Origin: a virus
Taxonomy: Duplodnaviria; Caudoviricetes
Length of the DNA: 58,999 bases
Virus record (IMG/VR): IMGVR_UViG_3300010966_000080
Coordinates: 1 to 58,999 of that record
Direction: 5' to 3' (one strand)
How positions within the stretch are numbered: position 1 is the first letter of the stretch; every line of letters starts with the position of its first letter. Below, piece by piece: positions 1 through 58,999 of the stretch. The notes under the pieces are model-generated. The model made no database searches. It worked only from the letters and a program-made list of their open reading frames with translations, and had not been told where the DNA came from. The position numbers and the translations under genes were made by a program.

Positions 1-188
1 CCCTCACTGATGATCTCGATGTTGGTGGTCGGCACGGCGTTCGCCCGGCGCTCCCAGATGGTCACCTCGGTGTGCCCGCGCTCGACGCAGTCCTTGGCGG
101 CGGTCACGGCGCTGGCGTAGGTGTCGCGGAAGGTAGTGGCGGTGTCGCCCCACTCGCTGACGCTGGTGACGAGGTAGTTGGCTTTCAT
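1..188 (-). CDS. hypothetical early protein, 3' end runs off the window
   Basis: ATG at 188 after an AAGGA RBS; open frame MKANYLVTSVSEWGDTATTF... to position 1. Confidence 0.6.
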   Translation of the reverse strand, partial: MKANYLVTSVSEWGDTATTFRDTYASAVTAAKDCVERGHTEVTIWERRANAVPTTNIEIISE

Positions 189-192
189 GATT

Positions 193-702
193 TCAGTCCT
201 TTCCGTCGGGGTTGTAAGTCTTCAGGGCCTCGGCGGCCCGCAGTTCGATGAACTGGATCAGTAGCCGGTACTGGTGGCCGTGCGGGCTGTCGCCATGGGT
301 CTCGTCGACCGCCGCTCGGAACTCGTCCAGCGAGCCTGAAAAACAGCCGCGAGTGACGAAAATGGTCCGGTCTTTCTGGAGAGCCCACGTGAGGGTGCCG
401 TTCTCGCTGCCGACACGGTTGTGCCAGCCGAATTGCGCGTCGCCATAGACCCACGCGTCGCCAGAGACCTGCGCGTCGCCGTAGACCCGCGCGTCGCCAG
501 AGACCCGCGCGTTGTCAGAGACCCACGCGTTGTCAGAGACCCACGCGTTGCCATAGACCCGCGAAAGATTGGCCTCGCTTTCGATATAGCCGCCAAGGGC
601 ACCGGCGGTGACGGTGCCGAAGGTGGTTAGAGCCCGAATGCGGAACAGCGTGCGCCCGCAGGGGGTCACCACAGTGTCGTTTTTGATGAGTTCGTACTTC
701 AT
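193..702 (-). CDS. phage protein with hexapeptide (left-handed beta-helix-like) repeats
   Basis: N-terminus MKYELIKNDT...LFRIRAL...GGYIESEANL followed by V(Y/S)(G/D)(N/D)A(W/R/Q) x7; GGAGG RBS. Confidence 0.8.
   Translation of the reverse strand: MKYELIKNDTVVTPCGRTLFRIRALTTFGTVTAGALGGYIESEANLSRVYGNAWVSDNAWVSDNARVSGDARVYGDAQVSGDAWVYGDAQFGWHNRVGSENGTLTWALQKDRTIFVTRGCFSGSLDEFRAAVDETHGDSPHGHQYRLLIQFIELRAAEALKTYNPDGKD
437..562. repeat. 18-bp coding tandem repeat, 7 units
   Basis: GCGT(C/T)G(C/T)C(A/G)(T/G)AGACC(C/T)(A/G)C units read directly. Confidence 0.9.
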
Positions 703-703
703 G

Positions 704-970
704 TCAGTCCTCCAATTCGCGCCGCAGGCCGAGCGCCTCGTCCATCAGGGCGAGGGCCAGCACGCCGAGCGCGGCCACGCGGCGGTCGTGTTCGAGCAGG
801 TCGAGGGCGTGCCGGTCCGGGGCGTTGGGGTAGTCGCGGCCGTGCGGGCGCAGCTCGGACAGGCGGGCCACAACCTCATGCACGGCCCGCCTCGCGTCGA
901 GGCGGCGGTCGATGTGGTTCTGGCGGGTCTCCCCGTTCAGGTTGATGATCGGGCGGATGCGGTAGGCCAT
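704..970 (-). CDS. hypothetical protein
   Basis: 88-aa ORF tightly coupled to neighbours through CTGACATG junctions. Confidence 0.7.
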   Translation of the reverse strand: MAYRIRPIINLNGETRQNHIDRRLDARRAVHEVVARLSELRPHGRDYPNAPDRHALDLLEHDRRVAALGVLALALMDEALGLRRELED

Positions 971-971
971 G

Positions 972-1310
972 TCAGTTCACCCCCGCGAGGCGGCTGCGCG
1001 GGTGCGCGTTGATGTACCGGGTGAAGGCGTCGTCGCCCGACGCCACGAGGTCGTTGAAGGCAGCCCACTGGGCCTCGCTGGGGCCGCTGTAGCCCGAGGC
1101 CTCGGGGACGGCCTCGTCGAGCACGACGGCCTTGCGGGTGTCGTTGAGGACGAAGAGGCCATTGTGCTCGGATCCGACAAGGCCAAAGGCGTCGTAGGCC
1201 CCGGCGATGCCGATGATGAAGTCAGTGCCGTCCACCGTGCGGTGGGCGAGGGCGCCATCCGCGTAGCGGTATTGGCCGATCTTGTTCTTGATGCCGGATG
1301 CGTAGGTCAT
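972..1310 (-). CDS. hypothetical protein
   Basis: 112-aa ORF, GGAG RBS, first gene after the promoter at 1323-1365. Confidence 0.75.
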   Translation of the reverse strand: MTYASGIKNKIGQYRYADGALAHRTVDGTDFIIGIAGAYDAFGLVGSEHNGLFVLNDTRKAVVLDEAVPEASGYSGPSEAQWAAFNDLVASGDDAFTRYINAHPRSRLAGVN

Positions 1311-1322
1311 GTCAGGTACTCC

Positions 1323-1365
1323 GTTGCTGATGAGCTACATATAAGCCCGTCGTCAGACATTGCAA
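1323..1365 (-). promoter_or_regulatory. early promoter/leader, copy 1
   Basis: TTGCAA-N28-ATCAGCAAC-GGAG on the minus strand; same layout as six other sites. Confidence 0.7.
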
Positions 1366-1466
1366 CCCCTGATTTCAAAATAATTGGTGCAACGCGCGAC
1401 TTGTGCTGAATAGGTAAATGTTGCATATGTTGCCGTGCCGCACCGTGCGGCGCAGGAGATACCAAC

Positions 1467-2054
1467 ATGTTCGACAAACAAGGGGATGCGTTGCGAGACG
1501 CGCTGGAGCGCAGGCCGAGGGGCTTGAAGAACGGGGACAACGTGGAGTACGCGGGTCGGAGGTTCACTGTGTTCGCCATCCAGCAGTGGATGGCGGGCGG
1601 AGCCCCACACGCCGTCGGCCTCGTCTGGGGATCGCGGTGCCCCGAGTGCAACAAGCGCTGGCACCAATGCACCAGCACGAGGCCGGGCAGCCTGAGCGAG
1701 GTGTGTCCGGCGTGCGACGTACTCGGCAGTCAGGAGCCGACGCTAGACGCCCGCGTGGCGAAGGAGTTGCTGACCGCCAGCAGGGAGGCGACCGCGTCGG
1801 TGTCCCCGGATCGTGGGGCCAAGCGGCGCGGTCGCGTCGAGGCCCACGTCATCGAGTGCGCGGGGCTGTTCAGTGGGCGAGACGCGATGAAGCTCGACGA
1901 GTTCATCACCACGGTCACCGAAAAGATGCCTGCGCCCGGAGAAGGCGAGCGTGATACCCGCCGCCAGAGGGTCACGAGGGCCGTCGAAACGCTTGGCAAG
2001 GAACAGGGTGGTCCGCTGTTCTTGAAGAACGGTTTAGTCACCTTTACGTTTTGA
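1467..2054 (+). CDS. Zn-finger protein whose C-terminal domain is paralogous to the primase-helicase C-terminus
   Basis: CPEC...CPAC; KRRGRVE.HV...GERDTRRQRVTRA.ETLGKE..GPL shared with 50463..52499; AGGAG RBS. Confidence 0.8.
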   Translation: MFDKQGDALRDALERRPRGLKNGDNVEYAGRRFTVFAIQQWMAGGAPHAVGLVWGSRCPECNKRWHQCTSTRPGSLSEVCPACDVLGSQEPTLDARVAKELLTASREATASVSPDRGAKRRGRVEAHVIECAGLFSGRDAMKLDEFITTVTEKMPAPGEGERDTRRQRVTRAVETLGKEQGGPLFLKNGLVTFTF

Positions 2055-2300
2055 ATGCAACGCTTGCAGAAAATTACACGCGTTGCGTAGGTTTCGAAAT
2101 GCAACTGAAATTCGGCGGATCGTGCAACGCGAGTAAAACACTGGTATTCAAGGCAAAAAGCCAGATTTACAACGCGCAACTTTTTGCAACCCGTTGCGCA
2201 ACGTTGCGCGGTGCAGGCAAATGCAACGGTGGGGTGGGGCTATAGACTATGTCTATGCCCCCCTAGACGTTGCGTTGCACGGGGTCCGTTGCGTTGTAAA
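2055..2300. other. putative replication origin: GCAAC/GTTGC iteron cluster with hairpin
   Basis: Non-coding and AT-richer; about 13 GCAAC/GTTGC copies; hairpin GGGGC-t-ATAGAC-tat-GTCTAT-GCCCC. Confidence 0.5.
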
Positions 2301-2347
2301 TCCGCCGGTTTTCTGTGTGCTGCTGGCCCCACCTCGGACACCCGGCC

Positions 2348-2376
2348 TTGTCGGTCCGCCAGTCCGGTGTTATATC
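2348..2376 (+). promoter_or_regulatory. putative sigma70-type promoter of the packaging/structural operon
   Basis: TTGTCG-17 nt-TATATC upstream of terS. Confidence 0.45.
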
Positions 2377-2419
2377 GGTCGGGACTGGAAGCACTGAGAC
2401 CTTCGGAGCAGGCAGAGCC

Positions 2420-2899
2420 ATGACCGCCAAGAGTACCCGCAAGCCGCGCGCGATGAAGTGCCGGACACCTGAGATCGCCACGCGCATCATCGAGGGGCTG
2501 TGTGACGGCGTGACCATGCGCGCGCTGTGTCGGCAGGAGGGCATGCCGAACTGGCGCACGGTGTACGATTGGCTCGAGCAAGACCCCGACTTCGCCGCAC
2601 AGGTCGCCCGCGCTCGGGATTTGGGCTACGAGGCCCTCGCCGAGGACATCTTCGACATCGCGGACAACACCAAGGCGATCAGCGAGCACGTGCAGGTCTC
2701 CAAGCTGCGCATCGACACGCGCCTCAAGCTGCTGGCCTGCTGGAGCCCCAAGCGCTACGGCCCGAAGCAGACGCTCGACGTCGGGAACAAGGACGGCGAG
2801 AAGCTGCAGGTAGAAAACAGCGCGGACAACATGGCCACCGCAGCGGCCTTCGCCGTGGCCGCCGCCACTGCGATGCGTGACGCCAAGCGCGGCGAGTGA
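2420..2899 (+). CDS. terS: terminase small subunit
   Basis: HTH-like IIEGLCDGVTMRALCRQEGMPNWRTVYDW, A.DI.DIAD and KLRIDTRLKLL...P.RYG (Sf6 gp1-like); directly before terL. Confidence 0.85.
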   Translation: MTAKSTRKPRAMKCRTPEIATRIIEGLCDGVTMRALCRQEGMPNWRTVYDWLEQDPDFAAQVARARDLGYEALAEDIFDIADNTKAISEHVQVSKLRIDTRLKLLACWSPKRYGPKQTLDVGNKDGEKLQVENSADNMATAAAFAVAAATAMRDAKRGE

Positions 2900-5178
2900 A
2901 CCTCAGCGACCATGAAGCACTGAAGCGCCAGCTCGCGGCGCTGCCGCTGGAGGTGCTCGCCTACGTCGACTGGCAGCGCCGGTGGACTGAGACCGCACGC
3001 CCGCCGCAGATCCCGCCCAAGACGGACTGGAGCGAGTGCGGGTACCTCGCCGGGCGGGGGTTCGGGAAGACACGCGTCGGGGCTGAGTGGATCACCCGCG
3101 CGGGTTACGAAGACCCGTCCGGCTTCGACAGTTGCGTCATCGCGCCGACCTATCAGGACGTTAAGATCACGTGCTTTGAGGGCGAGAGCGGGATCCTGTC
3201 CGTCCTGCCGCCGGAGCTACTGGTAGAACACAACAAGACGGACATGGTCATCCGCCTGCGCAACATCGCGGGCGGGGTCAGCACGATCCGTGGCTTCACC
3301 GCCGAGAAGCCGGAGCGACTGCGCGGCCCGCAGCACACGCGAGCGTGGTGTTTTGTCGCCGGGACGCTGGTGGCCACACCGCAAGGCGACGTGCCGATTG
3401 AAACGCTGCGGCCCGGAGACGTTGTGCTCACCCGCAAAGGCGCGCGGCGCGTCTCCGCCAACTCTTGTCGCGAGGCAGAGGTCGGCAGCGTAAAGTTTTC
3501 CACTGGTGCCGTTCTGCTTGGCACGACGGACCATCCCGTGTACACACCGGCTGGGTGGACGGACTTGTCCCGTCTGCGTGTCGGAGACGAAGTATGTGCG
3601 ATAGCTGTGTGGAATGGGGTGGCAAACGGTGGCATCGCTACCGGAACGGGTATTACGAGCGAACTGACAAGTCCGTCACGCCGAAGCGGACTGTCAGGCT
3701 TCATCGAGTTATCTGGGAGAGCGCGAACGGCCATATCCCAGATGGTTGGCAAGTTCACCACCGTGACGAGGACGTTGGGCACAACGCTCTTGCCAACCTT
3801 GAGTGCATCCCGGCTGGCGAGCATCGCCGCATCCATCTGTCGAGCAAACCCATCCCTAAGCCTGACTGGGAGCGGAAGCCGCTTGTCGAGTGCAATTGCG
3901 CCGATTGCGGCACGGCGATCCAACGCAAGCGACCCGGCCCGCAGCCCGTTTGCTCCAAGTGCCAGTGCAAGCGTGCTGAAGCTAGGCGCAAGCGCACCAG
4001 TGTTTGCGCGAACTGCGGCGCGCACTTCCAATCCCGCGCCGGAAACTTCTGCAGCCAGCGTTGCGTCAACTTGGCAACCGCAGGGGCTACAACCCGTGTA
4101 TTGCCTCAAGGTCGAGGGCGAGCCTGAGTACTTCGCCAACGGCATTCTCGTACACAACTGCGACGAGCTGGCCGCGTGGCAGTACGATCAGGACACGTGG
4201 GACATGGCCATGATGGGCATGCGCCTCGGCGAGCGCCCGCAGGTGCTGTGGACGACGACGCCCAAGCCCAAGGAGATGATCCGCAAGCTGAGCGCGCCGA
4301 AGGCGGGGCGCGTCATCATTCGCGGCTCGACCTTCGACAACCGCGCCAACCTGCCGCAGAGCTTCTTCGACCAGCTCGAGCAGTACGAGGGCACCACCCT
4401 CGGTCGCCAAGAGATCTACGGCGAGCTCATCGACCCGGAAGAGAGCGGCATCGTCAAGCGCAGCCAATTCAGGCTGTGGCCCGCCGCGCACCCGCTGCCG
4501 AAGTTCGAGTTCATCGTCATGAGCCTCGACACCGCCTTCACCGAGAAGACCTACGACAAGAAGTCCGGCGACAGCGACAGCACGGCCTGCGTGGTCATGG
4601 GCGTCTTCTTCCACGAGAAGCGCTTCAATGCCATGGTGCTCGACTGCTGGGAGGACCAGCTCGGCATGCCCGCCCTGATCCGGCGCGTGCGTAAGGAAAT
4701 GAACACGCCCTACGGCGACGATGACGACGTGGCGTTGATCAAGCCGCTGTTCGGCTCGAGCAAGCCGCTGACCAGTGGCCACAAGCCTGACGTCCTGCTG
4801 ATCGAGGACAAGGGCAGCGGCATCAGCCTGCGCCAGATGCTCGAGGCCGAGGGCATCGACGCCTACGCGTACAATCCCGGCCGCGCCGACAAGCTGACCC
4901 GCCTGCACATGGTCACGCCCGCACTGTCGCGCAAGCTCGTGTGGCTGCCCGAGAGCGACAAACACCCCGGTCGACCGCGCAACTGGATCGAGCCGATGCT
5001 GGCGCAACTCTGCGCGTTCACCGGTCCGGGGAGCATCAAGCACGACGACTACGTCGACGCCTTTGCGCAGGCGCTCAGGCTCATGATGGACAAACGCTGG
5101 CTTGATCCTGTAAAAGCCAAAAAAGACGAACGCGACACCCCGCCACCCAAGGTGGTGGTCAACCCGTACACGCAGTAG
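2896..5178 (+). CDS. terL: terminase large subunit containing an intein
   Basis: Walker A AGRGFGKT; Walker B AW|CDE split by the intein; TTTPK motif; RNase H-like SLDTA...IEDKGSG...HDDYVDA. Confidence 0.95.
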   Translation: MNLSDHEALKRQLAALPLEVLAYVDWQRRWTETARPPQIPPKTDWSECGYLAGRGFGKTRVGAEWITRAGYEDPSGFDSCVIAPTYQDVKITCFEGESGILSVLPPELLVEHNKTDMVIRLRNIAGGVSTIRGFTAEKPERLRGPQHTRAWCFVAGTLVATPQGDVPIETLRPGDVVLTRKGARRVSANSCREAEVGSVKFSTGAVLLGTTDHPVYTPAGWTDLSRLRVGDEVCAIAVWNGVANGGIATGTGITSELTSPSRRSGLSGFIELSGRARTAISQMVGKFTTVTRTLGTTLLPTLSASRLASIAASICRANPSLSLTGSGSRLSSAIAPIAARRSNASDPARSPFAPSASASVLKLGASAPVFARTAARTSNPAPETSAASVASTWQPQGLQPVYCLKVEGEPEYFANGILVHNCDELAAWQYDQDTWDMAMMGMRLGERPQVLWTTTPKPKEMIRKLSAPKAGRVIIRGSTFDNRANLPQSFFDQLEQYEGTTLGRQEIYGELIDPEESGIVKRSQFRLWPAAHPLPKFEFIVMSLDTAFTEKTYDKKSGDSDSTACVVMGVFFHEKRFNAMVLDCWEDQLGMPALIRRVRKEMNTPYGDDDDVALIKPLFGSSKPLTSGHKPDVLLIEDKGSGISLRQMLEAEGIDAYAYNPGRADKLTRLHMVTPALSRKLVWLPESDKHPGRPRNWIEPMLAQLCAFTGPGSIKHDDYVDAFAQALRLMMDKRWLDPVKAKKDERDTPPPKVVVNPYTQ
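3349..4158 (+). mobile_element. intein (270 aa) in TerL Walker B
   Basis: Block A CFVAGTLVAT, block B GTTDHPVY, block F PVYCLKVEGEPEYFANG, block G ILVHN, +1 Cys; removal restores HTRAWCDELAAW. Confidence 0.93.
3594..4127 (+). CDS. HNH endonuclease with zinc ribbons, nested in another frame inside the intein
   Basis: GGAG-N7-ATG; LHRVIWE...IPDGWQVHHRDED..HNALANLECI...EH..IH; CxxC clusters CADC, CSKC, CANC, FCSQRC. Confidence 0.85.
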   Translation: MCDSCVEWGGKRWHRYRNGYYERTDKSVTPKRTVRLHRVIWESANGHIPDGWQVHHRDEDVGHNALANLECIPAGEHRRIHLSSKPIPKPDWERKPLVECNCADCGTAIQRKRPGPQPVCSKCQCKRAEARRKRTSVCANCGAHFQSRAGNFCSQRCVNLATAGATTRVLPQGRGRA

Positions 5179-5189
5179 GACCACACGCC

Positions 5190-7742
5190 ATGGATGAAGA
5201 CGAATACGGCGAGATCGAGCAGCCCAACGGCGAGCGAGTGGACGACGAGTACGGCGAGATGATCGAGCTGGTGCCCGACGCCGAGCCGGACGTCGAGGAC
5301 ACCGAAGACGGTGGCGCCATCGTGCGCCTCGACGACGAGAGCGAGGCCCGCTCGGACGACTTCTACGCCAACCTCGCCGACGACATGTCCGACAGCGACC
5401 TGTCGACGCTGGCCTCACGCTACGTCGACCTGATCGGCAAGGACAAGGACGCGCGCAAGAAGCGAGACGAGCAGTACGAGGAGGGCATCCGCCGCACCGG
5501 TCTGGGCGAGGACGCGCCCGGCGGCGCGCAGTTCGAAGGCGCGAGCAAGGTCGTGCATCCGATGCTGACCGAGGCCTGTGTCGACTTCGCCAGCCGCGCG
5601 ATCAAGGAGCTCTTCCCGCCCGACGGGCCGGTCCGCGACAAGATCGTCGGCGACGTCACCGGCGAGAAGGTCAAGAAGGCCAAGCGCAAGACCGACTTCA
5701 TGAACTGGCAGCTCACCACCCAGAGCACCGAGTTCCGCGCGGAGCTCGAGCAGCTCCTGACGCAGGTGCCACTGGGCGGCGCGCAGTACCTCAAGGCCTC
5801 GTGGAACGAGCAGCGCAACCGGCCGAACTTCCTGTTCGTCGCCATCGACGACATGTTGCTGCCCTTCGCGGCCACCAACTTCTACAGCGCCCAGCGCAAG
5901 ACCCACGTGCAGTACCTGACGCAGCTCGACTACGAGAAGCGCGTCACCTCCGGCATGTACCGCGACGCCGACATCGGCCCGGCCAGCCAAGAGCCTGAGA
6001 CCAGCATCGTCGAGCGCGCCAACGACAAGATCGAGGGGCGCAGCGCGACCAGCTACAACGAGGACGGCCTGCGCACCGTCTACGAGATCTACACCTTCGA
6101 CGACATCGAGGGCGAGGGGCCGCTGCCCTACATCATCTCCATCGACAAGCCCTCCAACAAGGTGCTCGCGATCTACCGCAACTGGGACGAACTGGACGAG
6201 GCTCAAGAGGAGCTCCAGTGGTTCGTCGAGTTCCCCTTCGTCCCGTGGCGTGGCGCCTACCCCATAGGCCTGCCGCACATGGTCGGGGGACTGTCCGCCG
6301 CCGCGACCGGGGCACTGCGCGCGTTGCTTGATGCGGCTCACATCAGCAACAGCCAGACCATGGTCAAGCTGAAGGGCGGCAGCCGGGGCGGGCAGTCTCT
6401 TGAGATCCAGCCGACCCAGACCGTCGAGATCGAGGGCGGCCTCGCCTCCGACGACATCCGCAAGCTGATCATGCCGCTGCCGTACAATCCGCCGAATGCG
6501 GTACTGTTCAGCCTGCTCGGCTTCCTGATCGACGCGGGTAAGGGTGTCATCCGCACCACGATGGATGACGTCTCGAACTCCAACCCCAACGCCCCGGTCG
6601 GCACGACGCTGGCCAAGCTCGAGCAGGGCATGGTGGTCTACAGCGCCATCCACGCCCGCCTGCACAACTCCATGGCCAAGCTGCTGGGCATCCTGCACCG
6701 CCTGAACGCCATGTACCTCGACGACGAGGAGGAGCAGGAGGAAATCGGCGACGAGATCGCCACCCGCGCCGACTTCGAGGGGCCGCTCGACGTCGTGCCG
6801 GTCAGCGACCCCAACATCTTCAGCGAGGCGCAACGCTTCGCGCAGGTGCAGGCCATCGAGCAGCGCGCGCAGGCGATGCCGCAGATGTACAACCTGCGTA
6901 AGGTCGAGGAGCGCATCCTCGACACGCTGAAAATTCCCAATGCGAAGGAGCTGCTCGCCCCGGCCATCGAGCCGAAGGAGCAGAACGCCGTCAACGAGAA
7001 CGTGGCCGCGACACTGGGCCGGGCCGTGCTGGCCTTCCCCGATCAGGACCACATCGCGCACCTCAAGACGCACCTCGCGTACATGACGAACCCGATATTC
7101 GGCGGCAATCCGCTGATCGCCCCGTCCTACATCCCGCCGATGCTGAACCACATCAAGGAGCACATCGCCCTGTGGTACGCGTCGAGCGTCTTCGACGTGT
7201 CGAACGAGGCCACCGGCGGCGACATCGGCGAGGACATGAAGGCGATGAAGGACGACCCCGAGGGCCGCAAGTCGCTCGACCGCATGCTCGCCGAGGCCGC
7301 GTCGCTGGTCCTCGACCACGGCAACGAGATCTTCAAGGCGCTGCCGCCGGTGATCCAGCAGGCTCAGGCCATGATGCAGCAGCTCGCGCCGCCCCCGCCG
7401 ATGGATCCGACACAGGCCGCCATGCAGGCCGCCCAGCTCCAGAACCAGACGGCGCAGCAGCGGCTGCAGCTCGAGGGGCAGAAGGTCCAGCAGCAGGGCC
7501 AGATCAAGCAGGCCGAGATGCAGCAGGATCAGGCCGAGGCGCAGCAGGAGCTGCAGGCCCGCATGGCGCTGGAGATGCAGCGCCAGAATGCCGAGGACAA
7601 TCGCACCGCAGCCGAGCTGCAGGCGCGCATGGCCATGAACACCGAAGACAATCGGACGGCGCTCGAGTTGGCGTCGGCGGAGATTGCCAGCGGCGAACGA
7701 GTTGCGGTCTCGACAGGGACAGGCATCAACCCCGGAGTGTAA
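5190..7742 (+). CDS. portal protein
   Basis: 850 aa after terL; HPMLTEACVDF, APVGTTLA.LEQ, VVPVSDPNIFS; Q-rich C-terminal coiled coil like the P22 barrel. Confidence 0.88.
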   Translation: MDEDEYGEIEQPNGERVDDEYGEMIELVPDAEPDVEDTEDGGAIVRLDDESEARSDDFYANLADDMSDSDLSTLASRYVDLIGKDKDARKKRDEQYEEGIRRTGLGEDAPGGAQFEGASKVVHPMLTEACVDFASRAIKELFPPDGPVRDKIVGDVTGEKVKKAKRKTDFMNWQLTTQSTEFRAELEQLLTQVPLGGAQYLKASWNEQRNRPNFLFVAIDDMLLPFAATNFYSAQRKTHVQYLTQLDYEKRVTSGMYRDADIGPASQEPETSIVERANDKIEGRSATSYNEDGLRTVYEIYTFDDIEGEGPLPYIISIDKPSNKVLAIYRNWDELDEAQEELQWFVEFPFVPWRGAYPIGLPHMVGGLSAAATGALRALLDAAHISNSQTMVKLKGGSRGGQSLEIQPTQTVEIEGGLASDDIRKLIMPLPYNPPNAVLFSLLGFLIDAGKGVIRTTMDDVSNSNPNAPVGTTLAKLEQGMVVYSAIHARLHNSMAKLLGILHRLNAMYLDDEEEQEEIGDEIATRADFEGPLDVVPVSDPNIFSEAQRFAQVQAIEQRAQAMPQMYNLRKVEERILDTLKIPNAKELLAPAIEPKEQNAVNENVAATLGRAVLAFPDQDHIAHLKTHLAYMTNPIFGGNPLIAPSYIPPMLNHIKEHIALWYASSVFDVSNEATGGDIGEDMKAMKDDPEGRKSLDRMLAEAASLVLDHGNEIFKALPPVIQQAQAMMQQLAPPPPMDPTQAAMQAAQLQNQTAQQRLQLEGQKVQQQGQIKQAEMQQDQAEAQQELQARMALEMQRQNAEDNRTAAELQARMAMNTEDNRTALELASAEIASGERVAVSTGTGINPGV

Positions 7743-7751
7743 GGAGCACAC

Positions 7752-8066
7752 ATGATGGAAGAAAGCGAAGGACTGAAGGCCTCAGAGGCCGAGAGCGCAG
7801 CCAAGGCGGTCGCACCGCGCGTCACACTGGAGGGCATGCAGGACAAGATCGTCGAGGTTGAATACCTCACCAAGGGTATCTTGACGATCTGCGTGCTGGA
7901 AATGGTTAACGGCTTCTTCGTCGTTGGCGAGAGCGCGCCCGCCAGCCCCGCGAACTTCGACAGCGAACTGGGTGAAAAGTTCGCGTACGAGAACGCAATC
8001 CGCCAGTTGTGGAAGCTGGAGGGTTACGCCCTGCGGGAACGGCTCTCTGCCGCTTCTGCCAACTAG
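7752..8066 (+). CDS. Phage_gp49_66-family protein (possible nucleotide-signal sponge)
   Basis: APRVT...LTICVL...NGF.V.GESA.ASP.NFD.ELG...AYENA...LW.LEGY signature. Confidence 0.75.
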   Translation: MMEESEGLKASEAESAAKAVAPRVTLEGMQDKIVEVEYLTKGILTICVLEMVNGFFVVGESAPASPANFDSELGEKFAYENAIRQLWKLEGYALRERLSAASAN

Positions 8067-8075
8067 GAGGCCGAC

Positions 8076-8201
8076 ATGGCAAAAGACGACAAGCCGAAGA
8101 CCAATGAAGTCGCCCAGAAGGGCGAGGCAATCAAGCAACACAAGCTCATGGCCATGGGCACCATGCCCAAGGTGCCGACGTCGCCTAAGACGCCAGCATG
8201 A
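8076..8201 (+). CDS. small hypothetical protein (41 aa)
   Basis: AGGAGG RBS; MAKDDKPK...QHKLMAMG; ATGA overlap with the next gene. Confidence 0.6.
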   Translation: MAKDDKPKTNEVAQKGEAIKQHKLMAMGTMPKVPTSPKTPA

Positions 8202-8392
8202 GAATTGAGATCCTGCTTCAGCGTCTGGAGCAAGCGCAGGCCGATCTGGCCCGCGATGCGCTGAAGCAGCCTCAAGCCCGCGACACGTTCGAGTACGGGC
8301 GCGTCGTCGGCATATACGCCGGGCTGGAACTGGCCAAAAATGTCCTGTTGGACACTGTGGCCGAGAAGGAACGGAAAGACTTCGATCTCTAA
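8198..8392 (+). CDS. hypothetical protein, head module
   Basis: 64-aa helical ORF (FEYGRVVGIYAGL) between portal and GroES. Confidence 0.7.
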   Translation: MRIEILLQRLEQAQADLARDALKQPQARDTFEYGRVVGIYAGLELAKNVLLDTVAEKERKDFDL

Positions 8393-8412
8393 CCCTTGCA
8401 GGAGGAGCACCC

Positions 8413-8844
8413 ATGCAGGACTACGTTTTGAATAAAGTGGAATACGCCTACGACGGCATCGACGACGCGTTCCCGCCCGTCGAACCGGGCGTGCAGCCGT
8501 TCGGCTCGCGCGTCGTGGTGCAGATCAGGTCGCCCAAGAAGAAGACCAAGGGCGGCATCATCCTGACCGAGGACGCCAAAGACACCGAGATGTGGAACAC
8601 TCAGGTGGCCAAGGTGATCGCGGTCGGCGAACTCGCGTTCAAGAACCGCAACACGCAAGAGGCGTGGCCGGAGGGCTCATGGTGCCAGCCCGGCGACTTC
8701 GTGCGTGTCCCCAAGTACGGCGGCGACAAGTGGTCTGTCCGTCTCGGCGAAGACGACGCCGAAGTCCTATTCGTCATTTTCAACGATCTCGACCTCATTG
8801 GCAAAGTCACCGGCGACCCGCTGGCGATGAAGGCCTTTGTCTAA
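8413..8844 (+). CDS. groES: GroES/Cpn10-like co-chaperonin
   Basis: QPFGSRVVV, mobile loop KTKGGIIL, AKVIAVG, PGDFV...KYGG. Confidence 0.85.
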   Translation: MQDYVLNKVEYAYDGIDDAFPPVEPGVQPFGSRVVVQIRSPKKKTKGGIILTEDAKDTEMWNTQVAKVIAVGELAFKNRNTQEAWPEGSWCQPGDFVRVPKYGGDKWSVRLGEDDAEVLFVIFNDLDLIGKVTGDPLAMKAFV

Positions 8845-8873
8845 GTCGATAAGGCTATAAAGGAGCTGATCAC

Positions 8874-9830
8874 ATGGCTGATGCACTTACCGAAGACGAC
8901 GGCGACGACCTCGTCATCATCGAGACCACCGACGAACAGATACCCACCGCCGAGGCGCTGGCGCAGCCCGAGGACGAGCCCGACGCATCGGACGATGACG
9001 ATGACGAGGAAGAACGCCTCGCGGTGTCCGAGGACGACAGTGACGACGAGATCACTGGCAAGCACAAGGACAACCGCGAAAAGCGCGCCAAGCGGCGCGA
9101 GCTGCAGAAGCGGGCCAAGGAGCGCGCGCAGACCGAGCTGACGCTCCTGCGCCAGCAGAACATGGCCATGGAGCAGCGCCTGCGGGCGATTGAGGGCAAC
9201 AACCTCAACCAGCAGGTGCAGGGCATTGACCAGCAGATCCAGCAGCGGCTCTACGAGGCGCAGCAGGCCGAGCAGATCATGGCCCGCGCCATCGAGGCAG
9301 GCAACGGCGACGACGCGGCGGCCGCGCTCCGCATCCGCGACGAGGCCCGCGCGCAGGCCAACCAGCTCGCGTCCCACAAGCAGCAGGCCGAGCAGGCGGT
9401 GCGTCAGGCGGCCCAGCCGCAGGTCGACCCGCGCGTCGCCAGCTACGCCCAGCAGTGGCTGGAGGCCAACTCGTGGTACAACCCACAGGGCCGCGACGAG
9501 GACAGCGCCATCACCAAGGCCATCGACAATGCGCTGGCCGCAGAGGGCTGGAACCCGGCGACGGAGGACTACTGGCAGGAGCTCACCCGCCGCGTCTCGG
9601 CGCGCATCGGCGACGACGCAAGCGCCGCGTCACGTCAGGCGGCGCCCAAGCGCAAGGCCCCGCCGACCGGAAATACCCGCGAACACGCCCCCGCAAACTC
9701 GCGGAATGGTGTGTACGTGACACCGGAAAGAAAACAGGCTATGATCGACGCAGGTGTTTGGGATGACCCGGTTCGCCGGACCCAGATGCTCAAGGCGTAT
9801 CAAGCCTACGACAAGAACTCGGCACGCTAA
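8874..9830 (+). CDS. putative capsid scaffolding protein
   Basis: Acidic N-terminus, long coiled coil, W...N.W motif, upstream of capsid genes. Confidence 0.65.
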   Translation: MADALTEDDGDDLVIIETTDEQIPTAEALAQPEDEPDASDDDDDEEERLAVSEDDSDDEITGKHKDNREKRAKRRELQKRAKERAQTELTLLRQQNMAMEQRLRAIEGNNLNQQVQGIDQQIQQRLYEAQQAEQIMARAIEAGNGDDAAAALRIRDEARAQANQLASHKQQAEQAVRQAAQPQVDPRVASYAQQWLEANSWYNPQGRDEDSAITKAIDNALAAEGWNPATEDYWQELTRRVSARIGDDASAASRQAAPKRKAPPTGNTREHAPANSRNGVYVTPERKQAMIDAGVWDDPVRRTQMLKAYQAYDKNSAR

Positions 9831-9844
9831 CAGGAGTATGCCAA

Positions 9845-10390
9845 ATGACTGAAGAACGTACGGACGACCGCCTTAAGCGCGACACACTTGGCGTTAGCCG
9901 CCGCAGCCGGGGAGAGGAGGACCGTCAAGCGACGGAAAACCGCGAACTGAGTGATGACGAGCGGCTCGAAATGTTTCGCATGCAGCTGTACAACGACGCA
10001 TTGCCGAATATCCCCGATATTCCCAATTTTCACGTGTGCTGGCTCACGACGACCAACAAGAACGACACCATCCAACAGCGCCTCCGGCTGGGCTACACGC
10101 TCATCAAGGCCGAAGACGTACCGGGGATGGACTTGGTCACGCAAAAGACTGGCGAGTACGCCGGTTGCATTGCGGTCAACGAGATGATTGCGGCTAAGCT
10201 GCCCGAGAGCCTCTACCAGAGGTACATGAAGGAAGCTCACCACGACGCCCCGTTGCGTGAGGAAGACAAGCTCGCCGAGGTCGCAGAATTGATGCGACAG
10301 CAGGCAGAGCGGTCTGGTGGCAAACTGATCGAGGGCGACGGGATGGCGGAGATGCGTGAATATAACCCCCGGCCGACTGCGTTCAGCTAG
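9845..10390 (+). CDS. head-module protein of unknown function
   Basis: 181-aa ORF with AGGAG RBS between scaffold and capsid genes. Confidence 0.7.
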   Translation: MTEERTDDRLKRDTLGVSRRSRGEEDRQATENRELSDDERLEMFRMQLYNDALPNIPDIPNFHVCWLTTTNKNDTIQQRLRLGYTLIKAEDVPGMDLVTQKTGEYAGCIAVNEMIAAKLPESLYQRYMKEAHHDAPLREEDKLAEVAELMRQQAERSGGKLIEGDGMAEMREYNPRPTAFS

Positions 10391-10426
10391 GGGTAACCGC
10401 AACCCTTTCCATAAGGAAACAGGCAA

Positions 10427-11002
10427 ATGTCTACCACGGTCAATGCACCGTTCGGACTTCGCCCGGCATACAGCCCGAGTGGTGTGATCCGTCCCACCGC
10501 TTTCAGTATCGCCAGTGGCTACGCTTCGAACATCTTCCAGAACCAGCCGGTTCGTATCGCCCCCACCACCGGTGGCGGTGAAACCGAAGGCACCATCGTC
10601 GCTGCGGCGGTCGGTGCGGCCTTCGTCGGCGCCTTTCAGGGCGTCGAGTTCACCGACAGCGACGGACGCCGCCGCGTCTCCAACAAGTGGACCGCGTCCG
10701 CGACTGCAACGGACATCGTGGCTTACGTCACGCTGGACCCGACCATCGTGTACGAGATCCAGTCGGATGCCGCCCTTGCGGTCGCTGACATTGGCAAGCA
10801 GTACGACCTGACTGCCATCAGCGGCAACACCACGACGGGTCTCTCGTCGCAGGCGTTGGGCGTCTCCACTGCGGCAGCCAATGCCTCGGTCCGCCTCATC
10901 GGGATCACTCCCGGTCCCGACAACAATTGGGGTGACACTTACGTCATCGCTCAGGTCCAGATCAGCGAACACCAGATGGTTGCTGATAAGGCCGCATTCT
11001 AA
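10427..11002 (+). CDS. putative capsid decoration/minor capsid protein
   Basis: N-terminal NAPFGLRP, small-residue beta-rich sequence, immediately before the MCP. Confidence 0.6.
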   Translation: MSTTVNAPFGLRPAYSPSGVIRPTAFSIASGYASNIFQNQPVRIAPTTGGGETEGTIVAAAVGAAFVGAFQGVEFTDSDGRRRVSNKWTASATATDIVAYVTLDPTIVYEIQSDAALAVADIGKQYDLTAISGNTTTGLSSQALGVSTAAANASVRLIGITPGPDNNWGDTYVIAQVQISEHQMVADKAAF

Positions 11003-11015
11003 GGAGGGCTGAGCT

Positions 11016-11930
11016 ATGGCTATGCCAATGCGGAGTACTGACTTCCGCTCCATCGTCGAACCGATCCTGAACGAAGAGTTCAACGGGATCTACGACCAGC
11101 GCGCAGATGAATTTGCTCAGGTCTTCAAGACCTTCAACGGCATCCCGCGCAACTACCACGAAGAGCCCGTCCTGTACGGTTTCGGCGCCGCGCCGGAGCT
11201 TCCGGACGGCATGCCGGTCACCTACCAGTCGGGTGGCGTGCTCTTCATCCAGCGCTACGTGTACAAGGTCTACGGCCTTGCATTCGCGCTGACGAAGGTG
11301 CTCGTCGAAGACGGCGACCACATTCGCATCGGTCAGACCTACGCGCGTCACCTCGCGCAGTCGCTGATCGAGACCAAGGAGACCCTTGGCGCGAACATCC
11401 TCAACCGCGCATTCAACGCCTCGTACGCGGGCGGCGACGGTAAGGAACTGGTGGCCACCGATCACCCGATTGTGAACGGTACCTTCTCGAACAAGCTGTC
11501 TGTCGCTGCGGCCCTGTCGCAGACCTCGCTGGAACAGCTCCTCATCCAGATCCGCAACGCTGTTGACAACAACGGCAAGCGCATCCGTCTCACGCCGAAG
11601 AAGATCGTCGCCGGTCCGTCGAACGTGTTTCAGGCTGAGGTTCTGCTCAAGTCGGTCCTGCGCACCGGTACGGCTGACAACGACATCAACCCCGTCAAGT
11701 CGATGGGTCTGCTGTCGGATGGTCAGGCCAACCTGTCGCGTGTCACCTCGTCCACCGCATGGTGGGTGCAGACCGACGCTCCGGAAGGCCTCAAGCTCGC
11801 GATGCGTCGCGGCCTTGAGAAGTCCATGGAAGGCGACTTCGAAACGGACAGCATGCGCTACAAGGCAACCGAGCGTTACGCGTTCGGTTGGACCGATCCG
11901 CGCGGCGTCTACGGAACGCCCGGCGTTTGA
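11016..11930 (+). CDS. major capsid protein
   Basis: 304 aa, AAGGAGG RBS; GGDGKEL..TDHP and DFETD..RYKA.ERY.FGW.DPRG; followed by a terminator. Confidence 0.88.
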   Translation: MAMPMRSTDFRSIVEPILNEEFNGIYDQRADEFAQVFKTFNGIPRNYHEEPVLYGFGAAPELPDGMPVTYQSGGVLFIQRYVYKVYGLAFALTKVLVEDGDHIRIGQTYARHLAQSLIETKETLGANILNRAFNASYAGGDGKELVATDHPIVNGTFSNKLSVAAALSQTSLEQLLIQIRNAVDNNGKRIRLTPKKIVAGPSNVFQAEVLLKSVLRTGTADNDINPVKSMGLLSDGQANLSRVTSSTAWWVQTDAPEGLKLAMRRGLEKSMEGDFETDSMRYKATERYAFGWTDPRGVYGTPGV

Positions 11931-11961
11931 GCCAACTGGCTTAAAAGCGTCGCTTTTCGAG

Positions 11962-12000
11962 GTAACCCCCGCCTTAATCGGCGGGGGTTACTTTTTGTTT
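11962..12000 (+). terminator. intrinsic terminator after the MCP
   Basis: 12-bp stem GTAACCCCCGCC/GGCGGGGGTTAC plus TTTTTGTTT. Confidence 0.9.
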
Positions 12001-12041
12001 GCTCCCCTGTAACTGACGTTGTACAGTACAAATCCAGTTAC
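11999..12041 (+). promoter_or_regulatory. putative promoter with overlapping palindrome for the endonuclease gene
   Basis: TTGCTC-17-TACAGT; GTAACTG-acg-TTGTAC-a-GTACAA-atc-CAGTTAC. Confidence 0.5.
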
Positions 12042-12053
12042 GAGGAGCATAAC

Positions 12054-13601
12054 GTGAAAGCTACGCTATCCGAGGTGGTCGGTAAGTTCCACCCAGACAT
12101 GCTGGCGCGCTACGACTTCAGCGGCGCCGCATACCACGGCGCGCTGGAGCGCGTGACAGGCATCCAGTGCCCGGATCACGGCGAGTTCAGCCAATACCCC
12201 GCGCAGCTACGCAAGAACGGCTCGGGCTGCCCGTCGTGCGGCGACCTCGTCCGCCGGGCCAAACGCCGCTCCCCTGTTGACGACGTACTGGCGCGGGCCT
12301 CAACCCGGCACGGCGGCTTCTACTCGTACGCAAAAACGGTGTACGTCAACAACACGACCAAGTTCACCGTGACATGCCCGCAGCACGGTGACTTCAGCAT
12401 CTCGCCGAACAACCACATGCGGGGGCAAGGGTGCCCGACTTGCGGCGCAACCAAGCGCGGACACCGTAAGGACGTGAGCGACGCAGCCCGCAAGACGGCT
12501 GACACCAAGCTCGCCGCGCACGCTGCCAGTTTCATATCAGAGGCGCGGGTGGTCCACGGCGACGCCTACGACTACAGCCTAGTCGAGTACGCGGGCCGCA
12601 AAGTCCCTGTGGCCATAGCGTGCCCGAAGCACGGCCTGTTTTATCAAGCCCCCGGCCATCACCTCTCCCGCGCCCACGGGTGCCCGGAGTGTTCGCACCA
12701 CCGCTCGAGGGGCGAGGCGGCGATCCTCGCCTTCGTGTCTATCTTCGCCACGGCGGAGACCCGCAACCGGCGCCTCATCGCACCGAAGGAGCTCGACATC
12801 TACGTGCCCGCCGCGTCGCTCGCCGTTGAGTACTGCGGGGAGTACTGGCACGGCGCGTCCTCCGTCGAAGAGGAGCGCACGGACCGGACGCGACACCTCG
12901 ACAAGCACAACGCCTGTGCGGTGGCGGGCGTCCGCCTGCTGACGGTGTACGAGAGCGAGTGGCTCTCACGCGCGCGGCCGATCAAGCGGCTGATCCGGGC
13001 CGCGCTGGGGAAGGCGCGGGGCAGGCTCATGGCCCGCAAGTGCGAGCTGCGGCGCGTCGGCGCCGCTGAGGCCTCAACGTTCTTCGACGCGTACCACCCG
13101 CAGGGTGGTGGGGGCTACGGCGACCACCACGGGCTGTACTGGGGCAGCAAGTTGGTGGCGTGCATGCGCTTCACCTTCGGCGGCAACGACCGGGGCGCGC
13201 ACGCCGACCGCGTGTGGACGCTGAGCCGGTACGCCACCCGCGTGTCGGTTGTGGGCGGCGCGTCGCGACTGTTCGCGGCCTTTGTGGCAGAGCGGACGCC
13301 GGATCTCGTAAAGTCGTTCTCCGACAACCGATACTTCACCGGCGGGATGTACGCGCGACTGGGTTTCACCCTCGAGGAGGAGAGTGAGCCGGACTATCAG
13401 GTGTACCACCCGAAGACAGGCCTGCTGCCGAAGACCTCGTGGCAGCGGCGCAAGATACCCGCCCGCATACGCGACATCGGCGTGCCTGAGATCTTCGATC
13501 CGACCACAGACCCGCGCAGCGAGCGCGACATGACCTACCTGCTCGGCGCGCAGCGCGTGTTCGATTGCGGCAAGAAGCGTTGGGTCTGGCGCGCGCCGTA
13601 G
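12054..13601 (+). CDS. free-standing Hef-like putative homing endonuclease
   Basis: Three CPxHGxF...GCPxC Zn repeats; Vsr/DUF559-like core ELDIY...AVEYCGEYWH; C-terminal LSRYAT..VVGGASRLF...SFSD.RY..G..Y...GF. Confidence 0.7.
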   Translation: MKATLSEVVGKFHPDMLARYDFSGAAYHGALERVTGIQCPDHGEFSQYPAQLRKNGSGCPSCGDLVRRAKRRSPVDDVLARASTRHGGFYSYAKTVYVNNTTKFTVTCPQHGDFSISPNNHMRGQGCPTCGATKRGHRKDVSDAARKTADTKLAAHAASFISEARVVHGDAYDYSLVEYAGRKVPVAIACPKHGLFYQAPGHHLSRAHGCPECSHHRSRGEAAILAFVSIFATAETRNRRLIAPKELDIYVPAASLAVEYCGEYWHGASSVEEERTDRTRHLDKHNACAVAGVRLLTVYESEWLSRARPIKRLIRAALGKARGRLMARKCELRRVGAAEASTFFDAYHPQGGGGYGDHHGLYWGSKLVACMRFTFGGNDRGAHADRVWTLSRYATRVSVVGGASRLFAAFVAERTPDLVKSFSDNRYFTGGMYARLGFTLEEESEPDYQVYHPKTGLLPKTSWQRRKIPARIRDIGVPEIFDPTTDPRSERDMTYLLGAQRVFDCGKKRWVWRAP

Positions 13602-13623
13602 CGCTGTGCTACGGTGCGCGGCA

Positions 13624-13690
13624 CTAGGATCATCCAGCCTGCTCGACCGGCCTAGCGGACGATGCACAGACGAGCGGGCCACTTGTGCAT
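13624..13690 (+). ncRNA. candidate structured RNA (interlocked pseudoknot)
   Basis: Three complementary pairs in interleaved order (see findings). Confidence 0.45.
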
Positions 13691-13704
13691 AAGGGACTGC
13701 TATT

Positions 13705-14079
13705 ATGGCCTCCACAACTTTCTCCGGCCCCGTGACTTCCACCAACGGCTTCATCGGCCTCACCGTCGGTCAGGAACAGGCCAGCGTCCAGAGCCTCTCG
13801 GGCGCGGGCGCGGCGAACGCCACCACGGGCGCGACTTTCTGCACCAGCACCGGCGCGGGCAACGTGGTCACCCTCGCCAGCCCGGCGGCATCCGCCGCAG
13901 GCCTGATGAAGAGCGTCGTCCATGTGGTTAAGGGCGCGAGCGGCACCATCGTCCTCACCCCGACTGCCGCCTCGGGCTTCACCACCGTGACCCTGACCGC
14001 CGTCGGCGCGTCGGTCCAGCTCATGTGGACCGGCACGGCGTGGGTCGTGCTCGGCACCAACGGCGGCACCGTCGCCTAA
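13705..14079 (+). CDS. virion structural protein
   Basis: MASTTFSGPV start, G/A/T-rich, post-capsid position. Confidence 0.7.
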   Translation: MASTTFSGPVTSTNGFIGLTVGQEQASVQSLSGAGAANATTGATFCTSTGAGNVVTLASPAASAAGLMKSVVHVVKGASGTIVLTPTAASGFTTVTLTAVGASVQLMWTGTAWVVLGTNGGTVA

Positions 14080-14133
14080 TTCGCGAATGGGGGGTAGGCT
14101 TTGGGTCTGCCCCCCACTTGAAAGGACACACGC

Positions 14134-14463
14134 ATGCGTCAGATTGTAGTCACGCTCAGCGATGCCAGCGGCGGCGCCAAGAACAGCGACCCGATCCCGC
14201 TCGACATCCACGGCCGCCCAGACGTGTCGCTGCAGGTCGCGGTGACCGGCACGGCCAACTGGACGCTGCAGCAGACCCTCGACAACCCGTTCACCACGGG
14301 GTCGATCACTTGGGTCAACCACCCGGATGCCAACATGGTCGCGCAGACCGTCACGCGGCAGGGCAACTACGCCTACATCCCGGCGGCCGTCCGGCTGCAG
14401 TTGTCCAGCGGCAGCGGCTCGGCCACGCTGACGATTGTCCAGTCCGGCGATAATCGAGCCTAA
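14134..14463 (+). CDS. putative structural protein
   Basis: 109-aa beta-rich ORF with AAAGGA RBS. Confidence 0.7.
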   Translation: MRQIVVTLSDASGGAKNSDPIPLDIHGRPDVSLQVAVTGTANWTLQQTLDNPFTTGSITWVNHPDANMVAQTVTRQGNYAYIPAAVRLQLSSGSGSATLTIVQSGDNRA

Positions 14464-14465
14464 GC

Positions 14466-16325
14466 GTGTCCTCGGGGCTCTACAGCGGCGTCTCTGGTCT
14501 GGCCCTCGGCTCGGGCCTCTACCGCAACGTCTCCGGCCTGTGGGGCGGGGCGAGCGGGCTGACGGCTGGCTTTGGGGGCGGCAGCCCCTACGGCGGTGCC
14601 TCGCTGTACCTCGACTTCCTGTCGATGACAGCCCCGACGTTCGACAACCGGATCACCTTCACGCGCGGCTCTAACGCCACGCTGACGGACAGCACCGGCA
14701 AGCTGACCTACGCCCCGGCGAACCTGTTGACCTATTCGGAGCAGTTCGACAACGCGGCTTGGACGAAGACAGCAACAGGGACTGGTGTTGTGCCGATTGT
14801 TACGGCGAACGCCGGAACCTCCCCAAACGGAACGCTTAATGCTGATCGTATACAGCTAGATAGTGGAGCCGCTGGGCAAAGTAGTGTTAACCAGACGGCG
14901 GCTGGTGCTCCTAGTGGAACTCCGGGGGTGTTCAGTATATGGCTGCGTTCTTTGGCGAGCGATGTGACGGTGACGCTTTTTTATGGCGCTTCCGTGCAAA
15001 ACGTAACCGTCACCGCAAGCTGGCAGCGTTTCACTTTTACGGTGGCCGCTCCCGCTTCAGGAGAGGTGCGGATTGCAAAACGTGATGCGTGGGCCAGTTC
15101 GGGCGCAGCCGATGTTCTTGCATGGGGCGCGCAGCTCGAACCCGTCACCTACCAGACGACCCCCGGCACCTATGTCGGCACCACGTCAACGGCCTACTAC
15201 GGCCCCCGCTTCGACTACGATCCGGTGACGCTGGCCGCGAAGGGGCTGCTGGTGGAGGAGGCCCGGACGAACTTGCTGACGTACTCGTCGGACTGGACGA
15301 ACGCGGCGTGGAGCAAGACCAATATCACGGTGACTGCGGCGGCAACCGCTTCACCAGACGGAACCGTTAATGCACAGAAACTGGCAGCTACGGCAACTGC
15401 CGTCGCTAACAACTTGAGCGGGTCAATCGTAGTAGCTGCTACTTCGGCTACCTATTCGATCTACGTAAAGCAGGGCACGAGCGCGACTATCGCGAACACT
15501 TTTGCTCTACGGAACATTACAACCGCCACCACCCTTATACTCGGCACGCTCAACTACGCTACTGGGGTCTGGACGTACAGCACCGGCAGCACTGGGGTCT
15601 CCGTGTCCAATGCTGGCAACGGGTGGTGGAGGCTACAGATCACCGCCACGACGGGCATCACTTCCGGCGATAGCCTTTCGGTTTACGTCGGTTTTGCGGG
15701 TGGCGCTGCTACCGCTGGTGACTTCCTCTACGCCTACGGCGCACAACTCGAAGCCGGTGCCTTCGCCACCTCCTACACCCCCACAGTGGCCTCGACCGTC
15801 ACTCGCTCGGCAGACGTCGCCACCATGACCGGGACGAACTTCTCAAGCTGGTATAACCAGAGCGAGGGGACGTTTGTGGTACAGGCCGATAGCCTCACTC
15901 TGTCATCGGTTGGGTGGCTGCTGACGGCAAGCGACGGCACGTCGAACAACCGGTTTGGCCACTACCGCTCCGGTGCGAACCTTGGCGGGTACGTTGTCAC
16001 TGCTACGGTGACGCAGATGGACCTTACACTTGCTTCGGTGGTCGCTAACACCCCCTTCAAGTCGTCTGTTGCTGCGACTTTCAACGACGGCAACACCGCC
16101 TTCAATGGTGCTATCGCGGCGGGTGATACCAGTATCACAATGCCGACGCTAAATAAGCTGGAGATTGGCGCGAATACGGGCGCGATCTACAACGGCCACA
16201 TCCGCGAGATCGCGTACTTCAACACCCGGCTCCCTAACGCCCAGCTACAGACGCTGACGGCCCCCGCGCTGACGGCGACACTGAGCCTCGACTTCACCTC
16301 CGGCGCATACACGGTAGGGTTCTGA
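14466..16325 (+). CDS. tail/head fibre with carbohydrate-binding-like modules, paralog 1
   Basis: FTRGSNAT; NLLTYSEQFDNAAW x2; PRFDYDP..KGLLVEEARTNLL; ConA/LamG-like C-terminus. Confidence 0.75.
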   Translation: MSSGLYSGVSGLALGSGLYRNVSGLWGGASGLTAGFGGGSPYGGASLYLDFLSMTAPTFDNRITFTRGSNATLTDSTGKLTYAPANLLTYSEQFDNAAWTKTATGTGVVPIVTANAGTSPNGTLNADRIQLDSGAAGQSSVNQTAAGAPSGTPGVFSIWLRSLASDVTVTLFYGASVQNVTVTASWQRFTFTVAAPASGEVRIAKRDAWASSGAADVLAWGAQLEPVTYQTTPGTYVGTTSTAYYGPRFDYDPVTLAAKGLLVEEARTNLLTYSSDWTNAAWSKTNITVTAAATASPDGTVNAQKLAATATAVANNLSGSIVVAATSATYSIYVKQGTSATIANTFALRNITTATTLILGTLNYATGVWTYSTGSTGVSVSNAGNGWWRLQITATTGITSGDSLSVYVGFAGGAATAGDFLYAYGAQLEAGAFATSYTPTVASTVTRSADVATMTGTNFSSWYNQSEGTFVVQADSLTLSSVGWLLTASDGTSNNRFGHYRSGANLGGYVVTATVTQMDLTLASVVANTPFKSSVAATFNDGNTAFNGAIAAGDTSITMPTLNKLEIGANTGAIYNGHIREIAYFNTRLPNAQLQTLTAPALTATLSLDFTSGAYTVGF

Positions 16326-16326
16326 T

Positions 16327-18546
16327 ATGGCCACGATGCTTTTCAACAACCTCATCACCTTCAGCCGGGGCACTAACGCCACCCTGACCGGCCCCACCGG
16401 CCTCATCCAGTGGGCACCAAGCAACCTGCTGACCTATTCGGAGCAGTTCGACAACGCGCCGTGGGCTAACACTGTACAAGGCACGGGCGTAGCGGCGACT
16501 GTAACCGCCAACGCTGGCACTGCACCTGATGGCACAGCCACGGCTGATCGGTTGCAATTTAGCCTCGCGGGCGGCACTACCACGAACGACATCACCCGCC
16601 GCCGCCAAGACTTTACGGCGCCCGCAACAACCTATGTTTTCAGCGTCTATTTGAAGACGTTTGATGGGTCTACGCAGACGGTTCACCTCGTCGGCCCGAC
16701 TGGCGCGACGACTAGCGTTGTAGTTACGGGCGACTGGCAACGGTTCTCTGTCAGCGGCGTCAGCACCGGTGGGGTTGTGTCTTACGCCATTGGCCTTCGT
16801 GGCGGATGGACCCCCATTAACTCTAACACTGCTGATGTGCTGGCTTGGGGCGCACAGCTCGAACTAGGCAGCACCGCGACCACGTACAACAGCACGACCG
16901 TCAAGAACCTGTTGGGCTACAGCGAGGCGTTCGACAACGCGGCTTGGACGAAGAGCAACGCGAGCATCGTGACGGGGGCTGCGGCCAACCCGGTCAATGG
17001 CCTGTTCAACGCGCAGAAGCTGATGGTGGATGCGGCTACGACCACACACCGCGCAAGCCAGATCGCCACCACTGCCAACGGCGTCAGCCACACTATGTCG
17101 CTGTATGTTAAAGCGGCTGAATACAGCCGTGTTGGGCTACGTGAAGGCAACTTTTCTGGCGCGTACGCCTCGTTCAATCTGGCTACGGGCGTTTTGATTG
17201 ACCAAGGATCGGGCGGCGTCGGTTCTATTGCTGACCTCGGCAACGGCTGGTTTCGCGTTTCAATGACAAGCGCGTCTGGCGGCGCTACTATGCGGCTTGA
17301 TATTTTTCCGCTACCCGCCAGCTACACAACTGGATCGCCCAGTATTGCCTACACAGGCGACGGCAACAGCGGCATCTACATCTGGGGCGCGCAGCTATCG
17401 GATAGTGGCAGCCTTGACCCCTACGTGCCCACCCCCGGTGCCGCACCGACCTCTGCCGCATACTACGGCCCCCGCTTCGACTACGATCCCGTCACACTAG
17501 CCCCCAAGGGGCTGCTGGTTGAGGAGGCGCGGACGAACTTGCTGACGTACTCGGAGGACATCACCAACGCGGCTTGGATTAAAACACTTTGCACCGTCGT
17601 TGCGAACGGCACTATTTCTCCGGACGGCGCTGCCGATGCTGACAAGGTAACGGACAACAGCGGCAGTGGCACCGAAGTCTCACAAACGGTAACGGTAACT
17701 TCCGGCGCAACGGTCGCAAACAGCCGCTACTTCAAATACATTGACTGCCGTTGGGTTAGGCTAACCATTGGTGATGCAACCAACTTTGTCCGTGGTTGGT
17801 TTGACATTCAAAACGGTGTTGTTGGCGGAACGAGTACCGGCGGCACCGGAACAGGTGCAGTGGTTTCTATCACCCCCTCTGGCAATGGATGGTATCGCTG
17901 CACTTTGATTGGCGCTCTTACCGGCGCTACTTCTTACCCCTGCCTTAGTATGACTGCGCTGGATAACAATACCGCTGCCCGCGTATCTGGCGGCTCTTAC
18001 TTCATCTGGGGCGCGCAGGCAGAAGCCGGAGCCTTCGCCACATCCTACATCCCCACAGTGGCCTCCACTGTCACCCGCTCGGCAGACGTCGCTACGCTGA
18101 CGGGGACGAATTTCGCCCCTTGGTACAACCAGAACGCTGGTACTTTAGTCGTCTCTGCAAGTCAGCCGACGATTTTTGGGCTGTCAAAAACCGCAGCGTC
18201 TGTCAACGATGTGGGTTCTAGTCGGTTCAATATATATCGACAAGCTCTGGGTGGAATTAATGGTTTCGTCACTCCGGGGTCGGGTGCAATCGCCAGCGGG
18301 GTTTCGGCAACTGCTAACACCCCGTGGAAGGCAGTTTTGGCATATACAACAACCGACGGGTATGTTTCGGCCAATGGCGCATCCGTCGTGTCCGGGGCGC
18401 ACACGATCCCGCTTGGAACTCTCAATAACCTGTGCATCGGTAACGCGGCTTCCATCGGAAGTGAGCATTTCAACGGCCACATCCGCTCCGTCACCTACTA
18501 CCCAGATCGGGCATCCAACACCCAGCTACAGAGCATCACGACATGA
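16327..18546 (+). CDS. tail/head fibre with carbohydrate-binding-like modules, paralog 2
   Basis: Same anchor motifs with three NLL.YSE modules. Confidence 0.75.
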   Translation: MATMLFNNLITFSRGTNATLTGPTGLIQWAPSNLLTYSEQFDNAPWANTVQGTGVAATVTANAGTAPDGTATADRLQFSLAGGTTTNDITRRRQDFTAPATTYVFSVYLKTFDGSTQTVHLVGPTGATTSVVVTGDWQRFSVSGVSTGGVVSYAIGLRGGWTPINSNTADVLAWGAQLELGSTATTYNSTTVKNLLGYSEAFDNAAWTKSNASIVTGAAANPVNGLFNAQKLMVDAATTTHRASQIATTANGVSHTMSLYVKAAEYSRVGLREGNFSGAYASFNLATGVLIDQGSGGVGSIADLGNGWFRVSMTSASGGATMRLDIFPLPASYTTGSPSIAYTGDGNSGIYIWGAQLSDSGSLDPYVPTPGAAPTSAAYYGPRFDYDPVTLAPKGLLVEEARTNLLTYSEDITNAAWIKTLCTVVANGTISPDGAADADKVTDNSGSGTEVSQTVTVTSGATVANSRYFKYIDCRWVRLTIGDATNFVRGWFDIQNGVVGGTSTGGTGTGAVVSITPSGNGWYRCTLIGALTGATSYPCLSMTALDNNTAARVSGGSYFIWGAQAEAGAFATSYIPTVASTVTRSADVATLTGTNFAPWYNQNAGTLVVSASQPTIFGLSKTAASVNDVGSSRFNIYRQALGGINGFVTPGSGAIASGVSATANTPWKAVLAYTTTDGYVSANGASVVSGAHTIPLGTLNNLCIGNAASIGSEHFNGHIRSVTYYPDRASNTQLQSITT

Positions 18547-18818
18547 CAGACTACTGCACGAAGAACGTAGACAAGGGCGAGTTTGACACGGTCATGCTGG
18601 CCACGGGCCTGTGCGTAGAGGATGAGGAGGGCAACGTGGTTCCGGCCTCCAGCGGCGTGCTGCTCGACCGCATCGGACCCATTACGATTGGGGAGGTGAC
18701 GTACCCCGAGTATTACGCTAATATCCGCCTGCTGTTTGAACCCAGCGAAGAACAAGTGGCGGTCATTACGCAGTATGCTATCGATCCGTCGCAGCCCCAG
18801 TACCGTAGCTGGCTGTAA
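18543..18818 (+). CDS. small fibre-associated protein
   Basis: ATGA-coupled to the fibre gene; LDRIGPI...Y.ANIRL...P..QYRSW. Confidence 0.65.
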   Translation: MTDYCTKNVDKGEFDTVMLATGLCVEDEEGNVVPASSGVLLDRIGPITIGEVTYPEYYANIRLLFEPSEEQVAVITQYAIDPSQPQYRSWL

Positions 18819-18830
18819 GGAGTACTCGCG

Positions 18831-19448
18831 TTGGCCGACGTCAAGATCACCGACTTCTCCCCCGCCACGACCCCGCTCGCCGGGACCGAGCTGCTTGAGG
18901 TCGTCCAAGGCGGATCCAGCAAGAAGGTCGCCGCCAGCGACATCGGCAACAGCGCCACCGCGCTGCCCTTCTCGTCCCTGTCTGGGCGCGCCTACATCTC
19001 GGCCTACAGCGCCATCGACCAGAGTGGCAGCACCGTCGCCGCCACCGCCGTCCTCATCGGCACGACGGACTTCAGCTCCGGCATCAGCGTAGCCAACAAC
19101 GGCAGCGGCAACCCCACGCGGATCACCTACGCCGTCGCCGGGACGTACATGCTCGCGCCGTCGATCCAGATCGCCAACTCCGCCGCCGCCGACCACGACG
19201 TCACCTTCTGGCTGCGCAAGAACGGCACCGACATCGCCGCCTCGGCGACCGTATTGACCGTCCCGAAGGTCGGAGACGGCGGCGCGGCCTTCTTCCAGTT
19301 CGTGACCTACGTGCAGGTCACGGCGGGCCAGTACATCGAGGTCATGTGGCTGCCGGAGAACGCGGCCGTCACTCTCGACTACATCGCCGCCGGTGCAATC
19401 GCCCCAGCCGCTCCGTCGATCATCATCGCCTCCGAAAGAATAGCGTAA
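18831..19448 (+). CDS. putative structural protein
   Basis: TTG start after AAGGAG; ADVKIT...PLAGTE...VVQGG N-terminus; jelly-roll-like C-terminus. Confidence 0.7.
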   Translation: MADVKITDFSPATTPLAGTELLEVVQGGSSKKVAASDIGNSATALPFSSLSGRAYISAYSAIDQSGSTVAATAVLIGTTDFSSGISVANNGSGNPTRITYAVAGTYMLAPSIQIANSAAADHDVTFWLRKNGTDIAASATVLTVPKVGDGGAAFFQFVTYVQVTAGQYIEVMWLPENAAVTLDYIAAGAIAPAAPSIIIASERIA

Positions 19449-19451
19449 GCC

Positions 19452-19922
19452 ATGTCCGGCTACGACTTCGACGCGCGGTCGCTGCGAGCCAAGCAGGACA
19501 TCGACGACGCCCTCGGCCAGCGCGTGCAACAGCCTGTGACGCAAATGCCACAAGCCATGCCGCAGATGCAGCGGCCCGTGCAGGCCAACCCGCAGATGCA
19601 GCAGCTCATGGCGCGCTACCAGCCGGGTACTCCCGCGACTGCCCCGGCCCGGCAGGCCTTCAGTGAGGGCGGCGGCGTGTGGACGCGCAAGGAGGGCCAG
19701 AACCCCGAGGGCGGCCTCAATGCCGCCGGGCGCGCGTCTCTGCGGGCTCAGGGCCACGACATCAAGCCGCCTGTCAGCGCGAAGCAGGCGGCGAAGTCAC
19801 CAAAGGCCGCAGGCCGCCGGAAGAGCTTCTGCGCTCGGATGGGCGGCATGGAGGGTCCGATGAAAGACGAAAATGGCAAACCAACCCGCAAGGCGCTCGC
19901 GCTGCGCAAGTGGGACTGTTGA
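19452..19922 (+). CDS. hypothetical protein (DUF6321-like basic C-terminus)
   Basis: WTRKEGQNPEGGLN..GR and RRKSFCARM...ALRKWDC. Confidence 0.65.
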   Translation: MSGYDFDARSLRAKQDIDDALGQRVQQPVTQMPQAMPQMQRPVQANPQMQQLMARYQPGTPATAPARQAFSEGGGVWTRKEGQNPEGGLNAAGRASLRAQGHDIKPPVSAKQAAKSPKAAGRRKSFCARMGGMEGPMKDENGKPTRKALALRKWDC

Positions 19923-19935
19923 GAAGGTCACGACG

Positions 19936-20394
19936 ATGGACGGTTTCAAGGACAGCACCAAGACCCGGTACGCCAAGGGCGGATCCTGCTACGCCAAGGG
20001 CGGCAGCGTGATGAAGAAGGCCAACGGCGGCATGGTCGCACAGGACGCCAGCGCACGCCGCGTCCGCGCCGAAGAGGCAGGCGAGGACGCCATCATGGGC
20101 ATGCCGCGCGCCAAGGGCGACGACTTCCGCAAAAAGCGCGGTATCGAGGTGACCAAGACCACGGTCCGCGAGCTCGACCCGCGCAGCGCGGTCATGGCCG
20201 GGGACACCCTCGGCAAGCGGCTCTCGCGGCCTGTCTCGCGCGAGGAGATGGCGCAGGCCGCCCGCTCGAAGGGCTCGTTCCGCAACACCCCGCTGATCGG
20301 CGGCGCCCTCGGCACCGTGCGCGACGTCATCAAGGAGGCCACCGGCTTCAAGAAGGGCGGCCTCGCCGCCATGCCTCGCGGCAAGAAGGGCTGA
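19936..20394 (+). CDS. basic protein with repeated (Y/F)xKGG motifs
   Basis: YAKGG x2, KANGG, FKKGG. Confidence 0.65.
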   Translation: MDGFKDSTKTRYAKGGSCYAKGGSVMKKANGGMVAQDASARRVRAEEAGEDAIMGMPRAKGDDFRKKRGIEVTKTTVRELDPRSAVMAGDTLGKRLSRPVSREEMAQAARSKGSFRNTPLIGGALGTVRDVIKEATGFKKGGLAAMPRGKKG

Positions 20395-20404
20395 CCCCTC
20401 GCCA

Positions 20405-20433
20405 TTTACGCCACACCCCCGGTGTGGTAGTAT
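20405..20433 (+). promoter_or_regulatory. putative sigma70 promoter
   Basis: TTTACG-17-TAGTAT; the spacer is an inverted repeat CCACAC...GTGTGG. Confidence 0.5.
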
Positions 20434-20463
20434 TTTGAAAACCTACACGGGAACCTGATTGCC

Positions 20464-20868
20464 ATGGCCAATGCGCTGTACCCAACTTGGAAGGCTGCAC
20501 TTCTCCAGTTCAGCACGAACAACAACCTGTCGGCGGGCACCGTGAAGGTGGCTCTGGTCGACACCGGCGTGTACACGTACAATGCCGCCGATCAGTTCTA
20601 CACGTCGGTCTCGGCCGCCGTAGTCGGCACGCCACAGACCATCGGCACGAAGACCTTCACCGGCGGCGTGTTCGACGGCGCGGACGTCACGTTCACTGCC
20701 GTCACGGGCAACTCGGTCGAGGCCCTCGTGCTGTACGTCGACACCGGCACGGCTGGCACGTCGCCTCTGGTGGCCTACATCGACACGTCGGTGACCGGCC
20801 TGCCGGTGACACCGAATGGCGGCGACATCTCGATTACATGGAACGTTTCAGGTATATTTAGTTTGTAA
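20464..20868 (+). CDS. putative structural protein
   Basis: MANALY...VFDGADVTF...LVAYID...LPVTPNGGDI.I.W...GIF. Confidence 0.7.
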   Translation: MANALYPTWKAALLQFSTNNNLSAGTVKVALVDTGVYTYNAADQFYTSVSAAVVGTPQTIGTKTFTGGVFDGADVTFTAVTGNSVEALVLYVDTGTAGTSPLVAYIDTSVTGLPVTPNGGDISITWNVSGIFSL

Positions 20869-20888
20869 GCCCTCTGAGGGAGTAGCCG

Positions 20889-21866
20889 GTGGCGCTCAAG
20901 CACGCATTTGTCAGCGGTAAGACCGACGGGGCGGACGCCACACAAGTCCAGCCCTCCAACTGGAATGCGTCGCACACCATCGACACCGACGGCGTCACCA
21001 TCCCGGCCAACGCCACCGCCCCGGCGTCGCCCGCCGCCGACAACGTCACGCTCTTCTGCACCGAGATCGCCAACCGGGCGATGCCCGCATTTGTCGGCCC
21101 CTCCGGCCTTGACAGCGCCCTGCAGCCGCTACTCGCGCGCAATAAGGTGTCGTTCTGGAACCCGCCGGGCAATGCGACCACCGCCCCCGGCGTATTCGGC
21201 TTCGGCACGCTCACTATCGTGTCGAATGCGGGCACGACTTTCACCGCGCGCAACGTCGCCGCGACCAACGTGCTCACGCGCATGAAGCGCGTCGCCGTGG
21301 TCAGCACCGCGACGGCGGGCACGCTGGGCAGCCTGCGCGATCCTGCCGCGCAGTACACCGTCGGCACCGGCTCGGGTCTCGGCGGCTTCCACTTCGTCGC
21401 CCGCTTCGCCACCTCAGACGCCGCCACGGTGGCGGGCGCGCGGGCCTTCGTCGGCATGAGTTCGGCGACCACCGCGCCGACCAACGTCGAGCCGTCCACC
21501 CTCACCAACTCCATCGGCGTGGCGCAGCTCTCGACCGACGCCACCCAGTGGTACCTCGTCTACGGCGGCAGCGCGGCCCAGACCGCTATCGCCCTCGGCA
21601 CCGGGCTGGGCGCCCCGACACTGACCACCACCGCCTTCGAACTGGCGCTGTTCTGTGCCCCGTCGGCCAACGGCGTCGTCCACTACGAGGTGCTCAACAT
21701 CGGCACCGGCGTCACGGTAGTGGGCACGATCACCCCCGGCACGCCCGGCGTGCAGACGCCCGCGAACACGACCCTGCTCGCACCGCGCTTCTGGCGCACC
21801 AACAACGCCACCGGCGCGGTCATCGGCTTGGACATTTGCTCGCTCTACATCGAGACTGACCAGTGA
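20889..21866 (+). CDS. putative fibre/structural protein
   Basis: LKHAFVSGK.DG.D...V.PS.WNA.H N-terminal anchor; T/A/G-rich. Confidence 0.65.
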   Translation: MALKHAFVSGKTDGADATQVQPSNWNASHTIDTDGVTIPANATAPASPAADNVTLFCTEIANRAMPAFVGPSGLDSALQPLLARNKVSFWNPPGNATTAPGVFGFGTLTIVSNAGTTFTARNVAATNVLTRMKRVAVVSTATAGTLGSLRDPAAQYTVGTGSGLGGFHFVARFATSDAATVAGARAFVGMSSATTAPTNVEPSTLTNSIGVAQLSTDATQWYLVYGGSAAQTAIALGTGLGAPTLTTTAFELALFCAPSANGVVHYEVLNIGTGVTVVGTITPGTPGVQTPANTTLLAPRFWRTNNATGAVIGLDICSLYIETDQ

Positions 21867-22021
21867 CGTACACGATCATCCTCGACGAGGGCGTGGTCCT
21901 CCGCGACAGTGACGGGGCGCAGGTCGCTCCCTGTCAGTCGGACCACGATCCCGACTTCGTGGCGTACAATGCGTGGGTTGAGGCGGGCGGCGAGCCGACG
22001 ATCCTAGACACTAGGAGCTAG
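21863..22021 (+). CDS. small fibre-chaperone-like protein (52 aa)
   Basis: GTGA overlap; V.RDSDGA...D.DF.AY.AW..AGG.P. Confidence 0.6.
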   Translation: MTYTIILDEGVVLRDSDGAQVAPCQSDHDPDFVAYNAWVEAGGEPTILDTRS

Positions 22022-22023
22022 TC

Positions 22024-23007
22024 GTGGCCGCGTTTGACGCAGGCGCATTTGACGCAGGCGCATTTGACGTCACCGCCGGGCCGTCCACCCAGACGCTCAC
22101 GCAGACGGCGCGCTTCAACAACTCGAACACCTTCTACACGCCGACGGTGACGCGCGGCGCGAGGGTGCTGACCCCGGCGCGCTACACCAACACGAACGCC
22201 TTCTACGCGCCGACGGTCACGCGCAGCACCACCCTGTCGCCCGCACGCTTCAACAACGCGAACACCTTCTACTCGGCGACGGTGGCGCGGGGCGTGAGGG
22301 TGCTCACGCCCGCACGCTTCAACAACGCGAATGCCTTCTACACACCGACGGTGACGCGCGGTGTGAGGGTGCTCACCCCGGCTCGGTACACCAACACCAA
22401 CACCTTCTACCCGGCGGCGATCACGCGCAGCACCACCCTGTCGCCCGCGCGCTACACCAACTCGAACACCTTCTACCCGGCGACCGTCCTGCGCGGCGCG
22501 AGGGTGTTGACCCCGGCGCGCTACACCAACGCGAGTGTCTTCTACTCGCCGACCGTGCTCAGGGGTGCCCGCGTGCTCACCCCGGCCCTCTACACCAACG
22601 CGAACACTTTCTACCCGGCGACCGTCCTGCGCGGATCTCGCGTGCTCACCCCGGCGCGCTACACCAACGCGAACACCTTCTACTCGGCGACGGTGACACA
22701 AGGCACGGCGACGGTGGTGCTCTCACCGGCGCGCTACGACAACACGAGCGTCTTCTACTCGCCGACGGTGGTCGACCCGCCGAGCTCCCGTGTCCTGCTT
22801 CCGGCGCGCTACGACAACGCGAGCGTCTTCTACTCACCGACGGTGCTGCTCTTCCCGTGGAACCCGAACACCAATCGGCAGCCGTACGGGCAGGTGTCAT
22901 ATGCGCCGCGCGCGGCGCTGTCCGTAGGCCCCGAGGCCGCTGCTCCGCCATTCCCGCCGAACCACACGCAGCCCCGGCAGCCGCTTCCACCCCCTCCGGT
23001 GGTGTAG
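22024..23007 (+). CDS. repeat-containing structural protein
   Basis: AFDAGAFDAGAFD followed by 11 repeats of about 22-23 aa L(T/S)PAR(Y/F)xNxxxFYxxTV. Confidence 0.75.
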   Translation: MAAFDAGAFDAGAFDVTAGPSTQTLTQTARFNNSNTFYTPTVTRGARVLTPARYTNTNAFYAPTVTRSTTLSPARFNNANTFYSATVARGVRVLTPARFNNANAFYTPTVTRGVRVLTPARYTNTNTFYPAAITRSTTLSPARYTNSNTFYPATVLRGARVLTPARYTNASVFYSPTVLRGARVLTPALYTNANTFYPATVLRGSRVLTPARYTNANTFYSATVTQGTATVVLSPARYDNTSVFYSPTVVDPPSSRVLLPARYDNASVFYSPTVLLFPWNPNTNRQPYGQVSYAPRAALSVGPEAAAPPFPPNHTQPRQPLPPPPVV

Positions 23008-23024
23008 CAGGCGCGCGCCTTGCG

Positions 23025-23053
23025 TTTACATCGCGCGGCGCATTTGCTATCGT
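23025..23053 (+). promoter_or_regulatory. putative sigma70 promoter
   Basis: TTTACA-17-TATCGT in an intergenic gap. Confidence 0.45.
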
Positions 23054-23102
23054 GAGGGTGTAATAGAGGCTTGCTGTCGTTTGCGAGCTGCTACTCCCCT
23101 AT

Positions 23103-24104
23103 GTGAGCAGCACCCCAGTGGCGTATTCTGGCACCATTTCGCAGACGAACTTTAACACCCGCAAGGTCATCGAGAATGCCGTGCGTCGGTGCAAGGTGCC
23201 TGCGCAAAGCCTCACCGCCGAACACGTCGACATCGCCAACGACCAGCTCTTCCTCCTCCTCAGCGATCTGGCCAACCAAGGCACGCCGCTCTGGTGCATC
23301 CAGAAAAGCATCTACCCGCTCTACGAGGGCAACTCCCAGATCGTCACCTACGAGGGCACGGTAGACATCCTGAACAGCAACCTGCGCTCGCTGCAGCAGG
23401 TCTCAGGCACCAATACCGACCTGCCCGCATCCCGCACCGTCGCCTTCGACAGCACCACGGCGGTCACCACCGTCGGCATCAAGTGGTCGGCCACGTCAGT
23501 GCCCGTGGCGCTGCAGCGCAGCGATGACGGCGTCACTTGGACAACCATCCAGACCGAGGTGCCCTCGGCCACCACAGGCCAGTGGACGTGGTTCGATCTG
23601 GCCACCAGCATCGCGTCGCTCTACTTCCGTGTGCTGGCCGCCACTGGCACGCTGTCCTTCGACCAGATCTACCTCGGCAACACGCCGACGGAGATCCCGC
23701 TGGCGCGCATGAACCGCGACGACTACACGAACCTGCCGAACAAATCCTTCCAGTCGAACCGCCCCCTGCAATACTGGCTCGACAGGCAAGTCCAGTCGCC
23801 GGTGATGAACCTGTGGCCGGTCCCCAATGCCGCCGCATCGGTCCAGCAGATCGTAGTCTGGGCGCAGCGCCACATCATGGACGTGGGCACCATGACCCAG
23901 CAGATCGAGGTGCCGCAGCGGTGGTACGAGGCCATCGTGTCCATGCTCGCCGCCAAGATGGCCATGGAGCTGGAGATGGTCGACCCGCAGCTCATACCGA
24001 TCCTCGACGCCAAGGCCGCGCAGGCGCTCTACGTCGCGCAGGCAGAAGAGCGCGACAACTCGCCGATGATGATCGCGCCCAACATTTCGATGTACACCCG
24101 CTAA
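23103..24104 (+). CDS. head-tail connector/adaptor-like protein
   Basis: SGT..FN...IE.A..RC...L.N.G..LW; RDDY.NLPNK....RP.QYW.DRQ; P.RWYEAI. Confidence 0.65.
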   Translation: MSSTPVAYSGTISQTNFNTRKVIENAVRRCKVPAQSLTAEHVDIANDQLFLLLSDLANQGTPLWCIQKSIYPLYEGNSQIVTYEGTVDILNSNLRSLQQVSGTNTDLPASRTVAFDSTTAVTTVGIKWSATSVPVALQRSDDGVTWTTIQTEVPSATTGQWTWFDLATSIASLYFRVLAATGTLSFDQIYLGNTPTEIPLARMNRDDYTNLPNKSFQSNRPLQYWLDRQVQSPVMNLWPVPNAAASVQQIVVWAQRHIMDVGTMTQQIEVPQRWYEAIVSMLAAKMAMELEMVDPQLIPILDAKAAQALYVAQAEERDNSPMMIAPNISMYTR

Positions 24105-24331
24105 TGCCTGTCTTCCTCGACACGCGCGGCAAGAGCACGCTGGCCATCGGCATCTGCGGCCGGTGCTCGCGCAAGTTCAGCCTCGACGACCTCTACAGCG
24201 ACCCGAATTACTCCGGGCTCAAAGTTTGCAAAGACGACCGCGACCAGTACGACCCCTACCGCCTACCGGCCCGGCAGCCGGAGCAGATCGCGCTGAAGTT
24301 CGCGCGGCCTGACACCCCGCTGGGGTCGTAA
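24104..24331 (+). CDS. small Cys-containing protein
   Basis: TAATG coupling; AIGICGRC...GLKVC...D.YDP. Confidence 0.7.
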   Translation: MPVFLDTRGKSTLAIGICGRCSRKFSLDDLYSDPNYSGLKVCKDDRDQYDPYRLPARQPEQIALKFARPDTPLGS

Positions 24332-24452
24332 CCGTGGCCGCCGTAACACTGCAGCCTGTGCCTTGCGCCCAAGGCTGCGTGGCGATGCCAGTCGCCTCGC
24401 GTGCTCCCGTGGCGCTGGCATCGTTCCCTTCCCGCAATACCAAGGACCGCCC

Positions 24453-24815
24453 ATGATTGAGCAGCTCATCAGCCGGGTGTTCTACGCCCGCAACGTGGCC
24501 CACTTCGAACACTGGCGCGCCAAGGGCGACGGCAGCTTCGCCAAACACATGGCGCTGGGCGAGTTCTACGACGGCGTCATCGACGCGCTCGACGCGCTCG
24601 TCGAAGCCCATCAGGGCGCGTTCAGCCTCATCGGCAACATCCCGGCACCGGAGACGCCCAAGGGCGACGTGCTGAAGCTGCTCGAGGTGGACGCGGAGTG
24701 GATCGAGGAGAACCACGAGGCTGTCTGCCAAGGCAACCGCGCCGTGGCCAACCTGATCGACACCCTCACCGGGGTATACCTCAGCGCGATCTACAAACTG
24801 CGCAACCTCAAGTGA
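24453..24815 (+). CDS. ferritin/Dps-like four-helix protein (DUF5856-like)
   Basis: AH..HW....SFA.H.ALG.FYD.....D.LVEA.QG...YKL.NL. Confidence 0.7.
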   Translation: MIEQLISRVFYARNVAHFEHWRAKGDGSFAKHMALGEFYDGVIDALDALVEAHQGAFSLIGNIPAPETPKGDVLKLLEVDAEWIEENHEAVCQGNRAVANLIDTLTGVYLSAIYKLRNLK

Positions 24816-24830
24816 AAAGGACCGGGGGGA

Positions 24831-25001
24831 ATGAATACTGTGGATAAGACCGAAGCGCGCCTCGCCACACACGAGGAAGTATGCGCGCTTCGCTATGAGA
24901 GCATATGTGCGCGGCTGAAGCGCCTCGAGGGCGTCGGCTTGGCCGTCGCCGGGGCGGTGATCGCGCTGCTCATCAAAATCGCTTTTCAGGTTGGAGGGTG
25001 A
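24831..25001 (+). CDS. small membrane protein, lysis-associated
   Basis: RL..HE.VCA.RY..I..RL.RLE plus C-terminal TM segment; just before the endolysin. Confidence 0.65.
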   Translation: MNTVDKTEARLATHEEVCALRYESICARLKRLEGVGLAVAGAVIALLIKIAFQVGG

Positions 25002-25002
25002 C

Positions 25003-25428
25003 ATGCCCGCACTTGGCGCAGTGAAGTTCCTCACCGTGCATTGCGCGGCCACGCCCGAGGGGCGGCACGTCACGCACGCCCAGATCACGGAGTGGGACAA
25101 GGCGAAGTTCGGCCAGACGTCGTACCACTGGGTCGTCGAGCTCGACGGCACGATGCACCGCACGTTGCGGGACGACCAGAAGGGCGCGCACGTCGGCAAG
25201 AACAACAGCGGCAACATCGGCATCTGCTACATCGGCGGGGTGGACAAGAACCTCAACCCCAAGGACACGCGCACCGTGGCGCAAAAGAAGTCGCTCCTGA
25301 CGCTCATCCGGACGTACAAGGAGCGCTACCCCGGCATCCTCATTCGCGGCCACCGCGACTGGCCGGGGGTAAATAAGGCGTGCCCGAGCTTCGATGTCGA
25401 CGCTTGGCTCGCCGAAACAGGAGACTGA
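25003..25428 (+). CDS. endolysin, N-acetylmuramoyl-L-alanine amidase (T7 lysozyme-like)
   Basis: VHCAAT, YHWVV..DG, GAHV...NS.NIGICYIGG, GHRD....KACPSFDV. Confidence 0.92.
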   Translation: MPALGAVKFLTVHCAATPEGRHVTHAQITEWDKAKFGQTSYHWVVELDGTMHRTLRDDQKGAHVGKNNSGNIGICYIGGVDKNLNPKDTRTVAQKKSLLTLIRTYKERYPGILIRGHRDWPGVNKACPSFDVDAWLAETGD

Positions 25429-25430
25429 GT

Positions 25431-25610
25431 ATGGCTAAGATCCTCAAGTGGCTCGGCAAGCGCGCCAAGGAACGCACGACCTACACCGGCGTCGCCGTCG
25501 TCGCGTCGGTCCTCGGCGCGCAGAAGCTCGGCGTGCAGATCGACCAGATTGGTCAGGCTGTCGCCCTGATCCTCGGCGGTGGCTTGATTGGCACACAATC
25601 CAGCGACTGA
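25431..25610 (+). CDS. putative holin
   Basis: 59 aa; R.KE.TT..G plus two hydrophobic stretches; follows the endolysin. Confidence 0.55.
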   Translation: MAKILKWLGKRAKERTTYTGVAVVASVLGAQKLGVQIDQIGQAVALILGGGLIGTQSSD

Positions 25611-25646
25611 TGTGCTGCGGCACGAAACGTGATATAGGGGCGCCCT

Positions 25647-26300
25647 ATGGCCACCACGATGACTTTCGAGACGCTGAAGCAAGACGTGCGGCGCTACCTA
25701 GAGCGCGGCGCGACCCTTGCCTCGGACGCCATTGTGTTCGAGCAGATCCCGCGCCTCATCAATCTGGCCGAGAGGCGGATTGCCCGCGAGCTGAAGGTGC
25801 AGGGCTTCATCGCCGCTGTCACCGACACGCTGGTCCCCGGGCAGTCTGTCTACCCCAAGCCGGACCGCTGGCGCGACACCGTGTCGATCAACATCGGCAC
25901 CGGTGTCGCGCTCGCCAACCGCACATTCTTGTGGACCCGCGACTACGAGTACCTGCGCTCGTATTGGCCGAACGAGAGCGAGACCGCGACGCCGGTCTTC
26001 TACGCGGACTACGATTACACGCACTGGCTGGTCGCGCCGACGCCCGATCAGGCCTACCCGTTTGAGGTGCTCTACTACGAGCTGCCGCCGCTGCTCGACG
26101 ACAGCATCCAGACCAACTGGCTGACGGAATACGCGCCCCAGCTCCTGCTGTACGGCACGCTGCTTGAGGCGACCCCGTTCCTCAAGAATGACGAACGCAT
26201 CGGGACATGGCAGCAGTTCTACGACCGCGCCGCCGCGATGCTCAACGGCGAAGATCTCGCCAAGATACTCGACCGCTCTGCGGTTCGTAAGGAGGCGTAA
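25647..26300 (+). CDS. portal adaptor / tail tubular protein A-like
   Basis: IP.LI.LAE.RI.RELK, VAPTPD..Y..E..YY, TNWL...APQLLLYG.L.EA. Confidence 0.75.
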   Translation: MATTMTFETLKQDVRRYLERGATLASDAIVFEQIPRLINLAERRIARELKVQGFIAAVTDTLVPGQSVYPKPDRWRDTVSINIGTGVALANRTFLWTRDYEYLRSYWPNESETATPVFYADYDYTHWLVAPTPDQAYPFEVLYYELPPLLDDSIQTNWLTEYAPQLLLYGTLLEATPFLKNDERIGTWQQFYDRAAAMLNGEDLAKILDRSAVRKEA

Positions 26301-26303
26301 GCC

Positions 26304-28406
26304 GTGGCATATACTTCAGTTTTTGGCGGCAACACCATTTACCCCTCGGACGTGTCGTACCTGCCGCTGGCACTGTCCGCCGACACGCCACTCGAGTGGC
26401 CGCTGGAGAGCTCCGGCACTGAGGCCCCGGCGGCGCGCATCATCGACGTGACGCCCAGCGCCTCGGGCTACAGCGTCGTCCTGCCTGACGCCACCTTGAC
26501 CGGCGCCGGGCAGACGCTGCTGTTCAACAACCTCAGCGGCTCGGAGAGCTTCTACGTCAAGGACTTCGCAGGCAACACCCTCGCGACCGTCACCTTCGGC
26601 ACGCAGTGGCAGCTCTATCTGGCGGTCACGACGACCGCCGCCGGGACGTGGCGCGTGTTCCGCTACGGCGCCTCTACCGCCACGGTGCAGCCCTCGGCGC
26701 TGGCGGGCTACGGCCTCACCGTCACCGGCTCGGCCCTGTCGCAGGCGGTGCCCGTCACCACGTTCTCCACCACCGGCCTGACCGCGTCCGTCGCGAACCG
26801 CGCGAGTGCCTTCGTGTGGACCGGCAGCGGCGCGGGCACGCTGAACTTGCTCCCCGCCGTCACGGCGGGCAACAACTACTTCGTCATCGTCCGCAACGAG
26901 GGTGGCGGCGATCTCACGCTGGATCCGTCCGGCACCGAGACGATCAACAACGCCTCCACCCTGATCATGCGCCCCGGCGATAGCTGCACGGTCATCACCG
27001 ACGGCCTCGAGTGGTACACCATCGGCCTCGGGCAGAACCCTGTCTTCGCATTCGACTACACGTCGATCTCCGTCACCGGCGGCACGTACACGCTCTCCGG
27101 CTCTGAGCTGAACCGCATCGCGTACAAGTTCGTCGGCGCCCTGACGAGCGACGTGTACGTCGTCGTCCCGTCCACGGTGCAGCAGTACTGGATCACGAAC
27201 GCGACCACCGGCGCGTTCAACTTCTACGTGCAGACCTTCGGCGGCACGCCGGTGCAGGTGAACCAGAACGCGAAGAACATCTACTACTGCGACGGCAGCG
27301 GCATCATCCTCGCCTCCGACCCGACCAGCTTCGCCCTGCCAGTGACTGTAGGCGACGGCGGCACCGGCGCGACGACCGCCTCCGCCGCGCGCCTCAACCT
27401 CGGCATCACTGCCTTCGCCGACGGCATCGTCACCGCCACGACGGGCGCCGGTGTACGCACCATCATCGGCGCGGCGGCCTCTGGCGCCAACAGCGACATC
27501 ACGTCGCTGAGCGGCCTCACCACGGCGCTCAGCGTCGCGCAGGGCGGCACGGGCACCACGTCCTCGACGGGCACCGGCTCTGTGGTGTTGTCGTCGTCGC
27601 CCACCCTCGTGACGCCGACGCTCGGCGCGGCCTCGGCCACCAGCATCACCAACGGGCTGGGCGCGGCCGCCACGCCGTCGTACACCTTCACGGGCGACCT
27701 CAATACCGGCGTGTGGTCGCCGGGGGTAGACATCATAGCGGTCAGCACTGGCGGCTCCGAGCGCCTTCGGGTGGGCAGCACAGGCAGTGTCAGCGTCGGC
27801 ACTACGTCGGCAGGCTTCGCTTTGCGTGTGGGCGGTGTTCTGGGCGATCTCAAGATCGGCCCCACGACGGGCACCCAAGACGGCTACCTCTACATCGACA
27901 ACACCAATTCGTTCGGCGCAGTGGTGTTCCAGAACGCGGGCGTCACATTCGGAACTCTCACTGCGATAAACAGCACGGGCTTGTTCCACAATTTCACCAA
28001 CCACGTCTTCCGCAGCTCGGCGAGCGTGGAGTACGGAAGGTTCAACAGTTCCGGAAGTTTCCTGATCACTGGCGCTGGCGGCATCGGCTACGGCACCGGC
28101 TCGGGCGGCGCGGTCACCCAGATCACCAGCCGAACCACTAGCGTCACGCTCAACAAGACCAATGGCGCGATCACGCTGGTGTCGGCGGCGGGGACCACTA
28201 CGTGGCAGTCGTTCACCGTCAACAACTCGACCGTTGCTGACACGGACGTTGTTTGCGTGAGCCAGAAGTCGGGCACTGACACCTACCAGTACGCCGTCAC
28301 CAACGTCTCGGCGGGCAGCTTTCAGCTTTCGTTTCGCACCGTGGTCGGCACCACCGTCGAGCAGCCGGTGTTCAACTTCGCCGTCATCAAGGCGGTCACG
28401 AGCTAA
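26304..28406 (+). CDS. tail fibre/spike-like protein
   Basis: 700 aa, G/T/S-rich; GGTGATT, SGANSDITSL and VTQ.TSRTT.VTLN segments typical of fibres. Confidence 0.7.
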   Translation: MAYTSVFGGNTIYPSDVSYLPLALSADTPLEWPLESSGTEAPAARIIDVTPSASGYSVVLPDATLTGAGQTLLFNNLSGSESFYVKDFAGNTLATVTFGTQWQLYLAVTTTAAGTWRVFRYGASTATVQPSALAGYGLTVTGSALSQAVPVTTFSTTGLTASVANRASAFVWTGSGAGTLNLLPAVTAGNNYFVIVRNEGGGDLTLDPSGTETINNASTLIMRPGDSCTVITDGLEWYTIGLGQNPVFAFDYTSISVTGGTYTLSGSELNRIAYKFVGALTSDVYVVVPSTVQQYWITNATTGAFNFYVQTFGGTPVQVNQNAKNIYYCDGSGIILASDPTSFALPVTVGDGGTGATTASAARLNLGITAFADGIVTATTGAGVRTIIGAAASGANSDITSLSGLTTALSVAQGGTGTTSSTGTGSVVLSSSPTLVTPTLGAASATSITNGLGAAATPSYTFTGDLNTGVWSPGVDIIAVSTGGSERLRVGSTGSVSVGTTSAGFALRVGGVLGDLKIGPTTGTQDGYLYIDNTNSFGAVVFQNAGVTFGTLTAINSTGLFHNFTNHVFRSSASVEYGRFNSSGSFLITGAGGIGYGTGSGGAVTQITSRTTSVTLNKTNGAITLVSAAGTTTWQSFTVNNSTVADTDVVCVSQKSGTDTYQYAVTNVSAGSFQLSFRTVVGTTVEQPVFNFAVIKAVTS

Positions 28407-28417
28407 GGATCCACCCT

Positions 28418-30037
28418 GTGGCCGAAAACATTGTCCAGATACGGTCACTCCCCGGCATCAAGCGGGACGGCACCAAGTTCGAGGGCGACGCGTATGTCGA
28501 CGGCCAGTGGGTGCGCTGGCAGCGCGGCCTGCCGCGCAAGATCGGCGGCTACCGGGCGGTCAGCAAGTACCTGCGTGAGGTCAGCCGCGCGCTGCACGAG
28601 TACACCAGAAACCTGCTGACCTACATTCACAGCGGCTCGGCCAACTACGTCGAGCGCTTCTACATCGACACGTCGCTCAACACGAGCGTGATCACCAACC
28701 GCACGCCCAGCACCCTCGTGCAGGACGACCGTAACATGTGGCAGTTCGACGTGGACACGGCGGCTGGGTTGGGCGGCAGCCAGATCGTCGCGCAAGTCGC
28801 GCCGAACTTGGATTGCATTTGCAACAGCGAGGGCGGGCAGCTCTTCTATGGCGACCTGTTCGGTACCGCCCCGCTGCAGGAAATCACGAGCCTGCCGACC
28901 GGATACAGCGTCACCGGCGGCGTCGTCGTCCTGCACCCCTACACCCTCGCCTTCGGGGACAACGGCTACGTCATGTGGTCGGTGCCCGGCGACCCGACGG
29001 ACTTCCTCGGCATCGGATCCGGCGCGACCAACATCACCGGGCAGAAGATCGTCCGGGGCATGCCGCTGCGCGGCGGGCCGGGCAACTCCCCCTCGGGCCT
29101 CCTGTGGTCGGCGGACAGCCTCCTGCGCGCCACCTTCGTCGGCGGCGACGCAATCTTCCAGTTCGACACGATCAGCGCCCAGACGTCGATCCTCGGCGCG
29201 AATACCGTGATCGAATACGATGGCATTTTCTACTGGATCGGCACGGACCGCTTCCTGATGTTCAACGGCGTCGTGCGCGAGGTCGAGAACAACATGAACC
29301 AGAATTTCTTCTTCGACGGCCTCAACATGCAGCACCGCCAGAAGGTCTTCGTGTTCAAGGTTCCGCGCTACGGTGAAATCTGGTGGTGCTTCCCGCTCGG
29401 CGACGCCACTGAGCCGTCGCACGCGATCATCTACAACACGCGCGAGAACTCGTGGTACGACTGCGCGCTGCCCAACGGCGGCCGCTCCGCCGCCACCTTC
29501 GCGTCGGTATTCCCCAAGCCGCTTATGACGGGCGTACACCCGACGATAAGCGGCAACCAGACGCGCGTCGCTGAGAACGGCGACATCCGGATCAGCGAGA
29601 CCGGCGGCATCCGCGTCACGCAAGAGAGCGAGATCCCGCAATACCGCCTGTGGGTCCACGAGACTGGCACGGACGAGGTCGACGGCCTCACCGTCAACCC
29701 AATTCAGTCCTACTTCGAGACCGGCGACATATCCCTGCCGGTGCAGAGCGGCGTGAACAAGTCCCTCGAGATCGCCATAATCGAGCCGGATTTCGTGCAG
29801 TCCGGCGACATGACGGTGCAGGTGCGTGGCCGCGCCAACGCCCGCGCGCCCGAGGTCAACAGCGAGGTGAAGACCATCGTCGCGGAGGCCACGACGCCAG
29901 AGGAGCAGATTGCGTACTTCAAGACGCAGCGCCGCGAGCTGCGCTTCCGCTTCGAAAGCAACTGCGTCGGCGGCGACTACCAGACAGGCCTCATCCTCGC
30001 GCACGTCCAGCCCGGCGACGGCACGGTTCTTGGGTGA
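28418..30037 (+). CDS. tail hub / DNA-stabilisation protein (P22 gp10-like)
   Basis: PGIKRDGT...D..WVR..RG.PRKIGG; EIWW.FP; IIYN..E..WY; aromatic beta-propeller pattern. Confidence 0.7.
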   Translation: MAENIVQIRSLPGIKRDGTKFEGDAYVDGQWVRWQRGLPRKIGGYRAVSKYLREVSRALHEYTRNLLTYIHSGSANYVERFYIDTSLNTSVITNRTPSTLVQDDRNMWQFDVDTAAGLGGSQIVAQVAPNLDCICNSEGGQLFYGDLFGTAPLQEITSLPTGYSVTGGVVVLHPYTLAFGDNGYVMWSVPGDPTDFLGIGSGATNITGQKIVRGMPLRGGPGNSPSGLLWSADSLLRATFVGGDAIFQFDTISAQTSILGANTVIEYDGIFYWIGTDRFLMFNGVVREVENNMNQNFFFDGLNMQHRQKVFVFKVPRYGEIWWCFPLGDATEPSHAIIYNTRENSWYDCALPNGGRSAATFASVFPKPLMTGVHPTISGNQTRVAENGDIRISETGGIRVTQESEIPQYRLWVHETGTDEVDGLTVNPIQSYFETGDISLPVQSGVNKSLEIAIIEPDFVQSGDMTVQVRGRANARAPEVNSEVKTIVAEATTPEEQIAYFKTQRRELRFRFESNCVGGDYQTGLILAHVQPGDGTVLG

Positions 30038-30270
30038 TGATCGACCCGCGCGGCATGACATTGCTTCAGTGGGCGGATGCGGTTATACTCGCCGTCGGTG
30101 ACGCTTGGTCGTTCGGCCGCCTAGTTGACGAAAACGACTGGCAGGCGTGGGCTACAGCTTTCGTACGCGCGCAGCCTTTTGCGCAGCGCAACCCCCCGAA
30201 CCCGTACCAATTTACCGAGTGGCGCGACTGGGCCATGCGTGCATATCCAATGCTTGAGGGACAAGGCTGA
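30037..30270 (+). CDS. small Trp-rich protein
   Basis: MIDPRGM...WA...WQ.WA...PNPYQF.EW.DWA; coupled to neighbours. Confidence 0.65.
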   Translation: MIDPRGMTLLQWADAVILAVGDAWSFGRLVDENDWQAWATAFVRAQPFAQRNPPNPYQFTEWRDWAMRAYPMLEGQG

Positions 30271-32795
30271 TGCCCGACGAATACGGCTACGATCCTGCCA
30301 TGGACTACGGCGCGCTGCAGGCGGCCGCACAGCCGACGCCCCAGACCATCCCCACTGTCACGACTGCGCAGCCGACGCCCCAGACCATCCCCACTGTCAC
30401 GACTGCGCAGGTTCCAGTCGGGGGCTTGTCGTACACGGCATCCGGCATGCCTTACGCCAGCGACCCCAACATGACGGAAGCAGATTTCCTCGCCGGATTG
30501 GCCTCCGCGCCCCCTGTGGTCATGCCGTCGACGACCGCCACCCAGAACTACATGGCTGCGGCGCGCAATCCCGGCCTACCCGCGCACTTGCAGTACACCC
30601 CGATCACACAGACGCTGAACGCGGGGTACGACCCAAAGGCAACCTTCTCGCTCCCGGCGGGGTCCGAGTTCACCATGACGGATCAGGAGCGTAACGACGC
30701 CTACGTAAACTGGCTGCGGGAAGTTCAGCAGTACCAGAACAAAAACTGGGTGGTACAGACGGCTCCGACCGGTTACGGCGGCGTCAACATGGCGCTGCAG
30801 TCGGGCACGCCTTACGTCCTCCGCAACAACGAGACTGGCGAAACCGTCGCGCAAGGCAGCGACGACGCCACCCTAGAGCGGATCGCGGGCCTTATTTTGG
30901 GCGGCTCGCTCGGCGACAATTGGCAGCTCTTCGAGCCGGGCCAGAGTGCGTACGGCAACCTGACTGCGGGCGTGGATGGCGCTGCGTCAGCGGTTGGGGG
31001 GAACACCGGCTACGGCAACTCGGAATATGTTGAGGGCACGAATGGGCAGCCGGGGTACTGGCTGAACCCGGTAGCCGGGGCTCTGCCAACGCCGGGGTGG
31101 CTCGGAGAATTTTTAAAAACGGCCCTTACTGTGTGGGGTGCGCCGATAGGCGCAATGCACCTCGCCCCCTTGCTCGGTGGCGGCCTTCTGGGGGCTGCTG
31201 GCGCGGGCGCAGTGACCGGAGGCGCAACTAGCGCTATCAACGGCGGTGACATCCTCAAGGGCGCGCTGTTGGGTGGTGCTGGTGGGGCCGCGATGTACGG
31301 TCTGGGGTCGGCCGTCGGCCCGGCAACAAGTGGCCCGAGCGGCGGCTCGGGCAGCGGCTCGGGCAGCGGCTCGGGCAGCGCTCCAACCGGAGGCGACCCT
31401 GCGATTGTCGTCACTGGCGGTGGTGGGTCGCCTGTGTTCACCCCACCCACCCCTGTGCTGGCGTCGAACACCGCGCAACAACAGCAGCAGCAGCAAGGCC
31501 CACTGTCCGACCCCAATCTGGTGCCGGGCGAGACACCTATCACGGTGGTAGGTGGTGGATCGCCTGTGTTCACCGCGCCTCCGGGGGTTCTCGGGATGGG
31601 CGCGTCCGCTCTGGCGGGGCTGAACACGCAGATGGCCCTTGATATAGCAGCGCAGCAGCAGGCTGAGCAGCAGGCGGAGGAGCAGGCCGCCCTCAACGAG
31701 ATCGTCGTCACTGGCGCGCGGCCGAGCCCCAGCCCAATTCTAGCTCCCAGCGCGCCCGACGTGTATCGACCGATTACGGACGCGAACCCGGCGGTCACCG
31801 CGCTGCAGAACCAGTACGCAAACGACTTCCCCGACCCCAACGAGATCGTCGTGGCCGGGAAGCCCGGCGGTGACTTGGGTGCCCTGAGCTCGCTGGTCGC
31901 GCCGACGCTGATCAGCAGCCCCAGCCAACTGGCCAATTTGCAACAGCAGACGGTGGATCCGACCAACCCCGACGAGATCGTCGTGACGGCGAAACCCAAC
32001 CCGGTCGTAACGCCCACGATACCCGACCTGACGACCCCGATCACAAACGCAACGACCGAGACACCCGCGCCTGAGAAGTCGACACTCGACAAGATCGCCG
32101 ACTACCTGCAGCTCGGCAGTCTGGGCATCGGTCTCGGCAGCACCCTCCTCGGCGGGGGCGGCGGAGGCGGCGCGCTGGCCAAGATCCCCGGCGGCCTCGG
32201 CTCCGGCTCTGGTAGCGGTATCTACTCGGCCAAGCTCCCGACCCCCGGACAGGGCGGCGCGTTCACCGTCGGCGGCCTCGGCGGAGGCACAGGGGCTGGC
32301 GGAGCCACAGGCTCGGGCCGCGTTGGTGGCACCGCTCCGGCTGGCGGCTGGTCGCAGTACGGCGCAGGCTCCGGCGGTGCAGGCTCCGGCGGCGCCGGTG
32401 GTTCCTCTTTCGCCAGCCTCATACCGCAATACGGCGGCGTAAACCCGCCCGGCTTCGACACGGACACGTGGCGCTGGCTCGGGCCGCAATTGGCCAACGC
32501 GCCGATGCTCGACACCTCGCGGCTTCCCGTGCGGATGGCGCACGGCGGCTACGCCGTCGGCGGCCCCGGTGACGGGCGCAGTGACGAGATCCCGGCGATG
32601 TTGTCCGACGGCGAGTACGTCATCGACGCCGAGACTGTCGCCCTGCTCGGCAACGGCTCGAACAAGGCCGGAGCGCAGCAACTCGACCGCTTCCGCGCCA
32701 ATATCCGCAAACACAAGGGCCGTGAGTTGGCTCGAGGCGACTTTAGTGTTAACGCTAAGCGGCCTGAAACATACCTGTCAGGAGGACGTTCGTAA
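30270..32795 (+). CDS. putative internal virion/ejection protein with TonB-box-like repeats
   Basis: Gly-rich hydrophobic segments; (E/A)IVV(T/A) repeats; C-terminal GPGDGRSDEIPAMLSDGEYV. Confidence 0.65.
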   Translation: MPDEYGYDPAMDYGALQAAAQPTPQTIPTVTTAQPTPQTIPTVTTAQVPVGGLSYTASGMPYASDPNMTEADFLAGLASAPPVVMPSTTATQNYMAAARNPGLPAHLQYTPITQTLNAGYDPKATFSLPAGSEFTMTDQERNDAYVNWLREVQQYQNKNWVVQTAPTGYGGVNMALQSGTPYVLRNNETGETVAQGSDDATLERIAGLILGGSLGDNWQLFEPGQSAYGNLTAGVDGAASAVGGNTGYGNSEYVEGTNGQPGYWLNPVAGALPTPGWLGEFLKTALTVWGAPIGAMHLAPLLGGGLLGAAGAGAVTGGATSAINGGDILKGALLGGAGGAAMYGLGSAVGPATSGPSGGSGSGSGSGSGSAPTGGDPAIVVTGGGGSPVFTPPTPVLASNTAQQQQQQQGPLSDPNLVPGETPITVVGGGSPVFTAPPGVLGMGASALAGLNTQMALDIAAQQQAEQQAEEQAALNEIVVTGARPSPSPILAPSAPDVYRPITDANPAVTALQNQYANDFPDPNEIVVAGKPGGDLGALSSLVAPTLISSPSQLANLQQQTVDPTNPDEIVVTAKPNPVVTPTIPDLTTPITNATTETPAPEKSTLDKIADYLQLGSLGIGLGSTLLGGGGGGGALAKIPGGLGSGSGSGIYSAKLPTPGQGGAFTVGGLGGGTGAGGATGSGRVGGTAPAGGWSQYGAGSGGAGSGGAGGSSFASLIPQYGGVNPPGFDTDTWRWLGPQLANAPMLDTSRLPVRMAHGGYAVGGPGDGRSDEIPAMLSDGEYVIDAETVALLGNGSNKAGAQQLDRFRANIRKHKGRELARGDFSVNAKRPETYLSGGRS
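30330..30407 (+). repeat. perfect 39-bp tandem duplication (QPTPQTIPTVTTA x2)
   Basis: Two identical units read directly. Confidence 0.9.
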
Positions 32796-33826
32796 TGGCT
32801 CTCAGTGATTTCCTGACGGAGGGGGCGACCGTACCCGCTGGCTCCGCCGTCAAGGCGCTCAGCACGTCCACCGTCCTGCCCGACTGGTACACCAACTACG
32901 GCATGGACATCCTTGCCAACCAGAAGGCAGTGGCGGCGCAGCCGTTCCAGACGTACACCGACGCCAGCGGCCAGCCGATCCAGCGCTTCGCCGGGTTCTC
33001 GCCGGTGCAGCAGGCTGGCTTCAACCAGACGCAGCAGGGCGTGAACGTCTTCCGGCCCGAGCTGAACGTCGCCTCGCAGCAGACGCAGAACACCTTCGGG
33101 CGCTCTGGCGTGACCGCCGCGCAGCCGTACTTCAGCAACGCGGCGCAGACGGCGACGGCCAACATCGGCCAGTACACGAACCCGTACACCGAGCAGGTCG
33201 TCGACCGCATCGGAAAGATGGGCCTCCGCACGCTGAACGAGCAGCTCCTGCCCGGCATCAGCGACCGCATGATCGCCGCAGGCCAGTTCGGCGGCACGCG
33301 GCAGGCGGAGCTCATGGGCCGCGCCCTGCGCGACACCATGGAGGGCGTCTCGGCCCAGCAGGCGCAGGCGCTGCAGCAGGGCTACGGTCAGGCCCTCGGG
33401 GCCTCCCAGACCGACCTGTCGCGGCAGGCGCAGCTCGGCCAGCAGATGGGCGCACTGTACGGCGCAGACACGTCCGCGCAAGTGGGCGCCGCGCAGCAGA
33501 TGGGCGCACTGGCGCAGCAGCGCCAGCAGCAGGAGCTCGCCGGTGCGGGCGCCCTGCAGCAGGTCGGCGCGCAGCAGCAGGGCCTCGATCAGCAGAACCT
33601 CGACTTCCTGCGGGCCGAGTGGGAGCGCCAGCAGGCCTACCCGCAGCAGCAGATCACCGCCATGGGCGGTGCGCTGGGCACCGTGGCGAATGCCGTGCCG
33701 AAGACCGTCGAGGAGTTCGGCATCACGCCGAACGCCAACCCGACGACGTCCACCGGGCAGACCATCGCCGCAGGCCTCGCGGGCCTCGGCGGCGTCCTGT
33801 CCGCTATCGGAACGCTGGGAGGCTGA
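32795..33826 (+). CDS. putative DNA-ejection protein
   Basis: Q/A/G-rich; YTNPY..QV; GQFGGTR; hydrophobic Gly-rich C-terminus. Confidence 0.65.
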   Translation: MALSDFLTEGATVPAGSAVKALSTSTVLPDWYTNYGMDILANQKAVAAQPFQTYTDASGQPIQRFAGFSPVQQAGFNQTQQGVNVFRPELNVASQQTQNTFGRSGVTAAQPYFSNAAQTATANIGQYTNPYTEQVVDRIGKMGLRTLNEQLLPGISDRMIAAGQFGGTRQAELMGRALRDTMEGVSAQQAQALQQGYGQALGASQTDLSRQAQLGQQMGALYGADTSAQVGAAQQMGALAQQRQQQELAGAGALQQVGAQQQGLDQQNLDFLRAEWERQQAYPQQQITAMGGALGTVANAVPKTVEEFGITPNANPTTSTGQTIAAGLAGLGGVLSAIGTLGG

Positions 33827-33827
33827 G

Positions 33828-34730
33828 ATGGGCTCATCACCGGATAACGTACTGAACAGGGATGTGTGGGACGGCATCGTTCGGCTCAAGGGGCGCCCTT
33901 GGGCTGAGCAGTGGCGCGCGCAGAACAACCTCCAAGTCGAGGGGACACCCCAGTACCCGATACAGCCACTCGGCGGGGAATTGCCGCCTACCAATCCAGA
34001 CCAACCTCCGGTATATCCGAGCCAGCCACTCGATGCCGCCCAGCCGCAAGGAGTTCCGACCATGGACGAGACCGAAGACAGCGCAGACTTCGGCGGTCCT
34101 GACGGGGGTGCGCTGGACTACGCCAGCATGACGCCGCAGACGATCTTCCGGTCGATGGGCGACCTGCAGGGCAAAATCGCGAAGCTCTCCCCGGCCATGG
34201 GCCAGACGGATTACGAGGCCGCGCGCCAGAAGATCGCAGAGCGCCGGTACGGCCCGTCGCGCGCCGAGCAGCTCTTCGCGCTGTCCGCCGCCCTCGCCAA
34301 GCCGACGTACGCCGGTAACCGGTTCGGTCAGATCATAGGCAACGTGGCTCCCGCGCTGGCCGACACCGAGCGCGCCCGCCGCGAGGCTACGGAGGCGCGT
34401 GAGACCGCGCTGGAGCAGTTGAAGCAGCAGTACCTGACCGGGCAGAACGCCACCGAGCGGCAGAAGCTCGAGGCGCAGCTCGGTCTGGTCAAGACTGCCG
34501 CCCAGATGGTGAAGCCTGCCGCTGGGCTGAGCTACGACGCGCAGCGCGGTGTCTTCGTGGACAAGAACAACCCACGCCCCACCTCGAACGTATACTATGA
34601 CCCGAAGGCGGGGGTCCGCCTCGTGCAGTGGCAGGACGGCTACTGGCGCAAGGACAACCCGGACGGCACCGTGAGCGTGTTCGAAAGGTACGGCGACGAG
34701 TTCAGGCCTTTGACTGGGGGTGCGCGATGA
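33828..34730 (+). CDS. putative ejection protein
   Basis: ATG after GGAGG; helical coiled coil; position among ejection genes. Confidence 0.6.
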   Translation: MGSSPDNVLNRDVWDGIVRLKGRPWAEQWRAQNNLQVEGTPQYPIQPLGGELPPTNPDQPPVYPSQPLDAAQPQGVPTMDETEDSADFGGPDGGALDYASMTPQTIFRSMGDLQGKIAKLSPAMGQTDYEAARQKIAERRYGPSRAEQLFALSAALAKPTYAGNRFGQIIGNVAPALADTERARREATEARETALEQLKQQYLTGQNATERQKLEAQLGLVKTAAQMVKPAAGLSYDAQRGVFVDKNNPRPTSNVYYDPKAGVRLVQWQDGYWRKDNPDGTVSVFERYGDEFRPLTGGAR

Positions 34731-37501
34731 CGCAGGCTATCAAGATCGACCCGAGCAACTTCAGGGGGCCGGACGCGGAAGAGCAGCGCAAGCAGGCGGG
34801 CCAGCAGGCCTCGACTGCCGCCAGCACAACGTCCTCCCAGACCAGCGCCGCGCGCGGACAGGCAGACCTGCCGTTCATCGCGCCCAAGGCCAAGACCGAC
34901 CTGACCGACGCGCAGCTCAAGGTGCTGCGCGACGTGCAGTCGAACGCCCGCGACGAGTTGAAGACCTTCGAGGCCTTGGAGCCTGTCAAGATTTACAACC
35001 AAGGCATGCGGTACTTCGCGTCGGCGTTGACGGTCCCGACGGGCAGCGCGGGCGACCAAGACCTCGTGACGATTGCGGCCAAGGTGCAAGACCCGATTGG
35101 CGCGGTCATGCCGGGCGACATCGAGCGGTACAACAACATTCAGGTGGCGCTCGAGCGGCTGCCGCAGGCGTTCCGCAACGAGTTCACCCAGAGCGGCAAG
35201 TTCACGCCCGAGACGCGCGCCAAGATCATCGCCATGCTGCGCAATCGCGTCGACACGTACCGCGTGCCTTACGAAGACATCCGCCAGTCCTTCGAGGCGC
35301 GGATCGGTGACTTCAACAAGCAACTGGCCCCGCTCGGCGTCAAGCCTATCGAGGCTGGCAGCATCATCGGCGCCGACCCGCTGCAGCTCTACTCGCCGAA
35401 GATCGAGGCCTACGACAAGAAGCTCGAGGCGGACGCCATCCGCGCCGAGCGCGAGGCTGCTGGGCCGAAGCGCGCGGACGTGTTTCAGGGTCTCCCCGAG
35501 GGCACACAGGTCACCGGGCGCGACGTGACGGGCTGGCGCTTTACGCCGGAGAGCGAAGCTGCGATCCGCTCGTACGCCAGAAGCAAAGAAGGCACCGCAG
35601 AGGGCTACGCGAAACTCATCGCGCAGAAGGCCGTCGAGGAGGGTCACGTGCCCCCCTCGCAGCAGGCCGACTACGAGCAGCGGACGCTGAACGACTCGCG
35701 GGCGTTCTTCGACGTCCCGGCGTCGACGCGCGCGGGCGCGACCGGTGTCGACTACAGCCAGATCGACAAGGCCGCGTCAGAGAATGCGGGCCTCTTCGAA
35801 GGTATCGCGCAGACCGTCGCCAACGTCCCAGAAAGCGCCGCGCAGCTCGCCGAGGGCGTCGTGGCCATCCCGAGGGACGTCCTCGGCAGCGCCCTGACAG
35901 GCGAGCGCCGGGGCGTCGTCAAGACGTTTACGGATCTGGCCATGGAGCTCGGCCAAGGCCAGCTCGAGGGTCCGACTGTGCAGGCGTTCGCCAACGCCAT
36001 GGCCGACCGCTACGGCAGCGTCGACGCCATGCAGCGCACCTTCATCAAAGACCCCTTGGGCGTGGCAGGCGACGTCTCAATGTTGGCCACGGCTGGCGGC
36101 TCGGCCGCCGCGCGTCTCCCCGGCAAGCTGGGCGCGGCGGGCGAGAGCGTCGCCAAGCTCGGCAGGGCGGTGGACCCGCTGTCTGGTGCAGTCGCCCTCA
36201 CCACCGAGGTGCCCGGCATCCTCTACGGTAAGGCCAAGGCGGCTAAGCCGGGCGCGGTCGAGGGCATCGAGAACATCCCCAGCGAGCTCGTCGGCCTCCC
36301 GTCGGGTATCGGCGGGCAGGCAGTGCGCGAGGCGACTGGCGCTGGCTTTGAGCGCGGCGCGACTGGCGCCCCCACCCCGCGCAGCGAGGCCTTCACTGAA
36401 GGTATGCGCCGCCCGGGTGAGAGCGCGGAGAGCATCGTCGACACCGCCCGCGCGGCGATTGCCAACCTGCGCGATCAGGCGGGCGCGCAGTACCGGCAGG
36501 CCATGCAGCAGTTCGGCCAGCAGCCGGTGCCGCTCGACATCAGCAACGTCCAGAAGCGCATCGCCGGTATCAAGCCGCGCAACTACGACGCCATGGTCGG
36601 CGCGTCTCGCCGCCCCAGCGACCACGTCGCGTGGGAGCAGATGAACGAGACCGTCCGGCACTACGCCGACCAAGCGGTCAAAGACCCGTCGCTGCTCGAG
36701 CCCATGGCCATGGACGCCTTCAAGCAGGACTTGTACGACATCGGTTCGAAGATCGGCGGCGCGTACGACCGCGACGCGGCACGCATCGCCAAGACGGCCT
36801 ACACCGCCGTCCGGCAGGAGTTGGTCAAGCACGACCCGGTCTACGCCGACATCATGAAGAACTACGAGAAGGCCGCCGTCGAGGCGCGCGAGCTCGAAGA
36901 CATGTTCAGCCTCGGGCAGGCGCGCGGCAAGCCGGTGAAGGTCGACACCGCCGCCCGCAAGCTGCAGTCGATCATGCGCAACAACGCCAACACCAACTAC
37001 GGCATGCGCGCCGAGCGGGGCGAGCGGCTGGCTGAGCTGGATCCGACTGGCACGCTGATGGCCGCGAATGCGGGCCAGATGGCGTCGGCGCCGACGGCGC
37101 GCGGCATCACGCGCGGCGTCGTGGCGGGCGGTGGCATCCCCGCAGCGGGCGCGGCTGCTCTCCTCAGCCCGGCGTCGTTGGTGGCCACGGCTCCCCTGCT
37201 CGCGGCCACGTCGCCGCGCCTCACCGGCGAGCTGGCGTATGGCGCTGGCCGACTTGCCGGGACCGGCAAGCGCGCCCTTGACGCCGCCACAGGGTCAGCC
37301 TTTGGCCAAGGGGTGTCGGGCACTGCGGCGGCCATGCGCGACCTGTACCAGAAATATCCGGGGGCCTTCCTCGCGGCGGAGCAGGCCTCCACCCGGCTCG
37401 AAGAGACCGAGGCAGAGAAGCGGCGCAAGCTGCTGGAGAAGTACCGCATGCCCCTGCCTGAGCTGCCGCCGGAGCTCTCGTCGTATCTCACTGGGGAGTG
37501 A
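34727..37501 (+). CDS. large ejection protein
   Basis: About 924 aa, Ala-rich helical, SPRL.GE..Y..G near the C-terminus. Confidence 0.65.
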   Translation: MTQAIKIDPSNFRGPDAEEQRKQAGQQASTAASTTSSQTSAARGQADLPFIAPKAKTDLTDAQLKVLRDVQSNARDELKTFEALEPVKIYNQGMRYFASALTVPTGSAGDQDLVTIAAKVQDPIGAVMPGDIERYNNIQVALERLPQAFRNEFTQSGKFTPETRAKIIAMLRNRVDTYRVPYEDIRQSFEARIGDFNKQLAPLGVKPIEAGSIIGADPLQLYSPKIEAYDKKLEADAIRAEREAAGPKRADVFQGLPEGTQVTGRDVTGWRFTPESEAAIRSYARSKEGTAEGYAKLIAQKAVEEGHVPPSQQADYEQRTLNDSRAFFDVPASTRAGATGVDYSQIDKAASENAGLFEGIAQTVANVPESAAQLAEGVVAIPRDVLGSALTGERRGVVKTFTDLAMELGQGQLEGPTVQAFANAMADRYGSVDAMQRTFIKDPLGVAGDVSMLATAGGSAAARLPGKLGAAGESVAKLGRAVDPLSGAVALTTEVPGILYGKAKAAKPGAVEGIENIPSELVGLPSGIGGQAVREATGAGFERGATGAPTPRSEAFTEGMRRPGESAESIVDTARAAIANLRDQAGAQYRQAMQQFGQQPVPLDISNVQKRIAGIKPRNYDAMVGASRRPSDHVAWEQMNETVRHYADQAVKDPSLLEPMAMDAFKQDLYDIGSKIGGAYDRDAARIAKTAYTAVRQELVKHDPVYADIMKNYEKAAVEARELEDMFSLGQARGKPVKVDTAARKLQSIMRNNANTNYGMRAERGERLAELDPTGTLMAANAGQMASAPTARGITRGVVAGGGIPAAGAAALLSPASLVATAPLLAATSPRLTGELAYGAGRLAGTGKRALDAATGSAFGQGVSGTAAAMRDLYQKYPGAFLAAEQASTRLEETEAEKRRKLLEKYRMPLPELPPELSSYLTGE

Positions 37502-37504
37502 CCC

Positions 37505-39634
37505 GTGGCCAAGAAGCGTAAGACAATTGCAGACTACGAGCGGGAGGCTGCGGCGGAGGACAAGCGCCGCGCCGCCCAGTTCGTGGTGCCGCGCCCTGCG
37601 CCGCGCTTCGACGCCAAACTGCCCAAGCCGCAGCAACAGATCGCTGATGCTGCGCGTCGGAGCCCGACCGGGCAGGTGGCGACGGCAAGCCGGGGGCCGG
37701 ACACGGCCGCCGGTGTCGTGTACGACAAATTCGGTCGCGGCATGGGCGGGCTGCGCCGCCTAGTGGGCGGCGACGAACGCGCTTCGACCGCCGCGCGCTT
37801 CGACGCGGAAGAGAAACTGCGCGGCATCGGCGAGTTTTTGCTCGGACCGGAAGAGATACAGCGCTCGGCGCGCGGCGTCAGCCTCGGAGAGGGGACCGGC
37901 GGAGACTACGCCACGCTCGGCCTCGCCGCCGTACCCTTCGCGCCTAAGCCACTGAAGAGCGCCGCGCGGTTGGCGGTGTCAAAAGCCGGGTCCACCCTCG
38001 CCAAGGCCGCCCCCGGAAAGTTCCGCGCGTTCATGCGCGACACGCGCCCGATTGTGGACGAGCTCGCGGCCCGCCCCGAGTACACCCGAGAGGCCGAGGG
38101 GCCTTTCACTACCGTCGCGCGTCGCGGTGTCGAGCGCGACATCCGCCTCGCCCCCGAGGCTGAACAGGCCCGCTCCATGACGGCGCTCCGCCGCATCGCG
38201 CAAGATCCTGAGCGCTCGAGCGCGGTGCCGTTGGCCGACGAGGCCTCGCGGCGTGCGCGCGGCGTCCCGTACGACACCTCGGCCGAGATGCCGGTGTCTT
38301 CGCTCGCCCGGCAGGGTGCTATAGGCCGCGCGTACGACGAGGCGGTGGCTGGCAGCCCCGCATACAAGCAGGCCGCCTTCGAGCGCTGGGGCGAGATGTA
38401 CCCAGAGATCGTCGAGAGGGCCAAAGCCCAGAACCTAGACCAGCTCACTGAGGCCTCGTACAACGCCCTCGGCCAAGACGTGGCCCGCCAGTTCGACACC
38501 CTGCCGCTGCGCCTCCGCTACCACGAGGGCGCCGGAGAGTACGGCTCGCCGAACGAGATGGTCCGCGACGTGCTCGCCAGAGGCAACCTAAACGTGTTCA
38601 GCGGCGGCGAGCCGCACGAATTTCTCAGCAAGATAGACCCGGCCACCGGCCTCTCGCAGAACGAGATGTTCCGCGCGGTGCATGACTACTACGGGCATGT
38701 CACGCCGGGCAGCATGTTCGGCGCGCCCGGCGAGGAGATCGCCTACGCGGCACACGCGCAGACGCTCGACCCCCTCGCACTGCCCGCGTTGCTGTCTGAG
38801 ACGCGCGGCCAGAACAGTTGGGTGAACTACTCGCCCGCGAATGCTGATGTCATAGACCAGATGAACCGCCTGAAAATGCAGGCGAGGGAGCGGAAGGTGG
38901 CCGAGGACTGGCTGGCCAAGTACCCTTCCGATACCGACCCCCGCTACGGCGGAGACGCCCGGCGGGCTCTCAGCGAGTTGCCTTCCGCTGGGGACATCCG
39001 CAGTCAGCTCCACGACCTCGGGCAGCAGTTCCAGTACGCGCCGCAGCGCGCCGTGACGCTACCCCCGGAGTTCCTCTCGGCGCTCACGCCCGGCGGCCAG
39101 CCGGATTGGATGCGGGCTATCATGCAGCCACGCGCCGCCAGCGACGACGTGCGCGGCGTACACTTCAGCCGCGAGGGCGACCTGCTCGCGACAGACCCGA
39201 GCTTCTACGGCACCGGCGCGTTCAGCGGCGAGCGCCAGATGGTCAAGCAGGCCGGTCTACCAGATCGCACGTATTTCTACACCGGGCCGGAGGGTACTGT
39301 GGTGCCCGAGGAGAGCGTCGGCAAGGTCGGCCAGAACGTCTACGAGGCGCGTCTCAGGGGCCTGTACGACATCGAGGCGGATCCCGAGGGCTTGCGGAAA
39401 CTGGCGCGCGCCTACAACCTGCCGGACTACGTGCCGACCCTCGGCGAGCCCCTCGCGTATCGCGGCGGTGTCGAGGGTAAGGGCGCCGTCACCGACATGG
39501 AGCGGCTGATCCGAGACTACGGCTACGAGGGCTTCCTGACGCCCAACGCGGCCGCCGTCTACTCCCCGGTGACCGGCTTGCGTAAGATCCAACGTAAAGC
39601 TGGCGGCTACAGCGAAGGCGGTCCGGTGGGATGA
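37505..39634 (+). CDS. putative injected polyvalent protein (His-motif domain plus ADP-ribosyltransferase-like domain)
   Basis: NEMFRAVHDYYGH...GEE.AY..H; GVHFS...DP.FYGTG...TYFY...VYEA.L..LYD...GYEG. Confidence 0.5.
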   Translation: MAKKRKTIADYEREAAAEDKRRAAQFVVPRPAPRFDAKLPKPQQQIADAARRSPTGQVATASRGPDTAAGVVYDKFGRGMGGLRRLVGGDERASTAARFDAEEKLRGIGEFLLGPEEIQRSARGVSLGEGTGGDYATLGLAAVPFAPKPLKSAARLAVSKAGSTLAKAAPGKFRAFMRDTRPIVDELAARPEYTREAEGPFTTVARRGVERDIRLAPEAEQARSMTALRRIAQDPERSSAVPLADEASRRARGVPYDTSAEMPVSSLARQGAIGRAYDEAVAGSPAYKQAAFERWGEMYPEIVERAKAQNLDQLTEASYNALGQDVARQFDTLPLRLRYHEGAGEYGSPNEMVRDVLARGNLNVFSGGEPHEFLSKIDPATGLSQNEMFRAVHDYYGHVTPGSMFGAPGEEIAYAAHAQTLDPLALPALLSETRGQNSWVNYSPANADVIDQMNRLKMQARERKVAEDWLAKYPSDTDPRYGGDARRALSELPSAGDIRSQLHDLGQQFQYAPQRAVTLPPEFLSALTPGGQPDWMRAIMQPRAASDDVRGVHFSREGDLLATDPSFYGTGAFSGERQMVKQAGLPDRTYFYTGPEGTVVPEESVGKVGQNVYEARLRGLYDIEADPEGLRKLARAYNLPDYVPTLGEPLAYRGGVEGKGAVTDMERLIRDYGYEGFLTPNAAAVYSPVTGLRKIQRKAGGYSEGGPVG

Positions 39635-39807
39635 ACGGGGTTAAGCGGGAAGCCGTTCTCCGCCGCATTGTACCCGGCCTCTATGGCGCCGTCGAACCAA
39701 AGGCTCACGGCCATCACGCGGTCGGCGACATCGGGAAACGCTTCGGCGAAAGCAAGCGCCCACTCCACAGGGGACGTGCTATTCGGGTTCGATGGTGTTA
39801 TGGACAT
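39607..39807 (-). CDS. small early-type protein embedded antisense in the late region
   Basis: AGGA RBS, own promoter copy, motif WA.AF...WF..AI.AGY. Confidence 0.55.
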   Translation of the reverse strand: MSITPSNPNSTSPVEWALAFAEAFPDVADRVMAVSLWFDGAIEAGYNAAENGFPLNPVHPTGPPSL

Positions 39808-39819
39808 ACGGGGTTCCTA

Positions 39820-39863
39820 GTTGCTGAAGCGGCTCCAGTAGCCCCTGCAACCTTAGATAGCAA
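39820..39863 (-). promoter_or_regulatory. early promoter/leader, copy 2
   Basis: TTGCTA-N7-TTGCA...TTCAGCAAC-TAGGA. Confidence 0.6.
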
Positions 39864-39875
39864 TAGGTCTGGGCG

Positions 39876-41243
39876 ATGAGCTGGAAGAAACAATTCGCGA
39901 AACTGGTCGGTGAGTTCGGTGAGGCGGCCGTCGCCCGCGTCAGCAAGACACTGCCGAGCAATGCGCCAGTGGCCGAGGCACGCGCCGCCGCCCGAGCGGC
40001 AGTCGCGGCCAAACCCAGTCTCGCTGTCAAGCCCGCCGCCGCCGCGCCGAGGCCCAAACCGGCCGCCGCCGCGAAGCCCAAACCAGCCGCGCTCAAAAAC
40101 GTGGCCGTCGCGCGCAAGCCCGCCGCGCCCGCTGTTATCAAGTCACGCTCGGGTACCCCGGCCGCCAACGCCGCCGACGTGCTGGCTGAGGCAGGCAACA
40201 AGGGCAAGAGGCAGTCCTACGCCGACTGGCGGGTCAAGAACCCCGAGAGCGGCACGATCATCGACATGTCGCGCCTGTCCGAGGTGCCGGGCGTCCCGCA
40301 GACGCAGATGGCACGCACGGTGCCGCCGCGAGGGCCGTCGGCCCGCATTGTCGAGGCGCTGGGGCGGCCCGAGGTGGCCAAGGGCATCAACGAGACGGTC
40401 GAGCGTGGCATCGAAGGTGGCGGCTTGCAGTGGTACAACACGGAGCCGCTGCGCGAGCGTGTGGCGGGCGCGCTCGGCGACGCCAATGTAGACGACAATT
40501 ACGCGCGGCTTATGGATCTCGTGGCCGCCACCAGCCCCCGCGCCCGAGTGCCTGACAACGTCCGCACCGCGTCCTACTACAACTACCTCATGTCGCAGGG
40601 CCTCCCCATCCCCGACAAGCCTGCGGCGGGTTACGGCTCTGTCGCGCAGGGCTTGCACACGCAGAACGTGCGCGGCATCGAAAGCGCGGGCGGGTGGGAC
40701 GTGTTCAAAAACCCGAAGCCTGCCAGCTTCTCCACGAACCTGCAGGGCAACCAGCAGAACGTGACTATCGACACCCACAACTTCCGTCTGCCGGGCATCC
40801 TCGCGCAGGATCCGCGCTTCCTCGCCACGTCCATCGTGCCTGAGAAGGGCGCGGCGCCCCTGCGCCCGCAGCAGTGGGTGAAGGAAGGCACGCTCGGCAT
40901 GGACGAGGCGCTGCAGCGCCCCGCGTACTGGGAAGCGAAGCCGAACCCCAACGAGTACGGGTATTACGAAAACTGGCAGCAGGAGCAGGCCAAAAAGATG
41001 GGCATCTCGCCCGCCCAGTACCAAGCCTCGATGTGGCTCGGTGGCGGCGAAGACACCGGCCTCGCGTCTGCGGCGGAGCCGTTTGTCGGCACCTTTGAAG
41101 CCCGCGTGCGTTACACAGCGGACCGCCTCGGCCTCGATCCTGACAAGGTCATGGAGCAGGTTTTGGCGGGGAAGATGCCGCTGCTCGCCCGTGGCGGTTC
41201 CGTCGAGGCGGACGAGTTGTCGGCGAAGTACGGGGCCGCGTGA
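39876..41243 (+). CDS. putative injected protein with an alpha-helical DNA-glycosylase-like (DUF7178-like) domain
   Basis: WY...AATSPR..V..N; K..SF..NL.G....VTIDTH; SPAQ.QA..W; Ala/Lys/Pro-rich N-terminal linker. Confidence 0.55.
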   Translation: MSWKKQFAKLVGEFGEAAVARVSKTLPSNAPVAEARAAARAAVAAKPSLAVKPAAAAPRPKPAAAAKPKPAALKNVAVARKPAAPAVIKSRSGTPAANAADVLAEAGNKGKRQSYADWRVKNPESGTIIDMSRLSEVPGVPQTQMARTVPPRGPSARIVEALGRPEVAKGINETVERGIEGGGLQWYNTEPLRERVAGALGDANVDDNYARLMDLVAATSPRARVPDNVRTASYYNYLMSQGLPIPDKPAAGYGSVAQGLHTQNVRGIESAGGWDVFKNPKPASFSTNLQGNQQNVTIDTHNFRLPGILAQDPRFLATSIVPEKGAAPLRPQQWVKEGTLGMDEALQRPAYWEAKPNPNEYGYYENWQQEQAKKMGISPAQYQASMWLGGGEDTGLASAAEPFVGTFEARVRYTADRLGLDPDKVMEQVLAGKMPLLARGGSVEADELSAKYGAA

Positions 41244-41294
41244 CGATCTCAGGCACGGGCATTTGGCCCGCGTCCTCGAACGGCCCGCTGTACG

Positions 41295-41636
41295 TCACCG
41301 GCCCTCTCCCTTGGCCTCAGCCAGCAGCGCCGTGTAGGCGATAAGATCCTCGAAGCTGTCGGCGTGGTAGCCCCCTCGGGTGAAGCCGCGCACAGCCTTC
41401 AGTGTGGTCATGAACAGCCAGCCCTCGCTCTCGGTCAGGTCGCGGCCGGTGATGGCGTTGAACGCCGCCACGGTCTTGCCCATGGAGCGCTCGCCCTCCG
41501 GCGCGTCGTACGTCTTGCCGCGCTCGTGCATGTGCGCCGCCGCGCGGCCGAGCAGCTCCGGTGCCTTGACTGGCGGCTCCGGAACTACGGCCAGTGATAC
41601 GGCCTCTTCCAGCACGTGGTCTTCGGTATTGGTCAT
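41295..41636 (-). CDS. DUF6378-like protein
   Basis: ERG..YD.P.GERSM...V.AFN.ITG..LTE..GW.FM..LK..R......DS..D..AY.AL. Confidence 0.7.
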   Translation of the reverse strand: MTNTEDHVLEEAVSLAVVPEPPVKAPELLGRAAAHMHERGKTYDAPEGERSMGKTVAAFNAITGRDLTESEGWLFMTTLKAVRGFTRGGYHADSFEDLIAYTALLAEAKGEGR

Positions 41637-42997
41637 GTCTGTTTCCTTCGTTTCAACGCCTCGAGCAATACGTCTTGGACGCTGCGCTTCGAGGCCAGTC
41701 GCTCCAGCACCACCTCGTCGACCGTGTCGCGGGTGATGATCGGGTACACGAGGCAGGGCCGGTCGTGGCCTGCCTGCTTCTGGCGCATCGGCCCGATGCG
41801 CTCGATGATCTGCAGGTACTCCTCGAGGTTCCAGTTCACGCCGAAAAAGGCGAGGATGTTGCCCCCGTCGGCGAGGTTCAATCCGTGTCCCGCCGACGCA
41901 GGGTGAGCGAATAGTAGCGAGATTTTCCCGGCATTCCACTCCCTGATCGTATTAGGGTCAGCGTCCAACACCCGGCCTTTAGGGTAACGATCCCGTAGGC
42001 GTTGCAGATCATGTTTGAAGTGATAGGCCACGAGCACAGGCGCGCCATTCGCCTCTTCAATGACGCTGTCGAGCGCCGCCAGCTTGGCATCGTGTACGGC
42101 CTCCCAGTTGCCTTCGTCGTCGATGTACATCGCCCCGTTGGCGAGCTGCAAACACTTCTGCGTCTTGACCGCCGCATTGACCGCCTCGACGCCCGCCTCC
42201 TCGAGCTCCGCGTACATGTTGTCTTCCATGTCGCGGTAGAGCGCGCGGGCCTTGGGCGGCAGCTCGACCAGCAGCGGGTTGACCAGCGGCTGCTCGACGT
42301 CGAGGCCCTTGACGGTCAGGCAGACGTCGCGGAGCAGATCCTGCACCTCGCCCTGCGTGTGGGCGTACGGCTCCAAGCTGAAGCCGTCGTAGCCCTTGCG
42401 GAACCAGCGCTCAGTGAAGGCGCTGAATGTCCGGCCCAGCCGCTGCCCCTTGTCGATGAACCACGCCTGCCCCCACAAATCTTTCACGCCATTCGGCGCG
42501 GGCGTCCCTGTCAGGCCGATGAAGCGGCTGCCGGGCGCGTGGGCCACCTTGCCCAGCGCGGACGCCCTCGCGCCGCCCTGCCGGATCCGGAAGGACTTCA
42601 GGCGGGTGACCTCGTCGGCGATGATCGTCTTGAACGGCCACTCGCCGACGGCCGCGCACAGCCAACTGAGGTTGTCGTAATTGGTCGTGTAGATGTCGGC
42701 CTCTTGCGCCAGCGCCCGCTCTCGCTGCTTGGGCGTGCCGGTGATCACGGACACGCGCAGACCCTGCAGGTGCGCCCACTTGGTCACCTCCTCGGGCCAC
42801 GTCGAGCGCGCCACGCGCAGCGGCGCGAGCACCAGCACGGGGTAGATGTCCTCGACCACGCTCAGGCGCTCGAGGGCCGTCAGGGTCGAGACCGTCTTAC
42901 CGCCGCCCATGGGCGCCCAGACCATGCCGCGCCGGGTGGCGCAGATGAAGTCGATCACCTCTTCCTGATAGTCGTGGGGCGTGAAGGTGCGGGTCAC
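41633..42997 (-). CDS. SNF2-family helicase
   Basis: PHDYQ, MGGGKT, IIADE, GLTGTP, HPASAGHGLNL, Q..ERI. Confidence 0.9.
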   Translation of the reverse strand: MTRTFTPHDYQEEVIDFICATRRGMVWAPMGGGKTVSTLTALERLSVVEDIYPVLVLAPLRVARSTWPEEVTKWAHLQGLRVSVITGTPKQRERALAQEADIYTTNYDNLSWLCAAVGEWPFKTIIADEVTRLKSFRIRQGGARASALGKVAHAPGSRFIGLTGTPAPNGVKDLWGQAWFIDKGQRLGRTFSAFTERWFRKGYDGFSLEPYAHTQGEVQDLLRDVCLTVKGLDVEQPLVNPLLVELPPKARALYRDMEDNMYAELEEAGVEAVNAAVKTQKCLQLANGAMYIDDEGNWEAVHDAKLAALDSVIEEANGAPVLVAYHFKHDLQRLRDRYPKGRVLDADPNTIREWNAGKISLLFAHPASAGHGLNLADGGNILAFFGVNWNLEEYLQIIERIGPMRQKQAGHDRPCLVYPIITRDTVDEVVLERLASKRSVQDVLLEALKRRKQT

Positions 42998-43173
42998 TCG
43001 CAGCCCTCGCACATGTGCAGCCACTCGCCGCAGTCCAGCACGGCGCGACCGCCCTGCCGCTTGAAGTCGGCGAGGGCGTCGTGGAAGTCGTCGGTCTCGG
43101 CCTCATACTCCTCGCCGCACGCGTCACAGGTGAAGGTGATCGTCTCGTCTCGGTGGTTGCGTTTGTGGCTCAT
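42994..43173 (-). CDS. small Zn-ribbon protein
   Basis: CDAC...H.CEGC; AAGGA RBS. Confidence 0.65.
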   Translation of the reverse strand: MSHKRNHRDETITFTCDACGEEYEAETDDFHDALADFKRQGGRAVLDCGEWLHMCEGCE

Positions 43174-43175
43174 GC

Positions 43176-43337
43176 CTATCCTTTCACAATGACGAGGCTG
43201 CCGCTGGCCTCGGCGCAGGCGAGCGCGAGGGCCTTGTCGCGTGATAGGCCTGCGGAGATGAAGCGCTGGGCGCGGGTCTCGATCTCGTCGGCGATGGCGA
43301 AAGCGATGGCCTTGAGTTCCTGTGGGGTCTTGCTCAT
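43176..43337 (-). CDS. small hypothetical protein (53 aa)
   Basis: GAGGAG RBS; MSKTPQELKAIAFAIADE... Confidence 0.6.
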   Translation of the reverse strand: MSKTPQELKAIAFAIADEIETRAQRFISAGLSRDKALALACAEASGSLVIVKG

Positions 43338-43350
43338 TGGGGTACTCCTC

Positions 43351-43393
43351 GTTGCTGATGAGCCTCCCTAGCCCATGCAATCGGGGGTTGCAA
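43351..43393 (-). promoter_or_regulatory. early promoter/leader, copy 3
   Basis: TTGCAA-N7-TTGCA...ATCAGCAAC-GAGGAG. Confidence 0.75.
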
Positions 43394-43402
43394 GCATTTA
43401 AA

Positions 43403-43972
43403 TCAGCGCGACGCGATTTGTTTTTTCGCGCGTCGCGTGAGGCCTTTAGCGAAGCGGTGTTTTCCCGGCAGTTTCAATTGCACGAAGCCCAACGCTTCTA
43501 TTTCGGCTCTGCGCAGTGCTTTCTTGCCAGAATGAAACGCGCGGCGGGAGACAACAGCCCCGGAGGCGCTGCGGTACGCTCTATTCTCTTCGCACTGGCC
43601 TAAGTGCTTCCAACTCGCCGCGCGATAAACGCCCCCAAGGTGGCCGACATTAGGATCGGCGTATGAGACCAGCGCCTCCACTTCCGGGTGCATTGTTCGG
43701 AACAGGCGCGTGGTAGCGCAGAGTGCTTGGGTAAGCAGATTAGGGGCGTGGCTGTCCGGTGCCCACAAGCGGGAGAGTTCCCAGACCACGTTGTCGCGCC
43801 CAAGCAACCAACGGCTTATGTTCTTGTTTGCGGGTATCGAAAACACAACGATGACCGGCCCGTACAGTATGTAGACGGACTTCCCGCTGGGTACGCTCTT
43901 CGTGTAATGGTTGGCTTCTATCACAGCGCGAGCGGTGTCGCGCTCGACCCCGACTGCGTGCGCGGCGATCAT
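43403..43972 (-). CDS. Mom-like (GNAT-fold) DNA modification protein
   Basis: I..NHY, WELSRLW, LVSYADP..GH.G.VY.A..W..LG, K.RF. Confidence 0.75.
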   Translation of the reverse strand: MIAAHAVGVERDTARAVIEANHYTKSVPSGKSVYILYGPVIVVFSIPANKNISRWLLGRDNVVWELSRLWAPDSHAPNLLTQALCATTRLFRTMHPEVEALVSYADPNVGHLGGVYRAASWKHLGQCEENRAYRSASGAVVSRRAFHSGKKALRRAEIEALGFVQLKLPGKHRFAKGLTRRAKKQIASR

Positions 43973-44106
43973 CGCTGTGCCGCTATGACAGCAGCGCGGA
44001 GGGCAGAAGCCACGACAGCATCGGCGTGCGAGAGCGGCAACCTGTCCAACAACGCTGCGGCTTTTCTGGCGGCGTTTATGAGCTGTTCTTCTGCTTTAGG
44101 CGACAT
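43969..44106 (-). CDS. small hypothetical protein (45 aa)
   Basis: GGAG RBS; ATGA-coupled to the Mom-like gene. Confidence 0.55.
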   Translation of the reverse strand: MSPKAEEQLINAARKAAALLDRLPLSHADAVVASALRAAVIAAQR

Positions 44107-44123
44107 GTCAGGTACTCCAGTGC

Positions 44124-44166
44124 GTTGCTGATGACCCCTCCTAGCCAATGCAATCAGGGGTTGCAA
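44124..44166 (-). promoter_or_regulatory. early promoter/leader, copy 4
   Basis: TTGCAA-N7-TTGCA...ATCAGCAAC; 41/46 identical to copy 3. Confidence 0.75.
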
Positions 44167-44449
44167 GCCCCTTTCTCACCAATTCGACGATTTCTTCGAT
44201 CTCTTCGACTGTCCGCACGATAAACACGGGGAACTGCGCCTCGCGCATGCGCTCGATCTCGCGCTGCTGGTGGCCGCTCAGCCGATCCCCGTCCGCCTTG
44301 ATCTCGACGAAGGCGGCGCGCGGCCACTCCCACCAAATGAAGCAGTCAGGGCAGCCCCGGCGGCCCTCCCAGCGGACCTTGCGGTATTGGCCACCACTGC
44401 CCTGCACGAGGCGCTTCAACCGGTCCTGTAGCTTGCCTGCGGGGGTCAT
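44141..44449 (-). CDS. VRR-NUC nuclease
   Basis: G..GCPD...FVEIKA....LS..Q.RE. Confidence 0.85.
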   Translation of the reverse strand: MTPAGKLQDRLKRLVQGSGGQYRKVRWEGRRGCPDCFIWWEWPRAAFVEIKADGDRLSGHQQREIERMREAQFPVFIVRTVEEIEEIVELVRKGLATPDCIG

Positions 44450-44967
44450 AGCAGCCTCGCAAACTCTTTGGCGTACCGCCTCGCGCCCTCGGCGTAGGCT
44501 GCGGCGGCCTCCTCGGTGGTGTCGTAGTGGCCGAGAAAAACCCCTCTACGGTTGTGGCTTATCGTTGCTCGCCACCGGCGGGCGGCTTTATCCCAGCATA
44601 CGCCCTTGAAACCGGATTTATTTCTTCGGGAAAGCTTGGCGTTGTACTGATTTTGCTTATTCGTCGCCAATCTGAGATTCGCCCAAGCGTTGTTGTGGGC
44701 GTTACCATCTCGGTGGTCGACATCACCCTCGGGCCAACATCCGGTAACAAAGAGCCAAGCAAGCCGATGGAGCTTATAATGCCTCCCCCCGATTTTTACC
44801 GACCGGCACCTCGGCGAGTTGTTACCGGCCTCGGATCCCGCGTATACAGCGTTCCAAGTGCTGCAGGCACGGTCCGAGGAAAAATGGCTTCGGGGGCGAC
44901 GGTGCCAAGTAAACACACCTGTCTCCGCGTCATAGGTCAAGCAAGTGCTGGCATATTCTAAGTCCAC
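44446..44967 (-). CDS. HNH endonuclease with AP2 domain
   Basis: YD.ETG.F.W; HRLAW...DH.DG...NN...NLR; N.SG.KGV.W.....W.A.I.....LG.Y...EEAA.AY. Confidence 0.9.
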   Translation of the reverse strand: MDLEYASTCLTYDAETGVFTWHRRPRSHFSSDRACSTWNAVYAGSEAGNNSPRCRSVKIGGRHYKLHRLAWLFVTGCWPEGDVDHRDGNAHNNAWANLRLATNKQNQYNAKLSRRNKSGFKGVCWDKAARRWRATISHNRRGVFLGHYDTTEEAAAAYAEGARRYAKEFARLL

Positions 44968-44976
44968 AATAGACCT

Positions 44977-46962
44977 CTACTTCCTGTACCTGTCTGTTTC
45001 CATACCATCGGCGGCCAGCGGTATGCCCGGCGCCCACGGCACCTCGGTGGACATCATGGAGGCCAGCGCTTCGAAGGTGAAGTCGGGGCTGTCAGGAACC
45101 TCGCACACGAGCTCGTCGTGGACCCGCAAAACTACCGGGTACCCAGAGAGGCTCGCCCTTCGGAACCCCCGCATAAACACATCGCGGCTGGCCGCTTGGC
45201 AGGCCTGCTCAAAGAACTTGCCTCCGTAGGTGTCTACCCGCTGCCATTTACGCGTGTACTGATTTACACCCTCGTATGTAAGCGACCCGCTTTCGCTGAT
45301 AGCGGGGCGACAGTAGCTGATGAAGCGACCGCTAGGCAGCCGCATGCGCAGCCAGAAAATACCGCCAGCGTCCGTTATGGTATCAAACCGAAGGACACCC
45401 CTTACGTCGAAGCTCTCGCCCGGAGAGCGCAGCGCGGACCTAGCGGCACCCTCCAGATCGTACCACATAGATTTTATTGCAGGGTGCGCCTTGCGCCACG
45501 CCTGCACGATAGCTCCTATTTCCTCGTCAGACAGGGTGTCCGCAAGCGCCCCCGCCATAGCGCGGAAAGCACCGACGCCGCCCTGATACTGCAGGCTCAG
45601 CTCCTGCACCTTACCGATCTGACGCATGCTGCCATCGCCGTGCTTCTTGTTGTGGAGCACGTCCTCGATAGTCACGCCGAACGACCGGGCATATGCGACG
45701 ACGTACAGGTCGGCGCCCTCCCCCCTGTCAAAGGCGCGGAAAGCCTTCAACTTCCATTCCTCGCTAGCTAGCCATGCGGCCATGCGCCCCTCGATGTTAG
45801 ACAAGTCTGCCACGACAAACTTGCAGCCTTTGGTAGGAACAAGTACGCCTCGCACAGCGCTGGCGCAAAGTTGGCTCACGTTGTCAAACAGTAGGTCTTC
45901 GCAGTCCAGTTTCATGGCCTCGATGCCAAGAGCTATTTTCTCATAAGGCATTGAACTTCTTGGCAAGTTTTGCGGCTGGAAGATTTTTCCGCTATCGCGA
46001 CCTGTACGCCCCGCCCCGCAGAACTGGATGATGCCTCGCAACCGACCATCACTCGAAACCGCATCTAAGAGCGTCTTGTACTTAGCCGGGGAGGTTGCGG
46101 CGGCCTGCTGCCGTATCTCCAAAAGCTCTCTCGCTTCGGGCGTGAGATTTTGCGATGTGAGCATCTTGCTTACTGTGGCCCCCCGAAGATCCGATACGTC
46201 TACACCCAAATCGGCCTGAAGGTGGCCGAGCAGGGCTCCTCGCTGCGTGGCCGAGCCAACCGCTCCCGAGGTCAGAACGTTCGCACGAGCGGCCAGAGAT
46301 CGCGTAGCTCGTTCAAAAGCTCGGAGAGCGGATCGTGCGAGTTCAGTATCGACGGCGATACCACTGTCTGCAGCTCCTTGGTCAAGTCGCCAGAGTTGGC
46401 GCTCACCGTCAGTATAATTCCATCGTGGGAGACGTCCGCGTACGCCTCGCATAGCGTCCACATCGAGCCGGGCGTATTCGATGAAGCGCTGCCACTCATC
46501 CGGGTGTGTCTCTCTCGTCGCGCGCCGCAGCTTCATCTTCGCAGGGCGGGGCTTGCTGAAGATGTTTATCAGCTTCTTGCCGTCTTTGTCTTTAGCCTTG
46601 TCCACCGGCACGCCCAACACGTCGCACAACACACCCAGAGAGCCGGGCAGGCTGTGCTGCAGCGCGATCACCATGGTGTCAGTGATTTTATCCACAGGAA
46701 TAATTACGCCACGGTGGCGCAGCACCGTGCGGTCGAATGCGGAGTTGTGGATAACTACTTCGTCGGCACTGTCGATCATGTGCTGCAACGAGGCCAACTG
46801 GCTTCCGCGCGTTTCGGGGTCCGAGGTGTCCCAGACCACCACTGGCTCGTCATCGACGGCCAGCGCGACGAGCAACACCTCGGCGTTCTCGGCGTAGCGG
46901 TGCGCGCCGTTCTTGATCGGCGTCTCGCAAAAGGTTTCAAGGTCGAGATAAAGTGTAAGCAC
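44977..46962 (-). CDS. DNA polymerase family A with 3'-5' exonuclease
   Basis: YLDLETF, HNSAFD, motif A ADLSNIEGR, motif B RQIGKVQEL..QY, motif C VHDE; GTG at 46962 after GGAGGAG. Confidence 0.92.
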   Translation of the reverse strand: MLTLYLDLETFCETPIKNGAHRYAENAEVLLVALAVDDEPVVVWDTSDPETRGSQLASLQHMIDSADEVVIHNSAFDRTVLRHRGVIIPVDKITDTMVIALQHSLPGSLGVLCDVLGVPVDKAKDKDGKKLINIFSKPRPAKMKLRRATRETHPDEWQRFIEYARLDVDAMRGVRGRLPRWNYTDGERQLWRLDQGAADSGIAVDTELARSALRAFERATRSLAARANVLTSGAVGSATQRGALLGHLQADLGVDVSDLRGATVSKMLTSQNLTPEARELLEIRQQAAATSPAKYKTLLDAVSSDGRLRGIIQFCGAGRTGRDSGKIFQPQNLPRSSMPYEKIALGIEAMKLDCEDLLFDNVSQLCASAVRGVLVPTKGCKFVVADLSNIEGRMAAWLASEEWKLKAFRAFDRGEGADLYVVAYARSFGVTIEDVLHNKKHGDGSMRQIGKVQELSLQYQGGVGAFRAMAGALADTLSDEEIGAIVQAWRKAHPAIKSMWYDLEGAARSALRSPGESFDVRGVLRFDTITDAGGIFWLRMRLPSGRFISYCRPAISESGSLTYEGVNQYTRKWQRVDTYGGKFFEQACQAASRDVFMRGFRRASLSGYPVVLRVHDELVCEVPDSPDFTFEALASMMSTEVPWAPGIPLAADGMETDRYRK

Positions 46963-47105
46963 GGTCGCTCCTCCGTTCAGGAAGAGTGCGCGAGAGTTAT
47001 CAGCAACGGAGGAGCGAACCCACGTTCTCTCGCGCACCCTACCTGAAAGGAGGGACGCACCAGCCTAGCAAACATCGCCGGAAGGGCAAAGTGCTGGTGC
47101 GCCCC
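46963..47105 (-). ncRNA. structured leader / small RNA upstream of the DNA polymerase
   Basis: Two 13-14 bp hairpins, each extended by a G.U pair only on the minus strand; loop complementary to the pol RBS. Confidence 0.6.
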
Positions 47106-47119
47106 AAATAGACCGCCTG

Positions 47120-47374
47120 TTACAGCAAGTCCATACCCAATTCGCTGGCATAGATCTGCAGGAGAGCATTGCGCTCCTTGAGATCGTCCGGCTTCATCTT
47201 GCGGAGGCGGATCACCTCACGCATGATCTTGGCGTCGAAACCGACCGCCTTGGCCTCCGCGAAGACATCCTTGATGTCGTCCGCCACGCCCTTCTTCTCT
47301 TCATTCAAACGCTCAACGCGCTCGACGAGGAGGCGGAGGCGGTCGTTGACCCCCTCCTCCGGTTCGCGCGCCAT
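47120..47374 (-). CDS. gapR: GapR/DUF2312 DNA-binding protein
   Basis: LRLLVERVERL.EEKK..ADDIKDVFAEAK..GFD.KI.R.VIRLRK. Confidence 0.9.
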   Translation of the reverse strand: MAREPEEGVNDRLRLLVERVERLNEEKKGVADDIKDVFAEAKAVGFDAKIMREVIRLRKMKPDDLKERNALLQIYASELGMDLL

Positions 47375-47376
47375 CG

Positions 47377-47961
47377 TCACAGGACGTCGTCCGCGTCGGC
47401 CTTGGCCTTCGCCATGCCAGCGAACTCGTCGGCCGAGGCTGGGCTCGATCCGCCGCCGAAGTTTTCGCCCTCGCCGGTCAGCATGACGCCGCGCAGCGAG
47501 CAGTTGACGCGGCGGCCCCACTTGTTGTCCTGCGCCCAGATCTCCACCGAGGCGTTGACACGCGCGCCGGAGAACGCTTGACGCTCGATGTCGGCCTTGC
47601 CAGACAGCTCCTCGCCGTACTGGTTGAAGACCGTCGGCTGGGACTTGGCATTGCGCGCCGACAGGACGTGTGTGCCCTCGAAGCCCTGATAGGGTTCGCC
47701 GGTCTTTTTCGAGCGGTAGACCTTCTTGACGAAGGCGACCTTGCCGTCTTCGACGAGCATGGCGAGGACGCTGTCCGCCTTGTCTTTCCACGCCTCCTTG
47801 GCCTCCGCCATCATGGCGGCCTCGATAGCCTTCTGGTGGTCGCCGTTGATGGTGATGGGGAACTTGGCACCGTAGGCCGGTTCGCCTTCGCCGAAAGCCT
47901 GCGGCTCGGCGAGTGCGGGGAATGCCATGGTGACGCCCTTGAGCATGATGCGAGTAGCCAT
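47377..47961 (-). CDS. ssDNA-binding protein (DUF2815-like)
   Basis: FP.L.EP; SG..VNA....WAQDN.WG.R.N..L.GV....GE.FGGG; acidic tail. Confidence 0.8.
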   Translation of the reverse strand: MATRIMLKGVTMAFPALAEPQAFGEGEPAYGAKFPITINGDHQKAIEAAMMAEAKEAWKDKADSVLAMLVEDGKVAFVKKVYRSKKTGEPYQGFEGTHVLSARNAKSQPTVFNQYGEELSGKADIERQAFSGARVNASVEIWAQDNKWGRRVNCSLRGVMLTGEGENFGGGSSPASADEFAGMAKAKADADDVL

Positions 47962-47989
47962 TGTCAATTATCCACTTCTCAGTTTGCAG

Positions 47990-49201
47990 TTACACGAGGT
48001 CGCGAAAGTCATCCGCGACCGATTGAACGTCCAGTGCTGGACGCTTGTCAGTGGCCGGGGCCACAGACGGCTTGCCCGTGCTCTGGGTGATGTGCTCCTG
48101 CACCTTCGCCCACCGCTTGGGGTTTTCCTTGAAGACCTTCTCCGCCGTTGTCGGGCTGATCAGGCTCAAGTCATACGCCTCGTCCTGCCGCAGACGAAAC
48201 GATTTGAAGAGGCTTTCCACAGCCTTTGCGTCGACCCACTTCCGGTGGCCGCGCTTGCCCTCGACGAGCTTGAAGCCGTCGACCTGCTTGCCCGCCAGAA
48301 GGCGGCGCTCGACCTCGGCGCGGATCGCCTTGCACCAGTCCTCGACCAGCCCGACCTTCGACATGGCGATGGACAGGTAGTTGTCGCCGGTCTGCATGTC
48401 GGGCGTGTGCGGCAACAGGTCAGCGAAGTCGTCCAGCGTCGCGGTGTCGTGGACGATGTCCCCGACTTCGGCCTTGAGCGCCGGGCACGTGGCCTTGGCG
48501 CGGCAGAAGCGGCACTGCTTCTCGCCGGGGTTGAGGTAGGTGCCGTTCCACGTCTCGTGGCCTTCGTCAACGCGGGCGTGCGCGGCCGTGGTTGCGGCGT
48601 CGGCCACCTGCGTGCCGAAGGCCAGCAGGTGCTGCACGGGGACCGACCACTCGCTCACGTGGTTGAGGCGCGGCATGTGGATGACCATGGTGACGATCTC
48701 GAAGTCGCCGAGGATCCCGAACTCCTCCAGTGCGCCGAGGGCGTACATCTGGAGCTGCGGGTTGTTGTCGGCGTCGACGCGGACGCCCATGCCGTACTTG
48801 AGGTCGACGACGATCAGCTCGTTGCCCTTGACGATGACCGCGTCGGACGTGCCGGTGGCGCCGTCCTCAGCCGTCAGGTGACCGATGGGCACCCGCTGCT
48901 CGACCATGAGTGTGCCGCCAGCCGCGTACTCGCGGACCAACTTGGCGTAGTCCTGCACGTAGGCCGCCATGTCGTCGGTGACGGTGAAGGCCCGCTCGCC
49001 GACCTTGATCTCCCCGCCGATGTACGTGTCGACGGGGAGGCCGTCCTCGAGCACCCACGAGGCGAGGGTGTGCGCTGCCGTGCCCTCGTCGGCGTAGACG
49101 CTGCTGCTGTCAGGGTAGGCCGCCTCCAGCACGTTGCTGCCGGGGCAGGGCATCCAGCGGTGGGCACCGCTGGGGCTCAGTCTGGCGTGGAGGCCCGCCA
49201 T
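47990..49201 (-). CDS. Cas4-like PD-(D/E)xK exonuclease (DUF2800)
   Basis: HA.LSPS.A.RW..CPGS, EGT.AH, GTSD...VDLKYG.G..V, NPQL..YALG, C.FC.A...C. Confidence 0.88.
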   Translation of the reverse strand: MAGLHARLSPSGAHRWMPCPGSNVLEAAYPDSSSVYADEGTAAHTLASWVLEDGLPVDTYIGGEIKVGERAFTVTDDMAAYVQDYAKLVREYAAGGTLMVEQRVPIGHLTAEDGATGTSDAVIVKGNELIVVDLKYGMGVRVDADNNPQLQMYALGALEEFGILGDFEIVTMVIHMPRLNHVSEWSVPVQHLLAFGTQVADAATTAAHARVDEGHETWNGTYLNPGEKQCRFCRAKATCPALKAEVGDIVHDTATLDDFADLLPHTPDMQTGDNYLSIAMSKVGLVEDWCKAIRAEVERRLLAGKQVDGFKLVEGKRGHRKWVDAKAVESLFKSFRLRQDEAYDLSLISPTTAEKVFKENPKRWAKVQEHITQSTGKPSVAPATDKRPALDVQSVADDFRDLV

Positions 49202-49701
49202 CAGGCCGCGACCTCGGCCAGTGCGGCGACCAGCTCAGGGAGCTGCTCGGAGGCCACTTGCGAGGCACGCTCGACGCCGAACTGGGCGAGGACTTCCTGT
49301 ACCCACGGCTTGCCCTTGACCTTGACGGCGTTCAGGACGACCGGCGCGACGTCCTTGTCGAAATCGAGCGCGGGGCCGTCAGAAGCCGAGGCGGAGTTTT
49401 CGGCGGAGGCGTCGGTGCTCGTCGAGGTCTCGGCGCTCTCGCTCGCCTCCTGCGGGGCAGTCGCAGTATCGCTCTCGAACGATGCCGTCTCCGCCGCATC
49501 GGCTGCAGGCTCCCCCACAGGCTTCTCCGCGACCTCTTCGCCGGTGATCTCCGCCTTCGCCTTGCGCGGCTTCGTCGCCGCCTTGACCTCGGCCATGACC
49601 GGGTCGACGACAGCAGTGGTCTGCATCGTCGCGGCCAGCGCCAGCACCTTGCCCGCCAGCTCAGTCAAGCTCGCTGCGGTGATCTCTACTTTGTAACTCA
49701 T
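49201..49701 (-). CDS. acidic replication-module protein
   Basis: Acidic linker with helical C-terminus (L..FG....S.V) upstream of DUF2800. Confidence 0.7.
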   Translation of the reverse strand: MSYKVEITAASLTELAGKVLALAATMQTTAVVDPVMAEVKAATKPRKAKAEITGEEVAEKPVGEPAADAAETASFESDTATAPQEASESAETSTSTDASAENSASASDGPALDFDKDVAPVVLNAVKVKGKPWVQEVLAQFGVERASQVASEQLPELVAALAEVAA

Positions 49702-49886
49702 GCCATGCTCCTGTGGTTGAAAATGTAGCGCCCGCCAACGGTGTTGGTGCCGCTGTTGAGCCAAACGTTAGTTTGCTCCAGTCGCTCCGCCATGGCGACG
49801 GCCATGTCGGGGTCGATGCCCTCCTCGCTGGCGACAGTGAGCAGCTCGCGCGTGTCCATGCTGCGGTAGCGGTCTAAGTCTCGCAT
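49698..49886 (-). CDS. hypothetical protein
   Basis: GAGGAG RBS, ATGA coupling. Confidence 0.6.
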   Translation of the reverse strand: MRDLDRYRSMDTRELLTVASEEGIDPDMAVAMAERLEQTNVWLNSGTNTVGGRYIFNHRSMA

Positions 49887-49897
49887 TGGTGTGCTCC

Positions 49898-50077
49898 TCA
49901 AAAATTCCACGGCGTCGCGCCGTAGCGCTTGGCCAGCTCGCGGGCTTCCTTCTTGGTCGCGACGTTGAAGCCGAAGACCTTGCTGCGGTGCCCGTTGGTG
50001 ATGCGGTTCAGGTCCAGCACCGGGGAGCGCGTCTTGCTCCCCGGATAGAACTCGGCGGCGAGAATACCGTGTGACAT
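49898..50077 (-). CDS. hypothetical protein
   Basis: MSHGILAAEFY...PWNF; AAGGGGG RBS. Confidence 0.6.
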   Translation of the reverse strand: MSHGILAAEFYPGSKTRSPVLDLNRITNGHRSKVFGFNVATKKEARELAKRYGATPWNF

Positions 50078-50087
50078 TCGCGCCCCC

Positions 50088-50396
50088 TTACGACTTGCGG
50101 GCCACGACCTTGACGGTCGTGTAGCCCTTGGCGGTCTTCTGGTTCTTGCTGAACCAGCGGCCGTCGACGCCCAACTCGCGCAGCTTGGCCTCGGCGGCCT
50201 TGGCGTCGAGCGAGCGGCGCTCGGCGACCGCGCTGACAGTCGCACGAAAGAAGCGACCGTCGATGGCGTCCGCGCCGCTCTGGGTGATGCGAGCGACCAG
50301 TTCGGCCTCGACTTCCTTGAGCTGCGCGATCTGCGCCTTGATGTCGCCGAGGCGGTCTACGACGGCAGAGGTGAAATCAATCGGCTGGGTAGCCAT
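50088..50396 (-). CDS. hypothetical protein
   Basis: VDRLG.IKAQIA.LK coiled coil; AGGAG RBS. Confidence 0.75.
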   Translation of the reverse strand: MATQPIDFTSAVVDRLGDIKAQIAQLKEVEAELVARITQSGADAIDGRFFRATVSAVAERRSLDAKAAEAKLRELGVDGRWFSKNQKTAKGYTTVKVVARKS

Positions 50397-50415
50397 GTCA
50401 GTTGCTCCTGTATGC

Positions 50416-50458
50416 GTTGCTGATGAACTGTAGATAGCACCGCAACGCGGGATTGCAA
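50416..50458 (-). promoter_or_regulatory. early promoter/leader, copy 5
   Basis: TTGCAA-N7-TTGCG...ATCAGCAAC. Confidence 0.75.
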
Positions 50459-50462
50459 CCCC

Positions 50463-52499
50463 CTACTCGTAAAAAACAACCACACCCCCCTTAATTTGCA
50501 GCGGGCCGTCCTTTTCCTTGCCCAGCGTCTCAATCGCCCGCGTCACGCGCTGGCGGCGGGTGTCGCGCTCGCCGGTCTCCGGCGGCGGCAGCATCTCCGT
50601 AGACTTATCCACAAGTTCTTGCATCTTCACTGCGTCGCGTGCGCCGAAGAGCGCCATCACCTCGAGGACGTGTGTCTCGACGCGCCCGCGCCGCTTGACC
50701 TGCTTGCCGACGCCGACCTCGGCCTTGGGCGCCTCGGCCTCAATGATGACGCAGGACGTAATCGGGTCTCCGTCTCCGTCGAAGCCCAGCTCCAGCGTCT
50801 CCAGCTCGAACGCCCAGCGCAGGCCGTCCTCGCCATCCTTGAGCTTCTCAAGGTAGATCTCACGGACGCCGTTCTCGTGGCGGATCACCTCGAGCTGTAC
50901 GTCGGCGGCGGCCTTGATGCCTGACCAGCCGCGCGAGCCCTTGCTGGCGTCCTTGCCCGAGTGGTGGACGAGCAGGATCATAGCCCCGCTGGCCTCACAC
51001 AGTGCGCGGGCGTTGGCCAGCGCACGGCCCATGTCCTCGGCGGAGTTTTCGTTGGCGCCCGGCGTGACCTGCGCGAAGGTGTCGATGATGATCAGGTCGA
51101 AGCCACCGGCGGCGACAATCGCGCGCTGGATGTCGGCGATGTCCTCGCGGTCCATGAAGTTCGGCGCCGCGTACATGACGCTCAGGTCGGTCTCGGACGG
51201 ATCGATCTTGTGCTTGCGGTAGTACGCCTTGAGGCGCCTGCTGAGACCGCCGCCGCCCTCCGCGCCGACGTACAGGACGCGCGCTCGCTTCACGCGGTGG
51301 CCGCGCCACGGCACGCCGCGCGCTATCGCCATGGCGAGGTCGAGGGCGACGAAGGTCTTGCCGCTGCCGGATGCGCCGAAGAGCACGCCCAGATCGCCGC
51401 GCGGCAGCACACGCTTGACGAACCAATCGACGGGCTCGCGCTCGCTGGCCTGCGAGGCGTGGACGATGGGGAAGCGCCCCTCGAAGTCGTCAGGCGTCGC
51501 GCCGCCGGTGCCCCTCTCGGTCTCCGCCACCGCCGACTTGAGCTGCTCGGCGGTGGCGAGGCTAGGGCGCGGGGCACCTGCCTCTCTCGCCATCCTGATG
51601 ACGCTGGCCATGGTGACCTGCCTGCGGCCTGCGCCCTTGCGGCGCTCGAAGCTGTCCCACTGCTGCCGCAGGGCCTCCTCGGACGGGTACTTGCCACCCA
51701 TCTCGCTCCAGTCGTGCCACAGGTCGAAGCCGGTATCGTCACCCTCACACTCGTGGTGCAGGGCCATGCCGACGCGGATCCAGTCCTCGCGGCCCATGTC
51801 GGGATCGAGCGCGTCCAGCAGCTCGCTCATCTGCTCGATGGTCAGGCCGAGCCTTGGCTCGTGTCCGGCCATGAAGTCGTCGGGGTCGAAGCTGGCGGCG
51901 GCGCCAGAGCTGCCGAAGCGCGTCTGGCACAGGTCGACGAGGGTCGACGGCGTGGGAGCCACGCGGTCCTCGTAGCCGAGGATGTCGACGTGCGGCAGCG
52001 GGTTGGCGGTGAAGGTCACGAAGCCGGACGAGGCGAAGGTCTCCAACCCGTAGTGGTCGGCGTCTGTCGGGCTCTTGTGGTTGCCGAGGTTGCCGGTGAA
52101 GAAGGCCCGTATGCCTTTGCCGCTGGGGCTGTACTCGGCGTAGGTGTGCTGGACGATCTCTTGGATGTCGGCGGGGATGTTGCCGTCGGCGTCGACGCAG
52201 TGATCCACGTCCAGCGCGGTCACCTGCCAGTCGGGCAGCATGGCGAGGCCGACGCCGCTGAAGCCGCCACGGATCGCCGCATCGCGCGCCGCCGCGAAGG
52301 TCGTCAGGTTGGCGCGGTCCTGCGGGCTGCCCTGCTGGCCAAAGCGACGCGCGCCGCTGGCGTAGTAGGGCACCTTGCGGGGCTTCGGGTCGTCCTTGTA
52401 GGTCTCCAGCCGCCACAGCAGCCACCCCGGCAGTGCGCGCAGCGGCTCAGGGGCCTCGAGCGAGCGCAGGTGCGGCGCGATAGAGCGCACTTGTCCCAT
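50463..52499 (-). CDS. primase-helicase (AEP primase, PriCT-2, RecA-like AAA_25)
   Basis: LDVDHC, YAEYSPSGKG, W..VGMALH, GASGSGKT, IIIDTF, LVHHSGKD..KG.RG.S. Confidence 0.9.
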   Translation of the reverse strand: MGQVRSIAPHLRSLEAPEPLRALPGWLLWRLETYKDDPKPRKVPYYASGARRFGQQGSPQDRANLTTFAAARDAAIRGGFSGVGLAMLPDWQVTALDVDHCVDADGNIPADIQEIVQHTYAEYSPSGKGIRAFFTGNLGNHKSPTDADHYGLETFASSGFVTFTANPLPHVDILGYEDRVAPTPSTLVDLCQTRFGSSGAAASFDPDDFMAGHEPRLGLTIEQMSELLDALDPDMGREDWIRVGMALHHECEGDDTGFDLWHDWSEMGGKYPSEEALRQQWDSFERRKGAGRRQVTMASVIRMAREAGAPRPSLATAEQLKSAVAETERGTGGATPDDFEGRFPIVHASQASEREPVDWFVKRVLPRGDLGVLFGASGSGKTFVALDLAMAIARGVPWRGHRVKRARVLYVGAEGGGGLSRRLKAYYRKHKIDPSETDLSVMYAAPNFMDREDIADIQRAIVAAGGFDLIIIDTFAQVTPGANENSAEDMGRALANARALCEASGAMILLVHHSGKDASKGSRGWSGIKAAADVQLEVIRHENGVREIYLEKLKDGEDGLRWAFELETLELGFDGDGDPITSCVIIEAEAPKAEVGVGKQVKRRGRVETHVLEVMALFGARDAVKMQELVDKSTEMLPPPETGERDTRRQRVTRAIETLGKEKDGPLQIKGGVVVFYE

Positions 52500-52529
52500 G
52501 GTGTCTTTATCCCCTTCCACGGGCTTCGC

Positions 52530-52787
52530 TTAGAGCAGGTCGGCTGCGGTTGATGGCGGTGTCGCGACGAGGGCCGCGAGGCGCGGCTCCATGGTGCGGG
52601 CGCGGGGCACGTCGAAGACAGCCTCCATGACCAGCGCCTTATCGGCCGGAGCCCAGCCGCGCCGCTTCCACGCGTATACCGCCTGATGCGTCACGCCCAC
52701 CGCCTTGCTGAAGGCGACGATGCCGCCCGCGCGGGTGATGGCGAGGTCTATAGATGCGACACGTTCGACCTTGTCGGTTTCAATCAC
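52530..52787 (-). CDS. Cro/YdaS-like HTH protein
   Basis: AI..AGG......VGVT.QAVY.W..RG..P. Confidence 0.75.
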   Translation of the reverse strand: MIETDKVERVASIDLAITRAGGIVAFSKAVGVTHQAVYAWKRRGWAPADKALVMEAVFDVPRARTMEPRLAALVATPPSTAADLL

Positions 52788-52966
52788 GCTGTTTTCCTTG
52801 TCTCGACTGCCCGGCGAAACGCCGCCGGGTGCAGTCCGTATGTGCTGGTCTCGGCCATGTACTGGCTGCGCAGCTTGGCGAGCTGCGCGTCGATCTCCGC
52901 GAGCTCGCGCTCGAGTTTGTCGCGCTTGGTGTACAGGCGATTGGCCTGCCGTTCCAGAGTGGGCAT
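52784..52966 (-). CDS. hypothetical protein
   Basis: 60-aa coiled-coil ORF, coupled to neighbours. Confidence 0.6.
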   Translation of the reverse strand: MPTLERQANRLYTKRDKLERELAEIDAQLAKLRSQYMAETSTYGLHPAAFRRAVETRKTA

Positions 52967-52967
52967 G

Positions 52968-53216
52968 CTACTTCCCCCTCGGCAGGAGGCGGCCCGTCTT
53001 AGGGTCGCGGCGGTGCATGGACTTCATGCGAATGAGGACGGTGTCGCGCTCGAGGCTCGCGACGCGCAGGCGTACCTCAAGGTCGCGGGCCTCGCGCTGG
53101 AGGGCCGCGATCACGGCATCCTTCTGCGCGCCCCGCCGGATGTTGTCCTTCTCGAGGTGCTCCAGCCGGGCGCGCAGGCGACGGGCCTCAGCCCACGGAT
53201 TGAAAATGGACATCAA
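52968..53216 (-). CDS. hypothetical protein
   Basis: 82 aa ending RDPKTGR. Confidence 0.6.
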   Translation of the reverse strand: MMSIFNPWAEARRLRARLEHLEKDNIRRGAQKDAVIAALQREARDLEVRLRVASLERDTVLIRMKSMHRRDPKTGRLLPRGK

Positions 53217-53956
53217 ACTGCCTCCACTGAAAGGAACTCATCGCGCAGCAGCTCGGCCAGCTTGTCGAAGGTGCGGGCGTCGCCGACCGGGCGGTAGCCG
53301 CCGTCGCTGCAGTAGCGGGTGACGTCGAAGCTGCGCCCGAGATCTTTGATGAAGACGTTGGTCCCGTCGTCGCGGAGGTAGGCCTCGAACACGGGCGGCT
53401 CCTCCTCGCTGCAGATGTCGCCATCCCAGTAGACCTCAATGTCTTTGATGCCCGCGCGGGCGAGGGCGGCGTTGATGCGCTCTTCGGTGTATTTGGGGTT
53501 GTCCACGGTTCGCTCCTGTTGCTGATCCATCCCACCTACACCATGCAATTCGACATTGCAAGAGGGTGTTGGAAGATCATTCACCGTCGCGAGGGCGATC
53601 CGGCACACAACTTCGATGAAGTCCGCGTCGCGTTCCATGATGGTCTGCGCGCGGCGCGATCCGTGGATGACCGTGCTGTGGTCGCGCCGCATGACGCGCC
53701 CGATGCCCGAGTATGAGGGCTTCTTTCCGCTGAGCTCGGCGCGCAGCCACAAGCCCGCGTAGAGCGCCAGTCGGGCGCGGTGAACGCGCGCGAAGCGGAT
53801 GTCTTCGAAGATCTCCGCAGGCTTGATGCAGAATATGTGCGCGGCGAAGGCCACGACCTCGAGCCTCGTCATCAGCGCCTCTGGTGCCGAAACGGGATTT
53901 CCCGTTTCGGGGGCCTCAGCCAGCGCGATCAGTTCTTCGTCGGTCATGGGCGGCAT
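53213..53956 (-). CDS. DnaA domain IV-like HTH protein reading through into a second domain (internal GTG start at 53506)
   Basis: AR..........SY..IGR...RDHSTVIHG; internal promoter and AGGAG RBS. Confidence 0.6.
   Translation of the reverse strand: MPPMTDEELIALAEAPETGNPVSAPEALMTRLEVVAFAAHIFCIKPAEIFEDIRFARVHRARLALYAGLWLRAELSGKKPSYSGIGRVMRRDHSTVIHGSRRAQTIMERDADFIEVVCRIALATVNDLPTPSCNVELHGVGGMDQQQERTVDNPKYTEERINAALARAGIKDIEVYWDGDICSEEEPPVFEAYLRDDGTNVFIKDLGRSFDVTRYCSDGGYRPVGDARTFDKLAELLRDEFLSVEAV
53518..53561 (-). promoter_or_regulatory. early promoter/leader, copy 6
   Basis: TTGCAA-N7-TTGCA...ATCAGCAAC-AGGAG. Confidence 0.7.
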
Positions 53957-54091
53957 CCATAAAGAGGCAGGGCGAGATATTGCCATGCCGACTTGGTGAA
54001 CATTACAAGCATCACCAAAAGGACATAGGCGGTTATAATCCCGCAAACCCAAAGTGTGATTTTGGCGCGCGCCACACGGCCCCGCCCCTCC

Positions 54092-54289
54092 CTAGTCATC
54101 GTGTGTGTCTCCTATTGAGCGAAGGGCGGCGGCGGGTTCTTGATGCATGATCGTGCGATAACGGACCCGCGCCAGCCAGAGCTTCCGTTCAAGGCGCGCG
54201 AGGGCATAGTCAGCGAGGGCCAGTCGCAGCCGCCACCATGAATGCCTTGTGCGCGGAAATGCCCCCTCGATCCGTTCAATGAGTGTCAT
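54092..54289 (-). CDS. hypothetical protein
   Basis: 65-aa ORF, ATGA-coupled. Confidence 0.45.
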   Translation of the reverse strand: MTLIERIEGAFPRTRHSWWRLRLALADYALARLERKLWLARVRYRTIMHQEPAAALRSIGDTHDD

Positions 54290-54795
54290 GGCTTAGGCTC
54301 CCGGATGGCTTTCAATGCGGTATTGGCATTTTCAAAGTCACGCCATGAAAGGTGCGATCCAGCAACAGACCTGCCGGCGTCGATGTAGGCGGTCGAATAT
54401 GTTGACAGGCTCGGGTCCACTTTGAGCGCGGCCTTCACTGCCCGATACACAGACCGGCCTTTGACGGCAGCGGTGGCAAATGGCTCCAGCGCATACTCAA
54501 GCATTTTCACCCGTTCGCGCAACCGCTCCACCTCACCAGCCGGTGACATTGCGGACAGAGCTGCGGTGGCGAGGTGCATATACCAACGGCGGGCCTGCTC
54601 GGCATCGTGCTCTTCCCAGTGCGCGGCGACACAGGTTCCGCTGTCGCAATAGCCATCGTCTGGATCGGCATCCACGCCGCATACTTCGTCGAAGTCCAGC
54701 CCGTCCGCCTTTGCCAGTGCTTTCGCAATACGCTCCACCTCCCCCAGCGCATCGGCACTTGCGGGCGTATCGATTAATCCAGTTGTCGTCACCAT
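54286..54795 (-). CDS. hypothetical accessory protein
   Basis: 169-aa ORF in an overlapping gene chain. Confidence 0.6.
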   Translation of the reverse strand: MVTTTGLIDTPASADALGEVERIAKALAKADGLDFDEVCGVDADPDDGYCDSGTCVAAHWEEHDAEQARRWYMHLATAALSAMSPAGEVERLRERVKMLEYALEPFATAAVKGRSVYRAVKAALKVDPSLSTYSTAYIDAGRSVAGSHLSWRDFENANTALKAIREPKP

Positions 54796-55205
54796 GATGA
54801 ATGATCCCCTCGGATGTTGGCCAACTTTGACCTAGCCTCGCGCATGGCATTGCCGAAAATGCGGGCAAGTTGGTTGTTGCTCTTTGCGAGACTGTGGAGT
54901 CGATCGATCTCGGTCAGGGCGTCACGCAAGAGGTCGCGCAGTGGACGGGCGTCGAATTCTTCCGCCCCCGGCTTCACGGTGTATGTCGCCAGCAGGTCAA
55001 CGTAACCGCGCAGTTCTTCTCTGATCTTTGCTGCGGCATCGGCTGGCGCATCGGCACTTGCGGGCGGGGGTGTTGCGAGGTGCTTAAACTCACTCTCGGC
55101 TGCGATAATCTTTGCCAGCGTATCTGCTATCGCTTTGTCGCGAACAAACTCAGGCTCTGGTAACTCCACGGGGTCAATCGGCATGTCATCCATATCTGCG
55201 CTCAT
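54789..55205 (-). CDS. hypothetical accessory protein
   Basis: GGAGGA RBS before the ATG at 55205. Confidence 0.6.
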   Translation of the reverse strand: MSADMDDMPIDPVELPEPEFVRDKAIADTLAKIIAAESEFKHLATPPPASADAPADAAAKIREELRGYVDLLATYTVKPGAEEFDARPLRDLLRDALTEIDRLHSLAKSNNQLARIFGNAMREARSKLANIRGDHSSW

Positions 55206-55423
55206 ATCACTATCCTCCAAAACGTGGGCAGAAGGCCGCATATCAGACCGAACAGCCACCAGCGGAACCGTGAAGGCGACTTATCCCGCGCCTCGTAAAA
55301 GCCTTTCATGTAGGCTTCATCGTGGTCAATCGCGCGCCCTTCCGCGGCCATGTATTTGGCGTCGTCCTTGCCTTCCTGATACCCCTCAGCACGGGCCTGA
55401 GCGAGAATGCTATCCGTTGCCAT
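55202..55423 (-). CDS. small membrane protein
   Basis: C-terminal WWLFGLICGLL. Confidence 0.55.
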   Translation of the reverse strand: MATDSILAQARAEGYQEGKDDAKYMAAEGRAIDHDEAYMKGFYEARDKSPSRFRWWLFGLICGLLPTFWRIVI

Positions 55424-55826
55424 CTTCGGGCTTCCTTTCGATTTGGGCGAGGGCTTGGCGGGCTTCGTCCCACCGGTTTATCGCAAGCTGTAATTCCACA
55501 TCGGGACCGACAGTTCCGCCTGTGATTTGGGCACAGAAAGAGAGGTTGTTACCGGCGCGAAGTAGACGGCTGGCCATCAACGCCTCCACCCTGTCGGATT
55601 GCAGGTCAGCCACGACATCGCGAATAATATCGACCAGTGGTCGCTCTTCGTGTTCGTCGGACTGATACCAATCTAAGACTGGTTGCAGAGCCCTCACCAG
55701 CCCATCGACGGCGGCGGGCGGGGTGGCAGACATATCCCCCTCGGTCTGCCAGCGAGGTTCAACAACAGCGGATTGCGCGGGAACAGGATCGCGCTCGCTG
55801 GACGGGATTTCGTTATCCGTTGCCAT
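55410..55826 (-). CDS. hypothetical accessory protein
   Basis: 138 aa; shares PAAVDGLV and QALAQIERKPEDGNG with the upstream gene. Confidence 0.6.
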   Translation of the reverse strand: MATDNEIPSSERDPVPAQSAVVEPRWQTEGDMSATPPAAVDGLVRALQPVLDWYQSDEHEERPLVDIIRDVVADLQSDRVEALMASRLLRAGNNLSFCAQITGGTVGPDVELQLAINRWDEARQALAQIERKPEDGNG

Positions 55827-55861
55827 CTTCGGGCTTCCTTTCGATTTGGGCGAGTGCTTGG
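55411..55861. repeat. 48-bp direct repeat (55411-55458 and 55814-55861)
   Basis: TATCCGTTGCCATCTTCGGGCTTCCTTTCGATTTGGGCGAG(G/T)GCTTGG, one mismatch. Confidence 0.9.
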
Positions 55862-56364
55862 GTGATGTCGCCAGCCAAATGAACGGCCACCATTACGCAG
55901 CGGTCCTCATTCCAATCAAAACCACCGGCTTGGTTGGCGAATTTCGCTGCCCGCTGTAGGAGTTCCACCAGCCCATCGACGGCGGCGGGCTGCGGGTTGG
56001 CGTTGCTGATTATAGCAGCGGCTTCGACCATGAAGTCAGTGCGGCTGCTCGGCAGATATTCGGCGGGTAAGTCCAGCGCCTTCCTCTTGCGATGCCACAA
56101 GCCTTCCGCGACAAGTTCACGCATCCAAGCAACCGGATCACTGGCGCGGTATGGGGCTGCGATGGCGGCGACTTCAAACAGTGACCCCATGTCGTTCTGG
56201 CCCCACTGGCCAGCAACCGCAATCCGGTCAATCTCCGCCAGCGCCTTACCCTTCTCCTCGTCGTTGGCTAGGGTCTGGGCGATGGTTAGAATACGGTCAT
56301 AGGATTTGTTTAGCAGCCGCTCCGCCTCATCCTTGTGCCGGGGTTCTATGGGGGCTTGGGTCAT
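55813..56364 (-). CDS. hypothetical accessory protein
   Basis: GGAG RBS; MTQAPIEPRHK... Confidence 0.6.
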   Translation of the reverse strand: MTQAPIEPRHKDEAERLLNKSYDRILTIAQTLANDEEKGKALAEIDRIAVAGQWGQNDMGSLFEVAAIAAPYRASDPVAWMRELVAEGLWHRKRKALDLPAEYLPSSRTDFMVEAAAIISNANPQPAAVDGLVELLQRAAKFANQAGGFDWNEDRCVMVAVHLAGDITQALAQIERKPEDGNG

Positions 56365-56759
56365 GGGCGCTCTCCGAAAGCATGGGGCTGAGCCTTGAAC
56401 GGCGGAGCGCAATGCGTGTGGCCTTTGCCCAGCGCGTTGGCCATGTCGTAACCGCAGTGGGAGCAACGGCGCGGCTGATCATTCTGTTCGTGCTGCTCAC
56501 CCGGCGTGTAGTCATAGCGGCCCATGCTCATCAAAAAGCGGACAGCCATTGCGCCAGTCTGGATAGCTTCCATCTCGACTTCGGCGGGGCCGGATTTGTG
56601 CTTTTCGTAGGTTGCCTCCAGAACCGCTTTTGCCAATTCGCCCGCTTCCTCGGACACAACATTTCCAGCGTCGATCACGCGCGTTGGCCAAGTGGGAAAC
56701 TTGACCGTGGCCTTGGTGACTTCGGCGCGGATCAGTTCGATTGCTTCGTCAGCTGTCAC
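56361..56759 (-). CDS. MazG-like NTP pyrophosphohydrolase-fold protein
   Basis: A..KFP.WP......V.EEAGELAKA...E..Q..AMA.RF. Confidence 0.55.
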   Translation of the reverse strand: MTADEAIELIRAEVTKATVKFPTWPTRVIDAGNVVSEEAGELAKAVLEATYEKHKSGPAEVEMEAIQTGAMAVRFLMSMGRYDYTPGEQHEQNDQPRRCSHCGYDMANALGKGHTHCAPPFKAQPHAFGERP

Positions 56760-57049
56760 TTTCCCTCTCCTTCCTGGTGCTTGGCGAGTGTGGCGCGGAA
56801 GTCTGCTACAGCGCTCGGCATGGTCGGATGGTAGCCGGGGCTTTCCTTGCCAATGGTCCATTCGAGATACGGCAATATGTAGCGCATCCCTTTGACCAGT
56901 TCCGCCTTCTCCGCTTCAAGTGCGGTGATGCGGGTGGCGGCAACATCGATGATGTTCACAGCGTTGTCTGCAAATGCGCCAGTGAAGCGCAGTTCCAATT
57001 CGCGCCGAAGCCGGTTCAACCGCTCAACCGGCGTGTGCTTATCGGCCAT
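56756..57049 (-). CDS. hypothetical protein
   Basis: AGGAG RBS; AA.RI.ALE coiled coil. Confidence 0.6.
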   Translation of the reverse strand: MADKHTPVERLNRLRRELELRFTGAFADNAVNIIDVAATRITALEAEKAELVKGMRYILPYLEWTIGKESPGYHPTMPSAVADFRATLAKHQEGEGK

Positions 57050-57273
57050 TGCTCTTCTCCTGCTCGGGGCGCGGCCCCTCGAACTTGGCCTTGAGATCCG
57101 CGAGGCGGCTGGCGATGCTGTCCTCGGTCCACTGGCGCTGGGCCTGTGGGTCGGTGGGGTAGTCTCTCACGGCAGCACCAGCGCCAGCGCGAGGATGAAC
57201 AGGGGCACTGCGATCACGAGGATCACTGCGTAGCGGTCATTGGCCCAGCCCCAGCGGGCAGCGTCGCGCGGCC

Positions 57274-57456
57274 TCATTTGACCCTCCACACGAGCAGGTT
57301 GCGGCCCTCGCGCAGGGTGCGCCACCGCCAGCCGTGGACGTGGTTCTTGTTGAGCGCGTAGACGCGGCTGCGGAGCACCTTGATCTCGTGGTTGGTCAGC
57401 TCGTACTCGCCGGAGCGGGCCAGCGGGATGGACAGGATGGTGTCTTCGGTTGGCAT
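57274..57456 (-). CDS. hypothetical protein
   Basis: GAGGAGG RBS; 60 aa ending LLVWRVK. Confidence 0.65.
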   Translation of the reverse strand: MPTEDTILSIPLARSGEYELTNHEIKVLRSRVYALNKNHVHGWRWRTLREGRNLLVWRVK

Positions 57457-57469
57457 GGCTCAGGCCTCC

Positions 57470-57796
57470 TCAGATGAATGACGGCGACACGGGGGTCGGA
57501 TTGCGGGGGATGTAAGTGACGCCGGTGGCACCGTCGTACTCCGAGACGAGCGCCACCCAACTGCGCGACCACGCGTAGAACGGGTAGCAGTCAGCGCCAC
57601 CGTAGCCATCGTTGTACTCCTCATCGAGCTTGGCGAGGCCGGTGTCGCGGTCGAGGACGATGTTCTCGTCCGCGCGCGGCTTTTCGCTGCCGTCACACTG
57701 CCACTCGCGGTTGTAGTGGATGCCGACAACAATCGCCTCGATCACTTCGCCGGTCTCGGCCTCGAACGCCAGCAGGCGGGTCTTGTGGTTTGCCAT
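57470..57796 (-). CDS. hypothetical protein
   Basis: LD.EY..GYGG..C....AW......V.EYDGA......PRNP. Confidence 0.7.
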   Translation of the reverse strand: MANHKTRLLAFEAETGEVIEAIVVGIHYNREWQCDGSEKPRADENIVLDRDTGLAKLDEEYNDGYGGADCYPFYAWSRSWVALVSEYDGATGVTYIPRNPTPVSPSFI

Positions 57797-57799
57797 GGC

Positions 57800-58255
57800 T
57801 CAGGCCTCCTGCGCGGTGCGGATGGTGTCGGGGGTGGTCGGGATGAAGGGCTTGTTCTCCAGCGCCTCGCCGATCTCTTGGAACGACCAGTGCTTGTTCC
57901 AGTACAGGTGGACGTACTCACACCACGACTGCCCGGCGACCTCGATCAGCTCGCGCAGCGTCGGCTTGGTCACCGGCGCGGTGTGCGCCCACTCCTCGCC
58001 ACGGTCGCGGTGGTAGGCGACCGTCGTGCCCTTCTCGGCGTTGTCGAAGGTGTGCGCGGTCGGGTCAACCGGCTCGAGGCGCTCGCCGAGCGAGGACAGG
58101 TTGCCCAGACGGATGAGGGCGCGCGCCTGCGAGGGCTTGGCGTAGTGCTCGGAGAGGAGGCGGCCGACGTGCGCCGGGTAGCCGTCCCAGTGGCAGTAGA
58201 TGCCGGTGTAGTCGCCCTTGGGGTTGGGGATAATGATGAATGAACGGGTTGCCAT
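57800..58255 (-). CDS. conserved phage early protein
   Basis: MATRS.I...IYCHWDGYP..VG..L..HY; AAGGAG RBS. Confidence 0.75.
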   Translation of the reverse strand: MATRSFIIIPNPKGDYTGIYCHWDGYPAHVGRLLSEHYAKPSQARALIRLGNLSSLGERLEPVDPTAHTFDNAEKGTTVAYHRDRGEEWAHTAPVTKPTLRELIEVAGQSWCEYVHLYWNKHWSFQEIGEALENKPFIPTTPDTIRTAQEA

Positions 58256-58275
58256 GGTAGTGTGCTCCTTGCTGA

Positions 58276-58449
58276 TTATTCGCTGATCACGCCGTGGGCG
58301 ATCAGGTCTTGGGCGGTCCGGCCGAACCAGCCCTGAAGGCGGTAGGCGGTGCCGGTGTCGTGGAGGGTCTGCCACGCCTCGATGACCTGCTCGTCATCGT
58401 CGGCCTCGATGAAACCCTCGGCGATGCCAGTGGCGGTGTAGATGTCCAT
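58276..58449 (-). CDS. small phage protein (57 aa)
   Basis: AWQ.L.DTG.AY.LQGWFGRTA..LI..G; GGAGG RBS. Confidence 0.7.
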   Translation of the reverse strand: MDIYTATGIAEGFIEADDDEQVIEAWQTLHDTGTAYRLQGWFGRTAQDLIAHGVISE

Positions 58450-58452
58450 GGC

Positions 58453-58704
58453 TCAAGCCTCCCCGTTCGGTGCGAGCTGGGCGACGGTGCCGCACTCGAA
58501 CAGGCCGGTGTCGAAGTTGTAGAGGGACTTGCGGCTGGCCGAGATGCCCGCCGCGATCAGGCGGAAGCCCTCGAGGTCGGTGTTGGCCACGGACGCGTTG
58601 ACCGCGCTGTGCGTGGCGACCACGACGAAGGTGGCGAGGTTGCGGTAGCAGACGTAGTCTGCGCCCTTGTCGCGGGCTTCGTGGGTTGCTTCGATGAAAG
58701 ACAT
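58453..58704 (-). CDS. hypothetical protein
   Basis: GGAG RBS downstream of promoter copy 7. Confidence 0.65.
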   Translation of the reverse strand: MSFIEATHEARDKGADYVCYRNLATFVVVATHSAVNASVANTDLEGFRLIAAGISASRKSLYNFDTGLFECGTVAQLAPNGEA

Positions 58705-58723
58705 TAGGGGGTACTCCGTCTGC

Positions 58724-58767
58724 GTTGCTGATGGGCAGTATATGGCATGTGCAATTGCAGGTTGCAA
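58724..58767 (-). promoter_or_regulatory. early promoter/leader, copy 7
   Basis: TTGCAA-N7-TTGCA...ATCAGCAAC. Confidence 0.75.
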
Positions 58768-58781
58768 TACCCCCTGTGGAA

Positions 58782-58999
58782 TTATTTTCCGAGGAGCCAG
58801 AGGGGGTCGACCCCCATCGCCCCGGCGATGGCCCAGATGGCGCCGATGGTCGGGTTGAAGTTGCGGCGCTTGCGGCGGCCGGTCAGGCTGCCGACGTAGT
58901 TGGGGTCGTAGCCAGCCCGCCGCGAGATGGCGGCGAGGGTGTCCGGGTGGGCTGCCAGCGCCTCGTTGAGACGCTGGCGCAGGGTGGCGTGGATGTCGG
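58782..58999 (-). CDS. XRE-type HTH protein, start codon just outside the window
   Basis: DIHATLRQRL...LAAISRRAGYDPNYV...NPTIGAIWAIAGAMGVDPLWLLGK*. Confidence 0.7.
   Translation of the reverse strand, partial: DIHATLRQRLNEALAAHPDTLAAISRRAGYDPNYVGSLTGRRKRRNFNPTIGAIWAIAGAMGVDPLWLLGK

Follow-up and report, generated by a model that had tools for sequence, protein, structure and literature searches.

The terL gene, its intein and the overlapping nuclease frame

The window, a stretch of 58,999 nucleotides from an environmental sample, is a phage genome rated as complete (59 kb, 65% GC), and the stretch is present in sequencing runs dated 2017 to 2025, no RNA run being listed among them. Host-genome contigs gave a single match, a 5.3-kb contig of a Dehalococcoidales MAG, which is probably a phage contig and uninformative on the host. 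The terL ORF of this phage matches the profiles Terminase_6N (1.7e-11), Terminase_6C (1.3e-07) and phrog_38 (2.2e-23) and also Hint_2, while the Intein_splicing profile reached 24.9 bits and stayed under its cut-off of 35.8. The intein starts with C-F-V-A-G, carries T-D-H in block B and V-Y-C-L-K-V in block F, and ends in V-H-N, followed by Cys+1. The TerL of Caulobacter phage RW, which has no intein (...ARVW|CDEVAAW), fixes both boundaries independently: the gap in the alignment corresponds exactly to the intein, i.e. to a precise in-frame insertion, and blastn similarity to RW-like phages begins exactly at query base 1264, which is position 4159 of the window. The motif at the insertion point, ...RAW|CDE..., belongs to the ATPase domain, and we take it to be the Walker B motif. 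An alignment of 18 inteins shows no variation at C1, T59/H62, H269 and N270; at +1, 18 of 19 rows carry Cys and the remaining one, L022, carries Ser. A fractured gene with a split intein was ruled out, terL being a single ORF of 760 aa.

Positions of the features at the terL locus of the window (pLDDT, model confidence per residue)
Feature	Position	Strand	Description
terL precursor ORF	2896..5178	+	760 aa, GTG start; uninterrupted across the intein
N-extein	2896..3348	+	C-terminus ...P-Q-H-T-R-A-W; aligned to intein-less RW TerL
Intein	3349..4158	+	270 aa, Cys1 to terminal His-Asn; Hint_2 45.5 bits (cut-off 28.4)
N-terminal splicing region	3349..3612	+	intein residues 1-88, blocks A and B; pLDDT >90 in blocks 1-8; conserved in 18/18 aligned inteins
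GGAG Shine-Dalgarno-like motif	3583..3586	+	7 nt upstream of the HNH ATG, within the intein G-D codons
HNH nuclease ORF	3594..4127	+	+2 (-1) frame; ATG 3594, TGA 4125-4127; 177 aa
TerL-frame spacer	3613..4032	+	intein residues 89-228; stop-free, S/A/T/R-rich; pLDDT <50; no conserved alignment columns
HNH_3 catalytic core	3696..3830	+	HNH frame; Pfam match, residues 78-122 of the ORF starting at 3465
Two Cys4 zinc-ribbon-like units	3897..4064	+	C102/C105/C120/C123 and C138/C141/C153/C157 of the HNH protein
C-terminal splicing region	4033..4158	+	intein residues 229-270, blocks F and G; pLDDT 88-96; conserved in the alignment
Dual-conserved overlap	4033..4127	+	last zinc knuckle and tail of HNH on the DNA of the first strands of the intein C-terminal region
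C-extein	4159..5178	+	Cys+1 codon 4159-4161 first, C-D-E-L-A-A-W; RW alignment and blastn

At its two ends (residues 1-88 and 229-270), the intein is predicted to form a Hint splicing fold like that of a mini-intein, as the model matches the Mtu RecA, Ssp DnaB, NpuDnaB and gp41-1 mini-inteins with target-normalised TM scores of 0.7-0.83. In the spacer between them, Ser, Ala, Thr and Arg make up 54% of the residues, compared with 25% in the exteins, and no nuclease family match was found in the terL frame by a Pfam profile search. One relative, L023, is a natural 134-aa mini-intein at the same site without spacer and without HNH, and the middle of the intein thus appears dispensable. Judged by sequence and modelled fold, the element is an intein of class-1 type, which would be expected to splice; the completeness of the genome and the recurrence of the stretch in runs from 2017 to 2025 are indirect evidence for splicing. 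It is not a canonical bifunctional intein with a nuclease fused in frame; the HNH ORF sits in the +2 frame.

The protein encoded in that frame matches Pfam HNH_3 (46.5 bits, cut-off 24.8; E 2.9e-12), its sole Pfam match at E values up to 0.1, as well as phrog_15471 (1.3e-19), and its model has a pLDDT of 88.6. It is the single HNH match of the 59-kb genome, in which no second copy was found. Among 20 sequences, H37, H55, H56 and H77 do not vary and N64 and N68 hardly do, suggesting catalytic roles for these residues. The Cys pairs flank the core (37-81), lying within residues 2-5 and 100-157, and no CxxC occurs within the core; from the spacing of the cysteines, the two Cys4 units probably bind zinc. 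The best PDB match, I-HmuI (1u3e), is a weak one (Foldseek E 3.4e-3, TM 0.37; profile E 0.0052), and since the likeness is weak, nicking rather than cutting by the nuclease is a guess. Where the end of the HNH protein and the C-terminal splicing region share their DNA (alignment columns 166-180), amino acid identity is 0.83 in the HNH frame and 0.63 in the TerL frame.

An earlier note on this DNA had described intact splicing blocks in an intein at 3349-4158 and a complete 177-aa HNH nuclease with zinc ribbons in the +2 frame at 3594-4127. Its statements on the sequence were upheld, including the position of the GGAG in the G-D codons, of the ATG across the V-C codons and of the stop in block F, where it falls within the P-E codons; profile searches of both frames, which it had proposed, returned Hint_2 in the terL frame and HNH_3 in the +2 frame, each above cut-off. 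The linker of about 160 aa that it had postulated is indeed stop-free, rich in S/A/T/R and devoid of a nuclease motif, but its length is closer to 140 aa by model confidence.

Recurrence of the overlap and selection on the two frames

Among 31 HNH matches, 28 are nested in a longer ORF, which lies in frame +1 relative to HNH, and three are free-standing genes in which neither alternative frame is open; none of the 31 has an open third frame. At 11 of 11 further loci and in Acinetobacter phage Highwayman, the HNH likewise lies in this phase within a host frame that is open, as it is in every nested copy examined (28 + 11 loci). A second viral scan was performed with one pattern from the dual-coded motif, which finds nested relatives only and gives no share of free-standing ones. 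This phase is shared by around 40 copies, which come from independent contigs and from five cultured-phage records, and no case of an HNH in frame with its host intein was seen among them. The carriers are phages of Caulobacter-like hosts, Clostridium, Acinetobacter, Rhodobacteraceae and Tetrasphaera (TJE1), some of them AT-rich (Clostridium, Acinetobacter).

In each of 24 copies, the host frame contains 0 stops and the third frame 5-33. When the HNH ORF is shuffled synonymously, 1-5 host-frame stops are expected, and the probability of an open frame ranges from 0.0005 to 0.29 per copy, values that may not be multiplied because the copies are related. For the window, 23% of the shuffles leave the TerL frame open, which is not significant for the window alone and is unremarkable because the genome has 65% GC; at the phiCDHM19 locus (GC 0.30), 0.05% of the shuffles stay open. 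The significance of the open frame therefore rests on the family, with its 24 of 24 stop-free host frames, and not on the window.

Amino acid identity is 0.475 in the HNH frame and 0.296 in the TerL frame, with the HNH frame higher in 153 of 153 pairs. Nucleotide identity amounts to 0.57, 0.62 and 0.41 at the first, second and third HNH codon positions, and GC by codon position tracks the HNH frame across 3594-4127. In three close pairs, changes that are synonymous for HNH and nonsynonymous for TerL numbered 70 per 866 opportunities, and the reverse class 20 per 952 (odds ratio 4.1, p 3.4e-9). These substitution patterns indicate that purifying selection acts on the nuclease frame. The terL-frame middle, by alignment and model, appears to be an unconserved, unstructured linker that is held stop-free, and the locus reads as a dual-coding element whose splicing domain and HNH nuclease come from two frames of the same DNA. 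The earlier note had proposed such an element with a passive linker, and two-frame coding and the spacer both stood; the comparisons it had suggested came out in its favour, with host and HNH frames open together in the roughly 40 nested copies and substitutions favouring the HNH frame. Its third component, independent initiation, fits the start signals described below.

Copies of the same composite occupy two sites in terL, one Walker-B-like and the other C-terminal, and one in a portal gene. In a tree of the nucleases, nested and free-standing members interleave; L025 and L026 form long branches whose placement is unsure, and the tree omits near-duplicates (L010, L015, L049, L051, L054, L056, L064), the partial L019, the remnant L023, the 534-aa L028 and the truncated L066. 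In six of six records examined, free-standing relatives adjoin terminase or portal genes (terS, terL, portal). The distribution is sporadic, which would fit homing, and related TerLs without the element exist, e.g. that of RW. An intein-less junction of 3336 to 4159 occurs in contigs of two freshwater runs; with sides of 24-36 letters and 85% likeness, these intein-less alleles belong to related phages and not to this one. The most likely origin is the invasion of a mini-intein by a free-standing HNH gene like those next to terL and portal genes; insertion in the +2 phase would be favoured by the small number of stops that HNH genes have in that frame.

Proposed expression and role of the nuclease

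A start codon preceded by an SD-like 4-mer at -16 to -7 is present in 22 of 24 copies, TJE1 and L027 being the two without the motif. These signals fit independent internal initiation of the nuclease. Alternatively, programmed -1 frameshifting from the terL frame could produce a fusion of N-extein, N-terminal intein part and HNH, with no free protein made, in keeping with the -1 position of the HNH frame relative to terL in every copy and with the 64 codons over which the HNH frame of the window is open upstream of the ATG. However, an X-XXY-YYZ slippery site near the junction is absent in 22 of 24 copies, the window included, and none is common to the copies; no conserved RNA structure was detected around the start (consensus energy -0.65 kcal/mol, 0 covarying pairs, 13 sequences); and in four copies a stop in the HNH frame lies one codon upstream of the start. 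Together with the conservation of start codon and SD-like motif, this renders frameshifting highly improbable. An even smaller chance attaches to the idea that two compensating frameshift errors conceal an in-frame HNH intein, which the earlier note had named as the finding that would overturn it. Only the a-priori chance inherent in any metagenomic contig speaks for such an artefact, and we consider it ruled out by the recurrence of the identical phase in about 40 independent copies, those of five cultured-phage records included, and by contigs of three runs that match the window without indels; two of these runs (X2 and X3) are possible sources of the window DNA, and the third (X4) covers 3419-3717 and 3715-4200 only. 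The start and stop of its own that the HNH ORF possesses point the same way.

Two further alternatives concern what the nuclease does. It might be a packaging helper that works with the terminase and is merely housed in the intein. The location of free-standing relatives beside terS, terL or portal would suit this function, and Xu and Gupta (PMC3592412) speculate, in the available text, that phage HNH nickases encoded close to terminase genes take part in packaging. We regard it as unlikely, given that the element is sporadic and related TerLs do without it, that L023 kept the intein and lost the nuclease, that a portal gene and a second site in terL also carry the element, that its family is HNH_3 with the homing enzyme I-HmuI as best solved match, and that its catalytic core is without the CxxC pair, unlike the family in the abstract of PMC3592412. 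The nuclease could instead be an inactive relic in this phage, in which case selection in the family would reflect past activity and the intein would persist as precise loss is rare. Such stages are predicted by the homing-cycle model, and L023 demonstrates that decay occurs in the family. Yet the window ORF is of full length, with start, SD-like motif and every family-invariant residue, and recent pairs are still under HNH-frame selection, so that we deem a relic quite unlikely.

We have good confidence in the explanation as a whole that the locus encodes an intein-spliced TerL and an internally initiated, free HNH_3 homing nuclease; its components, namely splicing, internal initiation, cleavage target and homing, we infer as follows. 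Translation of terL would yield a precursor from which the intein excises itself, releasing active TerL, while the spacer would loop out during splicing as does the linker in an engineered mini-intein. Other ribosomes would initiate internally at the GGAG/ATG; their product, the free nuclease, would probably be scarce. In a mixed infection, the nuclease would nick or cut, close to the W|CDE codons, those terL alleles of related phages that have no intein, and recombinational repair would copy intein and nuclease into them, i.e. homing.

Going beyond this explanation, we put forward tentatively, and taken as a whole with more doubt than conviction, that intein and overprinted HNH_3 are a single old, co-adapted mobile module and not a chain of accidents. 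About 30 codons at the 3' end would then serve both proteins, and the RBS would be made of the conserved G-D codons of the intein. The unit might have spread among phages whose hosts belong to at least four bacterial phyla, moving between terL and portal sites and exchanging with free-standing nuclease genes at the terL-portal junction, and initiation on the late terL message would couple nuclease supply to packaging time. If true, this would be the most widespread natural dual-coding homing element and a test system for the origin of overprinted genes.

Relation to known inteins and nucleases

Inteins are usually drawn as a single polypeptide that both splices and homes. The family described here appears to separate splicing and homing into two frames of one DNA, stably and across very different phages, and illustrates clearly, in nature, how selection can keep open a frame that encodes nothing meaningful. 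It supports the view that inteins acquire nucleases through invasion by free-standing nuclease genes, and with TJE1, phiCDHM19 and Highwayman there are cultured carriers for tests of initiation and homing. It also constitutes an annotation trap: gene callers give only terL, or a split terL as in phiCD119, and the nuclease is missed.

The earlier note knew of no description of this architecture, a claim refuted by preprints of the Gogarten lab from 2025-2026 on inteins with out-of-frame nucleases. One of these (bioRxiv 10.1101/2025.01.02.630785), as far as its available text goes, presents inteins with the nuclease in another frame, including a same-strand 'frame 3' endonuclease VII-like case, and cites antisense cases back to 1998; the other (bioRxiv 10.64898/2026.09.14.751524; Phillips, DeSimone, Gogarten) deals, in the part available, with a cyanobacterial dnaX intein with a LAGLIDADG nuclease in the '+2ORF'. 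The family described here adds to these an I-HmuI-like HNH_3, which occurs beyond actinophages and at terL and portal sites. No published description of an HNH_3 overprinted in a terL intein was found in a search outside which lay most subscription journals and the 2025 preprint supplements, and no literature was found on an intein in TJE1 or on an intein together with terminase in phiCD119. Phages of Mycobacterium, Gordonia or similar hosts were not among the tblastn matches listed for two members used as queries.

With I-HmuI of Bacillus phage SPO1, the nuclease shares, at a weak overall likeness, an H...N...N/H core and the preceding beta strands, which align; I-HmuI differs in being an intron-encoded nicking enzyme without the two C-terminal Cys4 units. 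The zinc-ribbon HNH nickases of Xu and Gupta 2013 carry, by the available account, [CxxC]2 inside the catalytic domain, where the terL HNH has none. Fractured genes (Dassa et al. 2009, PMC2677866; text available in part) likewise have a free-standing nuclease gene lodged within an intein, but there the host gene consists of two ORFs joined by trans-splicing, and terL is one ORF.

Closer parallels exist among the out-of-frame inteins. As in the elements of bioRxiv 10.1101/2025.01.02.630785, the nuclease lies on the same strand, between the splicing blocks and in the third frame, and the host frame is open without recognisable structure, the in-frame reading having a pLDDT <50 compared with 88.6 for the HNH frame; the hosts given there include terL, and the origin proposed is likewise invasion by a free-standing nuclease. 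The case there is endonuclease VII-like, unlike the HNH_3, I-HmuI-like nuclease with two zinc-ribbon-like units found here. The dnaX intein, as portrayed in the accessible part of its preprint, also has a nuclease frame under purifying selection with a relaxed host-frame overlap, mini-intein and empty alleles that co-exist, and a proposed secondary invasion, but it is another intein, in a cellular gene and with a LAGLIDADG nuclease. Finally, the ShiLan-domain insertion (Arsenault et al. 2025, PMC11855218) comprises, according to the available text, an HNH ORF overprinted on a phage methylase with the host frame open, and there too it may be asked whether translation starts internally. The ShiLan insertion lacks a splicing domain, is retained in the protein and had no RBS detected, whereas in terL a complete Hint domain would remove the spacer and the start follows an SD-like motif.

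An intein and a nuclease in two frames of terL

The window, 58,999 bases long, is an entire virus record (completeness rating 100%, G+C 64.6%). The earlier note had described in its terminase gene an intein with splicing blocks, a stop-free middle rich in S, A, T and R in the terL frame, and a separate HNH nuclease encoded by the same bases in the +2 frame, and every element of this observation was confirmed. Profile searches of both frames returned Hint_2 (cut-off 28.4 bits) in the terL frame and HNH_3 (46.5 bits; cut-off 24.8) in the +2 frame. The intein carries Cys1, block B T-D-H, block F V-Y-C-L-K-V...E-Y-F, a terminal V-H-N and a Cys at +1. Beyond these motifs, its boundaries rest on an alignment with TerL of Caulobacter phage RW (481 aa; ...ARVW/CDEVAAW...), in which the gap is exactly the intein, and on blastn likeness to RW-like phages (71.1%), which starts at query base 1264, window position 4159. 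The W/CDE site is presumably the Walker B motif of the terminase. Read in the terL frame, the intein middle is 54% S+A+T+R versus 25% in the exteins. The 177-aa product has Cys pairs at 102/105, 120/123, 138/141 and 153/157; its ATG spans the intein V-C codons and its stop lies within block F, which, like the position of the GGAG, agrees with the earlier reading.

Features of the intein and the overprinted nuclease
Feature	Position	Strand	Evidence
Large terminase terL ORF	2896-5178	+	760 aa; Terminase_6N 1.7e-11, Terminase_6C 1.3e-07, phrog_38 2.2e-23
Intein	3349-4158	+	terL residues 152-421; Hint_2 45.5 bits
GGAG	3583-3586	+	within intein G-D codons
HNH nuclease ORF	ATG 3594 to TGA 4125-4127	+	+2 frame, 177 aa; HNH_3 2.9e-12; phrog_15471 'HNH endonuclease' 1.3e-19
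Portal gene with a Hint intein and overprinted HNH (viral contig L014)	5440-8526, HNH frame about 6879-7274		Phage_portal_3 9.1e-74; same +2 phase

The in-frame intein, modelled with AlphaFold from an 18-row alignment, had pLDDT >90 at both ends (residues 1-88 and 229-270) and <50 over the spacer (residues 89-228), and the model matched the solved mini-inteins Mtu RecA, Ssp DnaB, NpuDnaB and gp41-1 (target-normalised TM 0.7-0.83). The model of the HNH-frame product (20-row alignment) reached a mean pLDDT of 88.6; its best solved match, the homing nickase I-HmuI, was weak in structure (Foldseek E 3.4e-3, TM 0.37) and in profile (E 0.0052). Locus L023 (894-1295) encodes, at the terL site used in the window, a mini-intein of 134 aa without the spacer, and the last 41 HNH-frame codons alone remain. 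It is a natural control for the element, with the spacer and most of the HNH deleted, and it looks like a decay stage.

Chance openness versus selection on the nuclease frame

At 65% GC this genome has many long off-frame ORFs, and the terL frame stays open in 23% of cases when the HNH ORF of the window is shuffled synonymously, so that the window alone proves little about dual coding beyond chance. That case is made by recurrence across the family and by the openness of the host frame. With the 177-aa protein, tblastn matched terL of Tetrasphaera phage TJE1, Clostridium phage phiCDHM19 and Rhodobacteraceae phage LS06-2018-MD07 (MD07), each with an intact HNH ORF in phase +2 inside an unbroken terL carrying Hint blocks, and a scan of viral contigs yielded 24 loci. 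Of the 31 HNH matches that these loci, the three phages and the window contain in all, 28 were nested in a longer ORF in frame +1 relative to the HNH; three were free-standing (L025, L026, L028), with both other frames closed. The third frame was open in 0 of 31. The same nesting was found in 11 of 11 further loci and in Acinetobacter phage Highwayman, and across all of these no in-frame HNH copy was seen. The loci include near-duplicates (L015/L016, L048/L049/L051, L054-L056, L020/L064). L064, a 5277-base contig of a Dehalococcoidales MAG whose terL and element are nearly the same as in L020, is probably a phage contig binned into that MAG.

In 24 copies the host frame held no stop and the third frame 5-33, where 1-5 host-frame stops are expected from shuffles that keep the protein and the codon pool of each copy unchanged. 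P(open) per copy ranged from 0.0005 (phiCDHM19, locus GC 0.30; L020) to 0.29, values not to be multiplied because the copies are related. Openness persisted down to about 26-35% HNH identity.

Selection favours the HNH frame, as the earlier note had proposed to check. Codon-position GC matches the terL frame within the exteins (GC3 0.87-0.91) and the HNH frame in 3594-4127. Nucleotide identity at the three HNH codon positions was 0.57/0.62/0.41 among 18 Walker-B-site copies, and amino-acid identity over the same bases was 0.475 in the HNH frame versus 0.296 in the terL frame, the former exceeding the latter in 153 of 153 pairs. Three close pairs (112 differences; a fourth, of unequal lengths, was left out) showed 70 HNH-silent, terL-changing substitutions per 866 opportunities versus 20 per 952 for the reverse class (odds ratio 4.1, Fisher p 3.4e-9). 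Both frames are conserved at the 3' end (identity 0.83 HNH, 0.63 terL over alignment columns 166-180), where the last Cys knuckle of the nuclease and the first strands of the intein C-terminal region share DNA. The element is genuine and conserved, and it evolves under selection.

Insertion sites, relatives and intein-less alleles

The composite of intein and overprinted HNH occupies at least three places: the W/CDE site, a C-terminal terL site (TJE1, phiCDHM19, MD07, L027, Highwayman and the second intein of L015/L016) and a portal gene. Contig L014 holds the element in both terL and portal gene. L016 (3-3083) and L015 (385-3513) each encode a single terL ORF of >1000 aa with two such inteins, at the W/CDE site and in the C-terminal nuclease domain, each with its own out-of-frame HNH. 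The W/CDE inteins of L007, L018, L020, L021 and L022 lie 1-4 residues upstream of the W/C point, with K/A-W-x-D-E following the intein (Ser at +1 in L022); this offset suggests that the site may have slid or that one motif may have been invaded separately.

In all 6 of the records examined, free-standing HNH relatives adjoin terS, terL or portal genes. A tree of 38 nucleases has a 98/98 branch between the Walker-B clade and a clade of interleaved nested and free-standing genes, in which the nested HNH of Highwayman is sister (96/85) to the free-standing HNH of Acinetobacter phage BP10; the starred branches force at least three changes of state. The BP10 gene precedes terS, and the BP10 terL (3545-4954) is short enough for an intein to be absent. 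In Clostridium phage phiCD119 (AY855346.1, 778-2595), the annotation divides terL into a short 'ter2' and a 'hypothetical ORF3', and the HNH frame is truncated N-terminally relative to phiCDHM19, a loss that may reflect either genuine decay or errors in an old sequence. Phage RW carries upstream of its complete terL a second CDS with the annotation 'large terminase subunit' (223 aa; 2351-3019, minus strand), followed by a small methyltransferase gene (1694-2224, minus strand); this CDS resembles a partial paralogue of the ATPase domain.

Contigs of runs X2 and X3, flagged as possible sources of this DNA, differed from the window at 0-1 positions without indels, and one contig of X4, which is not flagged, was identical over 3715-4200. 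In contigs of the freshwater runs X4 and X6, positions 3336 and 4159 are linked through 12-15 other letters; these joints, with short sides compared at 85% likeness, weakly support putative intein-less terL alleles of related phages. Over 3300-4300 in both runs, depth was in the hundreds in the extein flanks and about 3-9 in the intein, which implies that only a small minority of the related terL genes in these samples carry the intein.

Translation of the nuclease and relation to described inteins

A start codon directly before the HNH domain with an SD-like 4-mer at -16 to -7 was present in 22 of 24 copies (TJE1 and L027 lack the 4-mer). Four copies have a stop in the HNH frame one codon ahead of the start, slippery heptamers occur in only two, and a search for conserved RNA structure around the HNH start found none. 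From this we infer that independent internal initiation would be the best reading.

The earlier claim that the architecture is undescribed did not hold: the element belongs to a recently described kind, inteins with an out-of-frame nuclease, and the kind itself is not new. The preprint of Gosselin, Arsenault and Gogarten (bioRxiv 10.1101/2025.01.02.630785) describes actinophage inteins with the nuclease in another frame, including a same-strand 'frame 3' endonuclease VII-like type, and cites antisense cases of 1998 and 2002. Phillips et al. (bioRxiv 10.64898/2026.09.14.751524) present a dnaX intein with a '+2ORF' LAGLIDADG nuclease and the same selection logic, and Arsenault et al. 2025 (PMC11855218) a hidden HNH with no splicing domain. 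A literature search, with preprint supplements outside its scope, found no publication on HNH_3 nucleases overprinted in terL inteins. Compared with what these sources describe, the nuclease here is an HNH_3, I-HmuI-like enzyme with Cys4 units, the comparative evidence differs, and the element ranges far beyond actinophage hosts.

Follow-up and report, generated by a model that had tools for sequence, protein, structure and literature searches.

Introduction

How the internal proteins of podoviruses and their DNA cross the periplasm, and which energy source they use for it, is an open question in the field. It is raised by one gene in a 58,999-nucleotide stretch of DNA from an uncultured phage of the Caudoviricetes (IMG/VR record IMGVR_UViG_3300010966_000080, hereafter the window), which encodes a protein of 841 residues with five spaced motifs that resemble TonB boxes. 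The initial annotation had proposed that this protein, once ejected into the periplasm, recruits the TonB-ExbBD system of the host to pull itself or the DNA conduit across the envelope, or titrates TonB to block superinfection. What such an array might do in a phage is addressed here from sequence comparison, structure prediction and analogy, which together give an about even chance that a podovirus ejection-type protein here mimics TonB boxes, much as bacteriocins carry TonB boxes of their own. This reading is based on the motif and how closely it resembles real TonB boxes, on its conservation and unfolded surroundings, and on a weak in silico docking signal.

Organization of the gene and the protein

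The gene is found at 30270..32795 on the plus strand, as given by the list of open reading frames, and codes for a putative ejection-type virion protein. Its ATG start overlaps the upstream stop in TGATG and its stop shares TAATG with the start of the following gene, with GAGGGA/GGAGGA upstream at these overlaps. Judged from this arrangement, the gene is translationally coupled to both neighbours.

The N-terminal variable part contains a small alpha/beta domain in the AF2 model (30447..31079, plus strand, about residues 60-270), with a block mean pLDDT of 70-87 over residues 171-220 and strands within 159-224; this part differs in the homologues P0002 and P0004. It is followed by Gly/Ala-rich hydrophobic helices (31098..31313, plus strand, residues 277-348) recognised from hydropathy and from the AF2 model, in which they span residues 277-289, 291-301, 308-323 and 328-348. 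Residues 281-370 consist of 31% Gly, 18% Ala and 12% Leu, and Kyte-Doolittle windows of 19 residues score 1.25-1.45 at residues 284-319. These helices are possibly membrane-inserting, and residues 304-351 resembled membrane helical hairpins in a fold search at Z 4-5, a level within noise.

The motif array is carried by a Pro-rich linker without predicted structure (31317..32078, plus strand, residues 350-603; AF2 and composition). Its residues 371-600 contain 14% Pro, 13% Ala, 10% Thr and 9% each of Val, Gly and Gln, and the pLDDT falls below 50 at residues 338-452, 472-506 and 524-603 in the AF2 model built on an alignment of 24 rows. A second hydrophobic helix (32082..32135, plus strand, residues 605-622; AF2) comes next, and a Gly-rich stretch extends from it to about residue 730 (28% Gly and 20% Leu in residues 601-640, 36% Gly in residues 641-740); the family consensus is well kept over both. 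The motifs sit between the two hydrophobic segments of the protein. The conserved C-terminal domain (32487..32795, plus strand, residues 740-841) is common to many phage proteins labelled tape measure and shows more than 40 invariant columns among 24 sequences. As a whole the AF2 model is mostly unfolded, with a mean pLDDT of 45.5, and by reading of its N-terminus the protein appears to have no signal peptide.

Identity of the protein

PHROG matches were confined to residues 733-829 (PHROGs 6090, 25241, 3547, 5448 and 17300) and a Pfam search returned no family at E up to 1. A sequence profile search of the PDB gave a marginal match to 8zdo_S, the tape measure gp16 (E 0.0011), and two further matches at chance level. 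The fold search, in which the AF2 model was compared with 48,161 chains, reached a best Z of 5.2 and none of at least 8, and is little informative at the pLDDT of this model. In the ESM Atlas, residues 725-841 found only unnamed viral clusters; a cluster named 'crAss cargo protein' (0.79) was below the level that counts.

The genomic surroundings are of the podovirus type. An SU10 adaptor (PF24175, E 3.4e-29) is encoded at 25647-26300, neighbouring genes match PHROG 3287 (virion structural) and PHROG 4287 (DNA ejection protein), and no tail tube or sheath family and no chaperone was matched among the 27 ORFs scanned. The gene thus stands in a virion module without tube or sheath and beside ejection-type genes, and its position together with these PHROG neighbours suggests that the protein is located in the virion and ejected. 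The role of tail length tape measure protein was rejected, since most of the protein is left unfolded in the model, where a long helix would be expected, tube, sheath and chaperone are missing from the scanned ORFs and the adaptor is podovirus-type. In the same way, a TonB-dependent transporter was discarded, as no Plug domain or barrel follows the box and Pfam gave no family at E up to 1. Pfam, PDB sequence and fold searches also gave no match to receptor-binding or cytotoxic domains of bacteriocins, which does not prove that such domains are absent.

The gene order around the gene is the same in phage GB2A. The syntenic homologue there and in phage RW, both of the proposed genus Riverwalkvirus, is gp065c, named 'tail length tape measure protein'. 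Its architecture is that of the 841-residue protein: a hydrophobic part rich in Gly, then a linker rich in Pro, and a C-terminal domain with 67% identity. GB2A gp065c is shorter (580 residues), its alignment by tblastn is limited to the last 85 residues, and it has one strong box, DEIVVTPSQ (16.5 bits), against three or four in the 841-residue protein. Section 3.5 and other passages of PMC11053796, the paper on these phages, do not discuss the motif, and the Riverwalk-cluster section reports no virion proteomics.

The five motifs

Motif 1, DPAIVVTGG (31395..31421, plus strand, residues 376-384), is a moderate match to a TonB-box profile described below (PAIVVTGGG, 9.6 bits), and motif 2, ETPITVVGG (31530..31556, plus strand, residues 421-429), is a weak one (below 6 bits). 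Motif 3, NEIVVTGAR (31695..31721, plus strand, residues 476-484), is the best match with 20.7 bits. It is followed by motif 4, PNEIVVAGK (31836..31862, plus strand, residues 523-531), where NEIVVAGKP scores 11.7 bits, and by motif 5, PDEIVVTAK (31968..31994, plus strand, residues 567-575), where DEIVVTAKP scores 17.6 bits. Successive boxes lie about 45-50 residues apart. The layout given in the initial annotation was therefore found again, with five strings at their places in a Pro-rich region preceded by a Gly-rich hydrophobic segment, except that the Gln content, named there alongside Pro, is moderate at 9%.

The 29 nucleotides 3' of motif 1 are 90% identical to those 3' of motif 2, which lie 132 nucleotides further on, and on this sequence evidence part of the array is the product of a recent duplication of a 132-nucleotide unit. 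In the AF2 model (24 rows), all five motifs have a pLDDT below 50 and none shows secondary structure, which speaks against the earlier caveat that they might form an intramolecular fold.

Growth by tandem duplication would suit a sticky strand-forming element for phage assembly. In that case copies from several subunits would pair among themselves, or with portal or tail proteins, and in this way construct the ejection complex or keep it together. The TonB-box likeness would then reflect convergence on a short hydrophobic beta-strand. The I-V-V-T core is indeed strongly strand-forming, while AF2 shows neither strand nor fold at the motifs. In addition, a six-residue strand is insufficient for a membrane barrel, which weighs against a role of this kind. 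The other evidence that bears on such an element, considered in the following sections, leaves it with perhaps a chance in five.

Conservation in the homologue family

The family to which the protein belongs comprises 1,024 clusters at E values up to 1e-30 and 11,138 at E values up to 0.001, and is large in freshwater and soil metagenomes. An unsupervised motif search run on the central portions of 119 family sequences, out of 121 (the two of 560 residues or fewer were left out), recovered the motif x-[DEN]-[ED]-I-V-V-T-[GA]-x-[RK]. Among these 119 members, I was counted in 106, V in 117, T in 92, G/A in 113 and R/K in 92. At least one match of at least 12 bits was present in 102 of 120 homologues, with 195 matches in total compared with 1.3 in shuffles. 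The initial annotation had asked whether the motifs are absent from homologues; they are kept in these 102, though most of the more distant relatives that share the C-terminal domain are without them. Among representatives at 50% identity, 96 of 150 had such a match (161 matches, 1.9 in shuffles) and 54 had none, and the median spacing of the motifs was 50 residues. These counts do not stand for independent events, since the family members are related to one another.

In the four closest relatives all five motif positions are kept and the flanks have diverged; the motif 1 position reads GEIVVNAP or DPNIINVVG and the motif 2 position VTPITVAGT or VDPITVTGG. Conservation of the motifs across a large family, in contrast to that of the surrounding sequence, is thus supported by the sequence comparisons. 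At a threshold of 12 bits the 150 representatives have between 0 and 5 motifs each, and a regular expression matches up to nine times in one homologue, a variation in copy number often seen in structural repeats. Some members carry the variants EIEVEAK and ENPITVKGK, which are less like a TonB box. Both this variable copy number and the alternating charges of EIEVEAK would suit the assembly element.

A scan of genome contigs found 24 loci with homologues, every one on contigs of metagenome-assembled genomes (MAGs). They include bins labelled Chloroflexota, Bathyarchaeia and Saccharibacteria, and several contigs measure 50-63 kb. Prophages were considered and rejected; the loci were taken instead as binned phage contigs and hence give no host assignment. 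These more distant homologues contained a regular-expression match in 4 of 24 cases, one of them probably spurious, and 5 of the 24 are incomplete at the 5' end. The absence of the array from many distant homologues and from 54 of 150 representatives indicates that it is not needed for the core job of the protein.

Likeness to the TonB boxes of Caulobacter

The only cultured relatives, GB2A and RW, are Caulobacter phages. Caulobacter, of which a MAG was reachable, was therefore chosen as a stand-in that may not be the host of this phage. The phage contig inside this MAG, at 50% G+C, was probably assigned to the wrong bin. An unsupervised motif finder was run on the N-termini of 27 of its 28 Plug proteins, one region of 11 residues being left out, and gave the consensus T-E-V-E-[AE]-[IVL]-[VI]-V-T-[AG]-[QS]-[RK]. 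By reading, a TonB box was clear in 25 of the 27 N-termini. The earlier statement that an EIVVT-type box is usual in Caulobacter-type bacteria holds for the one Caulobacter MAG tested.

The last nine columns of this profile agree one by one with the phage motif: acidic, acidic or Ala, I/V/L, V/I, V, T, G/A, any residue and R/K. Scored over this core of the stand-in profile, the phage copies reach 20.7, 17.6, 11.7 and 9.6 bits and the fifth remains below 6, compared with a leave-one-out median of 18.1 and a lower quartile of 13.0 bits for the transporters. The best phage copies therefore score like the transporters' own boxes, and motifs 1 and 2 are the two poor matches. The T-E-V columns found upstream in Caulobacter boxes are missing from the phage motif. 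With the full profile of 12 columns, a single copy (19.2 bits) stands about at the lower quartile of the transporters (19.3). A likeness that includes the acidic pair before and G/A-x-R/K after, over nine columns, exceeds a hydrophobic core and in this respect argues against mere convergence of an assembly strand.

Chance was excluded as the source of the array by shuffles and by natural background. The 12-column profile found three windows of at least 9 bits against a mean of 0.03 in whole-protein shuffles, and none of 3000 shuffles had three. The 9-column core gave four windows of at least 9 bits in 841 residues, compared with five in 57,730 residues of the other frames of the window and five in 102,206 residues of bacterial loci. 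Conversely, a profile made from the phage motif gave three strong matches (20.7-29.3 bits) in the six-frame translation of 78,735 residues, all in this ORF, and elsewhere just two weak ones (12.4 and 11.6 bits). At the sequence level there is accordingly support for a match of the phage motifs to genuine TonB boxes from bacteria that could plausibly be hosts.

The same tests bear on the view that the motifs are sites of the head maturation protease, or simply reflect the composition of a low-complexity linker. The phage does encode a protein with protease-type PHROG matches at 11016-11930, and the linker that carries the motifs is exposed. Nevertheless, copies in capsid or scaffold proteins would be expected for protease sites and no strong copy was found in the other phage frames, while composition-preserving shuffles almost never yield the motif. 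This view appears scarcely probable.

Another proposal is that strand addition joins the motif to some other envelope protein of the host, such as TolA, an Lpt or Bam component, a periplasmic protease or a chaperone. The C-terminal domains of TolA and TonB have related folds and both bind their partners by strand addition. The natural ligand of TolA in E. coli is the mature N-terminus of TolB. In the Caulobacter MAG the corresponding TolB N-terminus is unlike the motif, whereas 25 of 27 transporter N-termini resemble it. The Tol system is nonetheless exploited by some phages and bacteriocins, as described in a passage of PMC7391070. A partner of this kind seems improbable, at roughly one chance in eight.

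Docking with TonB

Structures of TonB in complex with TonB boxes have already been solved. A complex was folded from residues 140-240 of a TonB of the Caulobacter MAG, whose gene adjoins those of ExbD and ExbB, and residues 461-500 of the phage protein, which contain motif 3. The ipSAE was 0.35 (0.35, 0.37 and 0.34 in three runs) against 0.00 for the best of three controls, a result graded as weak support; the control in which the peptide was kept and TonB was swapped for an unrelated protein also gave 0.00. Contacts agreed by at least 88% between runs and the pLDDT of the partner was at least 51. Of 157 solved complexes 116 pass the mark used, as do 2 of 215 mismatched pairs; these counts hold only roughly here since own alignments were used. 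Scores of 0.60 or less occur in just 18 of the 157 solved complexes and in both passing mismatches. Because TonB/TonB-box complexes have been solved, the pass may stem from structures that the predictor had memorised and not from binding.

The test of binding to the TonB C-terminal domain suggested in the initial annotation thus gave, for the motif 3 segment that was tried, a score above the controls but of weak grade. The interpretation made there stands in part: box likeness, conservation and unfolded context were found, and binding has a weak signal (0.35 compared with 0.00). The weak score fits the assembly element described above, against which the 0.00 obtained when TonB was replaced has to be set.

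Comparison with known systems

TonB-dependent transporters of the Caulobacter MAG (PF07715, Plug) share with the phage protein the nine agreeing columns and the position of the box in a flexible segment. In contrast to theirs, the phage copies are internal and repeated (five, and up to nine regular-expression matches in a homologue), are without T-E-V columns, are not followed by Plug or barrel and stand in a protein that seems to have no signal peptide.

Group B colicins use their own TonB box for import. In the same way, bacteriocins such as pyocin S2 show a TonB box of their own, placed in a disordered region, to TonB for energised import, according to a passage of PMC10994204. Of the systems compared, such a foreign protein, which brings its box along in a disordered region, offers the closest analogy to a possible working of the phage array. 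However, bacteriocins have one N-terminal box and thread through a transporter, whereas the phage protein has an array in its middle, and Pfam found no receptor-binding or killing domain in it; membership is not claimed.

For T1 and phi80, infection is linked to TonB as well as to the proton-motive force, as reported in part of the review PMC11658791. According to the same part, the dependence of these phages acts via the receptor FhuA and its own TonB box, unlike a box borne by the phage. Those passages on phages in this review that the analysis covered describe no phage-encoded TonB box, and no such case was found in the literature searched.

The ejection proteins gp14-16 of T7 and gp7, gp20 and gp16 of P22 are thought to exit the capsid unfolded and to bridge the envelope. 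They are large and encoded after the tail genes, and a neighbour gene of the present phage matches PHROG 4287. Nevertheless, no sequence or fold match to them was obtained with Pfam, PDB and fold searches, and no TonB-box array is described for them in the literature searched.

A candidate mechanism and its meaning

If the array is a TonB-box mimic, the tail would open the outer membrane and the protein would then exit the capsid as an extended chain, leaving its linker exposed in the periplasm. We infer that the C-terminal domain of host TonB could there capture one box as an extra beta-strand, and that the ExbB-ExbD motor, driven by the proton-motive force, would hold or pull the chain. The boxes in series would serve as repeated handles. 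Such a protein would be the counterpart in a phage of pyocin S2 using its own TonB box.

The same motif evidence would also fit boxes that act as decoys occupying TonB, so as to stop TonB-dependent uptake or to block rival phages and bacteriocins that themselves depend on TonB. That free TonB-box peptides inhibit the function of TonB is established, as stated in part of PMC9841981. Newly made copies would nevertheless stay cytoplasmic because no signal peptide is apparent, and the copies borne by virions, which alone could reach the periplasm, are probably too few to titrate TonB. Titration or a block of superinfection is accordingly the least likely part of the initial proposal, and decoys are very improbable.

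A broader version of the preferred TonB-box reading, which we regard as possible though unlikely, at under one chance in three, is that a large family of podovirus ejection proteins enters the cell as bacteriocins do, with TonB-ExbBD reeling in the boxes hand over hand at steps of about 50 residues, perhaps even via an unplugged TonB-dependent transporter. If true, reeling of this kind would supply the long-sought energy for the translocation of ejection proteins and open the way for the DNA.

So far the receptor has served to explain why phages depend on TonB, and a box borne by the virion would be a second, direct route that gives access to the sole energy supply of the outer membrane. It would tie phage entry mechanistically to bacteriocin import and would predict new routes of resistance, through alleles of TonB or ExbBD rather than loss of the receptor. 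Caulobacter vibrioides with RW or GB2A offers a harmless cultured system, whose homologue has one strong box. Should the mechanism be real, the size of the family in metagenomes from fresh water and soil means that it would be a common one.

The 841-residue protein and its motif array

The product of ORF 30270-32795 (+ strand), 841 residues long, contains all five motifs that the initial annotation had read in it, namely DPAIVVTGG (residues 376-384), ETPITVVGG (421-429), NEIVVTGAR (476-484), PNEIVVAGK (523-531) and PDEIVVTAK (567-575). The array follows a Gly/Ala-rich hydrophobic stretch, and it sits in a Pro-rich one. An AlphaFold2 model built on 24 aligned sequences has a mean pLDDT of 45.5 and comprises a small N-terminal alpha/beta domain, helices at residues 277-348 and 605-622 and a helical C-terminal domain. 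No structure was predicted at any of the five motifs, and pLDDT was below 50 at residues 338-452, 472-506 and 524-603. The model argues against an intramolecular fold of the motifs, with a weight limited by the shallow 24-sequence alignment.

No Pfam family was found in the protein. PHROG matches named "tape measure" are confined to residues 733-829, and one solved tape measure structure matches this C-terminal part (residues ~733-829) marginally; for these reasons, a tape measure identity was dropped for the whole protein. Four Caulobacter vibrioides phages that are almost identical to one another, RW, RLK, KcrB and GB2A, are the sole named relatives; one report places them in the proposed genus Riverwalkvirus (PMC11053796). 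Their syntenic gene has its last 85 residues in common with the 841-residue protein (67% identity), and the tape-measure label on GB2A gp065c probably stems from this common C-terminal domain.

Near the N-terminus, a 39-nt unit repeated perfectly in tandem (2.1 copies, 30330-30410) encodes a doubled 13-residue Pro/Thr-rich unit that is present in one copy in the closest relative, P0002. The N-terminal ~270 residues (30270-31079) are mosaic: P0002 and P0004, two of the four closest relatives, are close to the protein from the hydrophobic segment onward and carry an unrelated N-terminal part.

Genome and gene neighbourhood

The 58,999-bp viral record is complete (CheckV completeness estimate of 100) and its G+C content ranges from 59 to 70%. 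The + strand encodes a terminase, a portal, a capsid/protease-type protein and a homing endonuclease, followed by two adjacent paralogous tail proteins (14466-16325 and 16327-18546, +) whose C-terminal ~360 residues both match PHROG 5939, and an SU10-type adaptor (25647-26300, +; PF24175, E 3.4e-29). The gene of the 515-residue HNH/homing endonuclease (12054-13601; PHROG 559, E 1.2e-90) separates the capsid-type gene from those of the tail. The same strand also carries a 700-residue fibre-like protein, a 539-residue virion structural protein (PHROG 3287), a small ORF and then the 841-residue ORF, a 343-residue protein matching PHROG 4287 ("DNA ejection protein") and three further large ORFs. 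ORF 30270-32795 shows translational coupling to both its upstream and downstream neighbours, and the replication genes lie on the strand opposite to the virion module. The podovirus-type adaptor, together with the lack of any match to tail tube, sheath or tape-measure chaperone families in the 27 ORFs scanned, points to a short-tailed phage.

Resemblance to the TonB boxes of transporters

A Caulobacter MAG (G001), reached via a locus related to the 841-residue protein, was used as the TonB-box reference. Its TonB gene adjoins those of ExbD and ExbB, and it has 28 Plug-domain matches. From the 60 residues ahead of the Plug domain in 27 of these 28 proteins (one region being too short), an unsupervised motif finder placed T-E-V-E-[AE]-[IVL]-[VI]-V-T-[AG]-[QS]-[RK] in all 27, and by eye the box was clear in 25. 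The TonB-box consensus that the initial annotation gave for Caulobacter-type bacteria is thus right for this one genome, over 27 Plug-protein regions.

With the 12-column transporter profile, three windows of the phage protein scored 19.2, 14.2 and 9.3 bits, a triple match reached in none of 3000 shuffles; the leave-one-out scores of the transporters themselves had a median of 24.8 and a lower quartile of 19.3 bits. When the profile was restricted to its nine core columns, scores of 20.7, 17.6, 11.7 and 9.6 bits were obtained for four windows (transporter median 18.1, lower quartile 13.0), while the fifth and worst match, ETPITVVGG, remained below 6 bits. Natural unshuffled background gave about 5 matches of at least 9 bits per 58,000-102,000 residues, versus 4 in 841. 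As judged from these profiles, the match is good for three of the five copies, moderate for one and poor for another.

The motif may instead be a strand for self-assembly, but this leaves the nine-column match unexplained, including its acidic pair and the G/A-x-R/K. TolA as the partner is not backed by the N-terminus of TolB in G001. Protease sites are unlikely because a strong copy was found in no other frame of the phage. A decoy role is also unlikely: newly made protein, which by eye has no signal peptide, would stay cytoplasmic, and the few copies brought in by a virion would hardly suffice to titrate TonB. A single weak copy, QQIVVWAQR at position 23844 (+), scores 12.4 bits against the phage-motif profile and lies in the structural-module ORF 23103-24104, probably by chance.

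Distribution of the motif in the protein family

Of 8000 sequences scored in a word-indexed search, 367 were homologous at E <=0.001, and an exhaustive profile search of cluster representatives found 11,138 at E <=0.001, 3,841 at 1e-10 and 1,024 at 1e-30. A simple pattern matched 94 of the 120 best homologues, and in all nine pattern-negative ones inspected a variant was present in which T or G/A was replaced by S, K, N or R. A blind motif finder, applied to the central portions of 119 sequences after two short sequences had been excluded, returned x-[DEN]-[ED]-I-V-V-T-[GA]-x-[RK]-x-P; the consensus residue was present in 106 sequences for I, 117 for V, 92 for T, 113 for G/A and 92 for R/K. 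Its columns correspond one-to-one with the last nine of the G001 transporter box. Motif conservation, which the initial annotation had proposed to check, was borne out: the transporter core profile reached at least 12 bits in 102 of 120 homologues (195 matches vs 1.3 in shuffles) and, among representatives taken at 50% identity, in 96 of 150 (161 vs 1.9), counts that are non-independent as family members share descent. Copy number ranges from 0 to 5 among the 150 representatives; the median relative position of the copies is 0.58, and their spacing has a median of 50 residues.

The five-motif observation is confirmed and extends to a large protein family. Orthologous counterparts of all five positions occur in the four closest relatives, where the motif is kept while the flanks drift; a recently duplicated 132-nt unit makes up part of the array. 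A regular expression matched in 4 of 24 homologue loci on MAG contigs, one match being probably spurious and 5 loci being truncated. More remote relatives that share the C-terminal domain are mostly without the motif; the array is therefore an add-on of one large branch, outside the core of the protein.

Seven remote motif-less homologues (L009, L011, L012, L014, L020, L022 and L026) have another conserved N-terminal module, G-D-T/S-M/V-L-A/V-H-I/V/L/M-N/S/T-P-R/E/N-E ... N-P-x-T-G-L-x-E-F/Y, before the Gly-rich hydrophobic part; the family therefore has at least two alternative "front ends". Gene-bearing contigs of 50-63 kb (MAG loci L003-L026) sit in bins assigned to Chloroflexota, Bathyarchaeia, Saccharibacteria, Coriobacteriia and others, and look like whole phage genomes that were mis-binned. 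The gene-bearing contig in the Caulobacter MAG has a G+C content of 50%.

Predicted complex with TonB

Modelling of the motif peptides with the TonB C-terminal domain was carried out for one box, the best one: residues 461-500 were paired with TonB residues 140-240 (29-orthologue alignment). The ipSAE was 0.35 (runs 0.35, 0.37 and 0.34), graded "weak support" by the complex-prediction tool, and the best of three controls, including one keeping the peptide and replacing TonB, gave 0.00. Contacts agreed by at least 88% between runs and partner pLDDT was at least 51. In calibration, which is approximate here as custom alignments were used, 116 of 157 solved complexes and 2 of 215 mismatches attained the mark; values of at most 0.60 occurred in only 18 of the 157 and in both passing mismatches. 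Solved structures exist in which TonB is bound to the TonB box of a transporter, and the pass may for this reason reflect likeness rather than binding.

Relation to known systems

In its sequence, its setting and its conservation the motif looks like a TonB box, the docking signal is weak, and the proposal that the ejected protein recruits host TonB is partly supported. Phages T1 and phi80 are described as TonB-dependent via their receptor FhuA (PMC11658791). A full-text literature search, with subscription journals mostly outside it, returned no description of a TonB box borne by a virion protein of a phage; the TonB-box papers found by the phage-related search dealt only with T5/FhuA, bacteriocins or the TonB mechanism. 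Bacteriocins are reported to use their own TonB box, within a disordered region, for energised import (PMC10994204). If it does engage TonB, the phage protein would be a further foreign protein that exploits a TonB box, as is known of bacteriocins.

Follow-up and report, generated by a model that had tools for sequence, protein, structure and literature searches.

Accounts of how phages time their gene expression usually rest on proteins, whether sigma and anti-sigma factors, repressors or nucleases (T4 RegB, for example). In the c4 antisense RNA of phages P1 and P7, and in the CI RNA of satellite P4, structured RNA loops are complementary to several sites in the element's own mRNAs, ribosome-binding regions among them, and in these immunity systems the regulator and its targets can share one transcript. 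Further precedents are synthetic toehold switches and the sRNA opening of the rpoS leader, the latter a natural case of anti-antisense activation. In one account (PMC3014915), the DNA polymerase gene of T4 and RB69 (gene 43) is described as having a hairpin-containing RNA operator that overlaps the RBS, with translation controlled at initiation, and T4 RegB as a protein endoribonuclease that inactivates early mRNAs at GGAG Shine-Dalgarno (SD) sites. A second source describes T7 phi10 abortive transcripts as acting in trans on the T-phi terminator hairpin (PMC2952870).

The element considered here occupies the minus strand at 47105-46963 of a 58,999-nt window (the whole stretch of DNA analysed), where it forms the predicted two-hairpin leader of the family-A DNA polymerase (pol) gene of a complete uncultured freshwater phage. 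What it shares with the c4 and CI RNAs is a loop, predicted to be exposed, that can pair with several sites in messages of the same phage. Unlike those systems, the loop is located in the 5' leader of the polymerase module and is directed at the invariant 9 nt with which the messages of at least six operons begin; furthermore, nothing in the context suggests lysogeny or immunity, neither sequence nor Rfam indicates a relationship, and small-RNA processing is putative. The arrangement resembles the toehold and rpoS systems in that the RBS is held in a hairpin and translation is proposed to respond to an RNA acting in trans, for which a single-stranded docking site is available. However, the docking site is the apical loop rather than a 5' tail, and the SD lies in the stem base rather than in the loop. 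As the stem offers the trigger no complementary sequence, branch migration is not possible.

In common with T4/RB69 gene 43, hairpin RNA overlaps the RBS of a phage DNA polymerase mRNA. The T4 ligand is, in that description, the polymerase protein itself, of family B, whereas the present polymerase belongs to family A, its leader has a much longer stem, and the conserved loop suggests that the partner is an RNA. Like RegB, the proposed early shut-off would act on many early initiation regions at once, but the proposed agent is an antisense RNA loop, and not a protein nuclease. The T7 phi10 case is similar in that RNA from the start of transcription units is complementary to a distant hairpin, which it modulates in trans in T7 and would modulate here. 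There the target is a terminator stem and the effect antitermination, whereas here the target is the loop of an SD-locking hairpin, and the partners may be full mRNAs as well as abortive RNAs. It is the joint change of loop and message ends in related phages that points to RNA-to-RNA control of gene timing, the element being a putative variant on phage antisense control. The main texts found on phage translational operators, abortive transcripts and P4 CI RNA do not describe it, and a full-text literature search for the 9-mer gave only unrelated matches, mostly primer coincidences, among the matches listed.

According to the list of open reading frames, the leader is preceded on the same strand by a gene for a 223-aa protein (47120-47791) with a C-terminal GapR-like DNA-binding domain (Pfam PF10073, E 7.4e-30), whose stop codon occupies 47122-47120. 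It is followed by the pol gene (44977-46962, minus strand), encoding 661 aa with a 3'-5' exonuclease domain (Pfam PF00476, PF01612). Just before the first hairpin, alignment by eye places CTATTT (47106-47111, minus strand), the window version of a conserved CTATAG-type -10-like hexamer, with the -35-like TGGACT 16 nt upstream. Such a -35/-10-like pair is found in 53 of 68 distinct upstream regions (shuffles: mean 3.0, maximum 8), and may represent the pol module's own promoter. The nearest cultured pol, that of Caulobacter phage RW, is 59% identical; RW shows hairpin 1 and, as judged by eye from its sequence, nothing more than a short pairing of the SD region where hairpin 2 would be. A host search via close relatives in genome contigs returned only short or mis-binned MAG contigs, and a tRNA/tmRNA scan gave no match.

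Hairpin 1 (47105-47052) was identified as an inverted repeat and in the minimum-energy fold. It has a 13-bp GC-rich stem (47105-47093 with 47064-47052) and a 28-nt loop, and directly adjoins hairpin 2 (47054-46969); it was absent from the initial annotation of this DNA. That annotation had reported a 14-bp stem with one G.U pair (47040-47027 with 46996-46983) enclosing a 30-nt loop (47026-46997), and all these coordinates check out. The stem nevertheless extends to about 25 pairs over 27 positions, as a 27-nt inverted repeat that is 89% complementary (47053-47027 with 46996-46970), interrupted by a non-canonical U.U at 47041/46982. Within the pol translation initiation region (TIR, 46977-46960), the SD GGAGG occupies 46974-46970 and the GTG start codon 46962-46960. 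This SD pairs with CCUCC of the 5' arm (47053-47049), rather than with the loop, in the minimum-energy fold. Hence the earlier proposal that RNA structure hides the pol RBS holds as regards sequestration, but the pairing partner is mainly the 5' arm, in a stem extension that had been missed, rather than the loop. Computed stem energies are -45.0 kcal/mol for the full and -24.0 kcal/mol for the inner stem, leaving about -21 kcal/mol to the outer extension. The 102-nt hairpin folds with -54.1 kcal/mol (z -5.1; equalled by 0 of 200 shuffles) and the 186-nt leader with -90.8 kcal/mol (z -6.6).

The loop is also a perfect 13-nt complement of the pol SD region (47017-47005 with 46977-46965, ending 2 nt before the GTG at 46962), as had been claimed. 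A full loop/SD helix would be incompatible with the stem, since 14 bp of helix would need to be bridged by a linker of only 5 nt. Linkers of 5 nt in the window and 0-2 nt in UAUCAGC-type relatives, set against stems of 14-25 bp, argue on geometric grounds against an H-type pseudoknot and for two alternative folds; of the earlier wording, 'pseudoknot or mutually exclusive fold', we retain the second half. A search of 46500-47500 against Rfam 15 with E up to 10 found no family at its gathering score, the best match, MIR831, being at chance level (20.1 bits, E 0.22, where the gathering score is 100). The only match in a scan for consensus terminators is a 5-bp site inside the hairpin 1 loop (47089-47075); neither hairpin was caught, as both loops are too large for the consensus.

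Conservation of hairpin 2 was assessed with a covariance model (R1), which matches the window with 83.0 bits (E 8.4e-20) and finds the hairpin in 102 of 200 related sources, in one copy each and always upstream of the pol module, whichever ORF comes first. Among 49 distinct sequences, aligned by MAFFT and not fitted to the structure, 95.6% of the 1112 stem cells pair, and 22 of 23 pairs have changed on both sides. None of 500 shuffles reaches this level, and slid controls pair at 41.5-57.3%. A set of 12 sequences gave 96.6% pairing with compensatory change in 21 of 26 pairs, and the same two-hairpin fold was obtained for all ten of the first relatives. The columns that pair the SD (3/104, 4/103 and 5/102) are paired in 49/49 sequences. 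A downstream SD held in a conserved, covarying stem is the arrangement of an SD-sequestering operator, which hairpin 2 is thus predicted to be. The stem column that holds the U.U in the window never has a standard pair, but C.A (35), U.U (12) or other mismatches (2 of 49); a stem of about 25-27 bp with a central C.A/U.U has a shape that fits an RNase III processing hairpin of the T7 R-site type.

The strand on which the structure forms is indicated by 51 G.U against 7 A.C cells in paired columns. In the window the sense strand scores 83 bits and the antisense strand 42.6 bits, and sense outscores antisense in 101 of the 102 sources with a match. Hairpin 1 recurs as well: of 68 distinct relatives, 62 have a hairpin of at least 9 bp that stops 0-2 nt short of hairpin 2. 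A search for RNA runs that contain the sequence found none. In the metagenome, as read from four DNA runs that showed strain variants only, variants at 47102 and 47055 each convert the hairpin 1 G.U to a Watson-Crick pair, and a variant at 47009 changes a loop C to U with a G.U pair kept with both SD and leader. The element appears absent from cultured phages, as a distant blastn search with the window's intergenic region matched the flanking genes only; two other element types gave no match among 50,697 phage records in the same search.

The apical loop (46997-47026, minus strand) carries the anti-leader 9-mer GUUGCUGAU at 47007-46999, with the anti-SD CUCCUCC immediately 5'. Together with the CUCC before it, GUUGCUGAU complements AUCAGCAAC, the first 9 nt and SD of six promoter-linked leaders, and loop 47020-46999 is the reverse complement of one complete leader. 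The corresponding 9-mer ATCAGCAAC is present in 11 copies in the window, compared to 0.25 expected and never more than 2 in shuffles. Eight copies are on the minus strand, six of which are the promoter-linked leaders, a count that replaces the seven proposed earlier; the copies at 10987 and 56010 have neither promoter nor SD context.

The six leaders, all on the minus strand, are distributed as follows. The 9-mer at 58724-58732 follows a TTGCAA-type promoter and is itself followed by GGAG and the ATG of an 83-aa ORF. That at 53518-53526, within ATCAGCAAC-AGGAGCGAACC-GTG, is nearest to the loop complement (predicted duplex -35.2 kcal/mol), and its operon ends in a primase/helicase gene. The operon starting at 50416-50424 runs into the GapR-like gene and the pol module, whereas 44124-44132 is upstream of a 45-aa ORF and a Mom-like gene, and 43351-43359 is upstream of a 53-aa ORF in an operon with a DNA helicase. 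Finally, the 9-mer at 1323-1331 together with its GGAG is complementary to loop 47011-46999 at 13/13 positions; this perfect 13-nt match to 1319-1331 had already been recognised, as had near matches near 43350 and 53510, which we place at 43359 and 53526. Predicted loop/leader duplexes range from -28.3 to -35.2 kcal/mol and all begin at leader nt 1 (shuffled leaders -14.9 ± 3.5 kcal/mol). We infer a transcription start at the A of ATCAGCAAC, together with minus-strand transcription and an 'early' timing of these messages.

The promoter-linked copies are all in pol sense, and the loop copy is always inverted. The mean unpaired probability over 69 relatives is 0.69 for the loop 9-mer compared to 0.23 for the rest of the hairpin; leader nt 1-9 are likewise predicted to be open, at 0.78. 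A + strand gene or promoter making use of the inverted leader was considered and rejected: there is no TTGCAA-type promoter upstream of 46999 on the + strand and no start codon after GGAGGAG, and the corresponding DNA in relatives is covarying stem.

The 9-mer is enriched in the records of all five relatives examined (reversed-pattern control 0). Its variation was followed over 100 distinct promoter-linked leader sites, using a screen limited to the 16 variants of NYCARCAAC, to which unrelated leaders are therefore invisible. Loop and leader 9-mers were found to co-vary through five types. Loops with GTTGCTGAT go with leader ATCAGCAAC at 53 of 62 sites, and loops with GTTGTTGGT go with leader ACCAACAAC at 29 of 32 sites and with ATCAGCAAC at none. 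In relative L048 a GTTGTTGGT loop is accompanied by leader ACCAACAAAC. The three rarer types consist of GTTGCTGAC with GTCAGCAAC (3/3 sites), GTTGCTGAG with CTCAGCAAC (1/1) and GTTGTTGAT with ATCAACAAC (1/1, a second site being seen separately). On the pol tree GTTGTTGGT arose twice and GTTGCTGAC twice, separately, while GTTGCTGAG and GTTGTTGAT each adjoin a GTTGCTGAT sister, although the independence of such origins can be blurred by phage mosaicism. The co-variation of loop and leader in five types with several origins provides good comparative support for RNA pairing between them. The initial annotation had made conservation in relatives the test of its reading, and structure, loop/RBS and loop/leader complementarity all proved to be conserved and co-varying.

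There are departures from the rule, and 10 of the 100 leaders differ from the loop complement at position 1 only. In relative L070, loop ATTGCTGAT faces leader ATCAGCAAC with a mismatch at position 9, L217 combines loop GTTGCTGAC with leader TTCAGCAAC, and in L011 and L056 one ATCAACAAC leader each meets a GTTGCTGAT loop, giving an A.C mismatch. Outside the 9-mer, the complementarity is only weakly cognate-specific (-14.6 compared to -12.8, and better in 23 of 35 loop groups).

Complementarity between loop and pol TIR is likewise kept in relatives through different sequences, namely GCUGAUAC with GUAUCAGC, GCUGAUAA with UUAUCAGC, GCUGAUCCU with AGGAUCAGC, GGUUGUCCCA with UGGGACAACC and UGGUAAC with GUUACCA. 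Cognate loop/TIR pairs average -15.3 kcal/mol against -13.0 kcal/mol for permuted pairs, a value as low in 0 of 2000 permutations, these figures being rough as automatic loop parsing mis-set several rows. The cognate TIR is the best partner for just 4 of 61 loops (with parsing wrong in some rows), and in the GTTGTTGGT clade the loop/TIR match is only 6-7 nt, i.e. SD-level. Loop and TIR are about 45 nt apart, and their co-variation may thus partly reflect linkage.

We consider it on balance probable that these observations describe an RNA-RNA regulatory node, in which an SD-locking hairpin presents an anti-leader loop within the pol-module leader. The strongest competitor acts at the DNA level, with ATCAGCAAC bound by a phage or host protein such as a repressor at +1 to +9, the inverted pol copy serving as another operator and the RNA complementarity arising as a by-product. 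Covariation here is the identity of a duplex motif, which could by itself result equally from RNA pairing and from a protein site common to the copies; the spacing between motif and -10 is indeed the same at all promoters, and a co-change of all copies in both orientations is expected from a changed protein specificity. However, the inverted copy is always in the unpaired loop of a covarying, RNA-type stem, as seen from the G.U excess and the unpaired probabilities above. The loop furthermore holds the whole antisense leader including the anti-SD, not the 9-mer alone, and its complementarity to the TIR continues past the 9-mer into flanks that are specific to each lineage. The motif lacks dyad symmetry, and in the L206-type clade the loop complements an RBS motif instead (GGGACAACC, found at at least four genes). 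In our assessment these features render a DNA site improbable.

A strict toehold switch, as first proposed for this locus, would have early mRNA 5' ends dock on GCUGAU of the loop, displace the structure, free the pol RBS and turn on pol translation. Loop/leader complementarity and covariation are as such a switch would predict; the loop also matches the pol SD region at 13/13 positions, so a leader could displace that contact, and with -28 to -35 kcal/mol the pairing of leader and loop is no less stable than the loop/SD helix (-23.5 to -30 kcal/mol). Yet it is the 5' arm, and not the loop, that pairs the SD in the minimum-energy fold and in 49/49 relatives, and the outer extension (about -21 kcal/mol) would be untouched by a loop-bound leader. 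Invasion is contradicted by the leaders themselves, which have no complementarity to the stem and pair from their own first nucleotide, and therefore have no 5' extension able to invade the 3' arm. No complement of either arm of 11 nt or more occurs elsewhere in the 58,999-nt genome, stem sequences vary freely between phages while leaders stay constant, and GCUGAU belongs to the conserved 9-nt core rather than forming a separate toehold. We regard this switch as quite improbable. A second option raised with it, action in trans on the early leaders, is at least as likely as pol activation. Melting of the hairpin by translation of an upstream ORF was also considered and rejected, as ATG-started crossing ORFs are present in 16 of 74 relatives and are not conserved.

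An equally improbable explanation is a riboregulator acting in cis only, whose loop pairs with its own TIR as an alternative fold or double lock, and looks anti-leader because the pol TIR resembles the leaders. The widespread and co-varying loop/TIR complementarity would fit; moreover, AUCAGC directly precedes the AUG in the TIR of many lineages, and in L201 the loop match falls on AUG-UCAGCAAC itself. In contrast, the TIR is without the 9-mer in the window, L006, L028, L060 and the whole GTTGTTGGT clade, where the loop 9-mer is still kept and tracks the leaders, and with linkers of 0-5 nt against helices of 14-25 bp the full stem and the loop/TIR helix would exclude each other. Less probable still is a processing, stability or termination element with a partnerless loop, in which the two long hairpins would serve for RNase III cleavage, for 5' stabilisation or for attenuation between the GapR-like gene and pol. 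The stem of about 25 bp with its conserved central non-canonical pair is reminiscent of phage RNase III sites, a pyrimidine-/U-rich run follows hairpin 1 (on average 5.1 T in the next 12 nt) and the promoter-like pair lies just upstream, but the terminator scan caught neither hairpin, and such an element gives no reason for the 9-mer to be invariant and unpaired and to change, in five types, along with the leaders.

In the regulatory node that we favour, hairpin 2 would act as a translational lock, its CCUCC-type anti-SD arm pairing with the SD of the module's first ORF. The loop would be antisense to the invariant first 9 nt plus SD of mRNAs from six sigma-70-like replication-arm promoters and, in most lineages, also to the pol module's own initiation region. 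Either within the pol mRNA or as part of a processed stable hairpin, it would pair with early mRNA 5' ends, such that early leaders and the pol initiation region would compete for one loop. Reciprocal titration, rather than strand invasion from a toehold, would be the most likely effect. In early operons the bound loop would mask the first cistron's SD, leading to early shut-off or decay, and leaders in abundance would prevent the loop from occupying the pol initiation region. As loop binding alone does not open the SD lock, a separate step would be required, probably RNase III cleavage of the long mismatched stem, or a protein.

Functional pairing between loop and leaders, taken by itself, is in our view distinctly likely. 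We infer that it occurs in vivo, as we do the direction of control and the processing. Given pairing, repression of the early cistrons would be close to an even prospect, relief or activation of pol is rather unlikely, and another consequence, for example on stability or processing, is a little less likely again. A doubtful extension is an RNA-only timer, in which an RNase III-like cut of the stem would unlock the pol SD and at the same time free a stable stem-loop antisense to the common 5' end of all replication-arm operons and to the pol initiation region; if true, one RNA of about 60 nt would switch off a whole class of the phage's own messages. The interval from +1 to +9 has the length typical of abortive products. 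In a bolder variant of the timer, the ligands would be short abortive or initial transcripts and the loop a direct sensor of promoter firing, which would account for a peak of conservation over exactly +1 to +9.

An uncultured freshwater phage family thus keeps a common 9-nt 5' end on its replication-arm messages and the exact antisense in the loop of its pol lock. This provides a testable case of multi-copy concerted evolution driven by RNA-RNA complementarity, with natural variants as ready compensatory mutants, for example loop GUUGCUGAU versus GUUGUUGGU. If the pairing is functional, evolution would have supplied a compact and naturally orthogonal riboregulator set of at least five matched loop/leader pairs, and the phages would possess a new viral way to couple early transcription, translation of replication genes and early shut-off.

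The Shine-Dalgarno (SD) sequence of the family-A DNA polymerase gene (pol, 44977-46962, minus strand) lies within a long hairpin, hairpin 2 (47053-46970), which carries a 30-nt apical loop (47026-46997) and is adjoined on its 5' side by hairpin 1 (47105-47093/47064-47052). The features described in the initial annotation were all found where it placed them, and its 14-bp stem is indeed present, but this is merely the inner portion of a 27-nt inverted repeat (47053-47027/46996-46970, 89% complementary). In the minimum-energy fold of 47056-46955 (-54.1 kcal/mol, z -5.1), the SD GGAGG (46974-46970) is predicted to pair with CCUCC of the 5' arm. Predicted energies are -24.0 kcal/mol for the inner stem and -45.0 kcal/mol for the full stem, while a helix between loop and SD is predicted at -23.5 kcal/mol as a hairpin and -30 kcal/mol as a free duplex. 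Hence, the loop/SD contact would be an alternative of comparable energy to the outer stem. Because only 5 nt lie between the inner stem and the SD segment, inner stem and loop/SD helix should be mutually exclusive, the geometry implying that they cannot coexist. An Rfam search returned no family matching the element.

Polymerase scans provided 30 IMG/VR loci, 80 metagenome loci and a further 74 and 22 IMG/VR loci. The two-hairpin leader fold is common to the ten first relatives. A covariance model, built from a MAFFT alignment of 12 sequences, was run on 200 of 221 loci plus the window (duplicate loci and the later L222-L301 were left out). Exactly one site was found per source in 102 sources, with the pol-sense strand outscoring the antisense in 101 of these; the remaining locus, L080, is ambiguous at 25 bits. 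The element-plus-TIR sequences (TIR, pol translation initiation region; 46977-46960 in the window) comprise 79 unique among 101. In one clade the element is located 300-800 nt upstream of pol and is followed by a small ORF, in some cases more, that precedes pol or overlaps the pol start. Whichever ORF is first, the arrangement of hairpin, SD in the 3' base, short spacer and start codon is kept. Two loci (L163:2500-2640 and L165:3077-3220) contain the element followed by a ~16-codon ORF, which overlaps the start of pol and has ...ILHGKR at its end. This looks like a recombinant of the 'direct' and 'small-ORF-first' layouts, and the short ORF suggests translational coupling into pol.

Stem covariation was determined for 49 distinct hairpins, using a MAFFT alignment that was not structure-fitted. 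Standard pairs account for 95.6% of 1112 cells, with changes on both sides in 22 of 23 pairs (191 cells). None of 500 column shuffles equalled the alignment on even one of the five measures, pairing was 41.5-57.3% when the partner was shifted by 1-3 columns, and the 12-sequence set agrees. The paired columns contain 51 G.U cells compared to 7 A.C cells, and the pol-sense strand is therefore the folding strand. The centre of hairpin 2 (47041/46982; column 14/93 of the hairpin alignment A5) is never a standard pair in the 49 sequences (C.A 35, U.U 12, other mismatches 2), and has the appearance of a site recognised by a protein or RNase. Its flanks are conserved as GG/CC and GAG/CUC. Distant relatives with pol about 50% identical (L080:2391-2485, L076:2148-2232 and L220) also possess a long hairpin ahead of pol with a GGUGAGGC/GCCUCACC core, but its loop is larger and unrelated to that of the other loci. 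The anti-leader loop seems younger than the SD-locking stem.

Of 68 distinct upstream regions, 62 contain hairpin 1. A promoter-like pair occurs just upstream of it in 53 of the 68, compared to 3.0 in shuffles. This pair consists of a CTATAG/TATAAG-type hexamer placed 3-6 nt before hairpin 1 and just past the stop of the GapR-like gene (47111-47106 in the window; also in L003, L007, L028, L063 and others), and of a second hexamer, TTGGCN or TGGACT, located 16-18 nt further upstream. The pol module may thus also have its own transcript, from an internal promoter, beginning at hairpin 1; an RNase E-type site would be an alternative. The hairpin-1 loops of many relatives (e.g., L127, L022, L007, L070, L102, L217) hold UGGAAGC or GGAAG on differing stems, a motif not present in the window's hairpin-1 loop. 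Close strains from four freshwater DNA runs display only 5 differences within 46963-47120 and many in the flanking genes. Variants at 47102 and 47055 (metagenome contigs) convert a G.U pair of hairpin 1 to Watson-Crick (A-U or G-C), and a loop C to U variant at 47009 retains wobble pairing with both SD and leader.

The 58,999-bp window corresponds to a complete virus record of IMG/VR (CheckV completeness 100). Its structural genes occupy the plus strand between about 1.4 and 41 kb (terminase large subunit, 2896-5178), and its replication and regulatory genes are on the minus strand. Among the latter are genes for a helicase (41633-43024), a GapR-like domain protein (47120-47791), a DUF2800 nuclease and a primase/helicase. 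A Mom-family (Mom-like) protein (43403-43972, minus; PF25680, E 4.4e-22), located behind the leader at 44132, suggests DNA base modification. Among cultured phages, Caulobacter phages RW, KcrB, RLK and GB2A have the closest polymerases, at 59% identity. The RW match is split into two pieces and an HNH_3 and AP2-domain endonuclease gene (44446-44967, minus) directly follows pol, a hint that mobile elements have moved in the vicinity of pol. DNA runs containing window sequence are freshwater metagenomes, with no RNA runs among those listed for it. Nucleotide searches of phage records found no cultured phage with the element, and a search for the host via close relatives among genome contigs yielded no assignment.

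The 9-mer ATCAGCAAC occurs 11 times in the window, compared to 0.25 expected. Six of the eight minus-strand copies have a -35-like hexamer, TTGCAA, 34-35 nt upstream and a -10-like element about 7 nt upstream, and on their 3' side come GGAG and then a start codon. We infer that leader transcription starts at the A of ATCAGCAAC or the adjoining base. The six promoter-like regions (58770-58724, 53565-53518, 50460-50416, 44170-44124, 43397-43351 and 1400-1323, all minus) are near-identical, consisting of a G-rich run, TTGCAA, often a second TTGCA, the -10-like element and the ATCAGCAAC leader; this layout recurs in relatives. The second TTGCA, about 6 nt after the first, forms a direct repeat that could be an operator. 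The motif is absent from the leader of the late plus-strand operon (about 1360-1467). The copy at 46999-47007, within the hairpin 2 loop, lies on the opposite strand without promoter or ORF, and extends as a full inverted leader (ATCAGCAAC, GGAGGAG, CGAACC) to which the leader at 53526 is closest. A further copy at 6342-6350 (plus strand) is located inside the structural-arm ORF 5190-7742, and is also found in coding sequence of two relatives (G001 20415, G002 20036) as part of a stretch conserved in the three phages (...CAC ATC AGC AAC...). This match within coding sequence is probably fortuitous, with the protein sequence maintaining it.

The decisive result is the joint change of loop and leaders. 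The 9-mer is enriched in the full records of five relatives (reversed-pattern control 0), with promoter-linked copies in the pol sense and the loop copy inverted. A leader screen of 101 loci (TTGNNN, 27-31 nt, NYCARCAAC, SD, start codon), the pattern of which can detect just 16 variants of the 9-mer, gave 100 distinct promoter-linked sites. Loop GTTGCTGAT is accompanied by leader ATCAGCAAC at 53 of 62 sites, the others being one base off (7 of them at position 1), while loop GTTGTTGGT is accompanied by ACCAACAAC at 29 of 32 and by ATCAGCAAC at none. The rarer loops GTTGCTGAC (L201), GTTGCTGAG (L006) and GTTGTTGAT (L054) are matched by leaders GTCAGCAAC (3/3), CTCAGCAAC (1/1) and ATCAACAAC (1/1, plus a second site seen separately), respectively; L048/L003 combine loop GTTGTTGGT with leader ACCAACAAAC. 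L070, L217, one leader in L011/L056 and the position-1 differences depart from this correspondence. The variant loops do not form a single clade on a FastTree phylogeny of 79 distinct polymerases: GTTGTTGGT and GTTGCTGAC each arose twice, GTTGCTGAG and GTTGTTGAT each adjoin a GTTGCTGAT sister, and the loop types need 9 changes compared to a minimum of 6. All internal loop/leader changes are transitions, on both partners, and could therefore have passed through G.U intermediates; this pattern would fit RNA pairing, short of proof. In the L206-type clade, the loop lacks GUUGCUGAU and is instead complementary to GGGACAACC, the RBS motif of at least four genes including pol. This unusual extended RBS motif, common to several genes, is found 1-3 nt ahead of ATG (L206:2930, 7021, 7427 and 9991; likewise in L207, L205, L203, L208 and L072), and its complement GGUUGUCCC is present in the hairpin loop.

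The loop also matches its own TIR, with 13/13 in the window and 7-12 nt of complementarity in other lineages, achieved via differing sequences: GCUGAUAC with GUAUCAGC (immediately before AUG), GCUGAUAA with UUAUCAGC, GCUGAUCCU with AGGAUCAGC, GGUUGUCCCA with UGGGACAACC, and UGGUAAC with GUUACCA. Cognate loop/TIR energies are -15.3 compared to -13.0 kcal/mol for permuted pairs (0/2000 permutations as low). The cognate TIR is the single best partner for just 4 of 61 loops, the match in the GTTGTTGGT clade is at SD level only, and the argument from co-variation is weaker here because loop and TIR are closely linked. The same co-variation of loop and leaders would result if a DNA-binding protein read the 9-bp motif in either orientation, but this leaves unexplained why the motif lies unpaired in the loop of a G.U-containing stem, why the loop also carries an antisense SD, and why the loop/TIR flanks are lineage-specific. 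If the loop acted purely in cis, conservation of the 9-mer where the TIR lacks it would be unexplained.

The element is most likely a translational lock with the apical loop as anti-leader. Among the nearest concepts are the antisense immunity RNAs of P1/P7 and P4, which act through their loops. Others are the T4 gp43 translational operator and RegB inactivation of early T4 mRNAs (PMC3014915), and T7 abortive transcripts acting in trans on a hairpin (PMC2952870). Topical literature searches found no description of the element itself. Predicted accessibility is 0.69 for the loop 9-mer and 0.78 for leader nt 1-9, and predicted duplexes between the loop and the six leaders, from leader nt 1, range from -28 to -35 kcal/mol, compared to -14.9 ± 3.5 kcal/mol for shuffled leaders. 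The toehold-style strand invasion proposed in the initial annotation is unsupported, as neither the leaders nor anything else in the genome match the stem; reciprocal titration is therefore favoured. Under this reading the early leaders would compete with the pol initiation region for one antisense loop, and the SD lock would be opened in a separate step, for which putative cleavage of the long stem, mismatched at its centre, by an RNase III-type activity is a plausible candidate.
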